From: Podarcis bocagei
Taxonomy: Eukaryota
DNA: 64,000 nt
Strand: one strand, 5' to 3'
NCBI GenBank assembly: GCA_964188305.1
Contig: OZ076901.1
Under the pieces are notes generated by a model, which saw nothing but the letters and a program-made list of their open reading frames with translations, did no database searches and was not told the origin of the DNA. Below are positions 1-64,000 of the stretch, piece by piece; position 1 is the first letter of the stretch, and every line of letters begins with the position of its first letter. Both the position numbers and the translations under genes were made by a program.

Positions 1-173
1 GGGGGGCAGAGAGCAGGCGGGGGCGGGACTGGCGCACATCCTGGGGGCATGATGCACCATCAGTGGGGGTGGGGCACCCAGCACGGGAAGGGGGGCAGCC
101 GCAATGGCACCCCACTGGGATCGCGCTGCCAGGGGCAGTGCGCTCCCCCTGCACTCCTCTTCCTCCTCCAGTG
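1..173 (-). mobile_element. hAT-type MITE, partial (cut by window edge); same family as 17669-17866
   Basis: Reverse complement (CACTGGAGGAGGAAGAGGAGTGCAGGGGGAGCGCAC...GCAGCGCGATCCCAGTGGGGTGCCAT) closely matches 17669-17760. Confidence 0.75.
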
Positions 174-994
174 CGGTCAAAGACACCATGGGGTTTTCAG
201 AAAGAGCAGGCATTCAGGAATACTGCACATTGCAGGCCACCAGAGATATGATTTGGCTAGCTCAAAAGTGAGTCCAGCCCATGAGAATTCAAAGAAATTT
301 TATTTGACTGAACACAGTTTCTTTTATTAGTAATTGATGGGGATCGTGTGTGTGTTGGAAGGTGTTGGGGGGAGGCACGTGAAATTTTGGCACAAGACTG
401 ATGAAACTCTCCAAGCAGGAGGCAAAGCTGTTTTTAACCTAAAACAAACTGTCTGGGTGACTCTGGTTGTTCTTGATTGGAAACTTATGTGAAATTTCAA
501 GGAAAGCCCCAGAAAGCTTCCAAGATTTCTCTGGAGAGACCAGCACAACTCCAAGGTTTAATGTATTGCAAATATCATCACAGCTTTTCTTTAATCAATA
601 CATAGACCCACCCATCCAGACACATGCGAGCAAATATATTTGCTGGAAATGGATTTTTCCCCCAACACTGTTCGTGAAAGGTACAAGATCGGAGCTAATG
701 AACAGAGGAAGTCTGTAGGTTTGATATTGAGTCGTGTACATGATTAGAGTTAATGGTGATGTTCAATTAAGAGCCATCTATATCGAAATGGCAGAGGTAA
801 TGCAAAGCAGCAGAGAAAAGCTTTCAGTTGTCTTGGGCATTTCCCCAAAAATTAAGGAGTGATTTATTTTATTTTATTTTTTAAAATGCAGTTGAAGAGT
901 GTAATGTAATACATGGTCTGCCAATTCTTTCCCTTCAACTCATGGAGCTTGCAGTAGTGCCTCTGTGCTACCCAGAGAATCAGCAGGCTGAGAA

Positions 995-1195
995 CCAATG
1001 TAGCATGGTGAGTAGAGTATTTGAGTACGATGGTTTGAGATCCAGGTTCAAATGAACCTCTTGGGCCAGTCACTATCTTTCATCCTAACCAACATCACAG
1101 AGTTGTTGTGAGGGTTAAATAGATGGGGCAGACCATGCATGCTGCCTTGAGATCACAGGAGGAAAAGCAAGACATAAATGCAATAACTAAATAAG
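995..1195 (+). mobile_element. Old tRNA-derived CORE/MIR-like SINE
   Basis: Degenerate A/B boxes (GGTTCAAAT), core cttgggccagtcact...ctaaccaac..cacagagttgttgtgagg; related copies at 3140-3335, 32520-32670 and 50030-50220; boundaries approximate. Confidence 0.5.
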
Positions 1196-1381
1196 AGGCA
1201 GAATGCCTCTTATTCCGCAGTTGCTGGGGAATAGCAGATATGAGCAGGATGGTCTAACTCAGGAATGGATAAGCTTCTTTCCTCATGCTGGTGGATTGCA
1301 ACTCTCGTCATCCCTGATCATCAACCGTGCTGGCTGGGATTGATGGCAGATAGAGTCCAACAATGTCTAGAAGGGTGCAGG

Positions 1382-1862
1382 TGTCGGGCTTTGGGGAATC
1401 AGATCCCTCCCACGGTGGCAGCAAAAAAGCAGAGAAAAAACAAAGAAGAGTTCTTACCAATTAGTTGATTCAATAACCATAGCGAGAGACAAAAGAATTT
1501 GCTCCAATTAAAGTCCCACCCACTTCTGTCTCCACTATGTCACTCCTGCGTTGGCTAATCTAAGCTTTCTGCCGCTGAGCTCTCTGTTCTACTGCCCTCA
1601 ATGGCTGCCTGGTCCTGGGAGAGGAGGGCGGGTCAGGAATGCTTTCCAAGGACACCGAGTCTGCCAGCTGTCTCTCCCCTGGTGCTGCTGCTTCCCCCTG
1701 CTGTTCTTCTTCCAATATTTCCCAGCTTCTGCCCTCTGCAGCCTTTGAACTATGCCCTTCGGCAAACCACTGTTCTAAACCTATACTGTCCTCCTGTTCT
1801 CGGGAAGGTTCAGGAGTAGGGGGGATGGTCCCCACCATTCCTCCTCAGTCCGGCCCCTGACA
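1382..1862 (-). mobile_element. Solo LTR (Gypsy-type), 481 bp (LTR-B)
   Basis: TGTC...GACA termini; perfect 5-bp TSD GCAGG at 1377-1381 and 1863-1867; purine-rich U3 with a degenerate ORF on the minus strand. Confidence 0.85.
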
Positions 1863-3139
1863 GCAGGTAGTTGATGATGATTATTCAACCACTCACAAGG
1901 CTTCTTGATGCAAGGAGCAGCTCTGATTGGCTGATTAGTGCACACGGGCTCCATTCACGCAGCTGTTGAATGTGTCGCTCTTGAGAAGTGGGACTGCCCA
2001 GTGTGACTCCTGCTACTCTTTCATATGTTTTCAAAACATGAGTTGGGGGAGGGGAGAGATAATCCTCCCTTTGTGTACTGTGTACATTGAAAAAAAATCT
2101 GTGAGCATGGGTGGTGATCATAGTGAAATGCATTTTATAGATGAGCAATCAAATGAAACGTTGGAATTCAATTCAGCACCAGCCAATTAATGCCCTGTAA
2201 TCCAATTGTGTGTGATGCAAGGGGACTCCTCCAGATTTCCTTATCTTCCCTTTCCCCCCTTTCTCTACAATACAAATACAGCTGCCAAGAATGGCAAACA
2301 CCATGCCCTACCTGTCTGTTTTACCAAGAAATCCTCTATAAAGGCAAGCCATTCCTGCCACTAAGATCCCCAGTGCCGATTTTATTACAGGAATGGAAAC
2401 AGAAGCATAGCTCTGTTGTTCCTGTTCATCTGTCTGCCGGACTGAGTGGTATGATGCAAGGGAACGTACGTGTATTTATACAGCAAATGGGAAAATACAT
2501 TTCTTAAGATGGATGAGGTTGCTTTCAAGCTTGATGCACCCAATAAAATAACCCGGTATCAAGAGAGAGGTTTATTTTGAAGCTTGGACGTGTCATAATA
2601 TCAGCTCCCAGCCAGGGCCAACAAATACATAAATCAGAAAGTAGATTTAATGGAATAGTTGGGACAGCAGCAAATGGTGAATGAGGCTAACTAAAGGAAG
2701 CCATTATGTTTATAACGTAAATGATGCAACATTGCAAACACCTATCAGCCATTCCTACTGAAACACCTATTTTCTCATCATCTATAAACCAGCCTAGAAA
2801 ATTGTTTCTTTGCAGACCTCATCCAGCCCCTTAGGTAATTTTGCTTGCTTCATTTAGATCCTGCCGCTTTTCCTCTGCAGAATTCAAGGGAGTGTATATA
2901 GAGCATTCTTAGTGGGTCTCCTGTTCAGGTACTGAGTGGACCCAGACCTTAATAATGTTGCTGTATCAGGCTCTGCCATGAGACTATCTTATGTGAGTCA
3001 CCACCCAGTTTCAATCAAGGTATATTAAAATTTTGGTCTGCAGTTTGACTCAAAAGGAAAAGGATTTAAGTTGCAAGAAGCAACTTCAAGCTGAAGTACA
3101 GTTCAATGTTCCAGTTCTCTTTGGCATTTAATATCTTTT

Positions 3140-3334
3140 TTATTGCATTTCTATCCAGCCTTTTCCTCCAAGGCATGGTTCTCCCCCTCCTCATTTAGTT
3201 CCCACAACAACCATGTGAGGTAGGTGAGGCTAAGAGTTAGTGACTGGCCCCAGGTCACCCAGTAAGCTTCAAGGCCAAGGGGGAATCTGAACCCTGGTCT
3301 CCCAGCTCCTAGTCTGACACTCTAACCACTGCAG

Positions 3335-3335
<1 letters not shown>
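3140..3335 (-). mobile_element. tRNA-derived CORE/MIR-like SINE
   Basis: cccacaacaaccatgtgaggtagg...gtgactggccccaggtcacccag...gaaccctggtctccc...ctctaaccact (reverse of tRNA head plus core). Confidence 0.6.
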
Positions 3336-3380
<45 letters not shown>

Positions 3381-4101
3381 TCATTATTTATTAAATTTGT
3401 ATACTGCCCTATAACGGCAGGTCTCAGGGCAGTTCACAGGATAAAATCACAATATAAAATCACAGAATACATAATCAAAATAACAACAAGAACAACAACC
3501 CAATAATCCTCCCCCAACACATTTTAAAAGGGCATTGAATGTCAATCAACCAAAGGCCTGGCTAAAGAGGAACATTTTTGCCTGTTGCCTAAAGGTGTAT
3601 AATGAAGCACCAGGTGGACCTCCCTGGGGAGAGCATTCATCAAACAGGGAGCCACTGCAGAAAAGGCTATCCTTGTGTGAACACCCTCCAGACCTCTTCT
3701 GGAGGAGGCTCATGAAGAAGGGCATCAGAAGATGATCTCAAGGTTCGGGTAGGTTCATATGGAAAGAGGCAGTCCTTGAAGTATTGTGGTCCTGAGCCAT
3801 TTAAGGCTTTATAGGTCAAAACCAGCACTTTGAATTGGGCCTGGAAACTAATTGGTAGCCAATGCAGTCAGACCAGGATCGGTGTAATACGCTCAAACCA
3901 CCAGGTGAGCAACCTAGCCATTGAATTCTGCACTAGCTGAAGTTTCCAAACCGTCTTCAGAGGCAGCCCTACATATAACACATTGCAGTAATCTAACTGT
4001 GAGGTTACCAGCATATACATGATAGAAGTTAGGCTATTCCTGTCCAGATAAGGACGTAGTTAAGCCACCTGAAGCTGATGGAAGGCACTCCAGGCCACTG
4101 C
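3336..4101 (-). mobile_element. L2-clade LINE 3' fragment with (TAA)n tail
   Basis: (ATT)n at 3336-3380; minus strand encodes degenerate LDYCN and VLVLTYKALNG RT C-terminal motifs; resembles 57583-58247. Confidence 0.7.
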
Positions 4102-4143
4102 CTTTCGTGGAATATGTATACAGATGAATAAGACTAATGTACA

Positions 4144-4496
4144 GGGATGCGGGTGGCGCTGTGGGTTAAACCACAGAGCCTAGGACTTGCTGATCAGAAG
4201 GTTGCGGTTCGAATCCCCATGACAGGGTGAGCTCCCATTGTCTGCTCCCTGCTCCTGCCAACCTAGCAGTTCAAAAGCACTTCAAAGTGCAAGTAGATAA
4301 ATAGGTACCGCTCTGGCGGAAAGGTAAACGGAGTTTCCGTGCGCTGCTCTGGTTCGCCAGAAGGGGCTTAGTCATGCTGGCTACATGACCCGGAAGCTGT
4401 ACGCCGGCTCCCTCAGCCAATAAAGCGAGATGAGCGCCACAACCTCAGAGTCGGTCACGACTGGACCTAATGGTCAGGGGTCCCTTTACATTTACA
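4144..4496 (+). mobile_element. Sauria SINE, full length
   Basis: GGGATGCGGGTGGCGCTGTGGGTTAAACC head with B box GGTTCGAATCC, BovB-like 3' end, (CCTTTA)-type tail; highly similar to 26059-26414. Confidence 0.9.
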
Positions 4497-4982
4497 TGGG
4501 AATCATTAAGTATTAGTCAGCAGCAATATTATTATCAAGCATGACTGTTTAGGTGGGGTTTATTACTTCCCACAAAGGCATCTTGTTGGCAGCTGTGAGA
4601 GCAGCATGTTACTCTAGAAGGGCTCTTTTTATGTTGTTTATTTCACCTTTGTCCAGCTCTCCAATACCCTTCTTGAAGTACAGTGTCGAGAATCATACAT
4701 AGTATTCAAAATGTGGCTGCACCATAGATTGGTATGAAGGCATTATCATTTTGGCAGCTTTACTTTCAATCCCCTTCCCAGTCATCCTTAACATTGGGTT
4801 GTAACCAATGTAGCACTGAGCAACACATTCCCATACCTTTCAAGGTTCCCGATTTCCCTGGGACATTCCTGGAATTACAGAAGCCATCCTGTCTTCTGAT
4901 TTGATCCTAGAATGCCCCCCTTTCTGCTCCAACATCACCATTCCACTCGGAGAAGAGGGTGAGCTGGTGCTTGCAGTGGAAC

Positions 4983-5585
4983 TGTGCTGGTCCCGGGGGG
5001 GGGGTACCGTGAGGCGTGGTCAGAGTCCGATCCTGGGTCGAGAGTCTGGAGACTATCCACCAATGGTGAAGCAGGGTCCAAAGCAAGAAGCCGGGTGTGG
5101 ACGGGAACTCCGGAAGAACAGGTCTGGGTGCTGGCAGAAACAGGTTTCCAACGACGTTGCTCCCGCAACCTGGGACTGGGCTGACTGGCCTTTATCTCCT
5201 CTGAGGCCATGGGCAGTCCCAGCCCACAGGTGACCCACCTCTCCTGGCCTTAAGGCGAGCACTCCTCCTGAGAGAACCCAGTTCCCTCCGCCTCTCTGCT
5301 CTGAGCCTCTGCAGCTCAGGAGAGGCTGGAGGGTTACTGGACCCAGGGGCAGCTTCACCTTCCCCTGACAGGGCTGGGAGAGGCGCACCTGCAGGCAATG
5401 GGTCCTCAACCACCTCTGGAGCCAGAGTAGATTCACCTGGTGCCTGCTCCTGAGGATCCGGCACACGTGCAGCCCCTTCAGATTCAAGGCCCTGCCCCGG
5501 CTCAGCCGGCCCTGGAGGCGGGGACTCCTGTGCAGGCTGGGATTCCTCCGGTTTAGCCTCTGAATCAGATTCCCAGGCCATCACA
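4983..5585 (-). mobile_element. Solo LTR (Gypsy-type), about 600 bp (LTR-A)
   Basis: TGTGCTGG...CCATCACA termini; TGTGC at 4983-4987 is repeated at 5586-5590, so it is either the TSD (LTR = 4988-5585) or a TSD collapsed with the LTR tip; TATA-like GATAAAGG on minus near 5190. Confidence 0.8.
5192..5581 (-). CDS. Putative LTR U3-encoded 129-aa acidic/Pro-rich peptide with Arg-rich RRSARL tail (expression unproven)
   Basis: ATG at LTR nt 5; frame stays open across U3 and stops inside the TATA-like element: MAWESDSEAKPEES...NPPASPELQRLRAERRRELGSLRRSARLKARRG. Confidence 0.4.
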   Translation of the reverse strand: MAWESDSEAKPEESQPAQESPPPGPAEPGQGLESEGAARVPDPQEQAPGESTLAPEVVEDPLPAGAPLPALSGEGEAAPGSSNPPASPELQRLRAERRRELGSLRRSARLKARRGGSPVGWDCPWPQRR

Positions 5586-5671
5586 TGTGCTTTCATGCAA
5601 GTCCACTAGCTCCCCCAAGAGTGTGGAACCCTGTGCTCTAATGTGAGCCAGTTAACTTGTGTGGCAGCACA

Positions 5672-5924
5672 CAGAGCCGTCTTTCCCATAGGGCTTAGTG
5701 ATGCATTATGCCAGGGCACTGGCCTCTCAGGGGCGCCCCAGTAAGTGGGGGAGCTGCGTGGCTTTACAGGTAGTCTCCCCTTGACCTGCATGCCCACCAG
5801 CTGCGCCCCACCAACTATAAGGCTGGTGGGCATGCAGCTTGCCTTCCCAATGCTATCTGTGGTAATTTGGGGGCGCTGGGCCAATATTTGCACCCCGGCG
5901 CTGCATCTGCTAAAGACAGCCCTG
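5672..5924 (+). mobile_element. hAT-type MITE, 253 bp
   Basis: TIRs CAGAGCCGTCTTT / AAAGACAGCCCTG (11/13); perfect 8-bp TSD GCAGCACA at 5664-5671 and 5925-5932. Confidence 0.85.
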
Positions 5925-7614
5925 GCAGCACAGCACCAAAAGACATGCATCCCAATTTTCATCAGAAGAATGTTGGAGGGCATGCCCTCCGTCAGAGCAA
6001 GGATTTCTGCCCATGCAACCAAGCTGCCTCCCTTCCCCACTCCCTAAATCTGTTCTAGGGGTTCCCTCAATTTTCTGGAATGGATTAGGGAGGGCCTAAA
6101 GTGGGCAAACTACCCCAGAACGAGCACAACCAGTCCCCCACCAGAGGTACTACCCCTCCTTTAAAACCCCATACATCCCACCAGTCCAAGAATGCTTACA
6201 AGAATTGGGGGGAGTGTGGATACAAATGAATATATTAGAGAAAATAACATACAATGATGCATTATATTGTGGGAAAGTAGTTTGCAGATGTGTATATTAG
6301 AACTGCATGCAAGAATGTGTTTATTGGGAGGAATTTGCACTGAAATTCTAACATTTTCATGAGGGTTGTTTTTTAAAAAATAAATAAAAATTCTCAGATT
6401 TCTTCAGAAATACGAATTTAAGATTACAAAAATGAGAAATTGGGATAATTGAAAATTACAGATCTACACATTTATAAGTGATCAGGCTGTATGACAAAAA
6501 TTGGTTTACCTTGTAATAAGGGCTTCACAGATAAGGAGCACTTGAACTCAGGCACAACCATGAAATAATATACACAAAATCCAAGGATATTCTACACTTA
6601 ATGTCAGCACCATCTGGGCCAGTTTCAACCAATTTATTCATCCTCTTGGATCACCAGATATCCATGTTTGCATAGGACCTAAACATGTGAAACCAGAAGC
6701 TTGATTATTAGCAATAAAGCAGTTCAGTATGATAGCTTATATGAGGCCTATGCTGGTTCTCTCTGGACCAGGTTCTCTGATCTTTGCTGGTTCTCTGGAT
6801 CAGGTCCTGATCCAAGAACATGCTTCCAAGTAGCCCCACATGTACCCAAGTAGTACCATGTGCACATAACCAGGGACCTTGACAGTGGTTGTGAAGCTCT
6901 TGCCTGGCTTGCTGTTGCTTCTGCTGCTGCAGCCCAGTGGAACAGGAGTAGTCAATACAGTGCCCTCCAGATGTTTGTGATGCAAGCTCCCATCAGCTCT
7001 GGCAACTGTGAATGGCAGGGGATGCTGGGAGTTTTAATCTACATTATCTGGACAGCACTCCCCCTGTGAGAGATGAAGTGGACCCAAACACATAGGGTGT
7101 CATATTATGGATCATATAAAGTCTGGGCAAAAAGAGATGCATCTGAAGCACTTGATGGTTGCTGCTCCACATACAGCAGATGGAAGGGTATTAAAAAAAA
7201 AAACAGCAGGGACAATAGCAGAAAATGTCCACTTTCAGGTCATTGTCCTTTAATGATCTACTGGGTACGGTGCCACAAATGGAATTTTCAGAGTTCTAGG
7301 AAATGGCAGAGCTGAACCCTGGCAGCTTTATGCCTTGATACTTAACTAACTGTACTATTTTCTCTTACAGCTTCTGAAAATGAATCTATTTTCCTTACGA
7401 TTTTGCTGTACAATAGCATTTTAGCACACCTTGATTCAGAAAGGGCTTCCAGAAACCAAATCAGGACTTGCATCTAACCATAGATGCCAAATGAACCAGC
7501 CTTCTCCTACCTGGTGTCCGTTATAAGTTTTGGATTACCTACTCCCCTCACCCCCTCACCACTGGCTATGCTGACTGGACCAGTTTCAGCATGTTAAGGG
7601 TGGATGGGTGGAAT

Positions 7615-7934
7615 GTTGTTGTTTAGTCGTTTAGTCGTGTCCGACTCTTCGTGACCCCATGGACCAGAGCACGCCAGGCACTTCTGTCTTCCACTGCCTC
7701 CCGCAGTTTGGTCAAACTCATGCTGGTAGCTTCGAGAACACTATCCAACCATCTTGTCCTCTGTCATCCCCTTCTCCTTGTGCCCTCCATCTTTCCCAAC
7801 ATCAGGGTCTTTTCCAGGGAGTCTTCTCTTCTCATGAGGTGGCCAAAGTATTGGAGCCTCAGCTTCAGGATCTGTCCTTCCAGTGAGCACTCAGGGCTGA
7901 TTTCCTTCAGAATGGAGAGGTTTGATCTTCTTGC
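7615..7934 (-). mobile_element. RTE/BovB LINE 3' end, 5'-truncated
   Basis: Minus frame RRSNLSILKEISPECSLEGQILKLRLQYFGHLMRREDSLEKTLMLGKMEGTRRRG is the BovB ORF C-terminus; 3' UTR GAGTCGGACACGACTAAACGACTAAACAACAA. Confidence 0.9.
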
Positions 7935-9566
7935 AAGAATTCTTGGGTGGAATAGTGGGTACCAAATTGTGGAAGACCATAACGATACTGTAAACCATGC
8001 TGAACACACACAGAGAAAAATTAGCGTGGTTTTTCTTGCTATAAGTTTCTGTGTGGTCTCATTCTCTATAAACTGGGTTTGAAGCTATGGTAAAATTTTA
8101 AATTTTAAAAATCTAAATATAATGAGTACAAAGAAATCACCTAAGGCTGGAATGCCCTCAGGTATTATTAACTTGTCCTTTAGGTAGCCATTGTGGAGAA
8201 TAAGACTGAGAGGTAAAGAGATGTTGAGAGAAAGAGAAACCCAGGAGCTGGGCTGGCAGTATGCATCGTAGAAAGCAAGGCGCATCATGGCATAAATCAC
8301 ACATGCCATAAAAATCTGGAGGCACTGGGATTTATCTCCTGTCAATAAGGGGTGAGAGGCAAGTCATCGCTCACTCATTCCCTGCCTCTTGAGTGAGCGA
8401 TGGTACCAGCTTGGACATTTCTGTCCCCAAGGATGCTGAGTTCCACATCATCTGTTTCGTCAGGGCCAGTGGGCTGGTCATACGCTGCTCTCCACACACA
8501 AACACACACACATCCCTTGCTGTGATAGGTTATATACCATATCCTGGCATTTACAGTGTTGCAATAAGCAGAACGGATTCTTTCTAACCCTGGACATCCA
8601 CATACCCCTTTGTGAACTGAATGTGAATGGGGAAGGGTTGTAGCTCAGCCGCAGAGTCTCTGTTCTGAATGAAGAAGTTCCCAAGTAGCCTTCACAGCCT
8701 CATCCTACATGGACTTGGCTAAAACATTTTGAAAGTAATCCATGTTGATGGCCAGCACTCCAGCTTGAGAAAGTAAGTTCTGTAGTTTAAAATCAAGGTT
8801 TCCCAAACTTGGGTCTCCAGCTGTTTTTGGACTACAACTCCCATCATCCCTAGGTAGCAGGGATGATGGGAATTGTAGTCCAAAAGCAGCTGGAAATACA
8901 AGTCTGGAGAACCCTGATTCAAACACATGCTGGGTGAAGAAGTACTTCCTTTTTGTCTCTGTCCTTAATCTCCTAACATTCACCTTTTTCTTTCTTGTCA
9001 ACTACAGTACTTGTGACATAAGGATGGCCTGCTGGTTCAGGCCAATGGTTCATCTAATTCAGCATTCAGTTGCTTTGAGATGCCCTGGGTGAGATAAAGA
9101 GACTGACAAATTTAATAACTAACTAAATAAGTAATAAATCCTGCTCTCACAGTGGCCGGCCAGATGCCTACAAGCTGGACATGAGTTCAGCAGCACTCTG
9201 CCCACCTGTGGATTAGATACGCTTTGTGACTTTCCTGCTCAGCTGATCGTTTACATACATGGCCCGTGGTATTTGTGACTCTGCTGTTGTTTTGATTGAT
9301 TGTGATTTGTTGCAATTCCTGGGAGAGATTTTCTGATCACTTGCTGATTTTGAGAGTTGATTTTACCATGCAGCATTATATTTCAGATGAATTGTTAAAA
9401 ATCACTTAAACTAATTTAAGTTGTTTATTTTTCTATTCACCCTTTTCATTACTGCTTATTTGCACTCAGTTGGGTTGCCACAGAGATGTGTGATCTTTGT
9501 TGCACATTTTGTCATTTCTGTGGCTCGTAAACTGCCATGTGCACAACAATGCATAAAGGTGATATA

Positions 9567-9631
9567 GAAGAAGAAGAAGAAGAAGAAGAAGAAGAAGAAG
9601 AAGAAGAAGAAGAAGAAGAAGAAGAAGAAGA
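9567..9631. repeat. (GAA)n microsatellite
   Basis: About 21 perfect units. Confidence 0.95.
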
Positions 9632-9682
9632 AACGAAACGAAAATTCTGCAAGTAAAAAATGTGGGTGCAAAGTTTCCACTA

Positions 9683-9942
9683 CAGTGGTACCTCGGGATG
9701 CAAATGGGATGTGTTCCGGAGCCCCGTTCGCATCCTGAACACAACGTAAGATGCGATGGCGCGTCTGCGCGTGCGCGGGTCGCGTTTTGCCACTTCTGTG
9801 CATGCGTGTGACGTCATTTTTAGCGTCTGCGCATGCGCAAGCGGCGAAACCTGGAAGTGACGTGCTCCATTACTTTCGGGTTGCCACAGAGCTCAACTCG
9901 AATGCACTCAACCCGAAGCACATTCAACCCGAGGTATGACTG
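9683..9942. mobile_element. Tc1/mariner-superfamily (Tigger/pogo-like) MITE
   Basis: TA|CAGTGGTACCTCGGG ... CCCGAGGTATGACTG|TA; CpG-rich interior with repeated ctgcgcatgcgc motifs. Confidence 0.85.
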
Positions 9943-10991
9943 TATACAGAAAACAAGAGGAAGGTCAAAGTTTCTTCTATGACATATACCTTCTGTATGT
10001 CAAGAATAACTAATGCTCTGACCTCCAGATATTGGGCTGCAATCCCCAGTTACACCTGACCACTGACCTTGCTGGGTGGGGCCAAGGAAAGGGATTGGAA
10101 TCCAACAACACCTGGAAGGAATCAAATGGTCTTCTGATGCCTTATGCCATGCCTCCAAAGCCTCCTGGCAGGATACAATAACTGTAAAGGAGACATAAAT
10201 GTCAGAACATTTGTATATGTGATGTGCCACCCCATCCACCATCTGCCAAAGATGCTTGACCGGTCACTTGTGCTCTAAATCTATTTCTTCTTAGTATTTG
10301 TTTGCATTGTTATCATCACATCTGTATTCGCTAGTCACAACCGATTTGTCTTACTCCACATATCTCCTTTGGAGATGGGAAGTTTTATTTCCCACACATT
10401 TTTCCCCCTTTGGATGCACCATTCTTTTGATTTATTCCCCATTTGGTATTTATCTTATTTCTCCCCATTTTCCCCTTTCCTCCAATAGATGTGCTATATA
10501 TTGTTACTGCTACTTTCCCTCACCCCAAAACCCAAATCTATCTTTTTTCTAACACTTATTTTACTTTTTTCTATCTTCTCCCTATGTAGTTTTTATTCTT
10601 AGGATTTATCTTCTTTATCCCCACAGTCCACCACAGAATTCACTGCCTTCATATTTTTTCCTCTTGCATTGTTTTATTAATAACATATTTGGTGATGGTG
10701 GGTGTTTGTGTGGATCCTTTGCTTAAGTGTCCTCAGTCTAGAGGGAGATCCAGGGCCTGCAGCCTTGCAGATGTTAATGGACTACAACACTCACAATCCC
10801 TGGCTATTGGCCACACAGGATGTGGCTGATGGGATCTAGAGTCTAACAGCATCTGGAAGGACACAGGTCTGCAGTCAGACATCGTTGACTAGGGCTTGTT
10901 ATAGAGAGCATGTGACTCACAGGTTATAGCTGCTGGTCTGTTTCATGACATAATGCAAAGTGCTGGTTGTGACCTATAAAGCCCTCAATGG

Positions 10992-11190
10992 TGTCCTGAA
11001 CCCCTGGCCTACCTGGCAGCAAGTCAGTATGTCAAGTCCCCAGTCCAGGGTCAGTCCACATGTACAGTCCAAAGTAAGCACAGCCCCCCCAGAGATTCTG
11101 AAGCATCCAACCTGAGGTCCATCAACACGGGCAGTTGAGCAGACACAGCACCTCAGCTCTGCTGCCCTTTTATACCCTGCATGCTGATTG
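10992..11190 (-). mobile_element. Old LTR fragment (TATA-R-U5) next to an L2 fragment
   Basis: Minus strand has GGGTATAAAAGGGCAGC near 11165-11177 and ends ...GGGGTTCAGGACA at 10992; no TSD found. Confidence 0.4.
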
Positions 11191-11589
11191 TAGAATCCGG
11201 GCTTGATGTGGATAGCTAAGGCTGCAATCTTATAACCACTTGTTACACACTTACCTGGCATAAACCCCCCATAATGCAGTGGGATGTATTTCTCAGTAGA
11301 CACATACAGTATGTTCCACAGAGATCATGGAAACATGAAGTTGTAGAGTTGGAAGGGAACTGAGGGCCATCTAGTCCAAATTCCTGCAACGGAGAAATCT
11401 CAACTGAGACACCTACTGCTTGTAAAGAAGCAGCTATGGTACTTTCTGATTTATACATGAGTTCAGGAGGTACAGAACTGACCACTTCACATCTGAACTT
11501 TGAAATCTTCAATTCCACATCCATATCTCCTTGCAACACACCCCTCTTCCCCAACTGCAAGTGCATGCCATACATACAATCCTGTCTCA

Positions 11590-11638
11590 AGGAAGGAAGG
11601 AAGGAAGGAAGGAAGGAAGGAAGGAAGGAAGGAAGGAA
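11590..11638. repeat. (GGAA)n microsatellite
   Basis: Direct tandem units. Confidence 0.95.
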
Positions 11639-11894
11639 TTTTATCTGAAATGACTTAACTATTTCCTATCATTTTCCAGCCACTTTTTCCTGACTCTTTT
11701 TTATTACAAAACCATGACTGATCAAACTTCCCTTGCAAGTCAACAGACAAAATTACAAGCTGACTTAAAGCACTTTAATGACAACAGAAAGCTTTCATGT
11801 TTTGATGAGTGCTAGCTTGTGCAAGCGTCTTTCAGCTTCTGCCACAGTCATGCAGTTTTGATGCAATCTATAGGGCTAGAAAAATGATTCTGAT

Positions 11895-11896
<2 letters not shown>

Positions 11897-11942
<46 letters not shown>
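11897..11942. repeat. (TG)n microsatellite
   Basis: Direct tandem units. Confidence 0.95.
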
Positions 11943-11945
<3 letters not shown>

Positions 11946-13689
11946 TCAAGGCTACTAGCCATAATTGCTGTGTTCTACCTCCACTGTTGGAGGCAGCAGG
12001 CCTCTGAATATTAGTTGCTGTGGAATGGAAGTAGGACAAGTGTTATTGCATCCATGTCAGGCTTGAAGGCATCTGGGTAACCCCTGTGAGAGCAGGATCC
12101 TGGCCTAGACGGGCCTTTGGCCTGACCCAGCAGGAATTTTCTTATGCTCTCATGTTCTTAAAATAGATTTGGGCAATTTTCCAAATGCAGAGTTGAAGAT
12201 TTTATATTTCAGTTCAAACATCTCACAATGAAACTTTTCAGAATGATCTGTGGGGTAATTTGTGAAGGAGACATTTAAAAGTGTCTTCCAGTTCCTGAGG
12301 CTCATGAGTGACATAACATATTTTCGGATTCAATGGACTGTACAGCAAATGTTCCTGGTTGCTTTAATTGATCATCTGATTTCCAAATAACATTATCCAA
12401 AGTTTCATTCCTGGGTGCATGCCTGATGTAGCTAATGATAAATATAACTCTGAGTAGGAGTACTGAATAACTGCTGGATAAATGAGGTGGTGGATCACAA
12501 CTTGAAGGGTGGAAATGAATCTTGCATGTTTCCTCCTGGGAAACCAACAAACTCCAAAGGCAAAACAAATTATCTTTTTATATTTGCTGTTTTCTTTTTC
12601 ATTCATTTTGTCTTTGTAGATGTGCACCCAGCTTTGAACTGCAGTGTGTAATTAAGAATCCCAAAGGGGATTAGCAGATCCTAATAAGGCATCTATTTTG
12701 GTAACCACCATCTCAATATATTTCTCATGGATTAGGTATGAATTCTTAACCCTTTACCAACAAGTCTACGCATTCTGAGAACTATTTTCAGACCTTTTCT
12801 TCTATTTTAATAAACTTTTCACCCTCATTAAATTGGATTCTTCCCTTCTCCAACTGTTGAAGGTTTTTACCCTTTTTTTAGGTCTGTGATTTTACTTTCA
12901 GGAAATAAAACCATCTCCTGGTTTTTGATGGCTAGAACTTTCTGAACTCCCTATTAATAAATGCATTTCTTTTCAAAGATTATATATAAAAAGCAGCAAA
13001 TCCTTCTGATATGTTAAACAGCCTTTCCACTCTCATCATCCAACATCTATCTCTAGTTGAAGTTTAGGCCTCTTTCTCTATTAATTACACAGCCTTAAAG
13101 GCACCCCAGTTAAAGACATAGCAATTCTCAGTAACAACACTCGCCCGCCCTCTCTAACAACCTATTCCCTGAAACACACCAAAACGGTATCAAAAATAGA
13201 AGTTCCCAAAGATTGCAATTAGTCATACACTTCAAGAGTGTCTAGGGTAATTCCTATTTTATATGACCTATCCCGGGGGTGGGAGAAATCACTGGATTGT
13301 ATCCAACTAAGTCCTACTCTCAGTAGACACATTGAAAATTGTGGGCCTGTTCAGGGCAGTGAAACACGAGACCTGAGGGCCATATGTGGCCCTCAAGTCC
13401 TTTTTGGGTGGTCACTGGCAATGAGGGCTGCAGAGGAGATCAAATTTTTGGTCTTGCTCAACAAGGCAGTGTGTGGCCTGCAGGTTCCGTGCCAAAGTAC
13501 TCTTGCGGCCCATTTGGTGTGGAAAGTTGGCCTAAGTTATGGAGCAGGTGTGCCAAATCTTTGGTGTGGTGAATATCCTCCAGATATTGCTGAACTAGAA
13601 CTCCCATTATCCCATGCTCGCTGAGGTGGACAGGAATTATAGTTCAGTTACATTTCTAGGGTCATCCTTGTTAAAAAGCATAGACTTAA

Positions 13690-14020
13690 AGAATCATAGA
13701 ATTGTAGAGTTGGAAGTGACCCCAAAGGTCATTTAATCCAATGTCCTGTCGTACAGGAATCACAGTCCAAATCCATCACCCGCAAGGTTCTACAGAGTGA
13801 TAGAGCTACCACTATCAGGTCAGGCAGATTGGGCCTGATCCCTGGGCCTACTGCATGCTGGTGCAGTGATTGGGCATCATACCAACCAAGAACTCTCCTT
13901 CGTTGGAGGTTTTTAAGCAGAGGTTGGATGGCCATCTGCTATGGATGCTTTAGCTGATATTCCTGCATTGCAGGGGGTCAGGCAAGATGGCCCTTGGGTC
14001 TCTTCCAACTCTACGATTCT
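13690..14020. mobile_element. CR1 LINE 3'-end fragments in both orientations
   Basis: gaatcatagaattgtagagttggaag (minus) and ttggaggtttttaagcagaggttggatggccatctg...cttccaactctacgattct (plus); similar pieces near 11320, 52440-52940, 56790 and 62900. Confidence 0.7.
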
Positions 14021-14178
14021 TTGAACAAGCCAGTGGGAGCCAGGTGGATCCTGGGCCTGCTCAGCTCTGCCCGCCCCTCAGAATGTGAAACCTTCCACTG
14101 AGTTCTGTTGGCAAGAATTCCACTGGCAAGTTTTCTGCCCATCCAATGAGTGAAAATGGGAGATTGCATTGATAAGGG

Positions 14179-14234
<56 letters not shown>
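14179..14234. repeat. (TAA)n microsatellite
   Basis: Direct tandem units. Confidence 0.95.
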
Positions 14235-14450
14235 TACATCCTTGGAGATGTAATGGGTCTACACAGAGTAGAGCTTCATTGTCCACTACTCTTTTTTTGT
14301 ATATACTAAGGTCTGTCATGTCTTCTTGAGTTACTCGCCAACTCAGCCTATACATGACCCCTACCAACCCCAAATCCTCCCTTTATACCCCACCCAAACC
14401 CCCATCCCCTCACAGCTCCTTCAAGTCTCCCATCCTCCAGTTTCTTCCCT

Positions 14451-14566
14451 GCTCCTTCAGCCCTCCACAGCTCCTTCAACCTGCCACTGGCGGAGGAAGA
14501 GGAGTGCAGGGGGAGCGCACGGCCCACGGCAGCGCGATCCCAGTGGGGTGCCATCACGGTTGCCCC
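14451..14566 (+). repeat. 116-bp direct duplication flanking the copia element, copy 1 (copy 2 = 17635-17750)
   Basis: gctccttcagccctccacag...ccatcacggttgcccc appears identical at both sites (offset 3184). Confidence 0.95.
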
Positions 14567-14950
14567 TGTGGGAGTTGGAACTTAACTGGTTAAGTTGTTC
14601 CCATGATGCCTCACCATTCTGACGTCAGCTGTAGAAGCTGGGAGGAGTTTTGGGAGGAGTTTGTCAGTCCCACTGTGTACTTTGTGGGGAAAAGACGTGG
14701 TCTTGGTATGGCTGCTAATAGTCCTGGAAATTCCTGAGAAATGTTGGAATAAATGCTGTATATAGACAAACGGGACTCTGTGTGTTTGTCTGGAAGCTGA
14801 ACCAGGCCGGTGACAGTTTTACACCGCTGTGCGAAGCTCTGCTGAGTCGTGACGGAGAGAAGCTGGAGTGGAAGCATGCCGGGCAGCAATAAACCGCTAA
14901 TCGAGGTTTGTAAATCAATTAGCGGGGGTCACGGCCAATAAAATAGCACA
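14567..14950 (+). repeat. copia 5' LTR, 384 bp
   Basis: TGTGGGAG...TAGCACA; TATATA near 14759; AATAAA at 14888 and 14937. Confidence 0.92.
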
Positions 14951-14964
14951 GGTTATGGATCATC
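14951..14964 (+). promoter_or_regulatory. Degenerate primer-binding site, copia half-tRNAiMet type
   Basis: GGTTATGGATCATC directly after the LTR CA, compared with canonical copia GGTTATGGGCCCAG (first 8 nt match). Confidence 0.65.
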
Positions 14965-15686
14965 ATCGCTTGTAAAACTGTCACGGAAGATACTGCCGGG
15001 AGCTTTGATCTGCGGTGTCGAGCAGGGGGCCGGCAGGAGGCGGAAGGACTTTTTGCCTGGTGTTAAGAGGCAAAGGAGCAGCTGCGGAGTTTGAAAGCAG
15101 CTGGCTGCAAAACGCAGAGAGTGCCTGTGTTGCGAGAAAAGCCAGAGGAGCTGAGAGCAGCAGGGAATCGTTTCTCCGGACGGGTGCTGGATGAGCTGGT
15201 GATCTTGTGAGTACAGCTTGGGGCCCCTTGGGAGAACGGAAAAGGATGGCAGGCTGCCAGGTCTTGGAGGACTGTGGGAGGCTCACTTTAAGAAGTTGGG
15301 CAACCTGGCTGCTGATCTAAAGTCTACTGTTCTGGGTGCCAGGAAGCCAGAGGCCGTTCAGCGCTTCAGGGTGTTTGTGAGGCTGGAGGCGGAAAGCAAG
15401 GGCCGGGAGATGGCTGCTTCAGAACAGAAAGACAAGATGGCGCTGATCACCTATGTGAGAGCCGGTGCACAGCTGGGAAAGGCTGTGGGCCCCAGAGGGG
15501 GGGCAAAGGGACTATTGGCACTTGGAAATGTACTGCTGTGTTTGCTGTGAAGCTTCAGCAGGAGGCCAGAGCCCTGGAGAAGGAATACAAAAGCCTAAAG
15601 ATGGCTGGAGCCCCTGTTCCTGGTGATTTAGCCTCAAGGAGTGCTAGTGAGCATGTCGGGGGGGGCGGAAAGTTCCAAAGGCAAGT

Positions 15687-17255
15687 TTGAAAAGTTTTCC
15701 ACTGAACCTGCTGGAGCGAAGAGCAGCTTCAGGGGGGGCGAGGCTGGTGGGAGGCGCCGTTCCAGAAGGAGGAAGGCCAAGCCAGCTGGGAGCCCCGAGC
15801 AGTGTTTTTCCACTGGAGTTCAACGTCTGCGTGGCAGATTGCCCCCACCGGAGCAGAGAGACAAGACAGGATGTTGCCAAGGTCAACAAACTGCTGAATT
15901 CTCATGGGAACCAGTCGGGTTTCCATGGCAACTGGTCTGGAAAAACAACCAGGCGTGAGACTGAGGCTGGTGGACGTGCCAGGTGCCAGCAAGAGACTCG
16001 TGGGACAAGGCCAGAGCAGAGTGTTGTTATTGGCTCTGCTGCTAATTGCAATTTGATCCCAGAGACATCTGCTGGGAAGCTGCGGAAATGCAGGGCTGTT
16101 TTGACAGGGATGACTGTTAGGTTCACAGACGGAACACAAAAATCAGTCTGTGGTGTGGTGGCTAACGTGTTCTTTTCTTTCCAGGAGGAGCAAAAGTTCA
16201 ACGTTGTGCCGGGACTGAAGCGTTGTCTTTTATCTGTATCAGCTCTAAAGAAGCAGGGATACAATGCTCGTTTTGAAAATGACACCTGTTCCATTTTCAG
16301 AGGAGGGAGACAACGGGTCAACGTGCAGAGGGAGAACAACGTCTTTGTTCTGGAGACACCTCTGGAGGGTTGTGGGAATGCTGGAAAAGCACGGGTGCAG
16401 TGTGCTAAGGTTCCCAGTCATGTGCAAAAGTTGCACAGGTGCACAAAAAGGTGTAAAATCACACAATGTGGGAGGTCCCAAGGGTACAGGGCATGCAAGG
16501 GTGCAAAGGTGCTTGGTTTTCCCGGGTTTGGGAGGGTAACCAAAGAGCCCTTTGAGTTTGTTCTCACAGATCCGTCAGGACCCAAGAGGTCTGAGAGTCT
16601 GGGTGAGGCCAGGTATGTGCTGTCGCTGACAGGTGACCACAGCCAGGTTGGCTGGTGTTTCTCTCTCAAATCACAGGGGGAGGTGACGCAACTGATCCAG
16701 GAATGGGTTGCGGGGGTGGAACGAAGGTTCTCCACCAGGGTGCAAAGGTTCAAGAGCGACCGAGGGTCACAGTTTACTGGGTCTGCTCTGGAGAAGTTTT
16801 TCAAGGAAAAGGGAATACGTCACCAGGTGACGGGTGCAAAGTCTCCTCAAGGGGAGGAGAGGGAGGCAGAGACTGATCCCGATGACGGGGACCAGGTCCA
16901 GAATCAGGGTTCAGATCCCGGTGATGGGGACCAGGTCCAGGGTCAGGGGTCAGGGCAGGTTTGGGCATCTCCAAGGGTTATGAAAGGAGTGTCCAGGTGT
17001 GAGGCTTCATCTCCGGTAATGGAGAAAGCTCACGGATGGGTTGTCAAGTCAGAGGGGGAAAGGTCTGACGGAGAAGACACAACTGCTGACCCTAATGGGT
17101 CAGTAGGGTATCAGGTCACAGGTGCGTGGAAAAGTGTCGCACAGTGTGATTCTGGGAGTGTTGAAGGGGTTCAACAGGTGCCTGGGAAAGATGCCGGGAA
17201 GGGGCACAAGGCAAAGGGGAAGGTGTTGAACTCAGAGGGTCTTGTCAGAATGTGA
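15687..17255 (+). pseudogene. Degenerate copia polyprotein ORF, 522 aa: dead protease, integrase core, low-complexity tail; no RT
   Basis: SVVIGSAANCNL (DSG lost); EPFEFVLTDPSGPKRSESLGEARY...KSDRGSQF...KEKGIRHQVTGAKSPQ matches the copia rve core; no YxDD. Confidence 0.85.
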
Positions 17256-17258
17256 TGC

Positions 17259-17267
17259 AAGAGGGGG
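17259..17267 (+). promoter_or_regulatory. Polypurine tract
   Basis: AAGAGGGGG directly before the TG of the 3' LTR. Confidence 0.85.
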
Positions 17268-17636
17268 TGTGGGAGTTGGAACTTAACTGGTTAAGTTGTT
17301 CCCATGATGCCTCACCATTCTGACGTCAGCTGTAGAAGCTGGGAGGAGTTTTGGGAGGAGTTTGTCAGTCCCACTTTGAACTTTGTGGGGAAAAGACGTG
17401 GTCTTGGTATGGCTGCTAATAGTCCTGGAAATTCCTGAGAAATGTTGGAATAAATGCTGTATATAGACAAACGGGACTCTGTGTGTTTGTCTGGAAGCTG
17501 AACCAGGCCGGTGACAGTTTTACACCGCTGTGCGAAGCTCTGCTGAGTCGTGACGGAGAGAAGCTGGAGTGGAAGCGTGCCGGGCAGCAATAAACCGCTA
17601 ATCGAGGTTTGTAAATCAATTAGCGGGGGTCACGGC
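17268..17636 (+). repeat. copia 3' LTR, missing its terminal 15 bp
   Basis: Matches 14567-14935; CAATAAAATAGCACA is absent. Confidence 0.92.
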
Positions 17637-17668
17637 TCCTTCAGCCCTCCACAGCTCCTTCAACCTGC

Positions 17669-17866
17669 CACTGGCGGAGGAAGAGGAGTGCAGGGGGAGC
17701 GCACGGCCCACGGCAGCGCGATCCCAGTGGGGTGCCATCACGGTTGCCCCCTGCCCACGCTGGGCACCACGTCCCCAGGACGCGTGCCACATCCCTGTGG
17801 GTGGAGCACCATGCCCCCGGGACTGCTCTCCACCCCCCAGTGTCGGAGCATGAAGCTCCGCCATTG
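17669..17866 (+). mobile_element. hAT-type MITE, the target of the copia insertion; its first 82 bp are duplicated at 14485-14566
   Basis: TIRs CACTGGCGGAG / CTCCGCCATTG; 8-bp TSD CAACCTGC vs CACCCTGC (7/8). Confidence 0.8.
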
Positions 17867-18454
17867 CACCCTGCTTCTTCAGCACCCTGCATATCCTTAC
17901 CGCTCCTTCATCTTCCCCATATTTTTACAGTGCCTCCAAGCCTCCCCATATCTTCACAGTTCCTATGTGTCCCTCCACCTTGACTTTATTCAAACCTTTG
18001 TAGTTGTTTAAAACCATCATCTCTAAAACCTGCCTCCTCCTTTGCTCCCCTCCACTGCCGGACCTCATCCAAACCCAAGATTGTGATGAGGTGCTACAAA
18101 TCCTCCAATGGATGCCGCACAATGACAGATTACATGTGAATATTTCTAACCTGCTCTTCACCAGACGGTCCCAGGATGGGGTACATACAAAATCAAAATA
18201 ACAAATCAGAACAGCATCTAACATAAAATTAACACCATACTTTTAAAGCATCGTGTTTAAAAGTGGAGGAACAATAATTTCATCTGTTGTCCCTATTTTT
18301 ACTGTCAAGAGATGCTTTGTTTAAAAAAGAATAGTGTGGGGTGACTAGAACTGAGCTGAAATTTCTCAAATAACATTTCCCACCCCCTAAGATTTTCCCT
18401 ATTTTTCCACCCCTCCCTAGAGTAAGACTGCGTTGCAGAATTTCCTCAGAATAT

Positions 18455-18531
<77 letters not shown>
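18455..18531. repeat. (TG)n(GA)n compound microsatellite
   Basis: Direct tandem units. Confidence 0.95.
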
Positions 18532-18538
<7 letters not shown>

Positions 18539-18652
18539 CACCCTCACTACAAAAAAAGAAAAAACACACAAACAAGATTTGCAGCAACGATCAGGGCAAT
18601 TTTGAACATGCAAAATTATGGCCTTGCTCCCAATACAGCTGCTGCTGCTGCC

Positions 18653-18856
18653 NNNNNNNNNNNNNNNNNNNNNNNNNNNNNNNNNNNNNNNNNNNNNNNN
18701 NNNNNNNNNNNNNNNNNNNNNNNNNNNNNNNNNNNNNNNNNNNNNNNNNNNNNNNNNNNNNNNNNNNNNNNNNNNNNNNNNNNNNNNNNNNNNNNNNNNN
18801 NNNNNNNNNNNNNNNNNNNNNNNNNNNNNNNNNNNNNNNNNNNNNNNNNNNNNNNN
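18653..18856. other. Assembly gap (N)
   Basis: N run preceded by (GCT)n. Confidence 1.
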
Positions 18857-20888
18857 AGAAACACAGTAAAATGGTCTCCTCAATTTCAATATACCAGTTG
18901 GCATTATCTGGGGCAGATGTCACCACTGGGGTGTGTGTGACAAAATGCTGGGCAACACTCACCGTGGGGCCTGCAGCGCACCAAGCCATGCGTGTCTCAT
19001 GGGAGAGACACAGCGGCTTGGGTGCATGCAGGCTCCACGCTGCCCAAACGGTCTGTTCACTGCCTCCCCCCCAGCTGTTGGGTGGCTGAGTGGGAGGAGG
19101 CAGGCAGACTCCGGAGGCCCCGAGGTGCACCCTGCTTCCTCCGCCCCTGGGCATCATATTGTTTCACTATAGCAAACAAGTTGAAGACTTCTGGGAGATC
19201 ATTTGAACACAGCTTTAGAACTGGTGGTGTTGTCATTCACCAGAGTTGAGCTTCCTTCCTTGCGGTCTCTAGAACTTGATTCTTGGTATTTGAATGAGGA
19301 ATGGATGCATCTGATCCCCAATGCGTGGTTATTTCTATATTTACATGCAAGAGTTCTGTACCATCCATTAAAAAAAAAAATCATCTGGCAGTACACAAAT
19401 AAACATTTAAACCTTGAAGAAGAAGAATCATAAAAAAGAACATAGGCACAAAATCTTAAAACAGTTAAAAGAGTATCAGAATTAAAAGAAAGAAAGAAAA
19501 GAACAGCCACAGAAAAGGTCCTCGGAAGGGCCATAGCTCAGAGGCAGAGCATCTGCTTTGCATGTGGATTTTAATTATATTTGGATTTATATATATATAA
19601 AAAACAAACCTGTTTTTTTTAACTTTGTCTTTTTATTAAAAATCTGAAAGTTTGTTTTATTTTCAATCTGTTAAATAGAACTTAGAGGTTCTATTTAAAG
19701 ACCAAGCAATACACAACTTGTGTTAAATTAATAAATGTAGAAGGTTAAATAATAAATGCATAAGGGTTCGATCCCTGGCAACTCCAATCAGCACTGGGAG
19801 AGATCCTGCCTCGAGAGTTGCTTACAATCGGTGTTCATAATATATGAGGTGGTTTGGTACAAGGCAGCAACAGTACTTAAAGAGCACTAAAACTATTGAA
19901 CCTAAAAGGGTTTTCAGCTGATACCAAACAGTCCAGAGTGCAAATCTCTCTGGGAAGAATATTCCACAACTGGTCACCACCAGTGAATAGGCCTTGCCCC
20001 TAACAGACACCTCCCTCACCACCTTTGGCAGGTGAACCCCAAGAAGGACCTTCAGAAATGACCTTAGAGCTCAGGCAGGTATATATATACCAGATGGTAT
20101 CTTAGTGCTTTAAATGTATAGTGTGGATGTGGCCTCAATGGTAGAGCACATGTTTTGCAGACAGACAGTCTTGAGTTCAGTTTCTGGATATTCCAGGTAC
20201 GACTGGGAGAGACTCTTCTCTGAAACCCCAGAAAGTCATGGCCAGACAGTGTTGAGCACACCATGTGCTGGCTGGGTTTGATGGAAATCATAGTCCAAAG
20301 CACCTTAGGGCATCAGGTTGATGAAGGATGGTACAGGCAGTACTCAGCTTAGATAGACTGATGGTCACACTCACTATAAGGCAGCTTTCTTTCAACATTA
20401 TAGAGTACACAACTTGCCATTTCACCTTCTGCAGCTGCTGAGCTAATCTTCAAATGTTGTTGCTGGCATCCGTCTGTTCCCCATCCATCCAGCCATCCAT
20501 AAAGCTTCCATTGCCACTGTGGTCATCATTGTCAGACCACACAGCATACAAACCTTGTATATCAAAGCCAGGACTCAATGTTCAATCACACATTGATGTG
20601 ATCCAGATACAAAATTCAGAGCAGGATTGGGCTTCTGAAGCATGGCATTGCTCTACCTATGGCAATGGGCTTTCCCTCTCCCCTTCACCACTTGCCTGTC
20701 AGTCTTGATGGACCTTTTCACTGCTGCGTAATAATGAGGATGAATTTCTTTTCAAATCCTTTTGATGTCTCCTTTAAAGCTGGGGAGGCAGTTACATTTT
20801 GAGCAGCAGGTGTTGGCTTTGTAACCTAAGGACCAGATTCATTCCATGAAAAATAATTTTAAACTTGTAATTAAAACTATATAGGAAC

Positions 20889-20890
<2 letters not shown>

Positions 20891-20942
<52 letters not shown>
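20891..20942. repeat. (GT)n microsatellite
   Basis: Direct tandem units. Confidence 0.95.
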
Positions 20943-20944
<2 letters not shown>

Positions 20945-21888
20945 CTGAGTAAGGGAAATGGCTTAGTAGTAGAGCATCTGCCTTGGCTGCAGAAGTTCCC
21001 TTGAAGTCACTGGCATCTCTAGGTAGGGCAGTGAGAGACCCACACCTGTATAAACCCCTGGAGAATGATTGCCAGTCAATATGGACAGTTCTGAGCTATA
21101 TGGACTAATACTCTGACTTGGCAACCTGCCATGTCCCCATGTCCCTAACCTGCTGTGCCATCCATCCCTTGATTAAAGCATATCACACGTGGGCAAAATA
21201 AGCAGAGAAACCCCATCCCCTCCCTCCCTCCCCCCTGGGACTGGTCAAAAGGGAAATTAATCAGGAGGAGGAGAAATGATATTAGATATTTCCTTAATCA
21301 AGACATTTGAAAGAACCTGGTATGCAGACACTGCACTCCCAATTTATTATGATAACAGAAGCCTGGCACTACTAATGAAATGGCAATCTGATCAAACACA
21401 ATGGTCTATTTCTGGAAGGACTGCTGGCTCAGGTTGTGGGCAGCATAATAGAAACTGAAATGTAGAAGAAGGGCCATTGTGTTCCTAATCTTGCTATTGT
21501 CCCTCCCTAATTACTAGATCTGATGAGGACAGCAAAGTAGGTGGAGTGACTCTCTGCTACCTCATGTTTCAAAGGTGCAAACACAGAGAAAGGACTTCGC
21601 AGGATCCACAAAGGTGAAGACTCAGGAGGAATGCACTCGGAGGTGAATGAAATAACCCTTCAGAGCTTCACCCTTTAGATCAGGGGCAGCCAACACAGTG
21701 GCCTCCAGATGTTGCCGACTAGAGTACCAATCAGCTCCAGCCAGAACAGCCCACACCATCTGGAAGGCACAACATTGTCTACCCCTGCCTTTGATACTGA
21801 GGCTGAAAATGATGCTGGCCAAGAAAATAATCATTCAAGTTTGAGAAAGGCCTCCTTATGGAAGGTATGGATAGCTGTTGTGAGTGGT

Positions 21889-22045
21889 AGGTAAAAAAGG
21901 AAAAAGTAGGTAAAGAACCCCTGGACGGTTAAGTCCAGTCAATGGTGACTATGGGGTGCAGTGCTCATCTTGCTTCAGGCTGAAGGAGCCAGTGTTTGTC
22001 CACAGATAGTTTTCTGGGTCATGTGGCTAGCATGACTAAACTGCT
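21889..22045 (-). mobile_element. Sauria SINE 3' fragment
   Basis: ggtaaagaacccctggacggttaagtccagtc...gggtcatgtggctagcatgactaa; matches 60127-60270. Confidence 0.8.
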
Positions 22046-25000
22046 ACATGAGTGGTACCATGTCTCAGGGCATGGTATGGGAAGATGATGCAGCCTTGAA
22101 GAAACTAATCATGTAAATGTCACAATGGAAGAAAGTCTTGATACAAATGTTCTAAATACTGTCATCGTCCCCTTAAAGCCTCTGAATCTGTATCCTGATT
22201 AGTTGAAGACACAGAATAGTCACCACCTTCCTCTCTCTTTGCTGAACAAAGAGTGTGGTTTCTCCAACAATTTGCTTTCTTTTTTTAAGGGCAGGTGGAT
22301 GAATGGACTTGATGTAAACAAATACCTAACAGTTCTTATGTCTCATGGAAGGGGCAGGGAAGCATTCTGAGGGTGGTTAGCTGCAGATTTCTTCATTTTG
22401 TACTGTAATGTTAACAGAAACATTTCAAAAAATAACCTTAGGTAAATCTCACCGAACAATCCCAATTCCTTGCAGAGAGCTTGTTCAGAATGCTATTCTT
22501 TCTGGAGGGGAAGTTAAACATTTTCAGTGAGACCAGACAAGTTTTGACCTGTCATTATCTGTCAGACTTTTGCACAAGGTCAAGCCAATATTTAAAATTC
22601 AAGACATGTATTATGCAGGGGAAAGGCTCCAGGATAACCTAAGGCTTCCAGCTTCTCCAGCCACCCACACAATCATCCCTATCCATCCATGCTTCTGCCT
22701 ACTTATAAGTAAACCCCACGGGTTCAATGGCATTTCCTCCCAGGTACAGCCAGATAAGATTGCAGCCTAGGTGTTTTCTTACTTCATCAGCCCTTTCCAA
22801 TGAAGTATCCCTCCTGGTTTGGAACAACACCTGCATCCAGGTGGGTTGCATTAGAAAAACTCAGCACGGTTTCTCCAGTGTGGAACTCTGCTCCCTATGC
22901 TGGGCACATATGCTTGATGGATGGCTCTAGTGTCCCTCTATTTGTGCAGCCAAAAAGAATTATACCCTCTATGTGATGAAGACCGACGTGTAAAGCAGAA
23001 AAGAGGTCCTGCTGTGAAGGCAAGATGTAGGTATACCGCAGGGTTTATACAAAAAGAAATAAGATAAAATAATAGCAACCCAATTTAAAGGGCTTCGCTC
23101 GAGCACAGGATCTCAGAAGGGATCTGGCTGGCCAATTCTAACTATGCAGCAAGAGAGGGCTACAATTCCCCCAACAATATTAGTTGCATAAAGAGGGAAT
23201 TTCAGCATGCGCTACTGGTCAGTTCACCATTACCCTTTTAAAATCCTCTGCTGGATCGGAGGTGGGAGGTGGAGGAGAAAGCTGCAACATTGCCCAAACC
23301 GTTTCCCTGCCAGCTTTTCAGTGGATCTCCCCACCTTCTGTCTGGCATGGGGAGAGTCTTGCTCATTAGAGGGAGAACTGCTGGGGAAGATTGATTCAGC
23401 AATGGCTGGAAAGGGGCGAGGGGACTCTTCTCACTGTCTCTCAGCCGCAATTCTTTGTTTGCCACATTTATATATTAGGAACGGTCAAATCTGTCTGTTT
23501 CACATCTGTGTCCCTTTTGAATCCACATCTTCACTCCTCATTCCATTTCATTTTGTTTCCACATTATTAATCAGTGAGGTTCTTTCTTAATCCTTTGAAA
23601 ATACACATTTAAATCTCTGTTTACGTGTGGGTTTTCTCTCAATATATGTAATTGACTGTGTAGACCTATGCATGTCTCCTGGGTGGTGCTTCCCATGGAG
23701 TTCAAATTACACTCCTGTTAATTACCCCTCCCTTCTCTCCACCCCCTGCATCCTCTTCCCCAAATATCTGGTCTGGAAATTTGAGGGACTATTCTGAACA
23801 ATTATTTGGGGGGCACTAGGGGCTTCATGGGGAGGGTGAATTGACAGAACTTGCCCCCTACTCCATTAGCAGACACCAGCATTCGGATATAGCCCTTAAT
23901 GCAGGAGTGGGGGACCTCAGGCTTGGGGGCTAAATTTGGCATCAAAACATCTCTATCTGGCCTCTGGTGCTCTCCCCAGATCATACATCTCAATGCCTTC
24001 CTCTGGGGCATTTGCCTGCCTGGCAATACTGCCTCCTGGAGAGATGTGTGGGTAGAAACCTCTGATTTTATGTGTCTGGAATGTAACATTTTGCACAAAG
24101 GAAAGAGTCTTGCCTGTTGCTTCTTCAGCTTTTGCTTCTAACCACACTCCCCCCGGCCCCTGGCAGGTTGTCCTGTTGGGCAACGTGGCCCACATCTGTA
24201 GCCATTCATCCCTTGGATGTAGCCTTTAATGTGTACCCCCATCCCACCACCATAATACACAGTTTAAATGTGTGCTTCGTCCCCATGTTCTTATTTTTAA
24301 ATGTGTATTTCCCTTCAAAGCATGCATTCAGACCGTGTATTTTGACATGCTGAAACTGCCAAGAGCTGTGTCACAACATTCAGAGAAGTGCAAAATCCGG
24401 TGGAAGGCTAAGCTCCGATCAGCATTTTAGTTTGAGAGTGTGGCTTAGGACTTTTTGTATGGAAATTCCTAAAGGTAGAATTCCTCAAGCATTCCTGCCT
24501 CATCCTTCCTACTACCGTTCTAGAGGCAGATTGCCAAGATGGGAGTGCAATACAGCAATAGGAGCTTTGCAAGAGCAGGTTCCTTATTTATCTACTTAAA
24601 CATGCACATCACACCTTTCTCTCTCTCTTTTTTGGAAAATAAACCCCTGTAACAGTGATTAAAAATATTTCCAAAAACGCTAATGGAAAAAAAAATTGCA
24701 ACTGTCTTTCCATCATTTTTAACACCAAGTGTTCAAAGCATATTAAAAAAATCTGCCATGAAATTCTGTTTGGAGAAGAATGTTTTCATCTGTGTGTACC
24801 AGTCCTCGTGTTGATTTATCAACAGATGCTCCAGCTGTCCTTATTTTCCAATGACAGTCCCATTTTTTCCCCTACCAGTCTCCAATAAATCTGAAGTATT
24901 ATTGTGGCCTGTTCTGGATGAAACATTTTAAGAAGGATGGAGATATTGGAGGCAGATCCATTAGGGCAAACGGGGCACTGCCCCGCAAACCCCAGTCTGC

Positions 25001-26058
25001 CCTCAGACAACCCCTACCTGCCTGCCTGTCTTCTTACTTAAAACAACTAATCCAAAAGGTGGTCCTGTCCATTAGCTTCCTTCTCTTTAGCCTTAGTGCT
25101 GCCTTGTAGGACTCAAGCTGGAAGAAGGATGGGAACAAAACAGGAAATAGCTGGCTCCACTTAGGCTGCAGCAACATGGCAGTTTATTCCATTTCCCCAA
25201 CATTTCCCTAACTGTCAATTTCTGCATTATATTTGAGCATTCAAGTGAAGTAAAAGCCACTTCCAGAAAACAAATGAACACAGGGCATATTTAGTACTCA
25301 TTTCCATGTTATTTGATTCCAAGGGGGTGGGACAATTTGCAGTCACCTTAACCTGGAAAATCACAGCAGTAAAGTGACAAAATTTGGGGTGGTATACTGG
25401 CATTCAGTTCTATTATCAATCAATCAATCAATCAATCAATTAAATGTGTATACATTTTTCTGCTGCCTTCATGGGAAAATCATTGGTGAATATATGTTCA
25501 GAAAGGGGTGGGGGAGTAGCAAGATTGGCCATTGACAATGAAGGAAATTTACATGCCAGTATATCAGTAAAAAGCCACAGTTCTGTAGCACGGCGGGTGC
25601 TGCAGTGTGAAAGGAATATTAGCAAGCAGGACAGAGACACCAACAGTATAATCTGGAAAACTAACACAGTATTCCCCACATCTGAATGAATCCTTATTAG
25701 TGCCTCTGGCTCCACCTACTATTGGACTTTCTGCCTTCCACCTCACCAGCTAACACTGGATGTAAACAACCCAAAGTGTGTTCAGAGGAGGTCAACTAGG
25801 ATCGCTGGGGTCATGAAATTAAGGACTATGCCGATGAGGAGCAGTCAAAACATCAAATCATGCTTAGATGACAAGAAATTAAGGAAAGGTGTAATAGCCG
25901 TCATCAAATATCTGAATAGTTGCCCTACAGAGTATGTTTTCTTTCCGTTGCTACAGAAGACAGGACTGGAACCAGGACAGGTTGGAAGCTGCAAGGAAGT
26001 CCATTTTGTCTATATATTAGGAAAAGCTTCTTAAAACCTTCCAGCTACATTACAATTA

Positions 26059-26414
26059 GGGACACGGGTGGCGCTGTGGGTTAAACCACAGAGCCTAGGA
26101 CTTGCCAATCAGAAGGTCGGCAGTTCGAATCCCCGTTACGTGGTGAGCTCCCATTGCTCGGTCCCTGCTCCTGCCCACCTAGCAGTTCGAAAGCACATCA
26201 AAGTGCAAGTAGATAAATAGGTACCACTCCGGCGGGAAGGTAAACGGCGTTTCCATGTGCTGCTCTGGTTCGCCAGAAGCGGCTTAGTCATGCTGGCCAC
26301 ATGACCCGGAAGCTGTATGCCGGCTCCCTCGGCCAATAAAGCGAGATGAGCGCTGCAAACCCAGAGTCGGCCACGACTGGACCTAATGGTCAGGGGTCCC
26401 TTTACCTTTACTTC
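26059..26414 (+). mobile_element. Sauria SINE, full length, with TSD
   Basis: Intact head with A/B boxes; CCTTTACCTTTA tail; TSD ACATTACAATTA at 26047-26058 and 26415-26426. Confidence 0.93.
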
Positions 26415-28488
26415 ACATTACAATTAGTTCTATCTTATCTAAACCCCAAATCTGCCTGAATATATCTAAAGAAAGTTATTTTGCCTGTGTCCTATCATGA
26501 TCTGTGCTCTATCATAGTGCCACTTTGTGGAATGAACATAAGAAGAATCTTGATGAACCAAGCCAATGGCCCATCTAATCCCAGCATCTTTTCACAGTGG
26601 CTAACCAAATGCCTTTGGGAACCCTGCAAGCAGGACCTGAGTTTAACAACACTCTCCCCACCATACTGGATGTAGTACACAACCATTGATAGCCTTTATC
26701 CTCCTTATCATTTTCTGTGTTTTGTGATCTATAAATAGCAGTTCTAGGGGAAGGGGTATGAGACGAAATACTGAGCATCCTTCCCCCCCCCACCCACCCA
26801 CCCCAGCCCCAGCATTTTAGCCATCATTAAATGAAAAAGGTGATGTCTAATTCTGACCCGTGATCCCTTCAGAGCAGAATATAGTCTTTTGATACCTGCT
26901 GTGCTAGCTGCTACCTTTAAGCTGCTTTTACAGGTGCTTTGGGAAGGGTTACCTGCTCATGAGGATGTTGCTTAAAAGGAAGGCATATGGGGACACAATT
27001 CATGTCATGTCAGGGGGTCCCTTTGAAGATTTCAGCAAGAAAAGTGCTGTGAGGAAGCAAACAGAGATGCGCTAGGAACAAATGTAGAGAATGGCAGGGG
27101 AGAAACATGTTCCTTTGGCACTGAACGGCAAATGCCTGTAGAACAGCAGAGAATGTCTGTGGAACGCTGTGTTTTCAAATTTTATGTAGTTTGGCATATA
27201 TGGTCTTCTCTGGAAAAATCCTCCCAATTTACTTTCTGCTTCAACAAGTAAAGGGGGGGAGTAGGGAAACATCCAAATGTTCCATGGGAAATAGATATAA
27301 TTTTTGAAATTTGCAGATCCACTGTACAACATAGCATCATAGGTATCTGTCTTATACTAAGGAAACCATCCATCCAGGTCAGTATTGTCTACACTGATTG
27401 GAAATGGTTGTCTGGGGTTTCAGGCAGAGGATCTGCCAGTAGGTTTTTACTTGTATATATTTCATAAAATTTGCACCCCACTTGATTGCAAAGCTGTTTA
27501 CAAAAAGTGGTTTATCCACCTGCAGAGTTGAGAGGCTCACTTCAAAAGTGTCTCGGTCCATAGAGACAAATGAGGCTGAGAAGATAGTCTAAAAAATGTA
27601 CTGGGTTGATGTTTGCCAGGTCCAGGACTTCTGGTGGCTCTTGTAAGAATTGCATAGAAAACAGGTGAGGCTTTTTCTATTCAAATGAGGCAGTGCTATG
27701 AAGAGTAGTACCTGGCAACCTTTTCTCTTACCACAGTGCTATCCTACGTGCTCTCACTTAGTTCAATGGAACTGAGTCTCTAGTAAGAATGTAGACCTAG
27801 TATGGAGAACCTTTGACTCTCCAAATGTTGCTGAACTACATCTTCCATCATCCTTGGTCATTGGCTGCACTTGCTGGGGCTGATGAGAGTTGTAGTTCAG
27901 TAGCATCTGGAGAGCCAAATGTTGCTCCTGTCCCTGGGGTAGAGAACTGCAGCTGCTGCTGAGTGAAATCACCCATTTTCATGATTCACAGACCACAACA
28001 TGCAGCTGATTTTTCTGAGAGGATAACTTGGTACGTTGGAGAGTCTCTACAACAAAAGTCACTACTGCAGCCTGGAGCTCATCATGGTGGTTGCAGTTGC
28101 AGTACATTGTGCCCACCTTCCCTGCCATTGTAATGTACTGTGCTTGATGCCGTGTGGTTTTTAATTGTATTTCTATTGTTTCTTTTGTTTTTTTTATATT
28201 GTATTTTATTGTAATGCAATTTGAATTTTACAGAATTCAAATTGCAACAGAACGAAATAATGCAAGAAGCAATAATGAAAATACAATTACAATCCATGTG
28301 AATTTTCAATTCAGTCATACTGCAGGCCTTTTTGCATTGAAGGGGGTTGGACTAAGTGATCCTTCCAAGTCTACAGTTCTGTTAAATTCATGGACCACTG
28401 GTGATCCATTGACTACAGTTAGAGAACGCCTGTTCTAGAAGGGAATAAGCAGGCCAGATTCTGCAAACTATTCTTAATCTTAAGGGAC

Positions 28489-28921
28489 TGTCAGGGAACT
28501 GCCATCAGAGCCAGAGGGAGAGGGAGGGCTCCAGAGGGATTCCGGAGAGCGTGCCAGGAGGGAGAGAAGCAGCACATCTTCTGGGGAAGGAAATCAGCGT
28601 AACACCAGTGGAGAAGGGGGGCAGATGGGGGAATCGGCGAGGTGGCTCCGAGACTCTTCGCCGGGAACCAGTGGGGAGAGCCCGGGTCCTCCGATGCCCA
28701 CACCCTCCGTGCACAGAAGGCTTCCGCGCAGGGAGGCTAGGAGGAGACTAAGCGTCAAAGAGCTTCTTTGCTGGAAGAAGTTCAAGAAACACCCACTAAC
28801 GGATTCTGCCAGCGATTGAGACAGTCACGGGCGCGTGGCTGTCCAGACAGAAAGGGTTCATACAGGCAACCAGCCAAGAGTGGTGTTGATTTACACACAA
28901 GCAACCCCTAGAACTAATACA
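28489..28921 (+). repeat. Gypsy 5' LTR, 433 bp (LTR-C)
   Basis: TGTCAGGG...CCCTAGAACTAATACA; end inferred from the 3' LTR remnant plus TSD (alternative end near 28942). Confidence 0.7.
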
Positions 28922-28974
28922 GGAATCCGTTAGTCCCTGATGTTGCTTGTGCGTAGCCCCAGAGAGGCAGCAAG

Positions 28975-30000
28975 ATGAGCCAAACAGGGGCAGCCGAAGA
29001 GACGGAGCAGCCAGCTGCAGTGCAGAGTCTGGTAGAGAGGAACCGAGACTTGCTGATGCATGTAGCTATCCTGACGGCGCGGCTGGAGGAAAGACGGGCT
29101 CAGGATGCACAGGTCAGAGCCACCCCCATCGCAAGGAAGGTACCGGGGCTGGTACACAAATTTGGGGGGAAGCCCCAAGGCTGCAATGCTTTCCAAACGG
29201 AAGTGCAGTATGCTTTGGAGCTGCAAAAAAATGACTTTGCTGGTAATGGGGAGAGGGTGGCGTACATCGTGGGGCATCTGTAGGATGAAGCGAGAGAATG
29301 GATCAGGCCCTTAATGGCGGCGCAAAATGATGCCTTGAAGGACCTTAATAAATTCCTTCAGGGAATGGACACGATGTTCTCCAGCGATGTGGGGCAAAGC
29401 GTGACACGGTGGGAACTGATGGGGTGCAAGCAGGGGAGCCAGTCCGTCAGAAGCTACTGGTCGCGTTTTGCAATGTTAGTACACCGGCTTGGGTGGGATC
29501 TGGACTCTGAACTGATATAAATGTTGTTTGAGGCGGGTCTTTCCCCCGAAGTGAAAGACGAGTTGTCCCGAGCGCCCCGCCCACGGTCGATGGATGAGCT
29601 CACAAAGGTGGTCCTCTCGATAGGTGTACGCCAAGAAGCGCGGGCTCTGGAGAAGCGGGAAATGAGAGGGGAACGTTTCCATGACTACCGTATTCCTGAG
29701 ATACCGAGGGAGCCTCCCCAGCCAGCAGAGCCAATGGAAATTGATGGCGCGCGCACGCACGAGGTTTCAAACTCCCATGAAGGTCGTAAAAGGGAGGGAA
29801 AGGACTGGAAAACTACCAAGAAGTGTTTCCTCTGTGAACGACCGGGACATTTTGCTAAGGTCTGCCCTCAAAGGAAAGCATGGCAAGGGATGGTGGGGGC
29901 TGCAGGCCACAACGACAAGGGGGAGGAAGAGCAGGCACAGGGAAATGACAACGCCTGGCTGCCAACCAGCAGGGGCTGCAGCCAGGCCAGCAACCAATAG
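28975..30000 (+). pseudogene. gag: gag with two in-frame stops (29281, 29518)
   Basis: Single frame MSQTGAAEE...KFGGKPQGCNAF...FEAGLSPEVKDEL...EPMEIDG...CFLCERPGHFAKVCP. Confidence 0.9.
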
Positions 30001-30012
30001 AAGTGCCCCAGC
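29940..30012 (+). promoter_or_regulatory. -1 ribosomal frameshift signal: slippery heptamer plus stem/pseudoknot
   Basis: G GGA AAT in gag phase, 6-nt spacer, perfect 10-bp stem 29953-29962/29978-29987; loop GGGGC can pair with GCCCC at 30005-30009; pol lies in the -1 frame. Confidence 0.8.
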
Positions 30013-31485
30013 CTGACCCCCCCAAGGCAGCTATAGCCATAGAAGTGGTGCTAGAACTCCCGAATGGGCACCCTGTCAAGGTTGAGGGACTGCTGGATTC
30101 GGGCAGCTTGTGTAATTTCTTCAGCAGAGATTTTGCTCTGGAGCACCAACTCCACCTGTTGCCTCTGGATTTTCCCTTGCAGGTGACAACCATCGATGGC
30201 AGGGAACTTCTGGGAGGGGAAGTGACACACCAGACCCCGCCAATGCGAATGAGGGTTTCCAGGCACACGAAGACCATTGCCTTTCACGTGGCCACACTGG
30301 CAGGACCCCCAATAATACTGGGAATGAGCTGGCTGGCACTGCATGATCCAGTAGTGTCATGGCATCAGTGGTCAGTCACCTTTGGGTCAGCTTACTGCTT
30401 TGAACACTCTGGGAGGGGAGAACTCGAGAATGACAGTAGCCAGGGTGGCTGGGCTGGCCGTGGAACAACAAGGGGAGGTGCCACCGCGATATGCTGATCT
30501 GAAGGAGGTCTTCAGCGAGAGGGAGGCAGATAGACTACCCCCCCCACAGGCCCTTTGACTGCCAAATCAACCTACTCCCAGGGGCTCAGCTTGCCGGTGG
30601 GTAAGCTGTACGCCATGTCAGTGGGGGCAGTCCCGTGTTCTTTGTAGACAAAAAGGGGACCAATCAGCCCAGGCTGATCGTAAATTATAGGGCCTTGAAC
30701 CTGGTGTCTGAACCCGTGACCTTCCCAATGCCAAGGATTGATGACATTTTAACCCAGGTGAGGCAGGGGAAGATTTTTACCAAGCTGGACCTCAGGGGGG
30801 CGTACAATTTAATTAGGGTAAGGGAGGGGGGCGAATGGAAAATGACCATGTTCACCCCCCTGGGGGCCTTTGAGTACTTAGTCATGCCATTTGGATTACA
30901 ATCGGGCTCCGCCTGTTTTCAAGCATTCATGCACCACGTGTTGGGGCCCCGCTGTACAAGAATTGCGTAGCCTTTTTGGATGACGTCTTAATCTACTCGA
31001 ACAATGAGAAGCAACACGTCAGAGACGTCAGGGAAGTGCTACAGAGACTGCAGAAGAATCAATTGTGGGTCAAGCTGGAAAAATGCCAATTTCACGTCAG
31101 GGAGGTCGAGTTTCTGGGATACAAGTTGTCAGACAAGGGCCTAGCTATGGACCCAGGCAAGGTGTAGGCAGTGCTGGAATGGAAAGCCCCCCAAACCCGG
31201 AAGGATGTGCAAAGGTTCTTAGGCTTCAGCAACTTCTACAGGAAGTTCATAAAGAACTTTGCTCACTTGACAGCGCCCATAACGGATTGTCTCAGTAGCA
31301 AAAAGAAATTCACGTGGACAGAAAGTGCCCGGCAATCCTTTGAAAGGCTGAAGAAGGTGTTCGTTTCAGAAGAGCAGCTCCTGCACGTTGATCTGGAGAA
31401 GCCCATGAGACTGGAGACGGACGCGTCCGACCGAGCTGTGGGGGCGGTCCTTTTGCAGCCCGGGGCTAAGCAGGACTGGAGGCTG
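29949..31485 (+). pseudogene. pol: pol (protease-RT-RNase H), frameshifted, internally deleted and truncated
   Basis: LLDSGSLCNF (PR); FFVDKK..PRLIVNYRALN, KLDLRGAYNLIRV, YLVMPFGL, FLDDVLIYS (RT); ETDASDRAVGAVLLQ (RNase H). Confidence 0.92.
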
Positions 31486-34400
31486 TCCCTAGAACTATTA
31501 CAGGGACAATTTCTCAAGAGCAGCTCCCAATATACATTTTGTTTGTAAAAAAATAAAATAAAACCCACACACGTACACAACAGGATAAATAAAAAAAAAA
31601 AAACACTGGAAGCGGCATCTGGCTACCCAAGCAACAGGTGATTAACCTGAGCTGAGAACAGAGGTGGGGTATTGTCTGTGAGATAGGCTTTCAGGAGTGA
31701 AGCATATTGCTTCATGCAGGCTACTTGAGGAATATATGAAAGCACTCAAAATCTCCTTGTTGCATAGCTGCATTCAACACGTTTCACTAATCCTTTATTA
31801 AAACGCTGTCGCTCTTCTAATTCTCCTTCAGGTCTGAAACTTTGCCATGGGAAATGTCATCTTTGGAGATGCGGCAGGAAGGAAAGAAAAGCAGAACTTT
31901 TTAAAATCTCATCCCCCCCCCCCTTGTTGTTGAAGTTAGAAAGTCCTTCTTGCATCTATGCTTTGTGGGATAAAAGAAGAAGAGGAAGAACGAGGTGCAC
32001 CGGCTTTTAAATTGCATGCTTGGCTCTTGGCTGTACATTTTTACTTTTTAGTAATCTCAGCTGTCATATGTTCACCGTGAATCTGTAATTGGGGGCTGGA
32101 ACAGATGGCAAAAGCTTAAAATGACATATACTGGCAGCGCTACCTTGACAGAGTGCAGCAAGAATATACTGGGAAGGAGTCAGGGTATATGAGAGAGAGC
32201 AATATTCATGGCAGGGGATTCAGTTACATTATGGAATCCAAGAATGAGGAAGAAGCTATTCCCGCCATCTGTTTTAACCTCTTCCCTTGTAATAGGGGGA
32301 TCCAGGGCCCGCCCACCCAGTTTACAGACTACAGCAGAGCGGCAAATGCCTTAACCTTTCTGCCCATGCCCATTCATTGGGACTAGTTATGTCACATTCT
32401 CCTGATGCCCTCTTGGCATTGCCTCACCTGCATTGTGAAACTCCCTCCCATTTAATATTAGGCAAGTATGTATGCTGCCATCCTTCAGGTGCTTGCTCAA
32501 GCCCTTTCTGTTCACTCAGGTTTTCCAGCATGGTGTAATGGTTAGAGTGTGAGACTAAGGCCTAGGAGATGAGGGTTCTAGTCCCCACTTGACCATGATG
32601 CTAACTGTGTGACCTTGGGCCAGTCACAGTCTCTGAGCCTAACCTACCTCACAGGGCTGTTGCGAGGATATATTAATGTTAATATTTCCGTCCCGGATTC
32701 TCGACCATCTGAAAGAACATGCGGCTTTCAGATGATTAGTCGCTGTTCCACCAAAACATTTAAAACAAGTGTTAGCAACCTTTGGATAACTGAAGTTACT
32801 GAAGTACAACTCCCATCATCCATGGCCATTGACATTGCTTGCTAGGGCTGATGGGAACTGTAATTCAACAACATAATGGAATGCTAATGGTTCCCCAAAT
32901 ATGGTTTAAAGGGAGGAGCCATAACTCAGTGGAACAATACACATTTTGAATGCAGAAGGCCTGTCTCCTAGGTTCAATTCCTGGCAGACCCATGCGGAGC
33001 TCAGAAGAGCTTTTGTCTGACTTCCCTGACCTCTGCTGCCACTCACAGCAGAGAATACATAGTCTGTATAAGACCTTTATAATTTTCTGAGGAATTATTT
33101 CTAGACTTTGCTGAAAAACCTCCAGAGAAGGTGATTCCTTTTGGTAGACGTGAGAAAGGACCACAGTTCAGTGGTACAACACATGCTTTGAATGCTGAAG
33201 GTCCCATGTTCAACACTCAACATTTCACATTAAAAGGAAAGATCTATCCCTGAGAACCCAGAAATCCTCTGCCAGTCTGAGCAAACAGCACTGGCCTAGA
33301 TGAACGAATAATCTGAGCTGGAATAAAGCAGATCCTTGAATTGGACTTCTTTCCAACTTATAACCTATAACTCTCTTCCAAGCATGCAATTCCATTTCTT
33401 CTTGCCCTGTCATTTGTGTTTAATGTGCAGCTAGCAAAGTCAATTCACAGGAGCTCATGCATTCTCAAAGCACCATCCAGCTTGTTAGTAGCTATTCTTG
33501 ATGTCCACTTTGTGTCACTGCTGTAGATATATAAGACATATCCCACACTTGTTTGCATCTACATTCTGGATTAAATCGAAAGCTCCATCTGCCTTGGCTT
33601 GCTGCACACCAGCCTTGTCTAATGATCAGTTCAGCAAAGTCCAAATGCCACAGCCGGGCAAGCAGCAGTCTGGTATCTGGATGGCTGAGTTGGCTGCAAG
33701 AAGAAAGCAGGTTATTGTTGTTGTTGAGGACACATATATTCTCCAGCATAGCACCAAAGAAATGTTAATCCTAAATTAACATAAGGGATTATAGATAGAA
33801 GGAAGGGGGAGTAAGATTCTGCTCAAAAAACGTCCGAAGTCAGCAATTGGGCCAGAGTTTGAAGCTGGAACAAATAGGACAAATCAGGGCCAAGGTAGAC
33901 CATGTGTTAGATGTGTGATGATCTCATTTCACATACTTGTCTGGGGGTTAAAAAAAAACCCCACACACAGCAGGAATGGGGCTCTCTAATCATATTGAGA
34001 ATCACTGTGTCCAAAGTGGAGGCCTTAACCCAGGATAGAGAGCCCCATGCCTTGCTGGTCCTCTCCATCTGATTCTCAGAACTCTCCCCAGACCATACCT
34101 CTCACTGGACCTCCCAAAGTGCTTTTGCCTGCCTCGGATGAGTTCTTGAACTACAATCATGCCTCTTGCTTTGCTGGATGGGGAGCTATGTGGAGGTAGA
34201 AACTTATGACTTTGGCCTGTCTGGAACTTAGCCTGCTATACAGAGATGAAAGTCACAGATGTGACCCTCATCTCTGTTGCTCCACCTACTTTTTGCTTCT
34301 GGTCCTGCCCACTGCTGGCATGCAGTTCCCGGAAGGTTGTCCACAGTGAAATGCAACAATCATGTTGAAAACAAGGTCTCCTGGGTTAACCATTCCCCTT

Positions 34401-34887
34401 GCACCACAGCATCGACAAAGGGCAGCTTCTCTCCCAAAGGAATAGCAAGAAGGCAACTTTTCATGGGGACATCTATCCCATGTGTTGTGGTCCAGATCTG
34501 ATCACTACATCTACTTTTTTACTGTTTAATTTTTTAAAAAAAGAAAATATTAAATGTGATCATGCATTTTATCTATTGCCTACTTAGGTCCTGAGATGCA
34601 TTTATTTCCTCTTGTGTAAGCCTGCATAATTTCTGAACCCCCTAGTAAAAGTCAGCCCATCAATCATTAGGGATGGGTGAGTGGATGAATGAATCACTCT
34701 GTTTCTAGACTCCGTCAGTTTTGCATCTCTTCATTCATAAGACCATTCTATCCAATTTCTGCATTAATCTGTGTATTAAAAATAATCTACATGAAACTTC
34801 ATGTAGACATAAATATTTTGAAAATATTTTCCCCTCAATGTGCATGATTTTAAGCATACTTTGTCCCCAAATAGGCATTTCTATATA

Positions 34888-35112
34888 CAGTCATACCTTA
34901 GAAGTCAAACGGAATCTGTTCCAGAAGTCCATTCGACTTCCAAAGCATTTGAAGACTAAAGCGCAGCTTCTGATTGGCTGCAGGAAGTTCCTGCAGCCAA
35001 TCAGAAGCTGTGGAAGCCCTGTCAGATGTTCAGCTTCCAAAAGAACTTCCATAAACTGGAACAGTCACTTCCAGGTTTTGATCATTTGAGAGCCAAAACC
35101 AAGGTACGACTG
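34888..35112. mobile_element. Tc1/mariner-superfamily MITE
   Basis: TA|CAGTCATACCTT ... AAGGTACGACTG|TA; central palindrome GATTGGCTGCAGGAAGTTCCTGCAGCCAATC. Confidence 0.8.
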
Positions 35113-38100
35113 TACATTGATCCCATTCACGTTGGGTTTCCTATTCTGTTAAATGACTATGAATAGTCAGGCACCTCTTTCAAGTCATTGTGCTGAATAC
35201 ATGAACACCAAGAGGTTGGACTCAGAGATGTATGTGGTGTTGGGAGAAGATCCAGTCACGTGGTCTGTTTCTGTTGAGTACCTTTGAGGTATGGATGATA
35301 TCTGAAAAGTGCTTTTATCTCATAGAGTTCACTAACAGTCGCCAAGATCAGAGCTAGGCATAGGGGGAAGAAATTTGATTCACTTCACTTTTTAAAGGCA
35401 AACCTACCCAGTCTGCACTTTCTAAAACAATACATGAACAATACACAGCCATCCTTCAAAAACCACACTTTGACAAATTTAGCAATGCAGTTCTTCAGCC
35501 CAAGCAACATGAAAATGCATTATATTTGGCTGGGTGGGTGGGGAGTTGCTTTGCAAAAATCTGTATTATGCAAAATCGTTTTTTGAAAATGGTTAGGAGA
35601 AATTTGCAGTAGAACACTGAGGACTCTTTAAAAATAAAGAAATCACAGATGGATGTTGAAATGTGCAGACTTGAGAGTCGGGAAGGAGAAAGTGAGAGAA
35701 AACAAAGTAGATAGATTTCCTTATACTGAATCAGAGCCAATCCTGCTACATAGCTTTTCATCGTTGTCTGCACATCTCCACCTGGTTTCCTTGTGTGATT
35801 CTAGGATGTGATACATCTTTACTTTTGCTTTTAAGTTTGTGGCCAAGAAAGAGAATGTTGAGAATTGGCTGTGATAGCTAGATAGCTAGATACAAATATA
35901 CATTGATGATAAAAAATATGGGCTGCTTTAATTTGGCTATGGATAAATCCTGCAGCTCCATTACATTCAAGGTCTTTCCAGACCAGTCTGTGCTCAACCT
36001 TTCTCAGCCGGCCCTTTCCACGTGAATTTCAATTATACCACTTCCACTTTTGTACTAGTTTTCTGCCATAAATATGGCAGAGGAGACACTTCCATTATGA
36101 GCCTCTGACTTCCAGGAATTGAATGAACAGAGCTGGCCAAAACAAATTCAAAGAAATCAACCCACTGTATCTTGTAATGAACAGATTCAAGAACAAAATC
36201 ACTGACCTGGGTCATTCTGTGGTAGCTTGCATTACAACAAAGGAAAGAAAATGTGAAATAACATTTTGCCTTGGAAGGTTGGATTCCTACAGCCCCTGGA
36301 AGCGCATTGTAACCCCCTCCCATTCCTGCTGTCATGGAAACATCCACAGCCATGGTCCTTACTGACATCAGAGCTCTGATCTTGGTGGGGGAGGATTTGG
36401 TTTGGTTCACACAACCCTTCCTAAGCTTTCTGAAACAATGTGCAAAACGAAATGCCACTATTGCAAACGCACCCTTCCCCAAGTTTTGAGATGCAAATTT
36501 CCACCCCCAAAATAGATTTAAATTGCATATATTGGGAAAAGGTGTCCATAAAAATGGATGTATTACTGAAAATAACATACGAAAACACATTATATTAGAA
36601 GAGAGAATGTTTTTGACAGTGTGTATGTTAAACAAAATGGCATGCAACAGTTTATATAGATGAGAAGAAATGGGTACTCAAATGCTGATAAATTTGCATG
36701 AGTACATTAGAAAAAACAACAATAGCAAACTGACGCACAAGCATGGGAAACGGAACTTTAGAGGGAAGAAAAATGGGGAACTGGCGAAAACTGACTTTTT
36801 TGGAATCATCCATTTCTGGTAGGGGTATAGTCAACAAGTGTACAATCTGCATTCACAAAGAGATGCTGCACAAATCAACAAAGGCACACTCTTTCACACA
36901 AACACTTGAACAGCTGGTACCTGTGTTTAGTATAACATGTGAACAGATCTTAGTGTCAGGTTGGTTTGAGGGCATATGGAGGGAGTGTCAGGAAATGGCT
37001 TCAACCCAAAGGATCCCAATCTATTCAACACGCCCCCAAACAAAGAAGAGATTTAGACAAGCTCATGGCTATGTCTAGATCTCCCCATCTTTTCTCTTTC
37101 CCATTTCTGAGTCTTGTGTCAATGTTGTTTGGTGAGGATCAACTACATGTGTAAATAGCAACTTAATGCTGTTGTCATCAAATCATGAACTTGCACATGT
37201 GAACAGGGTTCTAGAGGCCTTTGCACCACACGCTTTGTTGATAGACACACAATATTTGCGTTATCAGTATTGGGATGAACAGGAATGGCTTTTTAAAGAT
37301 TAGGCTACAATGGCCTGAGCCTACAGGGGATTTGCCCAAGGCCACCCATTGTGAGTAAATATTTTGCAACATTTTCATTCATCCTAGCCTTCCAAGCCTA
37401 GTAGTTGAGCCATTGCACCACATGAGAGATCTAGACAAGCATTCTAAATGTATTTCTGTCGTGATTTCCATAATAAAAAACCCATTCCTTGCATATTGAA
37501 GCTTCAGTCATGTACCATTTACTTACTCATAAATCCTTCTGACATCAGTGGGACATACATGTATTAATGATGGCAGCGTGGTATCCTTACATTGTGAATT
37601 AATGACCTAGATATTAACCAACACTGGTCTCGGGGATGGGTGGAATCACAGTGCTGTTTAAGGTGTTAAGACAAGCTGAATATGATGTATGTGTGTTGTC
37701 TACACTCTCTGTATTCTTGCATTTTTGGAATAGAAACCAATGGGACTTCAGCCCAAACAATGGTATTGAGGTTACCAGGCATTTAGGATATGTCTTCCAA
37801 TGTGGCAAAACTTGTCTCATCATTGAACTCCATACAAATATAAACTACTGATAGCCGTGGCAGTGGAAAATGATCAGAATGGATCTTTTTTATTATAAGC
37901 TAAGTAAAAAGTTAATTTGCAATGTGTGAACCATTAACCACAGTGACCCCTTTAATTAGACTACGACGCTTGCTCTAACACCCCAAATGGGAGCCATATG
38001 TTCTTTCCCATGAACTCTGTAGACTTCTGTGAGATCATCACTTCCATACCATAATAGTTTACTCCTTTCATGAGACTTCTAGTCCAATAAAGATACCTTC

Positions 38101-39702
38101 AGTAATTAAACTTCTCTCTTTCTCTCACAAATGGATCCAAGCTTAGGCAGATCAAGATGAGAGAGAGAGAGAACGTGTCTGATTAAAAAAGATAACTTTT
38201 GTGCCAAAACCAGGACCCCTGACCTATTGGTACAATTACTCAAAGCTTAATATGGTTTATGGCTCACTTGAGTCCCCATCCATTGTGACCTAGTAAAAGT
38301 GTTGTACTTTAGAGAAACCTCTCTAAAGGTCAAATGATTGGGAAGGCAAATTGCTTAGCGATGAACAATGTATTTACTAGATGTGTTGCAAAAGGAAAAG
38401 AGGGAGTTGTAAAACCTGGAATTACATTTGGGATCATTTTCTGTTCTCAACCTGCTTTGAATGCTGTAGAGGCACATAATAATGGCTTATGGATATAAAT
38501 GTAATGTGTTTGGCGTTCATATTGGATTTCTGCTGTGGCTTGTGAAGTGGAATGCTAGTAGGAACTGCTAGTATTTCTGCTGGATGATCAAGGAGGGATG
38601 GGAGTTCTTATCGTTGCCAGAAATTAGTGGGAGGTGGTGCTGGAGGAAATGGATACATCACTTCGGGCTGGATGAATCTGTCAATTTCAGCTTCTCATAT
38701 TCTCCAGTCTTAAATTCACTTCACAACATTTCTGCATCTGGTTGCATTTTTAAAAGTCTTCACCAAAATCCATCAGCATTTTAGTGTCCATTTCTCTTAA
38801 TATATACATGTTTTGCAAGCACTTTTGACCGATACGGTGCCTTTTTGTGTGCTGTTTTCACTAATGCAACTTCCCCTTAATACATACCTTTTAGTACAAA
38901 TTATTTGATTGGAGAACCTCATCACAAAGTTCAGAGAAGTGCGGATTTTGTAGGTTTCCGTCAAAATATGAACTGAATCTGATTTCTCCCACATCTCTCA
39001 CTGGCATCGTGGAAGTCTGCAGTTGTTGATTGATGGCAGCTATTGACTCAGCAATTTCATTATTGGACAGAGGTGCCCCCTGCCATTACTTCCCTCACTT
39101 ATGGGAAAACTCTAGTTCCTCCAGATATTGCTCAACTACAACTCTCATCATCTCTGACTACCCCTCAGCCAAAAACACTTGAAGGACCACATATTTTCCA
39201 CCCACTGATTGTTGAAGATCATTTAACTTCAGTAACCACTAGCAGTGACATGGGAAATAGTTGGAACTACAGTCACCCATTGACTGTTTGCTCCATATCC
39301 TGATGAATTTCCAAGTGGACCTTAGTATGCCCCCCCACACACACAAATGAGTGGCTGGTTTGCATTCCATTCTATGGCAAAATCAATTGATAAATAATTG
39401 GTCTTGTGGATTCTGTTGTCATGAAGGTCAAATGTGCCTTCTAACCTTGACACTGATGGGCCAGCTCTCATTGGCAGAGAACTTGAGAGGGTTGTGGTGC
39501 CATTTGCCTCTTTGCAAAGGATTCACAGAAACATATTAAATCCCCCATGTTTCTTACATATATACAGACTCATTCTCTAGACATTCCCTACTCATCATAA
39601 TGGAGTACACTTCATTAGAGGTCCTTTTATTCACCATCAGCCAGTTGGTCTGGGGCAGGTCTTATGAGCCAACTGCTATTTTCAATACCATCATTAACAA
39701 TA

Positions 39703-39907
39703 CAGTGGTACCTCGGGTTAAGAACTTAATTCGTTCTGGAGGTCTGTTCTTAACCTGAAACTGTTCTTAACCTGAGGTACCACTTTAGCTAATGGGGCCT
39801 CCCACTGCTGCGTGATTTTTGTTCTCATCCTGAAGCAAAGTTCTTAACCCTATTTCTGGGTTAGCGGAGTCTGTAACCTGAAGCATCTGTAACCCGAGGT
39901 ACCACTG
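39703..39907. mobile_element. Tc1/mariner-superfamily MITE
   Basis: TA|CAGTGGTACCTCGGGTTA ... TAACCCGAGGTACCACTG|TA perfect TIRs; same family as 62322-62525. Confidence 0.9.
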
Positions 39908-42259
39908 TACACAAAATGCAAAGATTGCCATGTGGGAGGGTGGGCATAAGGAAAAATTCCAAACTCCACAGCTGGGTTGTTGGGATCAACCCAAAATATC
40001 ACACAATAATGAACAAGTTTTTAAAATATATCTATCTATCTCCAATTTGCTTTTTTATTACAGTACTTTATTGCAGTAAAAAAGATCTGATAAGATAAGG
40101 TGTGTGTGTATGCACCCCATCTCACCTTGTTGGGGGGGCACCTTTTTCCTCTTAGCGCACTTGACCTTGGAAATGTTTAGAGAGTACAAGACAAGAAAAA
40201 TGTCCTATTTTCCAGCACTGTCATCCATTACTCAGCTGAGCGGAGACTTGCCATCCAAAAGTGGGAGAGGAATTAAAAGAGAGAGAGACTCAAAGGGAAC
40301 ACAAATTACATTTGCTGTGATCAGATAACAAGGAAATACAGTCAAGTCCCCCTCATGCCCTGAGGGGAAACACGTCTAATTACACATTCAGCAGTGCTAA
40401 TATTTCCTTTAAGGCAATGCGTAAGGAGACAAAACCAGGGTGGCAACTTGCAAAGACTTTTCTTCCCTCCATCTCTCTTTCTCTCTTTCTTTTCCCCTTT
40501 TCCCTGACCCCAGTGGTTATCTCCTGATTTATCAGCAATACTAGATGGATTTTTTCACATCAGTAGGCACCATCCAGAAGAAAAACCAAAACAAAGCAAA
40601 GCAAAACAAAGCATAACAATCACAAAGAAAATCCAGGAAAAATAAATCAATGTCCACAAAGAAACTGACCAATTTCAGAAAGACCAATTTATTCATAAAA
40701 GCTATAGTCTGCAAGAGGCACCTTCCTTCTCTTCCATCCATAATATCATTGAATGGTGGCCCAAGACACAGCCAGAGGAAATGGTTGTTTGTTAGGTTTT
40801 CTATTGTTTCTCTCTAAGAGCTTCAACTTTCTTTAGCTTATGTTCTCCATCTCTTTCTCACACACACACACCACTTTACATTTCAAAAAAGGCTTCTTAA
40901 TGAATTCTGGCTGATCACTATCCTAATTAATTTACGATAGCAGCGAAAATGGAGCTCGCTGAATAGATACAGGGGGGTAGGCTGGTGGGGGGGGGGGCTC
41001 CCCTGTGCTCTGCCTGCAAAGTCCAGGCTGCTGCTGCAGGTAAACCTGTTCCATACTTGGGGATGTGTCCCACCATTGCTCTTCAAAGGTCGCAGTTGCG
41101 CCTTTATGGGAGCAGTGTTTTGCAAAAGACCCAGGCGACGACACGCTCCTGCAATCTTTCTTGTATTAATTGCTCATTCTCCCCTCAGGGAGATTGCATC
41201 TCCTATCTTGAATATGAGAGAGAGGTTGTTTGGGTTTCTTTTCAAAGGAGCAAATGAGTTTTCGTTGTCAGGGAAAGAAAGGCTTTCTTAAATTCTTCTC
41301 ACTCGTGCACCGGAGATGTGTCAAGCGCTCCAATAGCTCAAGGTTTTTTTTTTTTTTTTGGGGGGGGGAAATGAGGTTAAGGAGTCAGGAAACTGATGGA
41401 TTTACAGACTTAGCACAGCAAGAGCTAGCGTGCACGTGTGTGTGTGTGTGTGTGTGTGCGCGTGCACGCACACACACACACCCCGTGCAAGAATGAAAGA
41501 GAAGTAAAGACTTTTGAATGGACAGCCTCTTGTAAAGGATCACATCACAAGCTAAGCTTTCAGGTCATCACACCAGCTTCCAATAGTGGTTGCCACACAA
41601 AATAAATAAATAAATAAGAAATGTTTTTATGAAAATTCTGTAACATGGCCTCATTTTTCTCAAGAGCGTGGTGAGTTGATAAAGAGGAAAATTCAGAAAT
41701 TTCCCCCAAAAAAATGAATATTTTGAGAAATTTTGGTTTAGCGTTGGCATCAGGACTCCTTTGACGGGTGGCTAGCTCCCTGTGATGAGAAAGCAAGAGA
41801 GATGAGGGGAGACAGACAAACAAAAGAGCTGGCAGTCTGGGAAAGAGGGATATGCACAGACCAAAACTTGGAAGCCAACCATACAATGCACAAGGGATGT
41901 TGACAAGGCAAATGCCCAAGCCTAATGAGAAGTATTCATAAAGAGAACAATCCAGGTCAAGAAAGACCAGTGGGCTACATAGAAGTGATGTTATAGTGCA
42001 GCCTTTCCAACCTTGGTTCCCCAGATATTGTTGCACTGCAACTCCCCTCAGCCCCAGCCAGCATGGCCTGATGGCCAGGGCTGGTGGGAATTATAGCCCA
42101 ACAACATCTGGGAAAACAAGGTTCTGACAGGTTGTTTTGGTAGAATATGGAAAAGCAGCAACATGGCCTTTCTCCTCCAATCTGTCCCCTTTTACTCTTC
42201 TGCAGTCATGCAGACTTAGAGTGCCTCAATTCAGGTCCTGAATATGCGTGACTTGAAAA

Positions 42260-42312
42260 GGAAGGAAGGAAGGAAGGAAGGAAGGAAGGAAGGAAGGAAG
42301 GAAGGAAGGAAG
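42260..42312. repeat. (GGAA)n microsatellite
   Basis: Direct tandem units. Confidence 0.95.
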
Positions 42313-44119
42313 GACCCATATTAGAGGTGGGGAAATCATTTTAGTCACAGAGCATGGTTGAGAACATAAGATTGTGCATCTGAAATTTCTGAAATGTGCA
42401 ATCAAATCTTCATTTCTGTGAGACTCTTCCCCCGCCCCCTGAAATTCGTTCCTGACCAATATGTTTGCAACCTGGAAACTGTCAAAATGTCGTAAAAGGG
42501 AGGGCCTGTCCTGGTAAGATATGCACCACTAAGTAAAATTGCTTCCTTGAAGCAGCAGGAGTCTGTTGGGATAAGTATTAAATAAAGCAGATGAGCCTTA
42601 GGACATTTATTCCCTCTGATCATATAACGCCCAAATCCTTTAGAGCTTTGCTCATCCCCTATGGAGACTGAATTAGCTTCTTTACACAAGACAAAAATAA
42701 CAGACCCTTCATCCCTATTACAGAAGAACTCCCCCTCCCTTTCTCTCTGTCCCTATGGAGCTTTGTCCATTGTCACAGGAAAAGAATTGTGATTATTACA
42801 GCTGCAGTGTTAGATCAATCAATCAGTCAGATTAATCAATTAGAAACATTTGGATTGACTGAAAAGGTGCCCAGGAAAAATCAGCCCGCAGATTATTATC
42901 ATTTTAAAATCTTAATGCAAGTACTAGTTAACACTGCAGATGGCAGGCATCATCTTAGCAGAGGTATTCCTTCCTGGGAGCGAGCAAAGGACAAAGCGAT
43001 CTTGCATTTCATCCCATTAGAACTATTATTTTGTATGCAGTTATATGTGGATTGGATCAAGTAAGAAATAAACAAAAACTCGTGCAAAAAACCAGCCAAG
43101 ATTTATTTAATTGGTGGCAGCCCTATATTTTAAGAAAGTTTCTTCCCACAGCAGTGACTTCTAAGGATAGTCAGGGATTGTCAAAATGGTGCACTCCAAA
43201 TGTTATTGGACTCCCGCTCCCATCAGCCATTGGCTGTGATCAAGGATGATGGAAGTTGTAGTCCAGTAGCATGCGTGGGACACCTCATTGTCTACCGGTG
43301 ATGTAAACAAATAAATATCTTAAATGTGCATTCTTGAAAGTAAATCCTATTGAAATAAGTTGAATTTCCATTTAAGTAAACAAGGTTAGGACCAAGGCTG
43401 TAAGAGCTGTTGGACTATGTTTGTTCGGTTCTATGACAAGCTATGAAGGTGCAGAATTAGTAAGCTTGGTTTTTCTGGGTCTCTGCACCATCCCATCTGA
43501 GAAGATGTAGCTGGTCTTTTTCTTTAATTTGTTTTTTAACGGCTGAACAGGGATATTCCTGCCTGTCAGCCTGGCTTCTGACAATATCCCTTGCTGCTTA
43601 TCTTTCACTCATCCTCTTCACTCCATCCCAATACTGGCAGCTGTGTCCATGTCACACCACCTCTGGTGAGGCAGGCGGGGAGATTAGCTGTGCCTGAAGC
43701 TAGTGCCAAGACTATATCCTGGATTAGCCTGGCAACCGCTCCATGCTACTAAGTCACTTTGGGCTCATCCAGACTTCCTTTTGCACCACTTTCCAAGCAC
43801 ACATTTGTGCTTTAAAGCTCTACCTCTCTCTGTGTGTGTGTGTGTTTTCCCTCTAAGCATTTCCCCTGGAAAAACCCTCATTTTACCGCTGAATGGGAGC
43901 AAACAGCCATCCACAGAAACCCATTTGTTGTTTGTGCCGGGTTTTCACAGGGAAAGGTCTGGGACAAAAAAACCCCAGCATACTCGGACACAGAGCTTTA
44001 AAGCCCAGATCTGTGTCTAGAAATAAGCTGCAAAAGGAAATATAAATGAGCCCTTACTGAGTGTCACAGTTGTAGCATCTTTGGGGAAGGTTTGTGAAGA
44101 ACTAGTGGTACCGCAGAAT

Positions 44120-44295
44120 CAGTGGCGTAGCGTGGGGGGTGCAGGGGGGGCCGGCTGCACCGGGCGCAACATTTTGGGGGGCGCGCTAGCACTAACTAAT
44201 CTAGTGGAAGAGACTCGAGTGCTAAAATCCACGGGTTAGGGGGGCGCAAATTACTTGCCTTGCCCCGGGTGCTGACAACCCACGCTACGCCACTG
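44120..44295. mobile_element. Young hAT MITE, 176 bp
   Basis: Perfect 17-bp TIR CAGTGGCGTAGCGTGGG; perfect 8-bp TSD CGCAGAAT; CpGs intact. Confidence 0.95.
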
Positions 44296-44590
44296 CGCAG
44301 AATGCAGGGAAGGGGAGCAACTCATAAGCACGAAGGTCCCCATTATTTCAACTGTTAAAATGTTCAGATGGGCATGTGGTATAGGCCTCCACACGGCTGT
44401 ACTATGACTATGACACCTCTGACTGCACACTTGGGCAAAACACCTGCAGGGATTTCTTTTTGAAGGGCAGTGGTAGGAATTTCACACACCTTTGATGGGT
44501 GGTGAATATTTCATCTGAACCCATCCTCCTGTGGGGAGAGCAATGTATTTACCAACAGATAGTGAACACTTGCTTGTCTAGTCACTTTTA

Positions 44591-44628
<38 letters not shown>

Positions 44629-45240
44629 CTTTCCATTCTTGAGGGGGAGAAATAAGCATCAAACAGCAAGGTTATAAAACAAAAACAGAGCATCATTAAA
44701 CACACACATACAAACAATAACAAAATATAATATAATAGTAGCCAAAAATACAAAGCAAAGCAACATCAAATCAGTGAAAAGCAACCAAAAAAAGTGAGGG
44801 TTGTGGGGGTTAATTAAAGGGTTGCAGCCAATATGAGTCCTACTCAGGAGATGGAGATGACTAATGTAGGACAATTAATTTTAATGGGTCTATTCCAAGT
44901 ACATGTTAGTTGGATATAACTCGCAGCCCAGTGAGAGAGTACTTGGGGGTTTGCAATGTGTGGGCAAACTGAGTGGAGATTCTTACATTTTAAAATATAA
45001 GATACCTCCATGACCTGCATGCAAAAGATGTTAAAATGTCACCTGTCTCTTGAGGATCAAACCAGCCTTCAGATCCAGACATCATCTGGCACTAAAATGG
45101 TATCATTTGGTATCAATGGTATCAAAAATGCCGAATTCTTAGAAGGAATACCTTCAATATCAAACTTACTGCCTTTTTGGGGACAGATTTTATAGTGTTC
45201 CATACAAAGACAGTATTCATAGGGAAATGTGTGGATTACA

Positions 45241-45369
45241 NNNNNNNNNNNNNNNNNNNNNNNNNNNNNNNNNNNNNNNNNNNNNNNNNNNNNNNNNNNN
45301 NNNNNNNNNNNNNNNNNNNNNNNNNNNNNNNNNNNNNNNNNNNNNNNNNNNNNNNNNNNNNNNNNNNNN
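45241..45369. other. Assembly gap (N)
   Basis: N run. Confidence 1.
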
Positions 45370-45998
45370 AGACTTGGGATGAAAATGACTGAAAATATTC
45401 TTTCCTTCTACCTCAGTTGAGGGAAGGAAAGTGTTAAGACCTGCCACAGTCCTAATCACTGTATAAAGAGGGGACATCTGGAATGGGATGCTTCAAAATC
45501 CAAACAGATGCTCAAACCTAGCCCACCAGATAGGGCCAACAGCCGAGGCAATTAGGAAAAAAATGTCATTAATTCCATCAAAGGTAATTCCTTCATATTA
45601 AGTTGAATTACACTAGCCACGAATTTGGCCTACAGTTTTAGAAGTGCAGAAAGTTTCTATCTTTTGAGTACATGTTTGCTCCTTGCCATCAGAAAAATCA
45701 TGCTAATTTGAAGGCCAGGAAGGTCATTTGATGCCAGACCTATTCTTGTGTCACTGCCAACTGAGCTCCCCCCCCTCCCCCCAGACTGGGGCCTTTCTAT
45801 TCAATTCCAGCTTGTTGCTGGAATAGAATTGTAGTCACTATTCCTGTAAAAGTGAGCAATGATGGGACCAAGCATATCTCTCTTGGGAGCTATTCCAGTT
45901 GTTGAATGCCAAATATACCCTCTTTGAGTCCCTACATACTGTATATACAATGTAAGTCACAGGGGTGACAACTTGAATAAAATATTGGGGAGGGGGAC

Positions 45999-46516
45999 TG
46001 TGGCGTTTGTCCTCCTATGTGTGTGACATCATACAGGGTTCATAGGGAAAGGGTTAACTAATTGTAAAATGACTAACCAGTGGGAACCCAGGGGGCAGAG
46101 TTAACTGTGTATAAGGTTTAAGCACAGAGGTTTTTTGAGTTAGAGTTGTTGAGAAGACAGTCTGGAGTTAGAAGAGAAAGACAAGATAAGTCTGTGGGTT
46201 GGGCTAGACTGGTGTGAGAGAGTGATTGTTAAGAGGAGTCAGTCAAACAGTTGAGATAATCAGTCGGAAGGTATTAGGAACGTATAGGCCGGTAAAGAAA
46301 CAAAAGTTAAGATACTGACAAGAATATTATCTGAGAAACCATCAATTTGTTAATGTTTGTAAAATAAACTTGTTTTTTTGGTTCACTTTTAACAACTGAC
46401 TGGACTCAGTGTTTTACCAGAGAGTAACTGGCTGGTGGCAGCGGGGAAGCGAGCACAGTGGTGGCACAGGGATCAATAGACCGTTAAACGTCCGGGGACC
46501 CTGTGTGATCGCCACA
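45999..46516 (+). mobile_element. Solo LTR, 518 bp (LTR-D), inserted in an old DNA-transposon remnant (about 45958-46673)
   Basis: TGTGGCG...CGCCACA 7-bp terminal IR; TSD GGGAC on both sides; TATAAG near 46110; AATAAA near 46362. Confidence 0.9.
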
Positions 46517-49500
46517 GGGACAAGTAAGCCCTGCCCTGCATAAATGATCACATGACGCATTGCATGGGGACCATATGAATGGCAATGCCCCTCAACTTTG
46601 GGGGTGCGGCCCCTCAAATATTTTATTTGGAGGGGGGCAAAGACCCCTCAGCCCCTAGGAGCTGGCTCCTATAATAAGTCCCCCAAAAAGAGCCTAAGAA
46701 GAGAAATGGAGTTGTTGGGTAGGCTCAAGCAGGGCAGGGGCATGAGAGACAATTTTTTAAAATATTCCGGTCCTGAGCTTTAATATTTAAAGTTCAAAAC
46801 CAGCACCTTGAATTGAGCCTGGGAGCAGAATGGGAAAGGCAAACAGGCCCATCTGATTTGTGCTAGGTGAACAAGCTACTGGTAGTATAATAATCAGCAA
46901 TGGGAACCATTTCTATGAAGTGTGGGGCTTGTCATGTCAAAGGACATTTGGAATATTAACACTGATTCATGTTTCTCCTCAACTGGCAGATAGGGTGGGA
47001 GACTAGAGGTGAAATGAATCATGTCATGATCTCAGGGCTATAATGGCTGAGGGTGGGGAGGCTTTTTGGACAACCTCACTCAGAGCTGTATCATCCAGCG
47101 CTGCCATTCTACTTAGGCAACATAATTCTGTGCAACAGATTTTCCCCATCCTCTCCTTTCCCTTGCACCCCTGCAAAATCTGTTCTAGAGGATCAAGGGA
47201 CCCCATGGAGAAAATTTTAGGGGTATGCAGGGAGAGGGGATGAAGGGGTACGTCCTGTTTTGTGAGTGGAATGCCACTCACACAGGGTTGGATACAACCC
47301 TTAGTAATTTGCAATATTCATTAGTATAGGAAATGTACACATAGGAGATGTTGCCTTAAATATCACTGGGTCTTGGGGGCGAGCTGCTGACAGCTACCAT
47401 GTGGCAGCAACAACTTGTAGGGCCTTTACAGAGGAGACGGAAGAGACTAAAGATTCCATTGAATGCATGTTACATAAAGAACTGGGAATGTAATCCTGGA
47501 GAACTTAAGGTTAACACACTTTGCATTGCTTTCGTCTGACTGTTCAATTAGATTTTTATCGCTGCAGCTGCTAAAACAAAGAGCTTTCTCCTCAAACTGA
47601 TGAAGTGAATTTGAGTGCTCTCCCTTTCTCCACCTACGATGCACATTTGGATTTAAATCCTTTCCCTTCGGAGAGTTTCAGCGAACTTTGACCAATTGCA
47701 ATAATTCACAATTGCAATAATTCACTTAATTTATCATTCACAGGTTGTTACATCATGACCTCACAATTTGGAATCCATAATTCATTAATTCATTAATTGC
47801 AATCATGACTGTAATGTATTATTTTGGTATTTAAACATGGAGTCATATAATAGCACGCAGAGTAGTTCTGAAAACCTGCATGATGTTGGATACAGTTGTC
47901 ATTGATCATCTGTGGAGCACTTTAACTGTGGAAAAGCACCGTACAACACAAAGCTCATCCAGTCTTCTATCCATAGACACACAGATGCCATATTTTATTT
48001 GTTTTAGGGATGCTTGAGGATTTCATTTCATCTGTATTTTAAAGGGATGTGACCTGGTTTGCACTTCCCAGACTAATACCCAGAGCAGAATGCAGTTATC
48101 AGTTGGCTTTCACACTCCAGTGACTTTTGCTAAACACTTCTTGGCTCAAATAATGTACCAAATGCACATAAAAAATGTATGCTTTAGGTTAAAATCCACA
48201 TAAAATGTGTATTTTAGGATAAGATGAATACAGCAATGTATATTTTAGGATAAAATGCGTGCAGAATAATGTACATTTTGTACGTTCCTTGAAAATCACA
48301 GATTGACACTGAAATGGCATGGAACAGAATTATGAATGAACAGATGTGAAACTGACACAGATTGAAAATAGACTGATTCATAGCCATCTCTTACATGATG
48401 GTTTTTCCCCATTCACCAGGCAAGTAGCATCTTTGATGTGGGGTGATTTTAAAGAGGAAAATAGCACAGAGAAAGGGGGTTAACCCCCTCCCTCAGTGCT
48501 ATGATCCTGATTTTATTTGCACTCCCTCCACCCCCCAAAATATCTGTGGTTACTCATACATTTTTTAAAAAAGTTGCACCGACACATACACAAGATCTTG
48601 GGGGGCAATTCACCATTGTTTCCTGTGTCTCAGTGAGCAGCTGAGCAAAATAAGAATAATAATAAAAATTTGAGATTTGCTGAAAGCCTTCAAGTGAGGT
48701 TATTCTGGATTGCACTTGGACTGTTGCAAATATTTCCAGTTTCCACTTGTCAGGCTGAAAACAGTGACTGGGGCCCAATGTAGACATATTCACTCAGTTT
48801 TGCAAAGCCTCTTTAATTTATCTTAGCTACCACAATTTTCACCACTTGGTTCTACTTCCTTTTTCCTGGATTTCCTGGAGTGACCACTGTCAATCAGGGT
48901 TCCCATAGCATCCTAGATGGCACCACAAGGCTGAGTAGCCACCTGGATTTGGCAACATGATGACATCACTAAGAGCAAATTAGGTCAGTCGAGACAGTTG
49001 AGACTGAAGGCAGTGCTTGCTTAATCAGGCATTCAGGAGGCCCTAGCCTAGACAATCAAGGACCAGGCAGTGAACAGGACATCACTAAGCTACATAGACA
49101 ATCAGATTTAGCTGCAGCATGGTACCACTTAGGGCAAATTAATTTAATTAAAGGAAGTGAATGAGAAGGTGCAGCAGATGGTAAAAGAAACAAGAAATGG
49201 ATAAACATTCTTGCAAGCAATATTGAAAAAAATCAGGAATAATACATTGAAGAAAATTTCCCTCCAAGCAATAAATACTCCAATACTACTTCCATGCAGC
49301 AAGGGGGTATGTCTGAATAATACAACCATGTGAGATGAAACAATTGTGTGGGACTTTGGCAATCAAGTGGCACCTTTCAGATGGGGTGCAACTAGCTGGG
49401 CATGACACATGAGCTTGCCTTCACTCATGTTGTGTCGCTTTTTATCCTCATGCTTGCCCCTAAAGCCTGGGCTTGTAACCATGCTGCTGCAGCTAAGAAG

Positions 49501-50029
49501 TTGTCTTCTTCTACCTCCAACACCAGACTTTGGGTTTTGTCATAGGGTTCTGCAGACAAAGCCCCATTCCCCTGCTGAGTAGGAGCGGACCTCTCAGATC
49601 AGATCTGCAGTATTTCCGGACCTCTGCCTGCAAAAAGAAAAGAAAAAAGACCACAGTCCGCCTTGGATCTCACTATGCAAAGCGTACTTATTGAAATCAG
49701 CTGAATTAAAGCTTCTCTTTCAATATTTCTTTTCCACGTGGGTTACTACTGACAGAAACTGCGTGGAGTGAAGATGCACTCCCTGCCTAACTCTGTTAAT
49801 GGATTATAATTCTGCGCTGCAAAGCCGCCTGCTGTTCTCTTGCACTCTTTTTCACCCCACCTCTGCTGATCTGCCTGCTTTAGCCATGCGCTACATGTTT
49901 TCAAGCTGACAGACAGAGAGGGGGGGGGGATATTATTTTTTAAAGACTATGGGATACCTGTATTCAAAAGCTGTAGTCTCAAGTTGAAGGAAAGCACACA
50001 CAACCAGAAGTACCATAACTGTCCTACTA

Positions 50030-50220
50030 TATCCCATCTTTTTCTTCAAGGAACTCAAAGTAGAATGCATGGTTCTCCTTGTCCTCATTTAATTCCCACA
50101 AGAACATTGTGTAGGCTAAGAGGCAATGCCCAAGTTCACCCAGCTTCATGACTGAGTGGGGATTTGAACCCTGGTCTCCTGGGTCCGAGCTGGACACTCT
50201 AACCACTGCACCACACTGTC
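50030..50220 (-). mobile_element. tRNA-derived CORE/MIR-like SINE
   Basis: Same family as 3140-3335; ggatttgaaccc is the reverse B box. Confidence 0.6.
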
Positions 50221-52582
50221 TCTCTTGTATATAGTTTTGCCTAATATACTTATTTTTGCAAGCAACTTCCCTACTATGATGCATCTTTATATGTGCCCCC
50301 CCCCCAATATAAGCATTTCTATGCACACTCCAGACTAGTATATATATACTTGTACATATTACTTGGATGGAGAACTGCCCTGCAAAATTCAGAGAAGTGC
50401 AGCTTCCATAGAATGACTGCAGATTGGTTTAGGTATTGTTTCAGGAAGTGCAAATTATGTAGTTTCACCTTTCAGTGTGAAATGTATTGAATTTCTCCTC
50501 CATGCTTACCAGGGAACAAATAAATTTGTTTCGGGGGCTGGTTCCATGCAGTGTGCTCCCATCTGGTGATCCTCAGCACAGGTCAGGTGAGGCAGAATTT
50601 ACATGACTGGTTGGCTTGCATGAAACATAGAGGTGCTTTTAAAATGGAATTGCCCCTTACGGGACAAACTGGGTACATCTTGAAGTAAGTAAATGAATAA
50701 ACCCATCTTGGACCTAATCTAATTAAGTATCTTGTGTTGTTGTTTGTGTGGCTCATTCATTTCTCTCTCCTCTTTCCCTCTCTTGTAACCAGCTGTGACC
50801 TAGAGGTTGCTTGTTGTATTATAAAAAGGGTTTTTTCTGTCTGTGTTGTACAAGCAGGAATAAGGGAGGCAGGAATGAGCACATTGTCTCCCTGCTAATT
50901 AAAAAAGATGCCTGGAGGTTAGCCTCTCTCACACTCGGGAAACCGAAAAACAGAGTGATGAACCCCATTTCAAAGTGGAATAATAATAAAAAGTGTGTTT
51001 TGAATTTCAAAGGAACTCATAATTATTGGAAGGACCAGTGCTTATGGCACACCTGATGCATACGAAGCCCTGGTGTCACAGATGGTGAAAGTTTCCAATG
51101 GTAAGAAGGTCTTTACAAGCAGGTTAGAGGGATGGTGATAAAACAACACCATGGAGGTAAATCAAAGCAAATCCTCTATTTTATTTTATTTCTTATTTCT
51201 TTCCTATTGAACCATCTTTATGCCTCAGTACCTCAACATCTTCTGGACCACCTCTCCTGATATGAACCTCTTCTACCTTTAGATCATCACCCGAGGTCTT
51301 TCTTTAGGAAGATGATGGCAAGGGAGGGCATTTTTAGTTGTGAAATCCCCATCTGTGGAATGTTCTCCCCAGTGAGACCTACCTGGTGCCTTCAGTGATG
51401 TATTTTTGGTGCCAGGTAAAACATTACCTCCCTCCCCCCCAGGTTTTTGTTGGACTATGATGGTGATGTTTGCTGGTAGTTGTGCTGCATAAGCTTTCTG
51501 GCGCTGTTATTGGGGGTTACTTGTGTGTGTTTTTTATGAACTGAATATGTTTCTGTGTAAATGTTTTTTCTGTAAATGTGTTTTTTATTATAATGTATTT
51601 TTTTACTTATGTTCTTAAATATGTTGCAAGTCGCTCGGAGACCTTTTTGTGTAGCGAGTGACTAACAGCTTCAAATAGTGATGATGATTGACATCTTCAA
51701 ATATCTCAAAGGCTGTCACCTAGGCAATGGAACAGTAGCTAATGGGCTCAAATTACAAGAAAGGGAATATCAGCTAAATATTAAGTAGCTCCTGAGGGTA
51801 CAAATTGTTGGACGGTGAGACAGACTGCCTCAGAAGGGGGGCGTCCCTCAGTGGCCTTTCCTTCATTAGAGGTGTGCAAGCCGATCTCGAAGATCAACCT
51901 CAAGCATGCTAATGCAGCAGATGGACCCAATGGTGTTTGAGGTCTGTCTGTCTATCCACTTATCCATGATCAACATGAAGGGTTGACGTTGTTGGGGGAA
52001 AATTGGGACACCTGCTGGAGCATCTGTGCCACGTTGATCTCACATCCACATTGCCACACCTCCTCTCCAGCCCAGGATGAAGCAGTGACTCAGCAAGAGG
52101 GAGTTCAGGGAAGCAGTGTAGTCCCACCACACTGTCCATTGTTCATACCTACAAAGATTCTGATCTCTCTCTCATCCCACCGCCTGAGCCTCATGACACT
52201 TCTGCTCCACTTCAATGCTGTCTTGAACAGTAGATACTTAGTTTGTCTTTATTTATCTTTGCTGCAAAATAAAGTGGATGGAATGGGGAGGAACTATCAT
52301 GTTGTGTTCAATCAACTGGGTCTGGTGCTCTCTCTCATACAGTGGTCAGCTTGCAAGCAGAACAGTGGTGAGGAGAGATGTCCACCATGCCTCTTTCTTG
52401 TGCCCTGGAGACAGTCAAGTCAACATCTGTTGACCAAGAGGGGAGGGCCAAAACTGATACCTTCAAATTACATGACAGGGGATTTCAGGTAACTATTAGG
52501 GAGCACTTTTCGACTGAGTTCTTTGACAGTGGAACAGACTGTCTTGAGGTTGGTGGACCATCCTTCATTACAGACTTTCATA

Positions 52583-52758
52583 GTAAAAAATTAAAACATA
52601 GTCCAGTAGCGCCTTAGAGACCAACTAAGTTTGTTCTAGGTATAAGCTTTCATGTGCATACCTAGAATGAACTTAGTTGGTCTCTAAGGTGCTATTGGAC
52701 TATTTTTTATTTTTTTATTTTGACTGCATCAGACCAACACTGCTACCTACCTGAATCT
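52583..52758 (-). mobile_element. Penelope-like palindromic terminal remnant inside a CR1 fragment
   Basis: Inverted arms gtagcgccttagagaccaactaag / cttagttggtctctaaggtgcta; TSD AGACTTTCATA at 52572-52582 and 52759-52769; homologous to 61888-62081. Confidence 0.75.
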
Positions 52759-55700
52759 AGACTTTCATAAGTAGAGGTCGGATGGTCACCTCGCAGAGTT
52801 GCTGGAGCAATGCATTCCCCGCATTGGCAGGGTGGGGCTTGGACTGAATGAATGAATTTATTATTTCGGTCACAGACCAGTTCCAGGGGCTTGGATTAGA
52901 TAGCCTTTGAGGTCATTTCCAGCATTATTCTATATTCTATGAGTAGAGGACTTTATTCAGCCCAAAGGCCATATTCACTTCTGTGCAGCCTTCCAAGTGT
53001 CATGTGTCACAGCGGTTGAAGGTAAAAGGCAAAAATGAATGTGACAAATAATTTGACTGCACAGTAGGCTAGTTTTTTCACACACTCCCTTCACTGTATC
53101 CAGAGAAGTAAGATGCATTAACATAGTTCAAGGGCATATTTCAGCCAGACAAAAACTTTTGGGGTGCAAAGTAAGACAAGTGGATGCTGTGGTTTGGGCA
53201 CAGGATGTGCAGCCTGCGAAGAGGTCCGATAGAAAGTTCTGGGGTGTTGCATTTTGCCGCTGGGACTGACATTCTGCCCACCCCCATATTCTAATCAGAA
53301 TGTACATATAGCTGTTCTTTAAAAACATATACAAAGATAGATAAAACAATTGTTGGTGGGTGGAGAAGACAGGAGAGGAGCAGGAGGCCAAGAGCAGCAG
53401 TGAAGTAGAATATAAAAGCTTTTGCTCCCCCTTGGCCAGATAATTGAGGAGGTGTCAGCTTGCATCATAGTGAAGTAGAAGCACTGACTCATTGCCTCCC
53501 CCAGAAAGGAGGGAGGTTGAAGACCTCCTCCTCCTCTCCCAATACCAATAATACAACAAAAGAATCGGAAACCTCTGCAGGCATTTATGTGGCTTGATTA
53601 AACAGACACCACAGCCTCTCTGCTGTGCCCTGAAACCTCCTTCCTTCCATCCCTTCCTTCAATTTTCTCTTCCTCGCCAATCCTTTTGAAGATGCATCAG
53701 GTCTGGAGTTCAGATTAATCCAACTGCTAGATGTATTATTCATTTCTATGCTTTAATGATGTGATAAGGTTTCTGGAAATAGGAAAAGGCTCATTAAACT
53801 GTCATTTGAATATAGATCACAACTAAATTTGGAGGGAGAGATGGAGCTTGCCAGCCAAGCGTTCTCTCCATCCCACATCCCCGCTTTGCACACATGCCGT
53901 GCGGGCATTTCCAGAGGAGAGAGCACAGAGATTAGCACTTATACACTATTGATTCTTCAATTAATTAGTAGAAGGGGTGCAAGGAAATGAGGGAATTTGT
54001 AAAGGGGGGCAATGCCTACAGACAGTGAGATCAGTAGAGGCAGGTCTGTCAATTTGCTATCTCAAAAAGGGGGAAAGTAAGAGAACCATATTTCTCTGGT
54101 TGGTTGTCTAGTAATATCACAAAAAGCTATCTCTCACAGTTCCTCCTGGTTGGATGTTATTCTCCATTTTCTAATACAAGAAGCCAATGAAAACTATTTC
54201 TACACTATCTCTCTACTCCCCTACCTGCTTCTTTCTCCCTTTCCCTTTCTTGAGTCCTCTCCAGCTGGTACTGAAGATTGGAGATGTTTCAATATTTTTG
54301 AAACTTAATGTGTGTTTTGCCTCCTCTTCTTCTTCTGAAAAAATAAACCCTTTGGAACCAATGGGATGCAACATATGGCTGCCTCTGAAACTTTAGGTAT
54401 GGGTTTTTGGCTGGCACCCATTAATCCCAAACTTTTGTTGGAGCTTCCAGAGCTACATCACCTTGTACTTATCCACTCGTACCCTTGATAATGCTTCTTG
54501 TGGTCTCCTTCCTCCATTCCACCACAGAGTTGGAAGGAACCTTGGTAGTAATCTCCTCCAGTTTCCTGCCAATGTGGAAAACCCATTCCCATGGCATCCC
54601 TGATAGGCAGTCATCCACTCACTCTTTGCTTAAAAGCAAAGAAATGTTGACTGCTCTGCTCCACTGTCAAGAAACCATCAGGACATCAAATCAAATCTTT
54701 ATTGTTATGGTTAGGAAATTCTTCCTGATGTTTAAGTTGAAATCCCCTTTCTTAGCATTTTATCCAATGTTAGCCCTACTCAGAATAGACCCATTGAAAT
54801 TAATGGACATGACCAAGTTAGGGTCTTTAATTTCAGTGGGTCAACTCTGAGTCAGACGTGGTGGGATACAATGTGAACAAATTACCAGTGCTTTTTTGGG
54901 GGGGCAGGGGTACACATACCCCCAAACATTTTGTGAATCTAAATTTGGCCTCATTAAAGGGCAGTATTTCAATATGAGTAGGAAAATGAAAGTACCCCTA
55001 AACATTTTTTTAGAAAAAAATAGCAGTGCCTATTAGTATAGGTCCTACCTTTGGAACAGCAGAAAACCAACATGCTCCATGATTGTAGATGTGGCAGCCC
55101 TTCAAATTTTTGAAGAAGGCTGTCATTACCCATCTTAATCATTTCTTTTCCAGCTAAACAGATCCAACTCCTTCAGTTTTTCTTCAAAGGACTCACTATC
55201 TTTGCTGTCTTCTGTTGGGCACATTGTGTGTCAATATCCTTCTTAAAGCTCATTTCTGCTTCTTCCTCTCTCCAGTGCTTGGAATCTCCAGCTGATACTG
55301 GCGATTTGACTAGATACATTTCAGTACTTCAGGTCTAGGTTTTCACATGGCAGCCATTCATTTCATAACCCTTAAGAATTTCCAGAGCTACATCACTGGA
55401 GTACACAATTAGACTCATTGAGGGAGTCCACTTAATGTGACCTGATTGCAGCTCTGGTTTCCAGAGTCAATTCAAAGTCTGATTTTGACCTATAAAGCTT
55501 CATGCATTCCAATAATTCAAGGACTACCTCTCTCCATTTAAACCAGCCTGGACCCTGTGTTCAGCATCTGAGGCCCTTTCTCTGTATGCCCCTTCCACAG
55601 AAGGTGTGCCTCACTTGAGGGAGGTACAGAGGGTGGCCGTATACGGATGGGTCTTTTCAGTGAAACACAAACAGCCTACACCAATTTGTGGAATGTTCTC

Positions 55701-57581
55701 CAAGGAAAACATGCCTGTTGCTATCATTGTCTATTTTGGTGTATCAGGCTAAGTCATTCTTTTTTCTTTTTACCCAGGCCTCCACTTTGGTCTCATCTTT
55801 TAGTGGGTCTGGGTATTGTGTTGAACCAGGAACATTTTACGAATTTTGTGTTGCACATAAATTACTGGATCAAATTTTCTGGCTCTTAATTGATTTTACC
55901 AGCATGTATTTTATCTTGTTAAGTCGTTTTGAGATTTCTGTATATATATACAGGAACGAACAAATATTATGATTAATCATCATAATCTCTGAACAATGTC
56001 TCATGTGGTCTCCTTCCAATATTGCTATACCATGGCATGCACATGGCACCTCCATGGCATTATGTCATTGATTGCCAGCTGCTGGGAATCACAGGTGGGG
56101 AGACTGCTGTGGCTCTCATGTCCAGATTGCAGGCTTCCCATCGTCATCTGGTCAGCCAATGAGAACAGGATGCTGGACTAGATGAGACACTGGCCTAATT
56201 CAGCAGCATTTCCTTATGTTCTTATGTAGGGAAGTCATATCCACCAACATCTCACAGACAAAAATAGGGATGCAGTGCCACTGTTCTCACATCAAGAATC
56301 ACTTGGCAATCCCTGAGTTATCAACTTCTGCATACCATTGAAGGATTTTTCTTTACTTCCTCACGATATGCTGAATTCATTTGCATTCATGTTTAAATCC
56401 ACTGCTTTAAACACCAAAAGGATGTTTTGTTCTTTTGGTTAAAGATACACTTTGGGGGTGGGGGAACCATAATTGTCTTACAATCTGTTTCCAAGTATTC
56501 AAAACATACCTTAGCAGCTGCAGTGTCTGAAATGGCAAGCTGTGCACTGCATGGTGCTGGAGGGCTCACATGCACTTGCATTTATGCTTGTGCATTAGAG
56601 GTAAGATCCATCCATCCACCCACTAAAAGATTTCACATCCAGCGGCCCTGCAGAAGGAGCTGAGTCCTGAAAAATGGGAACAGAGACTGGCAATATTGCA
56701 GCACAGCACCCAGAAAAGTTATAAATAGGAACATTTACCAGGTCCAGGGATCTTAATCTCAGGGTTGTGGGTTCAAGCTTTGGGCAAAAGATTCCTGCAT
56801 TGAATTAGATGACCCTTGTGGCCCCTTCCAATTCTACAATTCTATGATTAGGAAATTCCTGCCTCTGGTCCAGATGGCAGTGAATGCACACAAAATTGAC
56901 ACACCATTCTCTCTATCTTCAGTGTTTGGCACTGACTGTCACTGCTTACATAGTCAAATTGGCACTGCCCATGCACCAAAGGGAGGTATACGCAAGTTCA
57001 AGGGAACCCTAATGGTTTTCAGAAGTACACATTTTGATGGAGGTCCCACTTGCCTCTCCGAATTCCCAGGTATCTATTCCTCTTTCATTCTGAAATCATC
57101 TGCAGAAGAGTGGGTGCTCTAGACTTAGCAGTTATCAACATGCAAGGCTTATTATGAGGAGCAGTGGTTCTGAGGAAGGAACATAGGAAGCTGCCTTATA
57201 CCGAGTCAGGCCACTGACCCATCTAGTGCACTACTGCCTATGATTGACTGGCAGTGGATCGCTGGGGTTTCAGGCAAGGAGTCTTTCCCAGGCCTGCCTG
57301 GAGATTGAACCTAGGACCACTTACAAACAAAGGAGATGCTCTACTACTGAGCTATGGTCCTTCAAATGAGCTATGGTTTCCCAGAGGTTGTGTCTATACA
57401 GTTTCTGAGGGATCCTGAGATTGATTTAACATAGTCTTGGGGCGAGGCATGTTCAAATGTGTAATTCCTCGGATAAAGGTTTGAAGTTGAAAGTACTCCA
57501 CTTCTCACTCCCCCAGCTCTTGCCTGCTTTTGCATGGTGTGGTCCCTGAAAATTATCTTTCTGCAGCAGAGACATCAAAGA

Positions 57582-57582
<1 letters not shown>

Positions 57583-57642
<60 letters not shown>

Positions 57643-58247
57643 TATACCCCGCCCATCTGGCTGGGCTTCCCCAGCCACTCTGGGCGGCTTCCCAAAAAAT
57701 ATTAAAATACTGTAGTACATCAAACATTAAAAGCTTCCCTAAACAGGGCTGCCTTCAGATGTCTTCTAAAATTCTGGTAGTTGTTGTTCTCTTTGACATC
57801 TGGTGGGAGGGCATTCCACAGGGAGGGCGCCACTACCGAGAAGGCCCTCTGCCTGTTTCCCTGTAACTTGGCTTCTCACAGTGAGGGAACCACCAGAAGG
57901 CCCTCGGTGCTGGACCTCAGTGTCCGGGTAGAACGATGGGGGTGGAGACGTTCCTTCAGGTATACTGGACTGAGGCCGTTTAGGGCTTTAAAGTTCAGCA
58001 CCAACACTTTGTATTGTGCTCGGAAACGTACTGGGAGCCAATGTAGGTCTTTCAAGACCGGTGTTATATGGTCTCGGCGGCTGCTCCCAGTCACCAGTCT
58101 AGCTGCCGCATTCTGGATTAGTTGTAGTTTCCGGGTCACCTTCAAAGGTAGCTCCACGTACAGCGCATTGCAGTAGTCCAAGCGGGAGATAACCAGAGCA
58201 TGCACCACTCTGGCGAGGCAGTTTGCAGGCAGATAGGGTCTCAGCCT
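57583..58247 (-). mobile_element. L2-clade LINE 3' fragment with (TAA)n tail
   Basis: RLRPYL...VVHALVISRLDYCNALY..LPLK..RKLQLIQNAAARLVTG...DHITPVLKDLHWLPV; (ATT)n at 57583-57643. Confidence 0.9.
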
Positions 58248-58718
58248 ATAGTCACAGCCTCTGGGTGAGTAGCTAACAACTCTAGTTCTAAGGTGCAGGA
58301 ATCTTCCCAACTCCACCTGCCCAAAAGGACCTTAGCTCTAGGAAGAGGTGGACACATTCTTTGCCATCATAGACTTCTGTTCTAGCAGAGGATCTAATTG
58401 TGCTGAGATCCTACCTACTCTTTGGTGTACTTGGCACAATGCATAACCTGGTCCTAGAAGCTCCAGAAGACTTTGCAGGGTAGTCCTATAAGAAAGAAGT
58501 GTGTTGGGTAAAGTCACAGACTATTGACAAAAAAGGGAGAGTTCAGTAGAAGATATGAAGAAATCTACCACTTCCATCTAGTGGGTCTGCTTACCTGTGT
58601 TACATAAGACTGTATAAGAAGCTACATTAGATAAGTAAAAATCCCACAGAGTACACTGTAGTGACTATGAACAACCTCCAGGTTCATTGCAGCGAAAAAG
58701 GTAGAAATGTTTTGTCTT

Positions 58719-58734
58719 CCACCAGAGGGTGCTA
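58719..58734 (+). promoter_or_regulatory. Candidate CTCF site
   Basis: CCACCAGAGGGTGCTA matches the CTCF core CCACCAGRGGGCGC with one CpG-type change; motif only. Confidence 0.4.
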
Positions 58735-60126
58735 CAATGTCTTGTCATCTAGCCAGGAATAACAGCAACATCAAACACAGGTTGGCTGAACTGGGGGTGG
58801 TGTGGTGAGGAGGCAGTTTCATTTTTATGACCTTCCACAGGGCTTAATCTCTGGATATTTATTATGAACATACAACAGTGGTGATGGATGAGCCACATGA
58901 CACCCTCTTTCCTTTCCTTTGTTAATGAATCAGCTGGGGTAAAATTATGATGTTAAATAACCAGAAACACAAATGGTTCATTTCTGAGTCCTTTTATGGG
59001 CTCCAATGCACTCCTGAGGATGGCACTGGAAGGACAACAGAGTCGGGCGCCTTGAGGTCTCGCCACCCTCCTCACAAGACCCCTGCAACACTTTCTCCTT
59101 TCTCTGAAAGTTATCTGACATCATTGACAGCAGGGCCTCCACTGCAAGGAACCATGGGAAATGTAGTAACTATGGATTCTGAGGTGGCTATGGAACCTTA
59201 CCCTTGCCATTGCACTGCTGAGCTCCGGGTGTTTGGGAGCCCTTTGACATAGGACATCAGCAGGACCTTTCTCCCCTTACTTTCCACCTCAAACCATACT
59301 CCTCTACCCTGGCCTGGTAGGGTGGGAAGCAAAGAGGCCAGCGGCAAGCAGAGCCAATGACAGGCAGCAACTCATTTTCATTTTCTCCCTCTTTCTCCTG
59401 CCTGTGGAGCATGGGATTAGCCAGGATTTGGGGGGGGGGCAGGCATTATGTTAGTGGGCAGAACTGAGTTATCTGCATGCAATTAGTCAGTTGAGTATTT
59501 CTATTTATTTACTTGATTTATGGAGGGGCCAGCTGTTCCCCTAGCTATGCCCCAGCCCCAGATATGCCCATGCTGTGGAGTCCTACAAGGGCAAAACTAA
59601 GACAAAGAGGGAGAAAGCTGACAGCTAGGGACACCTCCTGGATCAAATGTGAGTTAGAAAGCAGGGAAGTGAGGGCTGTCTGAGGGCAGACTGAAGTTAG
59701 TAGGGCAGTGCCCCATTTGTCCTACTAGGCAAGCCTCCAATTCCCAAAGATCTGTGTCTAGAAGTGGCTGAGTTGTCTGGCAGCATTTCCTTCCTCTTTC
59801 ACCATGGCAGCACTCAGTTCTAGTGGGATTGCTGTGCAAAAATGCTAGTGACGGGGAAGAAAACCTCATGCATCTTTCCCACCGCTCCTAATAGGATAGA
59901 CGCCTGCACAGCCACAAAAGAGAAAAACCAACATCAACAAAGTGCAGGGTGGGGGAGAGGGTATGGATTTGCATTTGCAGATTTTTATGCTTAGATGGAA
60001 ACTGAGAAATAATTACAACAATATAGCAAGCAGCAGAGTACATCTCACCACCATGCGAAAGACTGAGACCAGGTGACCTGTGTGCCTGCTCAGTCTGCTG
60101 TATAGATGTTATCTCTTGATGGGCAA

Positions 60127-60509
60127 AATGTAAAGGTAAAGGACCCCTGGACGGTTAAGTCCAGTCAAAGGCGACTATGGGGTTGTGGATCTTATCTCGC
60201 TTTCAGGCCGAGGGAGCCGGTGTTTGTCCACAGACAGCTTTCTGGGTCATGTATCCAACATGACTAAAGCACTTCTCACACAACAGAACACCATGACGGA
60301 AGCCAGAGCACACAGAAACACTGTTTACCTTCCCGCTGCAGTGGTACCTATTTATCTACTTCTACCGGTGTGCTTTCGAACTGTTGGGTTGGCAGAAGCT
60401 GGGACAGAGCAATGGGAGCTCACCCTGTTGCGGGGATTAGAACCACTGACCTTCTGATTGGCAAGCCCAAGAGACTCCGTGGTTTAGACCACAGCGCCAC
60501 CCAGATCCC
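60127..60509 (-). mobile_element. Sauria SINE, full length, second subfamily
   Basis: taaaggtaaaggacccctgg...ccacagcgccaccc; TSD TCTTGATGGGCAA at 60114-60126 and 60510-60522. Confidence 0.92.
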
Positions 60510-61887
60510 TCTTGATGGGCAATTCCAAGGCCCTCCTGCTCCCCATGTTTAGAGTGCTTTGTCATTTATTTACCACACTTGGACTGTACAGCCCATCAAA
60601 CAGAGGAGTCCCCCAAATAGAGGAGGCCCTTTGTAAGGTTGGGTGTACCAACACTTTCCATTTTTTGAAGGGAATGGAAGGTTTTATAAATGCAGGATGA
60701 GCAGCACCAGATGTTCCCCACTTTCCCTTCCTGGGTACATTTTTGCGTATTCCAAATCAGAGTTTGAGAAACGCTCGTCAAAATTAAGAGCACCGGCACC
60801 ACACATTGTGGCTCTCTTTCTCAACCCTCTCGGTTTCCTCTGTCCTTTACTCTTGCAGCATTTTAAATATAGAAATTAAAAAGGCACAAGCCAAGAGCAT
60901 AAAACAACAGTTAATCAAAAGCTGAGTAACATAAAAACCACTCCAGCTAGAGAACAAAGGGCCTTTGTAATAGAACAAAGCCAGAGCCACTAGAACAGAG
61001 TGCTGAAGTGGAAGGAAATGCAGTCAGAATGGGGACACTCAACCTAACTCAAATCTTGGTACTTGCCCTAAACTCAAACTATTGGCCCACCTAGCCCGGT
61101 ATTTATTTATTTATTGGGAAATAGTTTTTATTTGATTTTACAAGTATAAAATTATAACAAAACAAAATACATATCCATATTTAGAGATTGCTCTGAATCT
61201 CTAGACTTCCCACCTTCCCCTCCAAGGGTCCCATTGTCAACCTTTTCAACTTCTTATAATTTGGCAATCCATAATTTACATCACTCCATTTTGTTCATAA
61301 TATTTGCTACATTACAAGTGTTATTGTAATCCTGCTAATGTTGTCATCTGCTTACAGTGGTCTCCCAGATAAATTATAATTTTTTCCGATTCCTTATTAA
61401 GTTTCGGTCTCCTTGGTTCCTGAGTTTTCCGGTCAGTTTTGCCATTTCGGCATAGCCCAACATCTTAGTTTGCCAATCTTCTAGTAGGTACTTTGTCCTC
61501 TTTCCATCTCTGGGCTAGTAACATCCGGGCAGCTGTTGTTGCATACATAAAAAGTATTTTCTGCTCGTTTGGAATATCGGCACCTACAATTCCTAATAGA
61601 AAAGCTTCTGTTGTTGTTTTTTTATAAATAAAAGTTATTTTAAACATATTTTCAACCCATTATATATCGTTTCCCAGAATGCTTTTATTACCTTGCACAT
61701 CCACCACATATGATAAAAGGTACCTTCTTTTTCTTTACATTTCCAGCATATATTTGTACTTTTTTTATACATTTTTGCTAACTTACCAGGAGTCAGATAC
61801 CACCGGTACATCATTTTCATATAATTTTCTTTCAGCATGAAACATGCTGAGAATTTCCAATCAGTTTTCCATAACCTTTCCCAGTCT

Positions 61888-62081
61888 CAGATAGGTAGCC
61901 GTGTTGGTCTGCCATAGTCAAAATAAAAAAAATTCCTTCCTGTAGCACCTTAAAGACCAACTAAGTTAGTTCTTGGTATAAGCTTTCGTGTGTATCTGAA
62001 GAAGTGTGCATGCACACGAAAGCTTATACCAAGAACTAACTTAGTTGGTCTTTAAGGTGCTACAGGAAGGAATTTTTTTTA
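61888..62081 (+). mobile_element. Penelope-like palindromic terminal remnant
   Basis: Perfect 68-bp inverted arms 61925-61992/62013-62080; 12-bp TSD CTTTCCCAGTCT at 61876-61887 and 62082-62093. Confidence 0.8.
61992..62029 (+). ncRNA. Minimal type I hammerhead ribozyme motif
   Basis: GTAT-CTGAAGA-AGTGTGCATGCACAC-GAAA-GCTT-ATAC: CUGANGA and GAAA cores, palindromic stem II, AAGCTT in place of stem III, stem I GTAT/ATAC. Confidence 0.7.
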
Positions 62082-62321
62082 CTTTCCCAGTCTGAAAGTT
62101 AGATATTATGCCCCCAATCCTTAGCCCAGTGGATCAATACAGACTTAACCTGTTCATCCTTTGTATGCCAGGCCCACCTAGCCCAGTATTGTCTACTCTG
62201 ACTGGCAGAAGCTATCCAGGGTCTGAAACTTAAGTCTGCATCAATGAAAGTATAGTGTCCCAATGAAGGGAAGTAATAGTAAACCTGAATGAATCTGACA
62301 GTAAAGTAGTTTACGTTAATA

Positions 62322-62525
62322 CAGTGGTACCTGGGGTTAAGAACTTAATTCGTTCCAGAGGTCCGTTCTTAACCTGAAACTGTTCTTAACCTGAAGCACC
62401 ACTTTAGCTAATGGGGCCTCCTGCTGCCGCTGCTGCACGATTTCAGTTCTCATCCTGAAGGGTTAGCGGAGTCTGTAACCTGAAGCGTATGTAACCTGAA
62501 GTGTCTGTAACCCGAGGTACCACTG
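62322..62525. mobile_element. Tc1/mariner-superfamily MITE
   Basis: TA|CAGTGGTACCT ... AGGTACCACTG|TA; homologous to 39703-39907. Confidence 0.9.
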
Positions 62526-64000
62526 TATGATTCAGATTCATGTGTGTTTTCTTTAAGAGGGACAGAAAGGGATTATCAACCAGGAAGGTATAATTATTGA
62601 TAGGACTCAAATGAGTTAGCTGCCTAAACTCAAACAGGAGATCGTTTAAACTCTGGTAAATTGTATAAACGTTCCCACAGCTCGCCCCCTGGGACGCTTG
62701 CTGCGGTGCTCCCCTTTGACACTCGCTGCGGGCGGTGCCTCCTGGGACACTGTCCCCTCGGGAGGCTGGCTCTGCCCCCAGGTGAACAACATGTGCACCA
62801 CTCCAGGTGCCGGAGTAGCTAGCTCCGCCTCTGCATATAAGATGGAGCTGTTCAGCAGTGCAACAGACTCAACTGGGGGCACATGTCATGTATGATTTAG
62901 TAGAGATCCCTGCATTGCAGGGGATTGGACTAAATGACTGTTGGGGTCCCTTCCAACTCTACAACTCTATGATTCTATATTTTCCTTGCTAGTTTTGTTT
63001 TTCATCTTGAGAGGCAAGGGGATGAACCTGGGACATTCTGCATGAAAAACTCTCCTACTGAGCTATGGCCTCACCCTATTTACCAGGTTACAGTTTACCC
63101 ACAAGGCTACTAAACCAAGGCAACCATGCAGTGTTAACTCCGACATCTCTTTTTCAAGTGCTTTAACACTTAAGGAAGGGGGAAGAAATTTAATTCAGCC
63201 AGCATTTAAAGGTTGAAATGTGTAATCAGCATTTCCTGAAACGATACGCAGTCTGAAACACAGCCATTTCTCCAAATGCACACTTATCTGAATTTTGCAG
63301 TTCAGTTCTTCAGCCAAATAAGTCATTCACAAATGCATATACTAGGGGAAAGTGTGTGTAAGTGGAAACATAAGTGGGGGAGGGATTAAAATACAAAATG
63401 CATTAAATTAGGGGAAATGGTTTGTAAAAAAAAAGGTTATAAGGTGAAAGTTTGTACAAAACGTGCATATTAGAAGAATGAAAATGCAGATTAATTTTAA
63501 TGCAAACTTTAAAAAAAAACACAGAAAAGTTTGGGGAAATGTGAGGAAGTGAATTTAAGATTGGGAAAATGATAAATTGAAATTGACAGATTTGTCTGCC
63601 TCCTATTAACTATCTCCCAGCATTTTACATATCCTAACTGAGCCTTCTATTTCCATCCCACTTAAATAAATAAAAAAAACCTTTTTCTTCAACCTACGGA
63701 TTAGTGAACAGCGCCACTTAACCCCTTTTCATAGAGATTGCTGTGCATATTGAGAGATTCACCCTTGAAGCAAGACATTGCTGTGAAGCGCTTTTTCTTT
63801 TTCATGTATAAACTGCTAATTTGGCATTGTTATTTCTGCTTCTTGTTGCTGCTGTCGTGTTTCTAATTTTGCACCTACACATTTTACCGTGCATTTCCTG
63901 ATGGGTCACAATGCCAGAATGGTGTGGTGTGAACCACGTATTTTCTTTTCATATTTTCTTTCCAATAATTTCTGTAGAGATAACACCAATGAATGATAAA

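Follow-up and report, generated by a model that had tools for sequence, protein, structure and literature searches.

The window, a 64,000-nucleotide stretch of Podarcis bocagei DNA, harbors a solo LTR of a Tf1/sushi-type chromovirus family, denoted as family A, on the minus strand (4983..5585). This LTR is 603 bp in length, is bounded by TG...CA, and is adjoined by neither a polypurine tract (PPT) nor a PBS. The five bases before the LTR are the same as its own last five (GCACA) and the other flank has no match (4978-4990, 5586-5590), which may reflect collapse of the target duplication together with the LTR end.

A frame in U3 (5192..5584, minus strand) opens at LTR nucleotide 2 (t|GTG ATG) and comprises 130 codons from the GTG, or 129 codons from the ATG at 5581 to a TAA at 5194-5192 that lies inside a TATA-like box (GATAAAGG; 5189..5196, minus strand). 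The plus strand of the same stretch is interrupted by stops. A 129-codon frame extending from LTR nucleotide 2 to the TATA-like box had been described in the original prediction, and this description is borne out, with minus as the coding strand. The frame represents the LTR-encoded C-terminal tail of Gag-Pol/integrase and begins with an acidic Pro/Gly-rich linker (residues 1-82; 5336..5581, minus strand) with a net charge of -15 and 25 Pro/Gly residues, the length of which differs among subfamilies by multiples of 3 nt. The linker is followed by a basic terminal module (residues 83-129; 5195..5335, minus strand) of the form NPPASP...ELQRLRAERRREL...RRSARLKARR, with a net charge of +9 and RRR and KARR clusters. 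The module includes RRSARL (5252..5269, minus strand), an HMGN-like motif and predicted acidic-patch anchor, 55-75 nt upstream of the TATA-like box. The succession of an acidic/Pro/Gly stretch and a basic part with RRSARL is thus as predicted. Neither the linker nor the LTR-encoded tail matched a Pfam family, and comparison of the tail to PDB sequences returned chance matches only (E 2.9).

In 5000 dinucleotide shuffles of the window LTR, a stop-free run of 130 codons was present in any frame in 49% and from nucleotide 2 in 3%, and RRS.R[LI] was present in any frame in 0.9% and in this frame in 0.08%. The length of the frame alone is thus not beyond chance; the presence of the motif in the frame is unusual. 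Screening of the genome with the window LTR revealed 2399 first-look candidates, the best 40 of which were scored and exhibit 92-100% identity. The frame extends to the same stop region in 22 of 30 fetched relatives, is cut short by a premature stop in 5, and is frameshifted in 3. Exact RRSARL was identified in 16 of the 27 in-frame relatives, and in 9 of the 11 that do not encode it the CpG codon of the last arginine has changed.

Two other LTRs in the window had been suggested to open in the same phase and to encode the same order of acidic, hinge, and Arg-rich segments, and the shared phase is borne out for one of them. This is the 5' LTR of a family C chromovirus (28489..28921, plus strand), with a frame of 110 codons (28490-28819) that is the tail of family C Pol and ends in RR(E/S)xRRR.SVKELLCW, without RRSARL. 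It is followed by a self-priming-type PBS, complementary to the LTR at 28795, and a broken, 3'-truncated family C gag-pol (28922..31480, plus strand). The second is an old solo LTR of family B (1382..1862, minus strand) with a 5-bp target site duplication (GCAGG), and its frame is broken: a stop is encountered after 26 codons and the acidic-then-basic text resumes in another frame. Thirty fetched relatives of this LTR are about 80% identical and mostly broken, and two LTR-start and purine-tract patterns directed at the family B internal region yielded 2 and 4 matches, all of them host flanks. Broken-frame fragments of family B read PPSPRTRRALRVVEQRAQRQKAQI in several copies, which is an RRxxR-hydrophobic word (cf. 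RRSLRI in Anolis). The window also includes another LTR element (14446-17750) with near-identical repeats at 14446-14866 and 17268-17750 and a degraded copia-like gag/integrase frame at 15651-17255. Two related hairpins (52578-52723 and 61920-62085), with arms of 66-76 nt and a 14-nt spacer, probably represent a small non-autonomous DNA transposon.

Relationship of the LTR Frame to Pol

A family A pattern combining the LTR start and purine tract yielded 415 matches (duplicates included), and those listed are spread along contigs C1-C5; a tighter pattern for the window subfamily yielded 7. Forty stretches of 8 kb around such junctions were fetched, and in 11 of these one uninterrupted frame starts in gag and terminates within the 3' LTR, which contributes 109-115 residues. 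In complete copies, the integrase, chromodomain, PPT, and LTR frame form a single open frame that ends just past RRSARL at the TATA-like box, and the PPT is translated as GRGDG, directly into VMAW. Pfam domains in one natural copy are arranged in the order capsid-PR-RT-RH-IN-SH3-chromodomain, followed by 137 residues without a family. The chromodomain of this copy (PF00385 at 1380-1427, E 8e-15) is at the integrase C-terminus and includes the Y, W, and Y cage residues. The closest named protein among the best 120 of 413 homologs is a Podarcis muralis UniRef entry that is 97% identical over the tail. The frame is not a separate gene but rather the end of integrase, read through the PPT into the 3' LTR. 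Complete copies thereby substantiate the proposal that the frame is a C-terminal extension of Pol/integrase through the PPT, both in the 11 of 40 stretches that are open from gag and in the 24 of 41 distinct family A junctions that are in frame.

In the remaining 17 of the 41 junctions, the LTR frame is out of register with pol owing to changes in the length of a single G run, which precedes the PPT and is the longest homopolymer of the internal region. These frame changes are found on several branches, twice as sister pairs, and may reflect slippage, assembly error, or viable tail-less lineages. The seven junction copies nearest the window LTR, several of them degraded or with internal deletions, include no more than two that are in frame and one that is open as far as the motif. 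The low number of in-frame copies near the window LTR suggests that the tail may be dispensable in cis.

Many family A LTR pairs are 99-100% identical and are flanked by 5-bp target duplications, suggesting that part of the family is young. Gag and pol are in different frames in 6 of 25 full-length family A copies, mostly from older subfamilies (e.g., L065, L068, L069, L073, L080, and L095), and the frame split adjoins a GGGAAAC heptamer that we take to resemble the PEG10 slippery site. In younger bursts, gag and pol are fused in one frame.

Coding inside the 3' LTR is a property of the U3-overlapping retroviral genes nef and MMTV sag, which are separate genes with their own mRNAs; the lizard frame differs in that it is continuous with pol in its modal state. 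Family A shares with the Tf1/sushi group of Ty3/gypsy elements (V-clade Sushi-ichi, Amn) the PR-RT-RH-IN order, a C-terminal chromodomain with three cage aromatics, a self-priming PBS, TG...CA LTRs, and a 5-bp duplication (group features from excerpts of PMC6317226 and PMC3605345). It differs in its LTR-encoded tail of 110-130 residues, since most relatives stop within about 10-45 residues past the chromodomain. In plant CRM group A elements, pol also extends into the 3' LTR, and a targeting CR motif replaces the chromodomain (PMC3059260, PMC3605345, PMC6317226, and PMC12477314, each in excerpt). In contrast, family A, which resides in an animal host, retains its chromodomain upstream of the PPT, with no CR motif in its place, and adds an unrelated short linear motif.

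The chromodomain and LTR frame of family C are continuous in 17 of 19 3' junctions. The LTR-start and purine-tract pattern of this family has 1801 matches in the genome. In the 3' ends of this family (L168-L187), the chromodomain is without the last cage aromatic (WEGEP), a further acidic stretch precedes the PPT, and the terminal module closes on a conserved SVKELLCW(K/R).

Transcription of the Frame and Fate of Solo Copies

In Tf1, the transcript begins at its self-primer target. Among 29 family A copies with a 5' LTR and PBS, 24 share a 10-nt complementarity between the PBS and their own LTR and four a shorter one of 5-8 nt; no complement was found in one. In complete copies, GATAAA precedes the self-primer target by about 30 nt, and family A frames stop in or before the TATA-like box. 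In the window, the self-primer target (5166-5156, minus strand), which marks the inferred start of R and thus of transcription, is downstream of the stop. A self-priming PBS is described as a mark of Tf1/sushi chromoviruses (PMC6317226, in excerpt). Given a frame upstream of the presumed start, the LTR promoter should be unable to transcribe it, and the frame would be present on genomic RNA only as the 3' U3. Solo LTRs thus probably do not express the frame.

The suggestion that the U3 frame could instead encode a separate accessory peptide finds no support, since the stop of the frame precedes the inferred start of transcription by about 30 nt. It might still be argued that the frame also gives a separate small protein from the ATG at LTR nucleotide 5, through reinitiation in out-of-frame copies after the overlapping pol stop or from host transcripts through solo LTRs, which we judge to be highly improbable. 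The ATG has G at -3 and +4, and Met is present at the same place in the junction in Anolis, Rhineura, and two further records, but not in family C and viper elements; moreover, TGTGATG may be just the attachment end for integrase. CRM LTRs typically have TGATG at their ends (PMC3059260, in excerpt). In one out-of-frame class, pol stops at a TGA that overlaps the LTR ATG, and sense reads cover U3 at a depth of 5-30 in two stranded RNA runs, but the inferred start site is downstream of the frame and the anchor codon has changed in mostly solo copies at close to the rate of CpG decay.

This change, scattered over the tree, affects the anchor-arginine codon in 12 of the 33 window-subfamily copies compared, most of which are solo. 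General CpG decay (0.26 per site and copy) is near this value, giving no indication of selection following insertion. A sublineage with Arg-to-His at the anchor was considered and rejected, with its 8 carriers scattered (P=0.92). The notion that solo LTRs scatter expressed HMGN-like mini-ORFs is therefore unsupported, both by the position of the frame upstream of the start and by the decay of the anchor at the CpG rate, and the window solo copy is probably a passive remnant. Four raw RNA runs compared to the 3' end of one complete copy gave a sense depth of 0-5 over integrase and 5-30 over the LTR; flanks at the start of the LTR were mixed, and the depth was too low to reveal a PPT-spanning transcript, the start site, or G-run alleles. 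None of these four low-depth runs lists a splice joint into U3.

Selection on the LTR-Encoded Tail

Among 103 rows representing 78 distinct copies, the distance between the LTR start and the motif falls into three large length classes of 268, 286, and 316 nt that differ by multiples of 3. Indels between subfamilies hence preserve the phase of the frame, as anticipated for a coding sequence in the original prediction. Off-phase classes comprise one or two loci each, and R/U5 length classes are of mixed phase. The length classes of family C (244, 247, 271, 289, and 319) are in one phase. Alignment of the window LTR to two young copies (two of six pairs) revealed gaps of 30 nt, and of 18 plus 30 nt, with changes by codon position of 16/15/27 and 14/7/27, mostly third; R/U5 gaps in the same two pairs are mostly not multiples of 3.

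Pairwise dN/dS values for the tail were 0.17-0.56 (15 pairs), and 0.38-0.66 for the window copy versus six others. Values for integrase were 0.07-0.11 (four valid pairs with the youngest subfamily; L089 values were left out of the comparison due to a frameshift), and the terminal module of family C yielded 0.05-0.15 at a dS of 0.38-0.70 (three pairs). Among the 78 copies and with CpG sites excluded, shared changes comprised 53 nonsynonymous and 36 synonymous changes and private changes comprised 88 and 32, respectively (ratio 0.54, p=0.038). An earlier run had left out 12 of the 78 copies through a motif filter, and the ratio of 0.54 is that of the run without this filter. Inclusion of CpG sites gave a ratio of 0.60 (p=0.076), and the other two frames gave ratios of 1.96 and 2.09. 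The ratio for the basic module alone (0.64-0.90) was not significant (p 0.58-1.0) because its synonymous sites hardly vary either. In keeping with what had been proposed, dN/dS of the tail is below 1 (about 0.4-0.5) and specifically so in this frame, and RRSxRL is present in all subfamilies. Thus, the frame has been kept under purifying selection between subfamilies, with a signal that is modest.

A competing explanation is that pol lost its stop and acquired a largely neutral extension, the letters of which are conserved for a promoter DNA function upstream of the TATA box. Such an explanation would be compatible with a frame whose length is within chance and with the many family A junctions that are out of frame (17/41), but it does not account for the frame-specific synonymous excess and in-frame indels in two families. 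Likewise, the synonymous sites of the motif are also near-invariant and the motif is 55-75 nt upstream of the TATA-like box, as might be expected of promoter DNA, but a neutral extension is at odds with the low dN/dS of the family C module and with the presence of the same peptide in distant hosts with unalignable linkers. We consider this explanation improbable.

A Candidate Nucleosome Anchor at the Integrase C-Terminus

Two homolog searches (best 120 of 413 and best 120 of 388) yielded 235 proteins with a chromodomain anchor. RRS.R[LI] was detected in 10 of the 235 post-chromodomain tails, compared to a mean of 0.18 and a maximum of 2 in 2000 shuffles, and upstream of the tails it was matched 3 times in 168,859 residues. 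The 10 tails represent five lineages only, and the other 225 tails, including those of family C, are without the motif. Podarcis (RRSARL) is among the five lineages. Anolis encodes an acidic linker, which is unalignable, and then RRSARIAAK or RRSLRIAAK, the tail of the frog Leptobrachium encodes RRSPRL, and a Morchella cluster encodes RRSSRL; another record encodes an acidic linker and RRSARL four residues from its end. In a sixth record (1 of 93 examined), RRSARI is located about ten residues beyond the junction. Across hosts, the motif is within 4-27 residues of the C-terminus, and cluster members mostly carry the same motifs as their representatives.

Acidic linkers with other basic ends were identified in an amphisbaenian (KRGRP), two vipers, and a P. 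lilfordi protein. A Gly/Glu-rich segment followed by xV at the protein junction suggests that the tails of the other hosts also lie in their LTRs. Rows with the motif are scattered in a quick protein tree of 55 rows, which includes three long artefactual rows and leaves its deep forks open, and the motif-bearing frog pair nests among frog rows without it. In fish chromovirus integrases (P0053, P0051, P0068, P0103, and P0118), an AT-hook-like RGRP precedes the junction, and the extension is short and ends in SPEF/SPEY.

The lizard RRSARLKA matches 7 of the 8 letters of the HMGN core RRSARLSA. The resemblance to HMGN, Dsup, and Dot5 comprises the RRSAR core, a Ser with three arginines, and a disordered context (PMC12487698 and PMC13347269, in excerpt). 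The lizard motif differs from HMGN in that it ends a retrotransposon polyprotein in a frame continuous with pol and has no HMGN Pfam match. Cryo-EM density of HMGN2 covers just RRSAR, Dsup binds via RRSSRL, and phospho-Ser has been modelled to repel the acidic patch (PMC12487698, in excerpt). Yeast Dot5 binds via RRSARI, with all three arginines required (PMC13347269, in excerpt). Foamy virus Gag and KSHV LANA use an arginine anchor for the acidic patch, which in the case of foamy virus Gag can steer integration (PMC6042332 and PMC5072296, in excerpt). The foamy virus anchor is of another sequence and resides in Gag, whereas the lizard candidate is U3-encoded and resides on integrase next to a chromodomain.

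The lizard, frog, and fungal words fall within the range of HMGN2, Dsup, and Dot5 and foamy virus Gag provides a precedent, and on this basis we regard it as fairly probable that the acidic tail ending in RRSARL is a flexible nucleosome tether on integrase beside the chromodomain. Pol reads through the PPT into the 3' LTR and stops at or just before the TATA box; the tail would be translated only from the 3' LTR on genomic RNA and would stay on mature integrase. By analogy to HMGN2, Dsup, and Dot5, the tail likely binds the acidic patch, with the arginines of RRSARL inserting into the H2A-H2B surface. The chromodomain as methyl-lysine reader and the arginine anchor would then form a two-point tether, and the serine in the motif would permit phospho-control. 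Prediction of a complex of H2A, H2B, and residues 82-120 gave runs scored 0.74, 0.02, and 0.02; AlphaFold 3 also fails on the HMGN2-nucleosome complex (PMC12487698, in excerpt).

Alternatively, the basic end might serve in nuclear localization or general nucleic-acid binding, comparable to the C-terminal NLS of Ty1 integrase (cited in an excerpt of PMC3605345), and the likeness to HMGN would be incidental. The charge of the basic module (net +9) and its RRR and KARR clusters are consistent with such a role, and related families end in other basic words (RRESRRR...KRFR, KRGRP), which suggests that charge outweighs one motif. However, a role in charge only predicts no particular order of residues, and the exact order R-R-S-x-R-[LI] is found in five lineages at 55 times the composition-matched expectation; a Ser in the motif also weakens an NLS. 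An NLS or general binding signal is therefore an unlikely explanation, albeit one with some chance of being correct.

Returning to the tether, we tentatively suggest, at somewhat less than even confidence, that chromoviruses of lizards, a frog, and fungi repeatedly grew an HMGN-type anchor at the end of integrase, in squamates from the U3 promoter region. Together with the chromodomain this would form a dual nucleosome tether, and the G run before the PPT would switch the tail on or off between copies.

Little is known of how vertebrate Ty3/gypsy elements gain access to chromatin and select their sites, and to our knowledge no candidate other than the chromodomain has been put forward so far. 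Extension of pol into the 3' LTR is known from plant chromoviruses; the HMGN-like candidate anchor beside a retained chromodomain is the apparently new part. In listings, abstracts, and excerpts of mainly open literature, PMC12159745 among them, we found no description of HMGN-like motifs in the integrases of retrotransposons, of long tails encoded by the LTRs of reptile chromoviruses, or of a chromodomain together with an LTR-encoded HMGN-like anchor. A study of LTR structure that modelled Sushi LTRs includes no occurrence of 'ORF' or 'open reading frame' (PMC3601003).

The candidate anchor comprises six residues and is of a type just solved for HMGN2 and Dsup, and the proposed tether is thus testable with a peptide and nucleosomes. 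If correct, arginine-anchor tethering as in foamy virus Gag and LANA would extend to retrotransposon integrases, and the small set of HMGN-like motifs outside of HMGN would grow. Thousands of reptile LTRs annotated as non-coding have a coding history, which bears on rates of LTR evolution and on spurious gene models.
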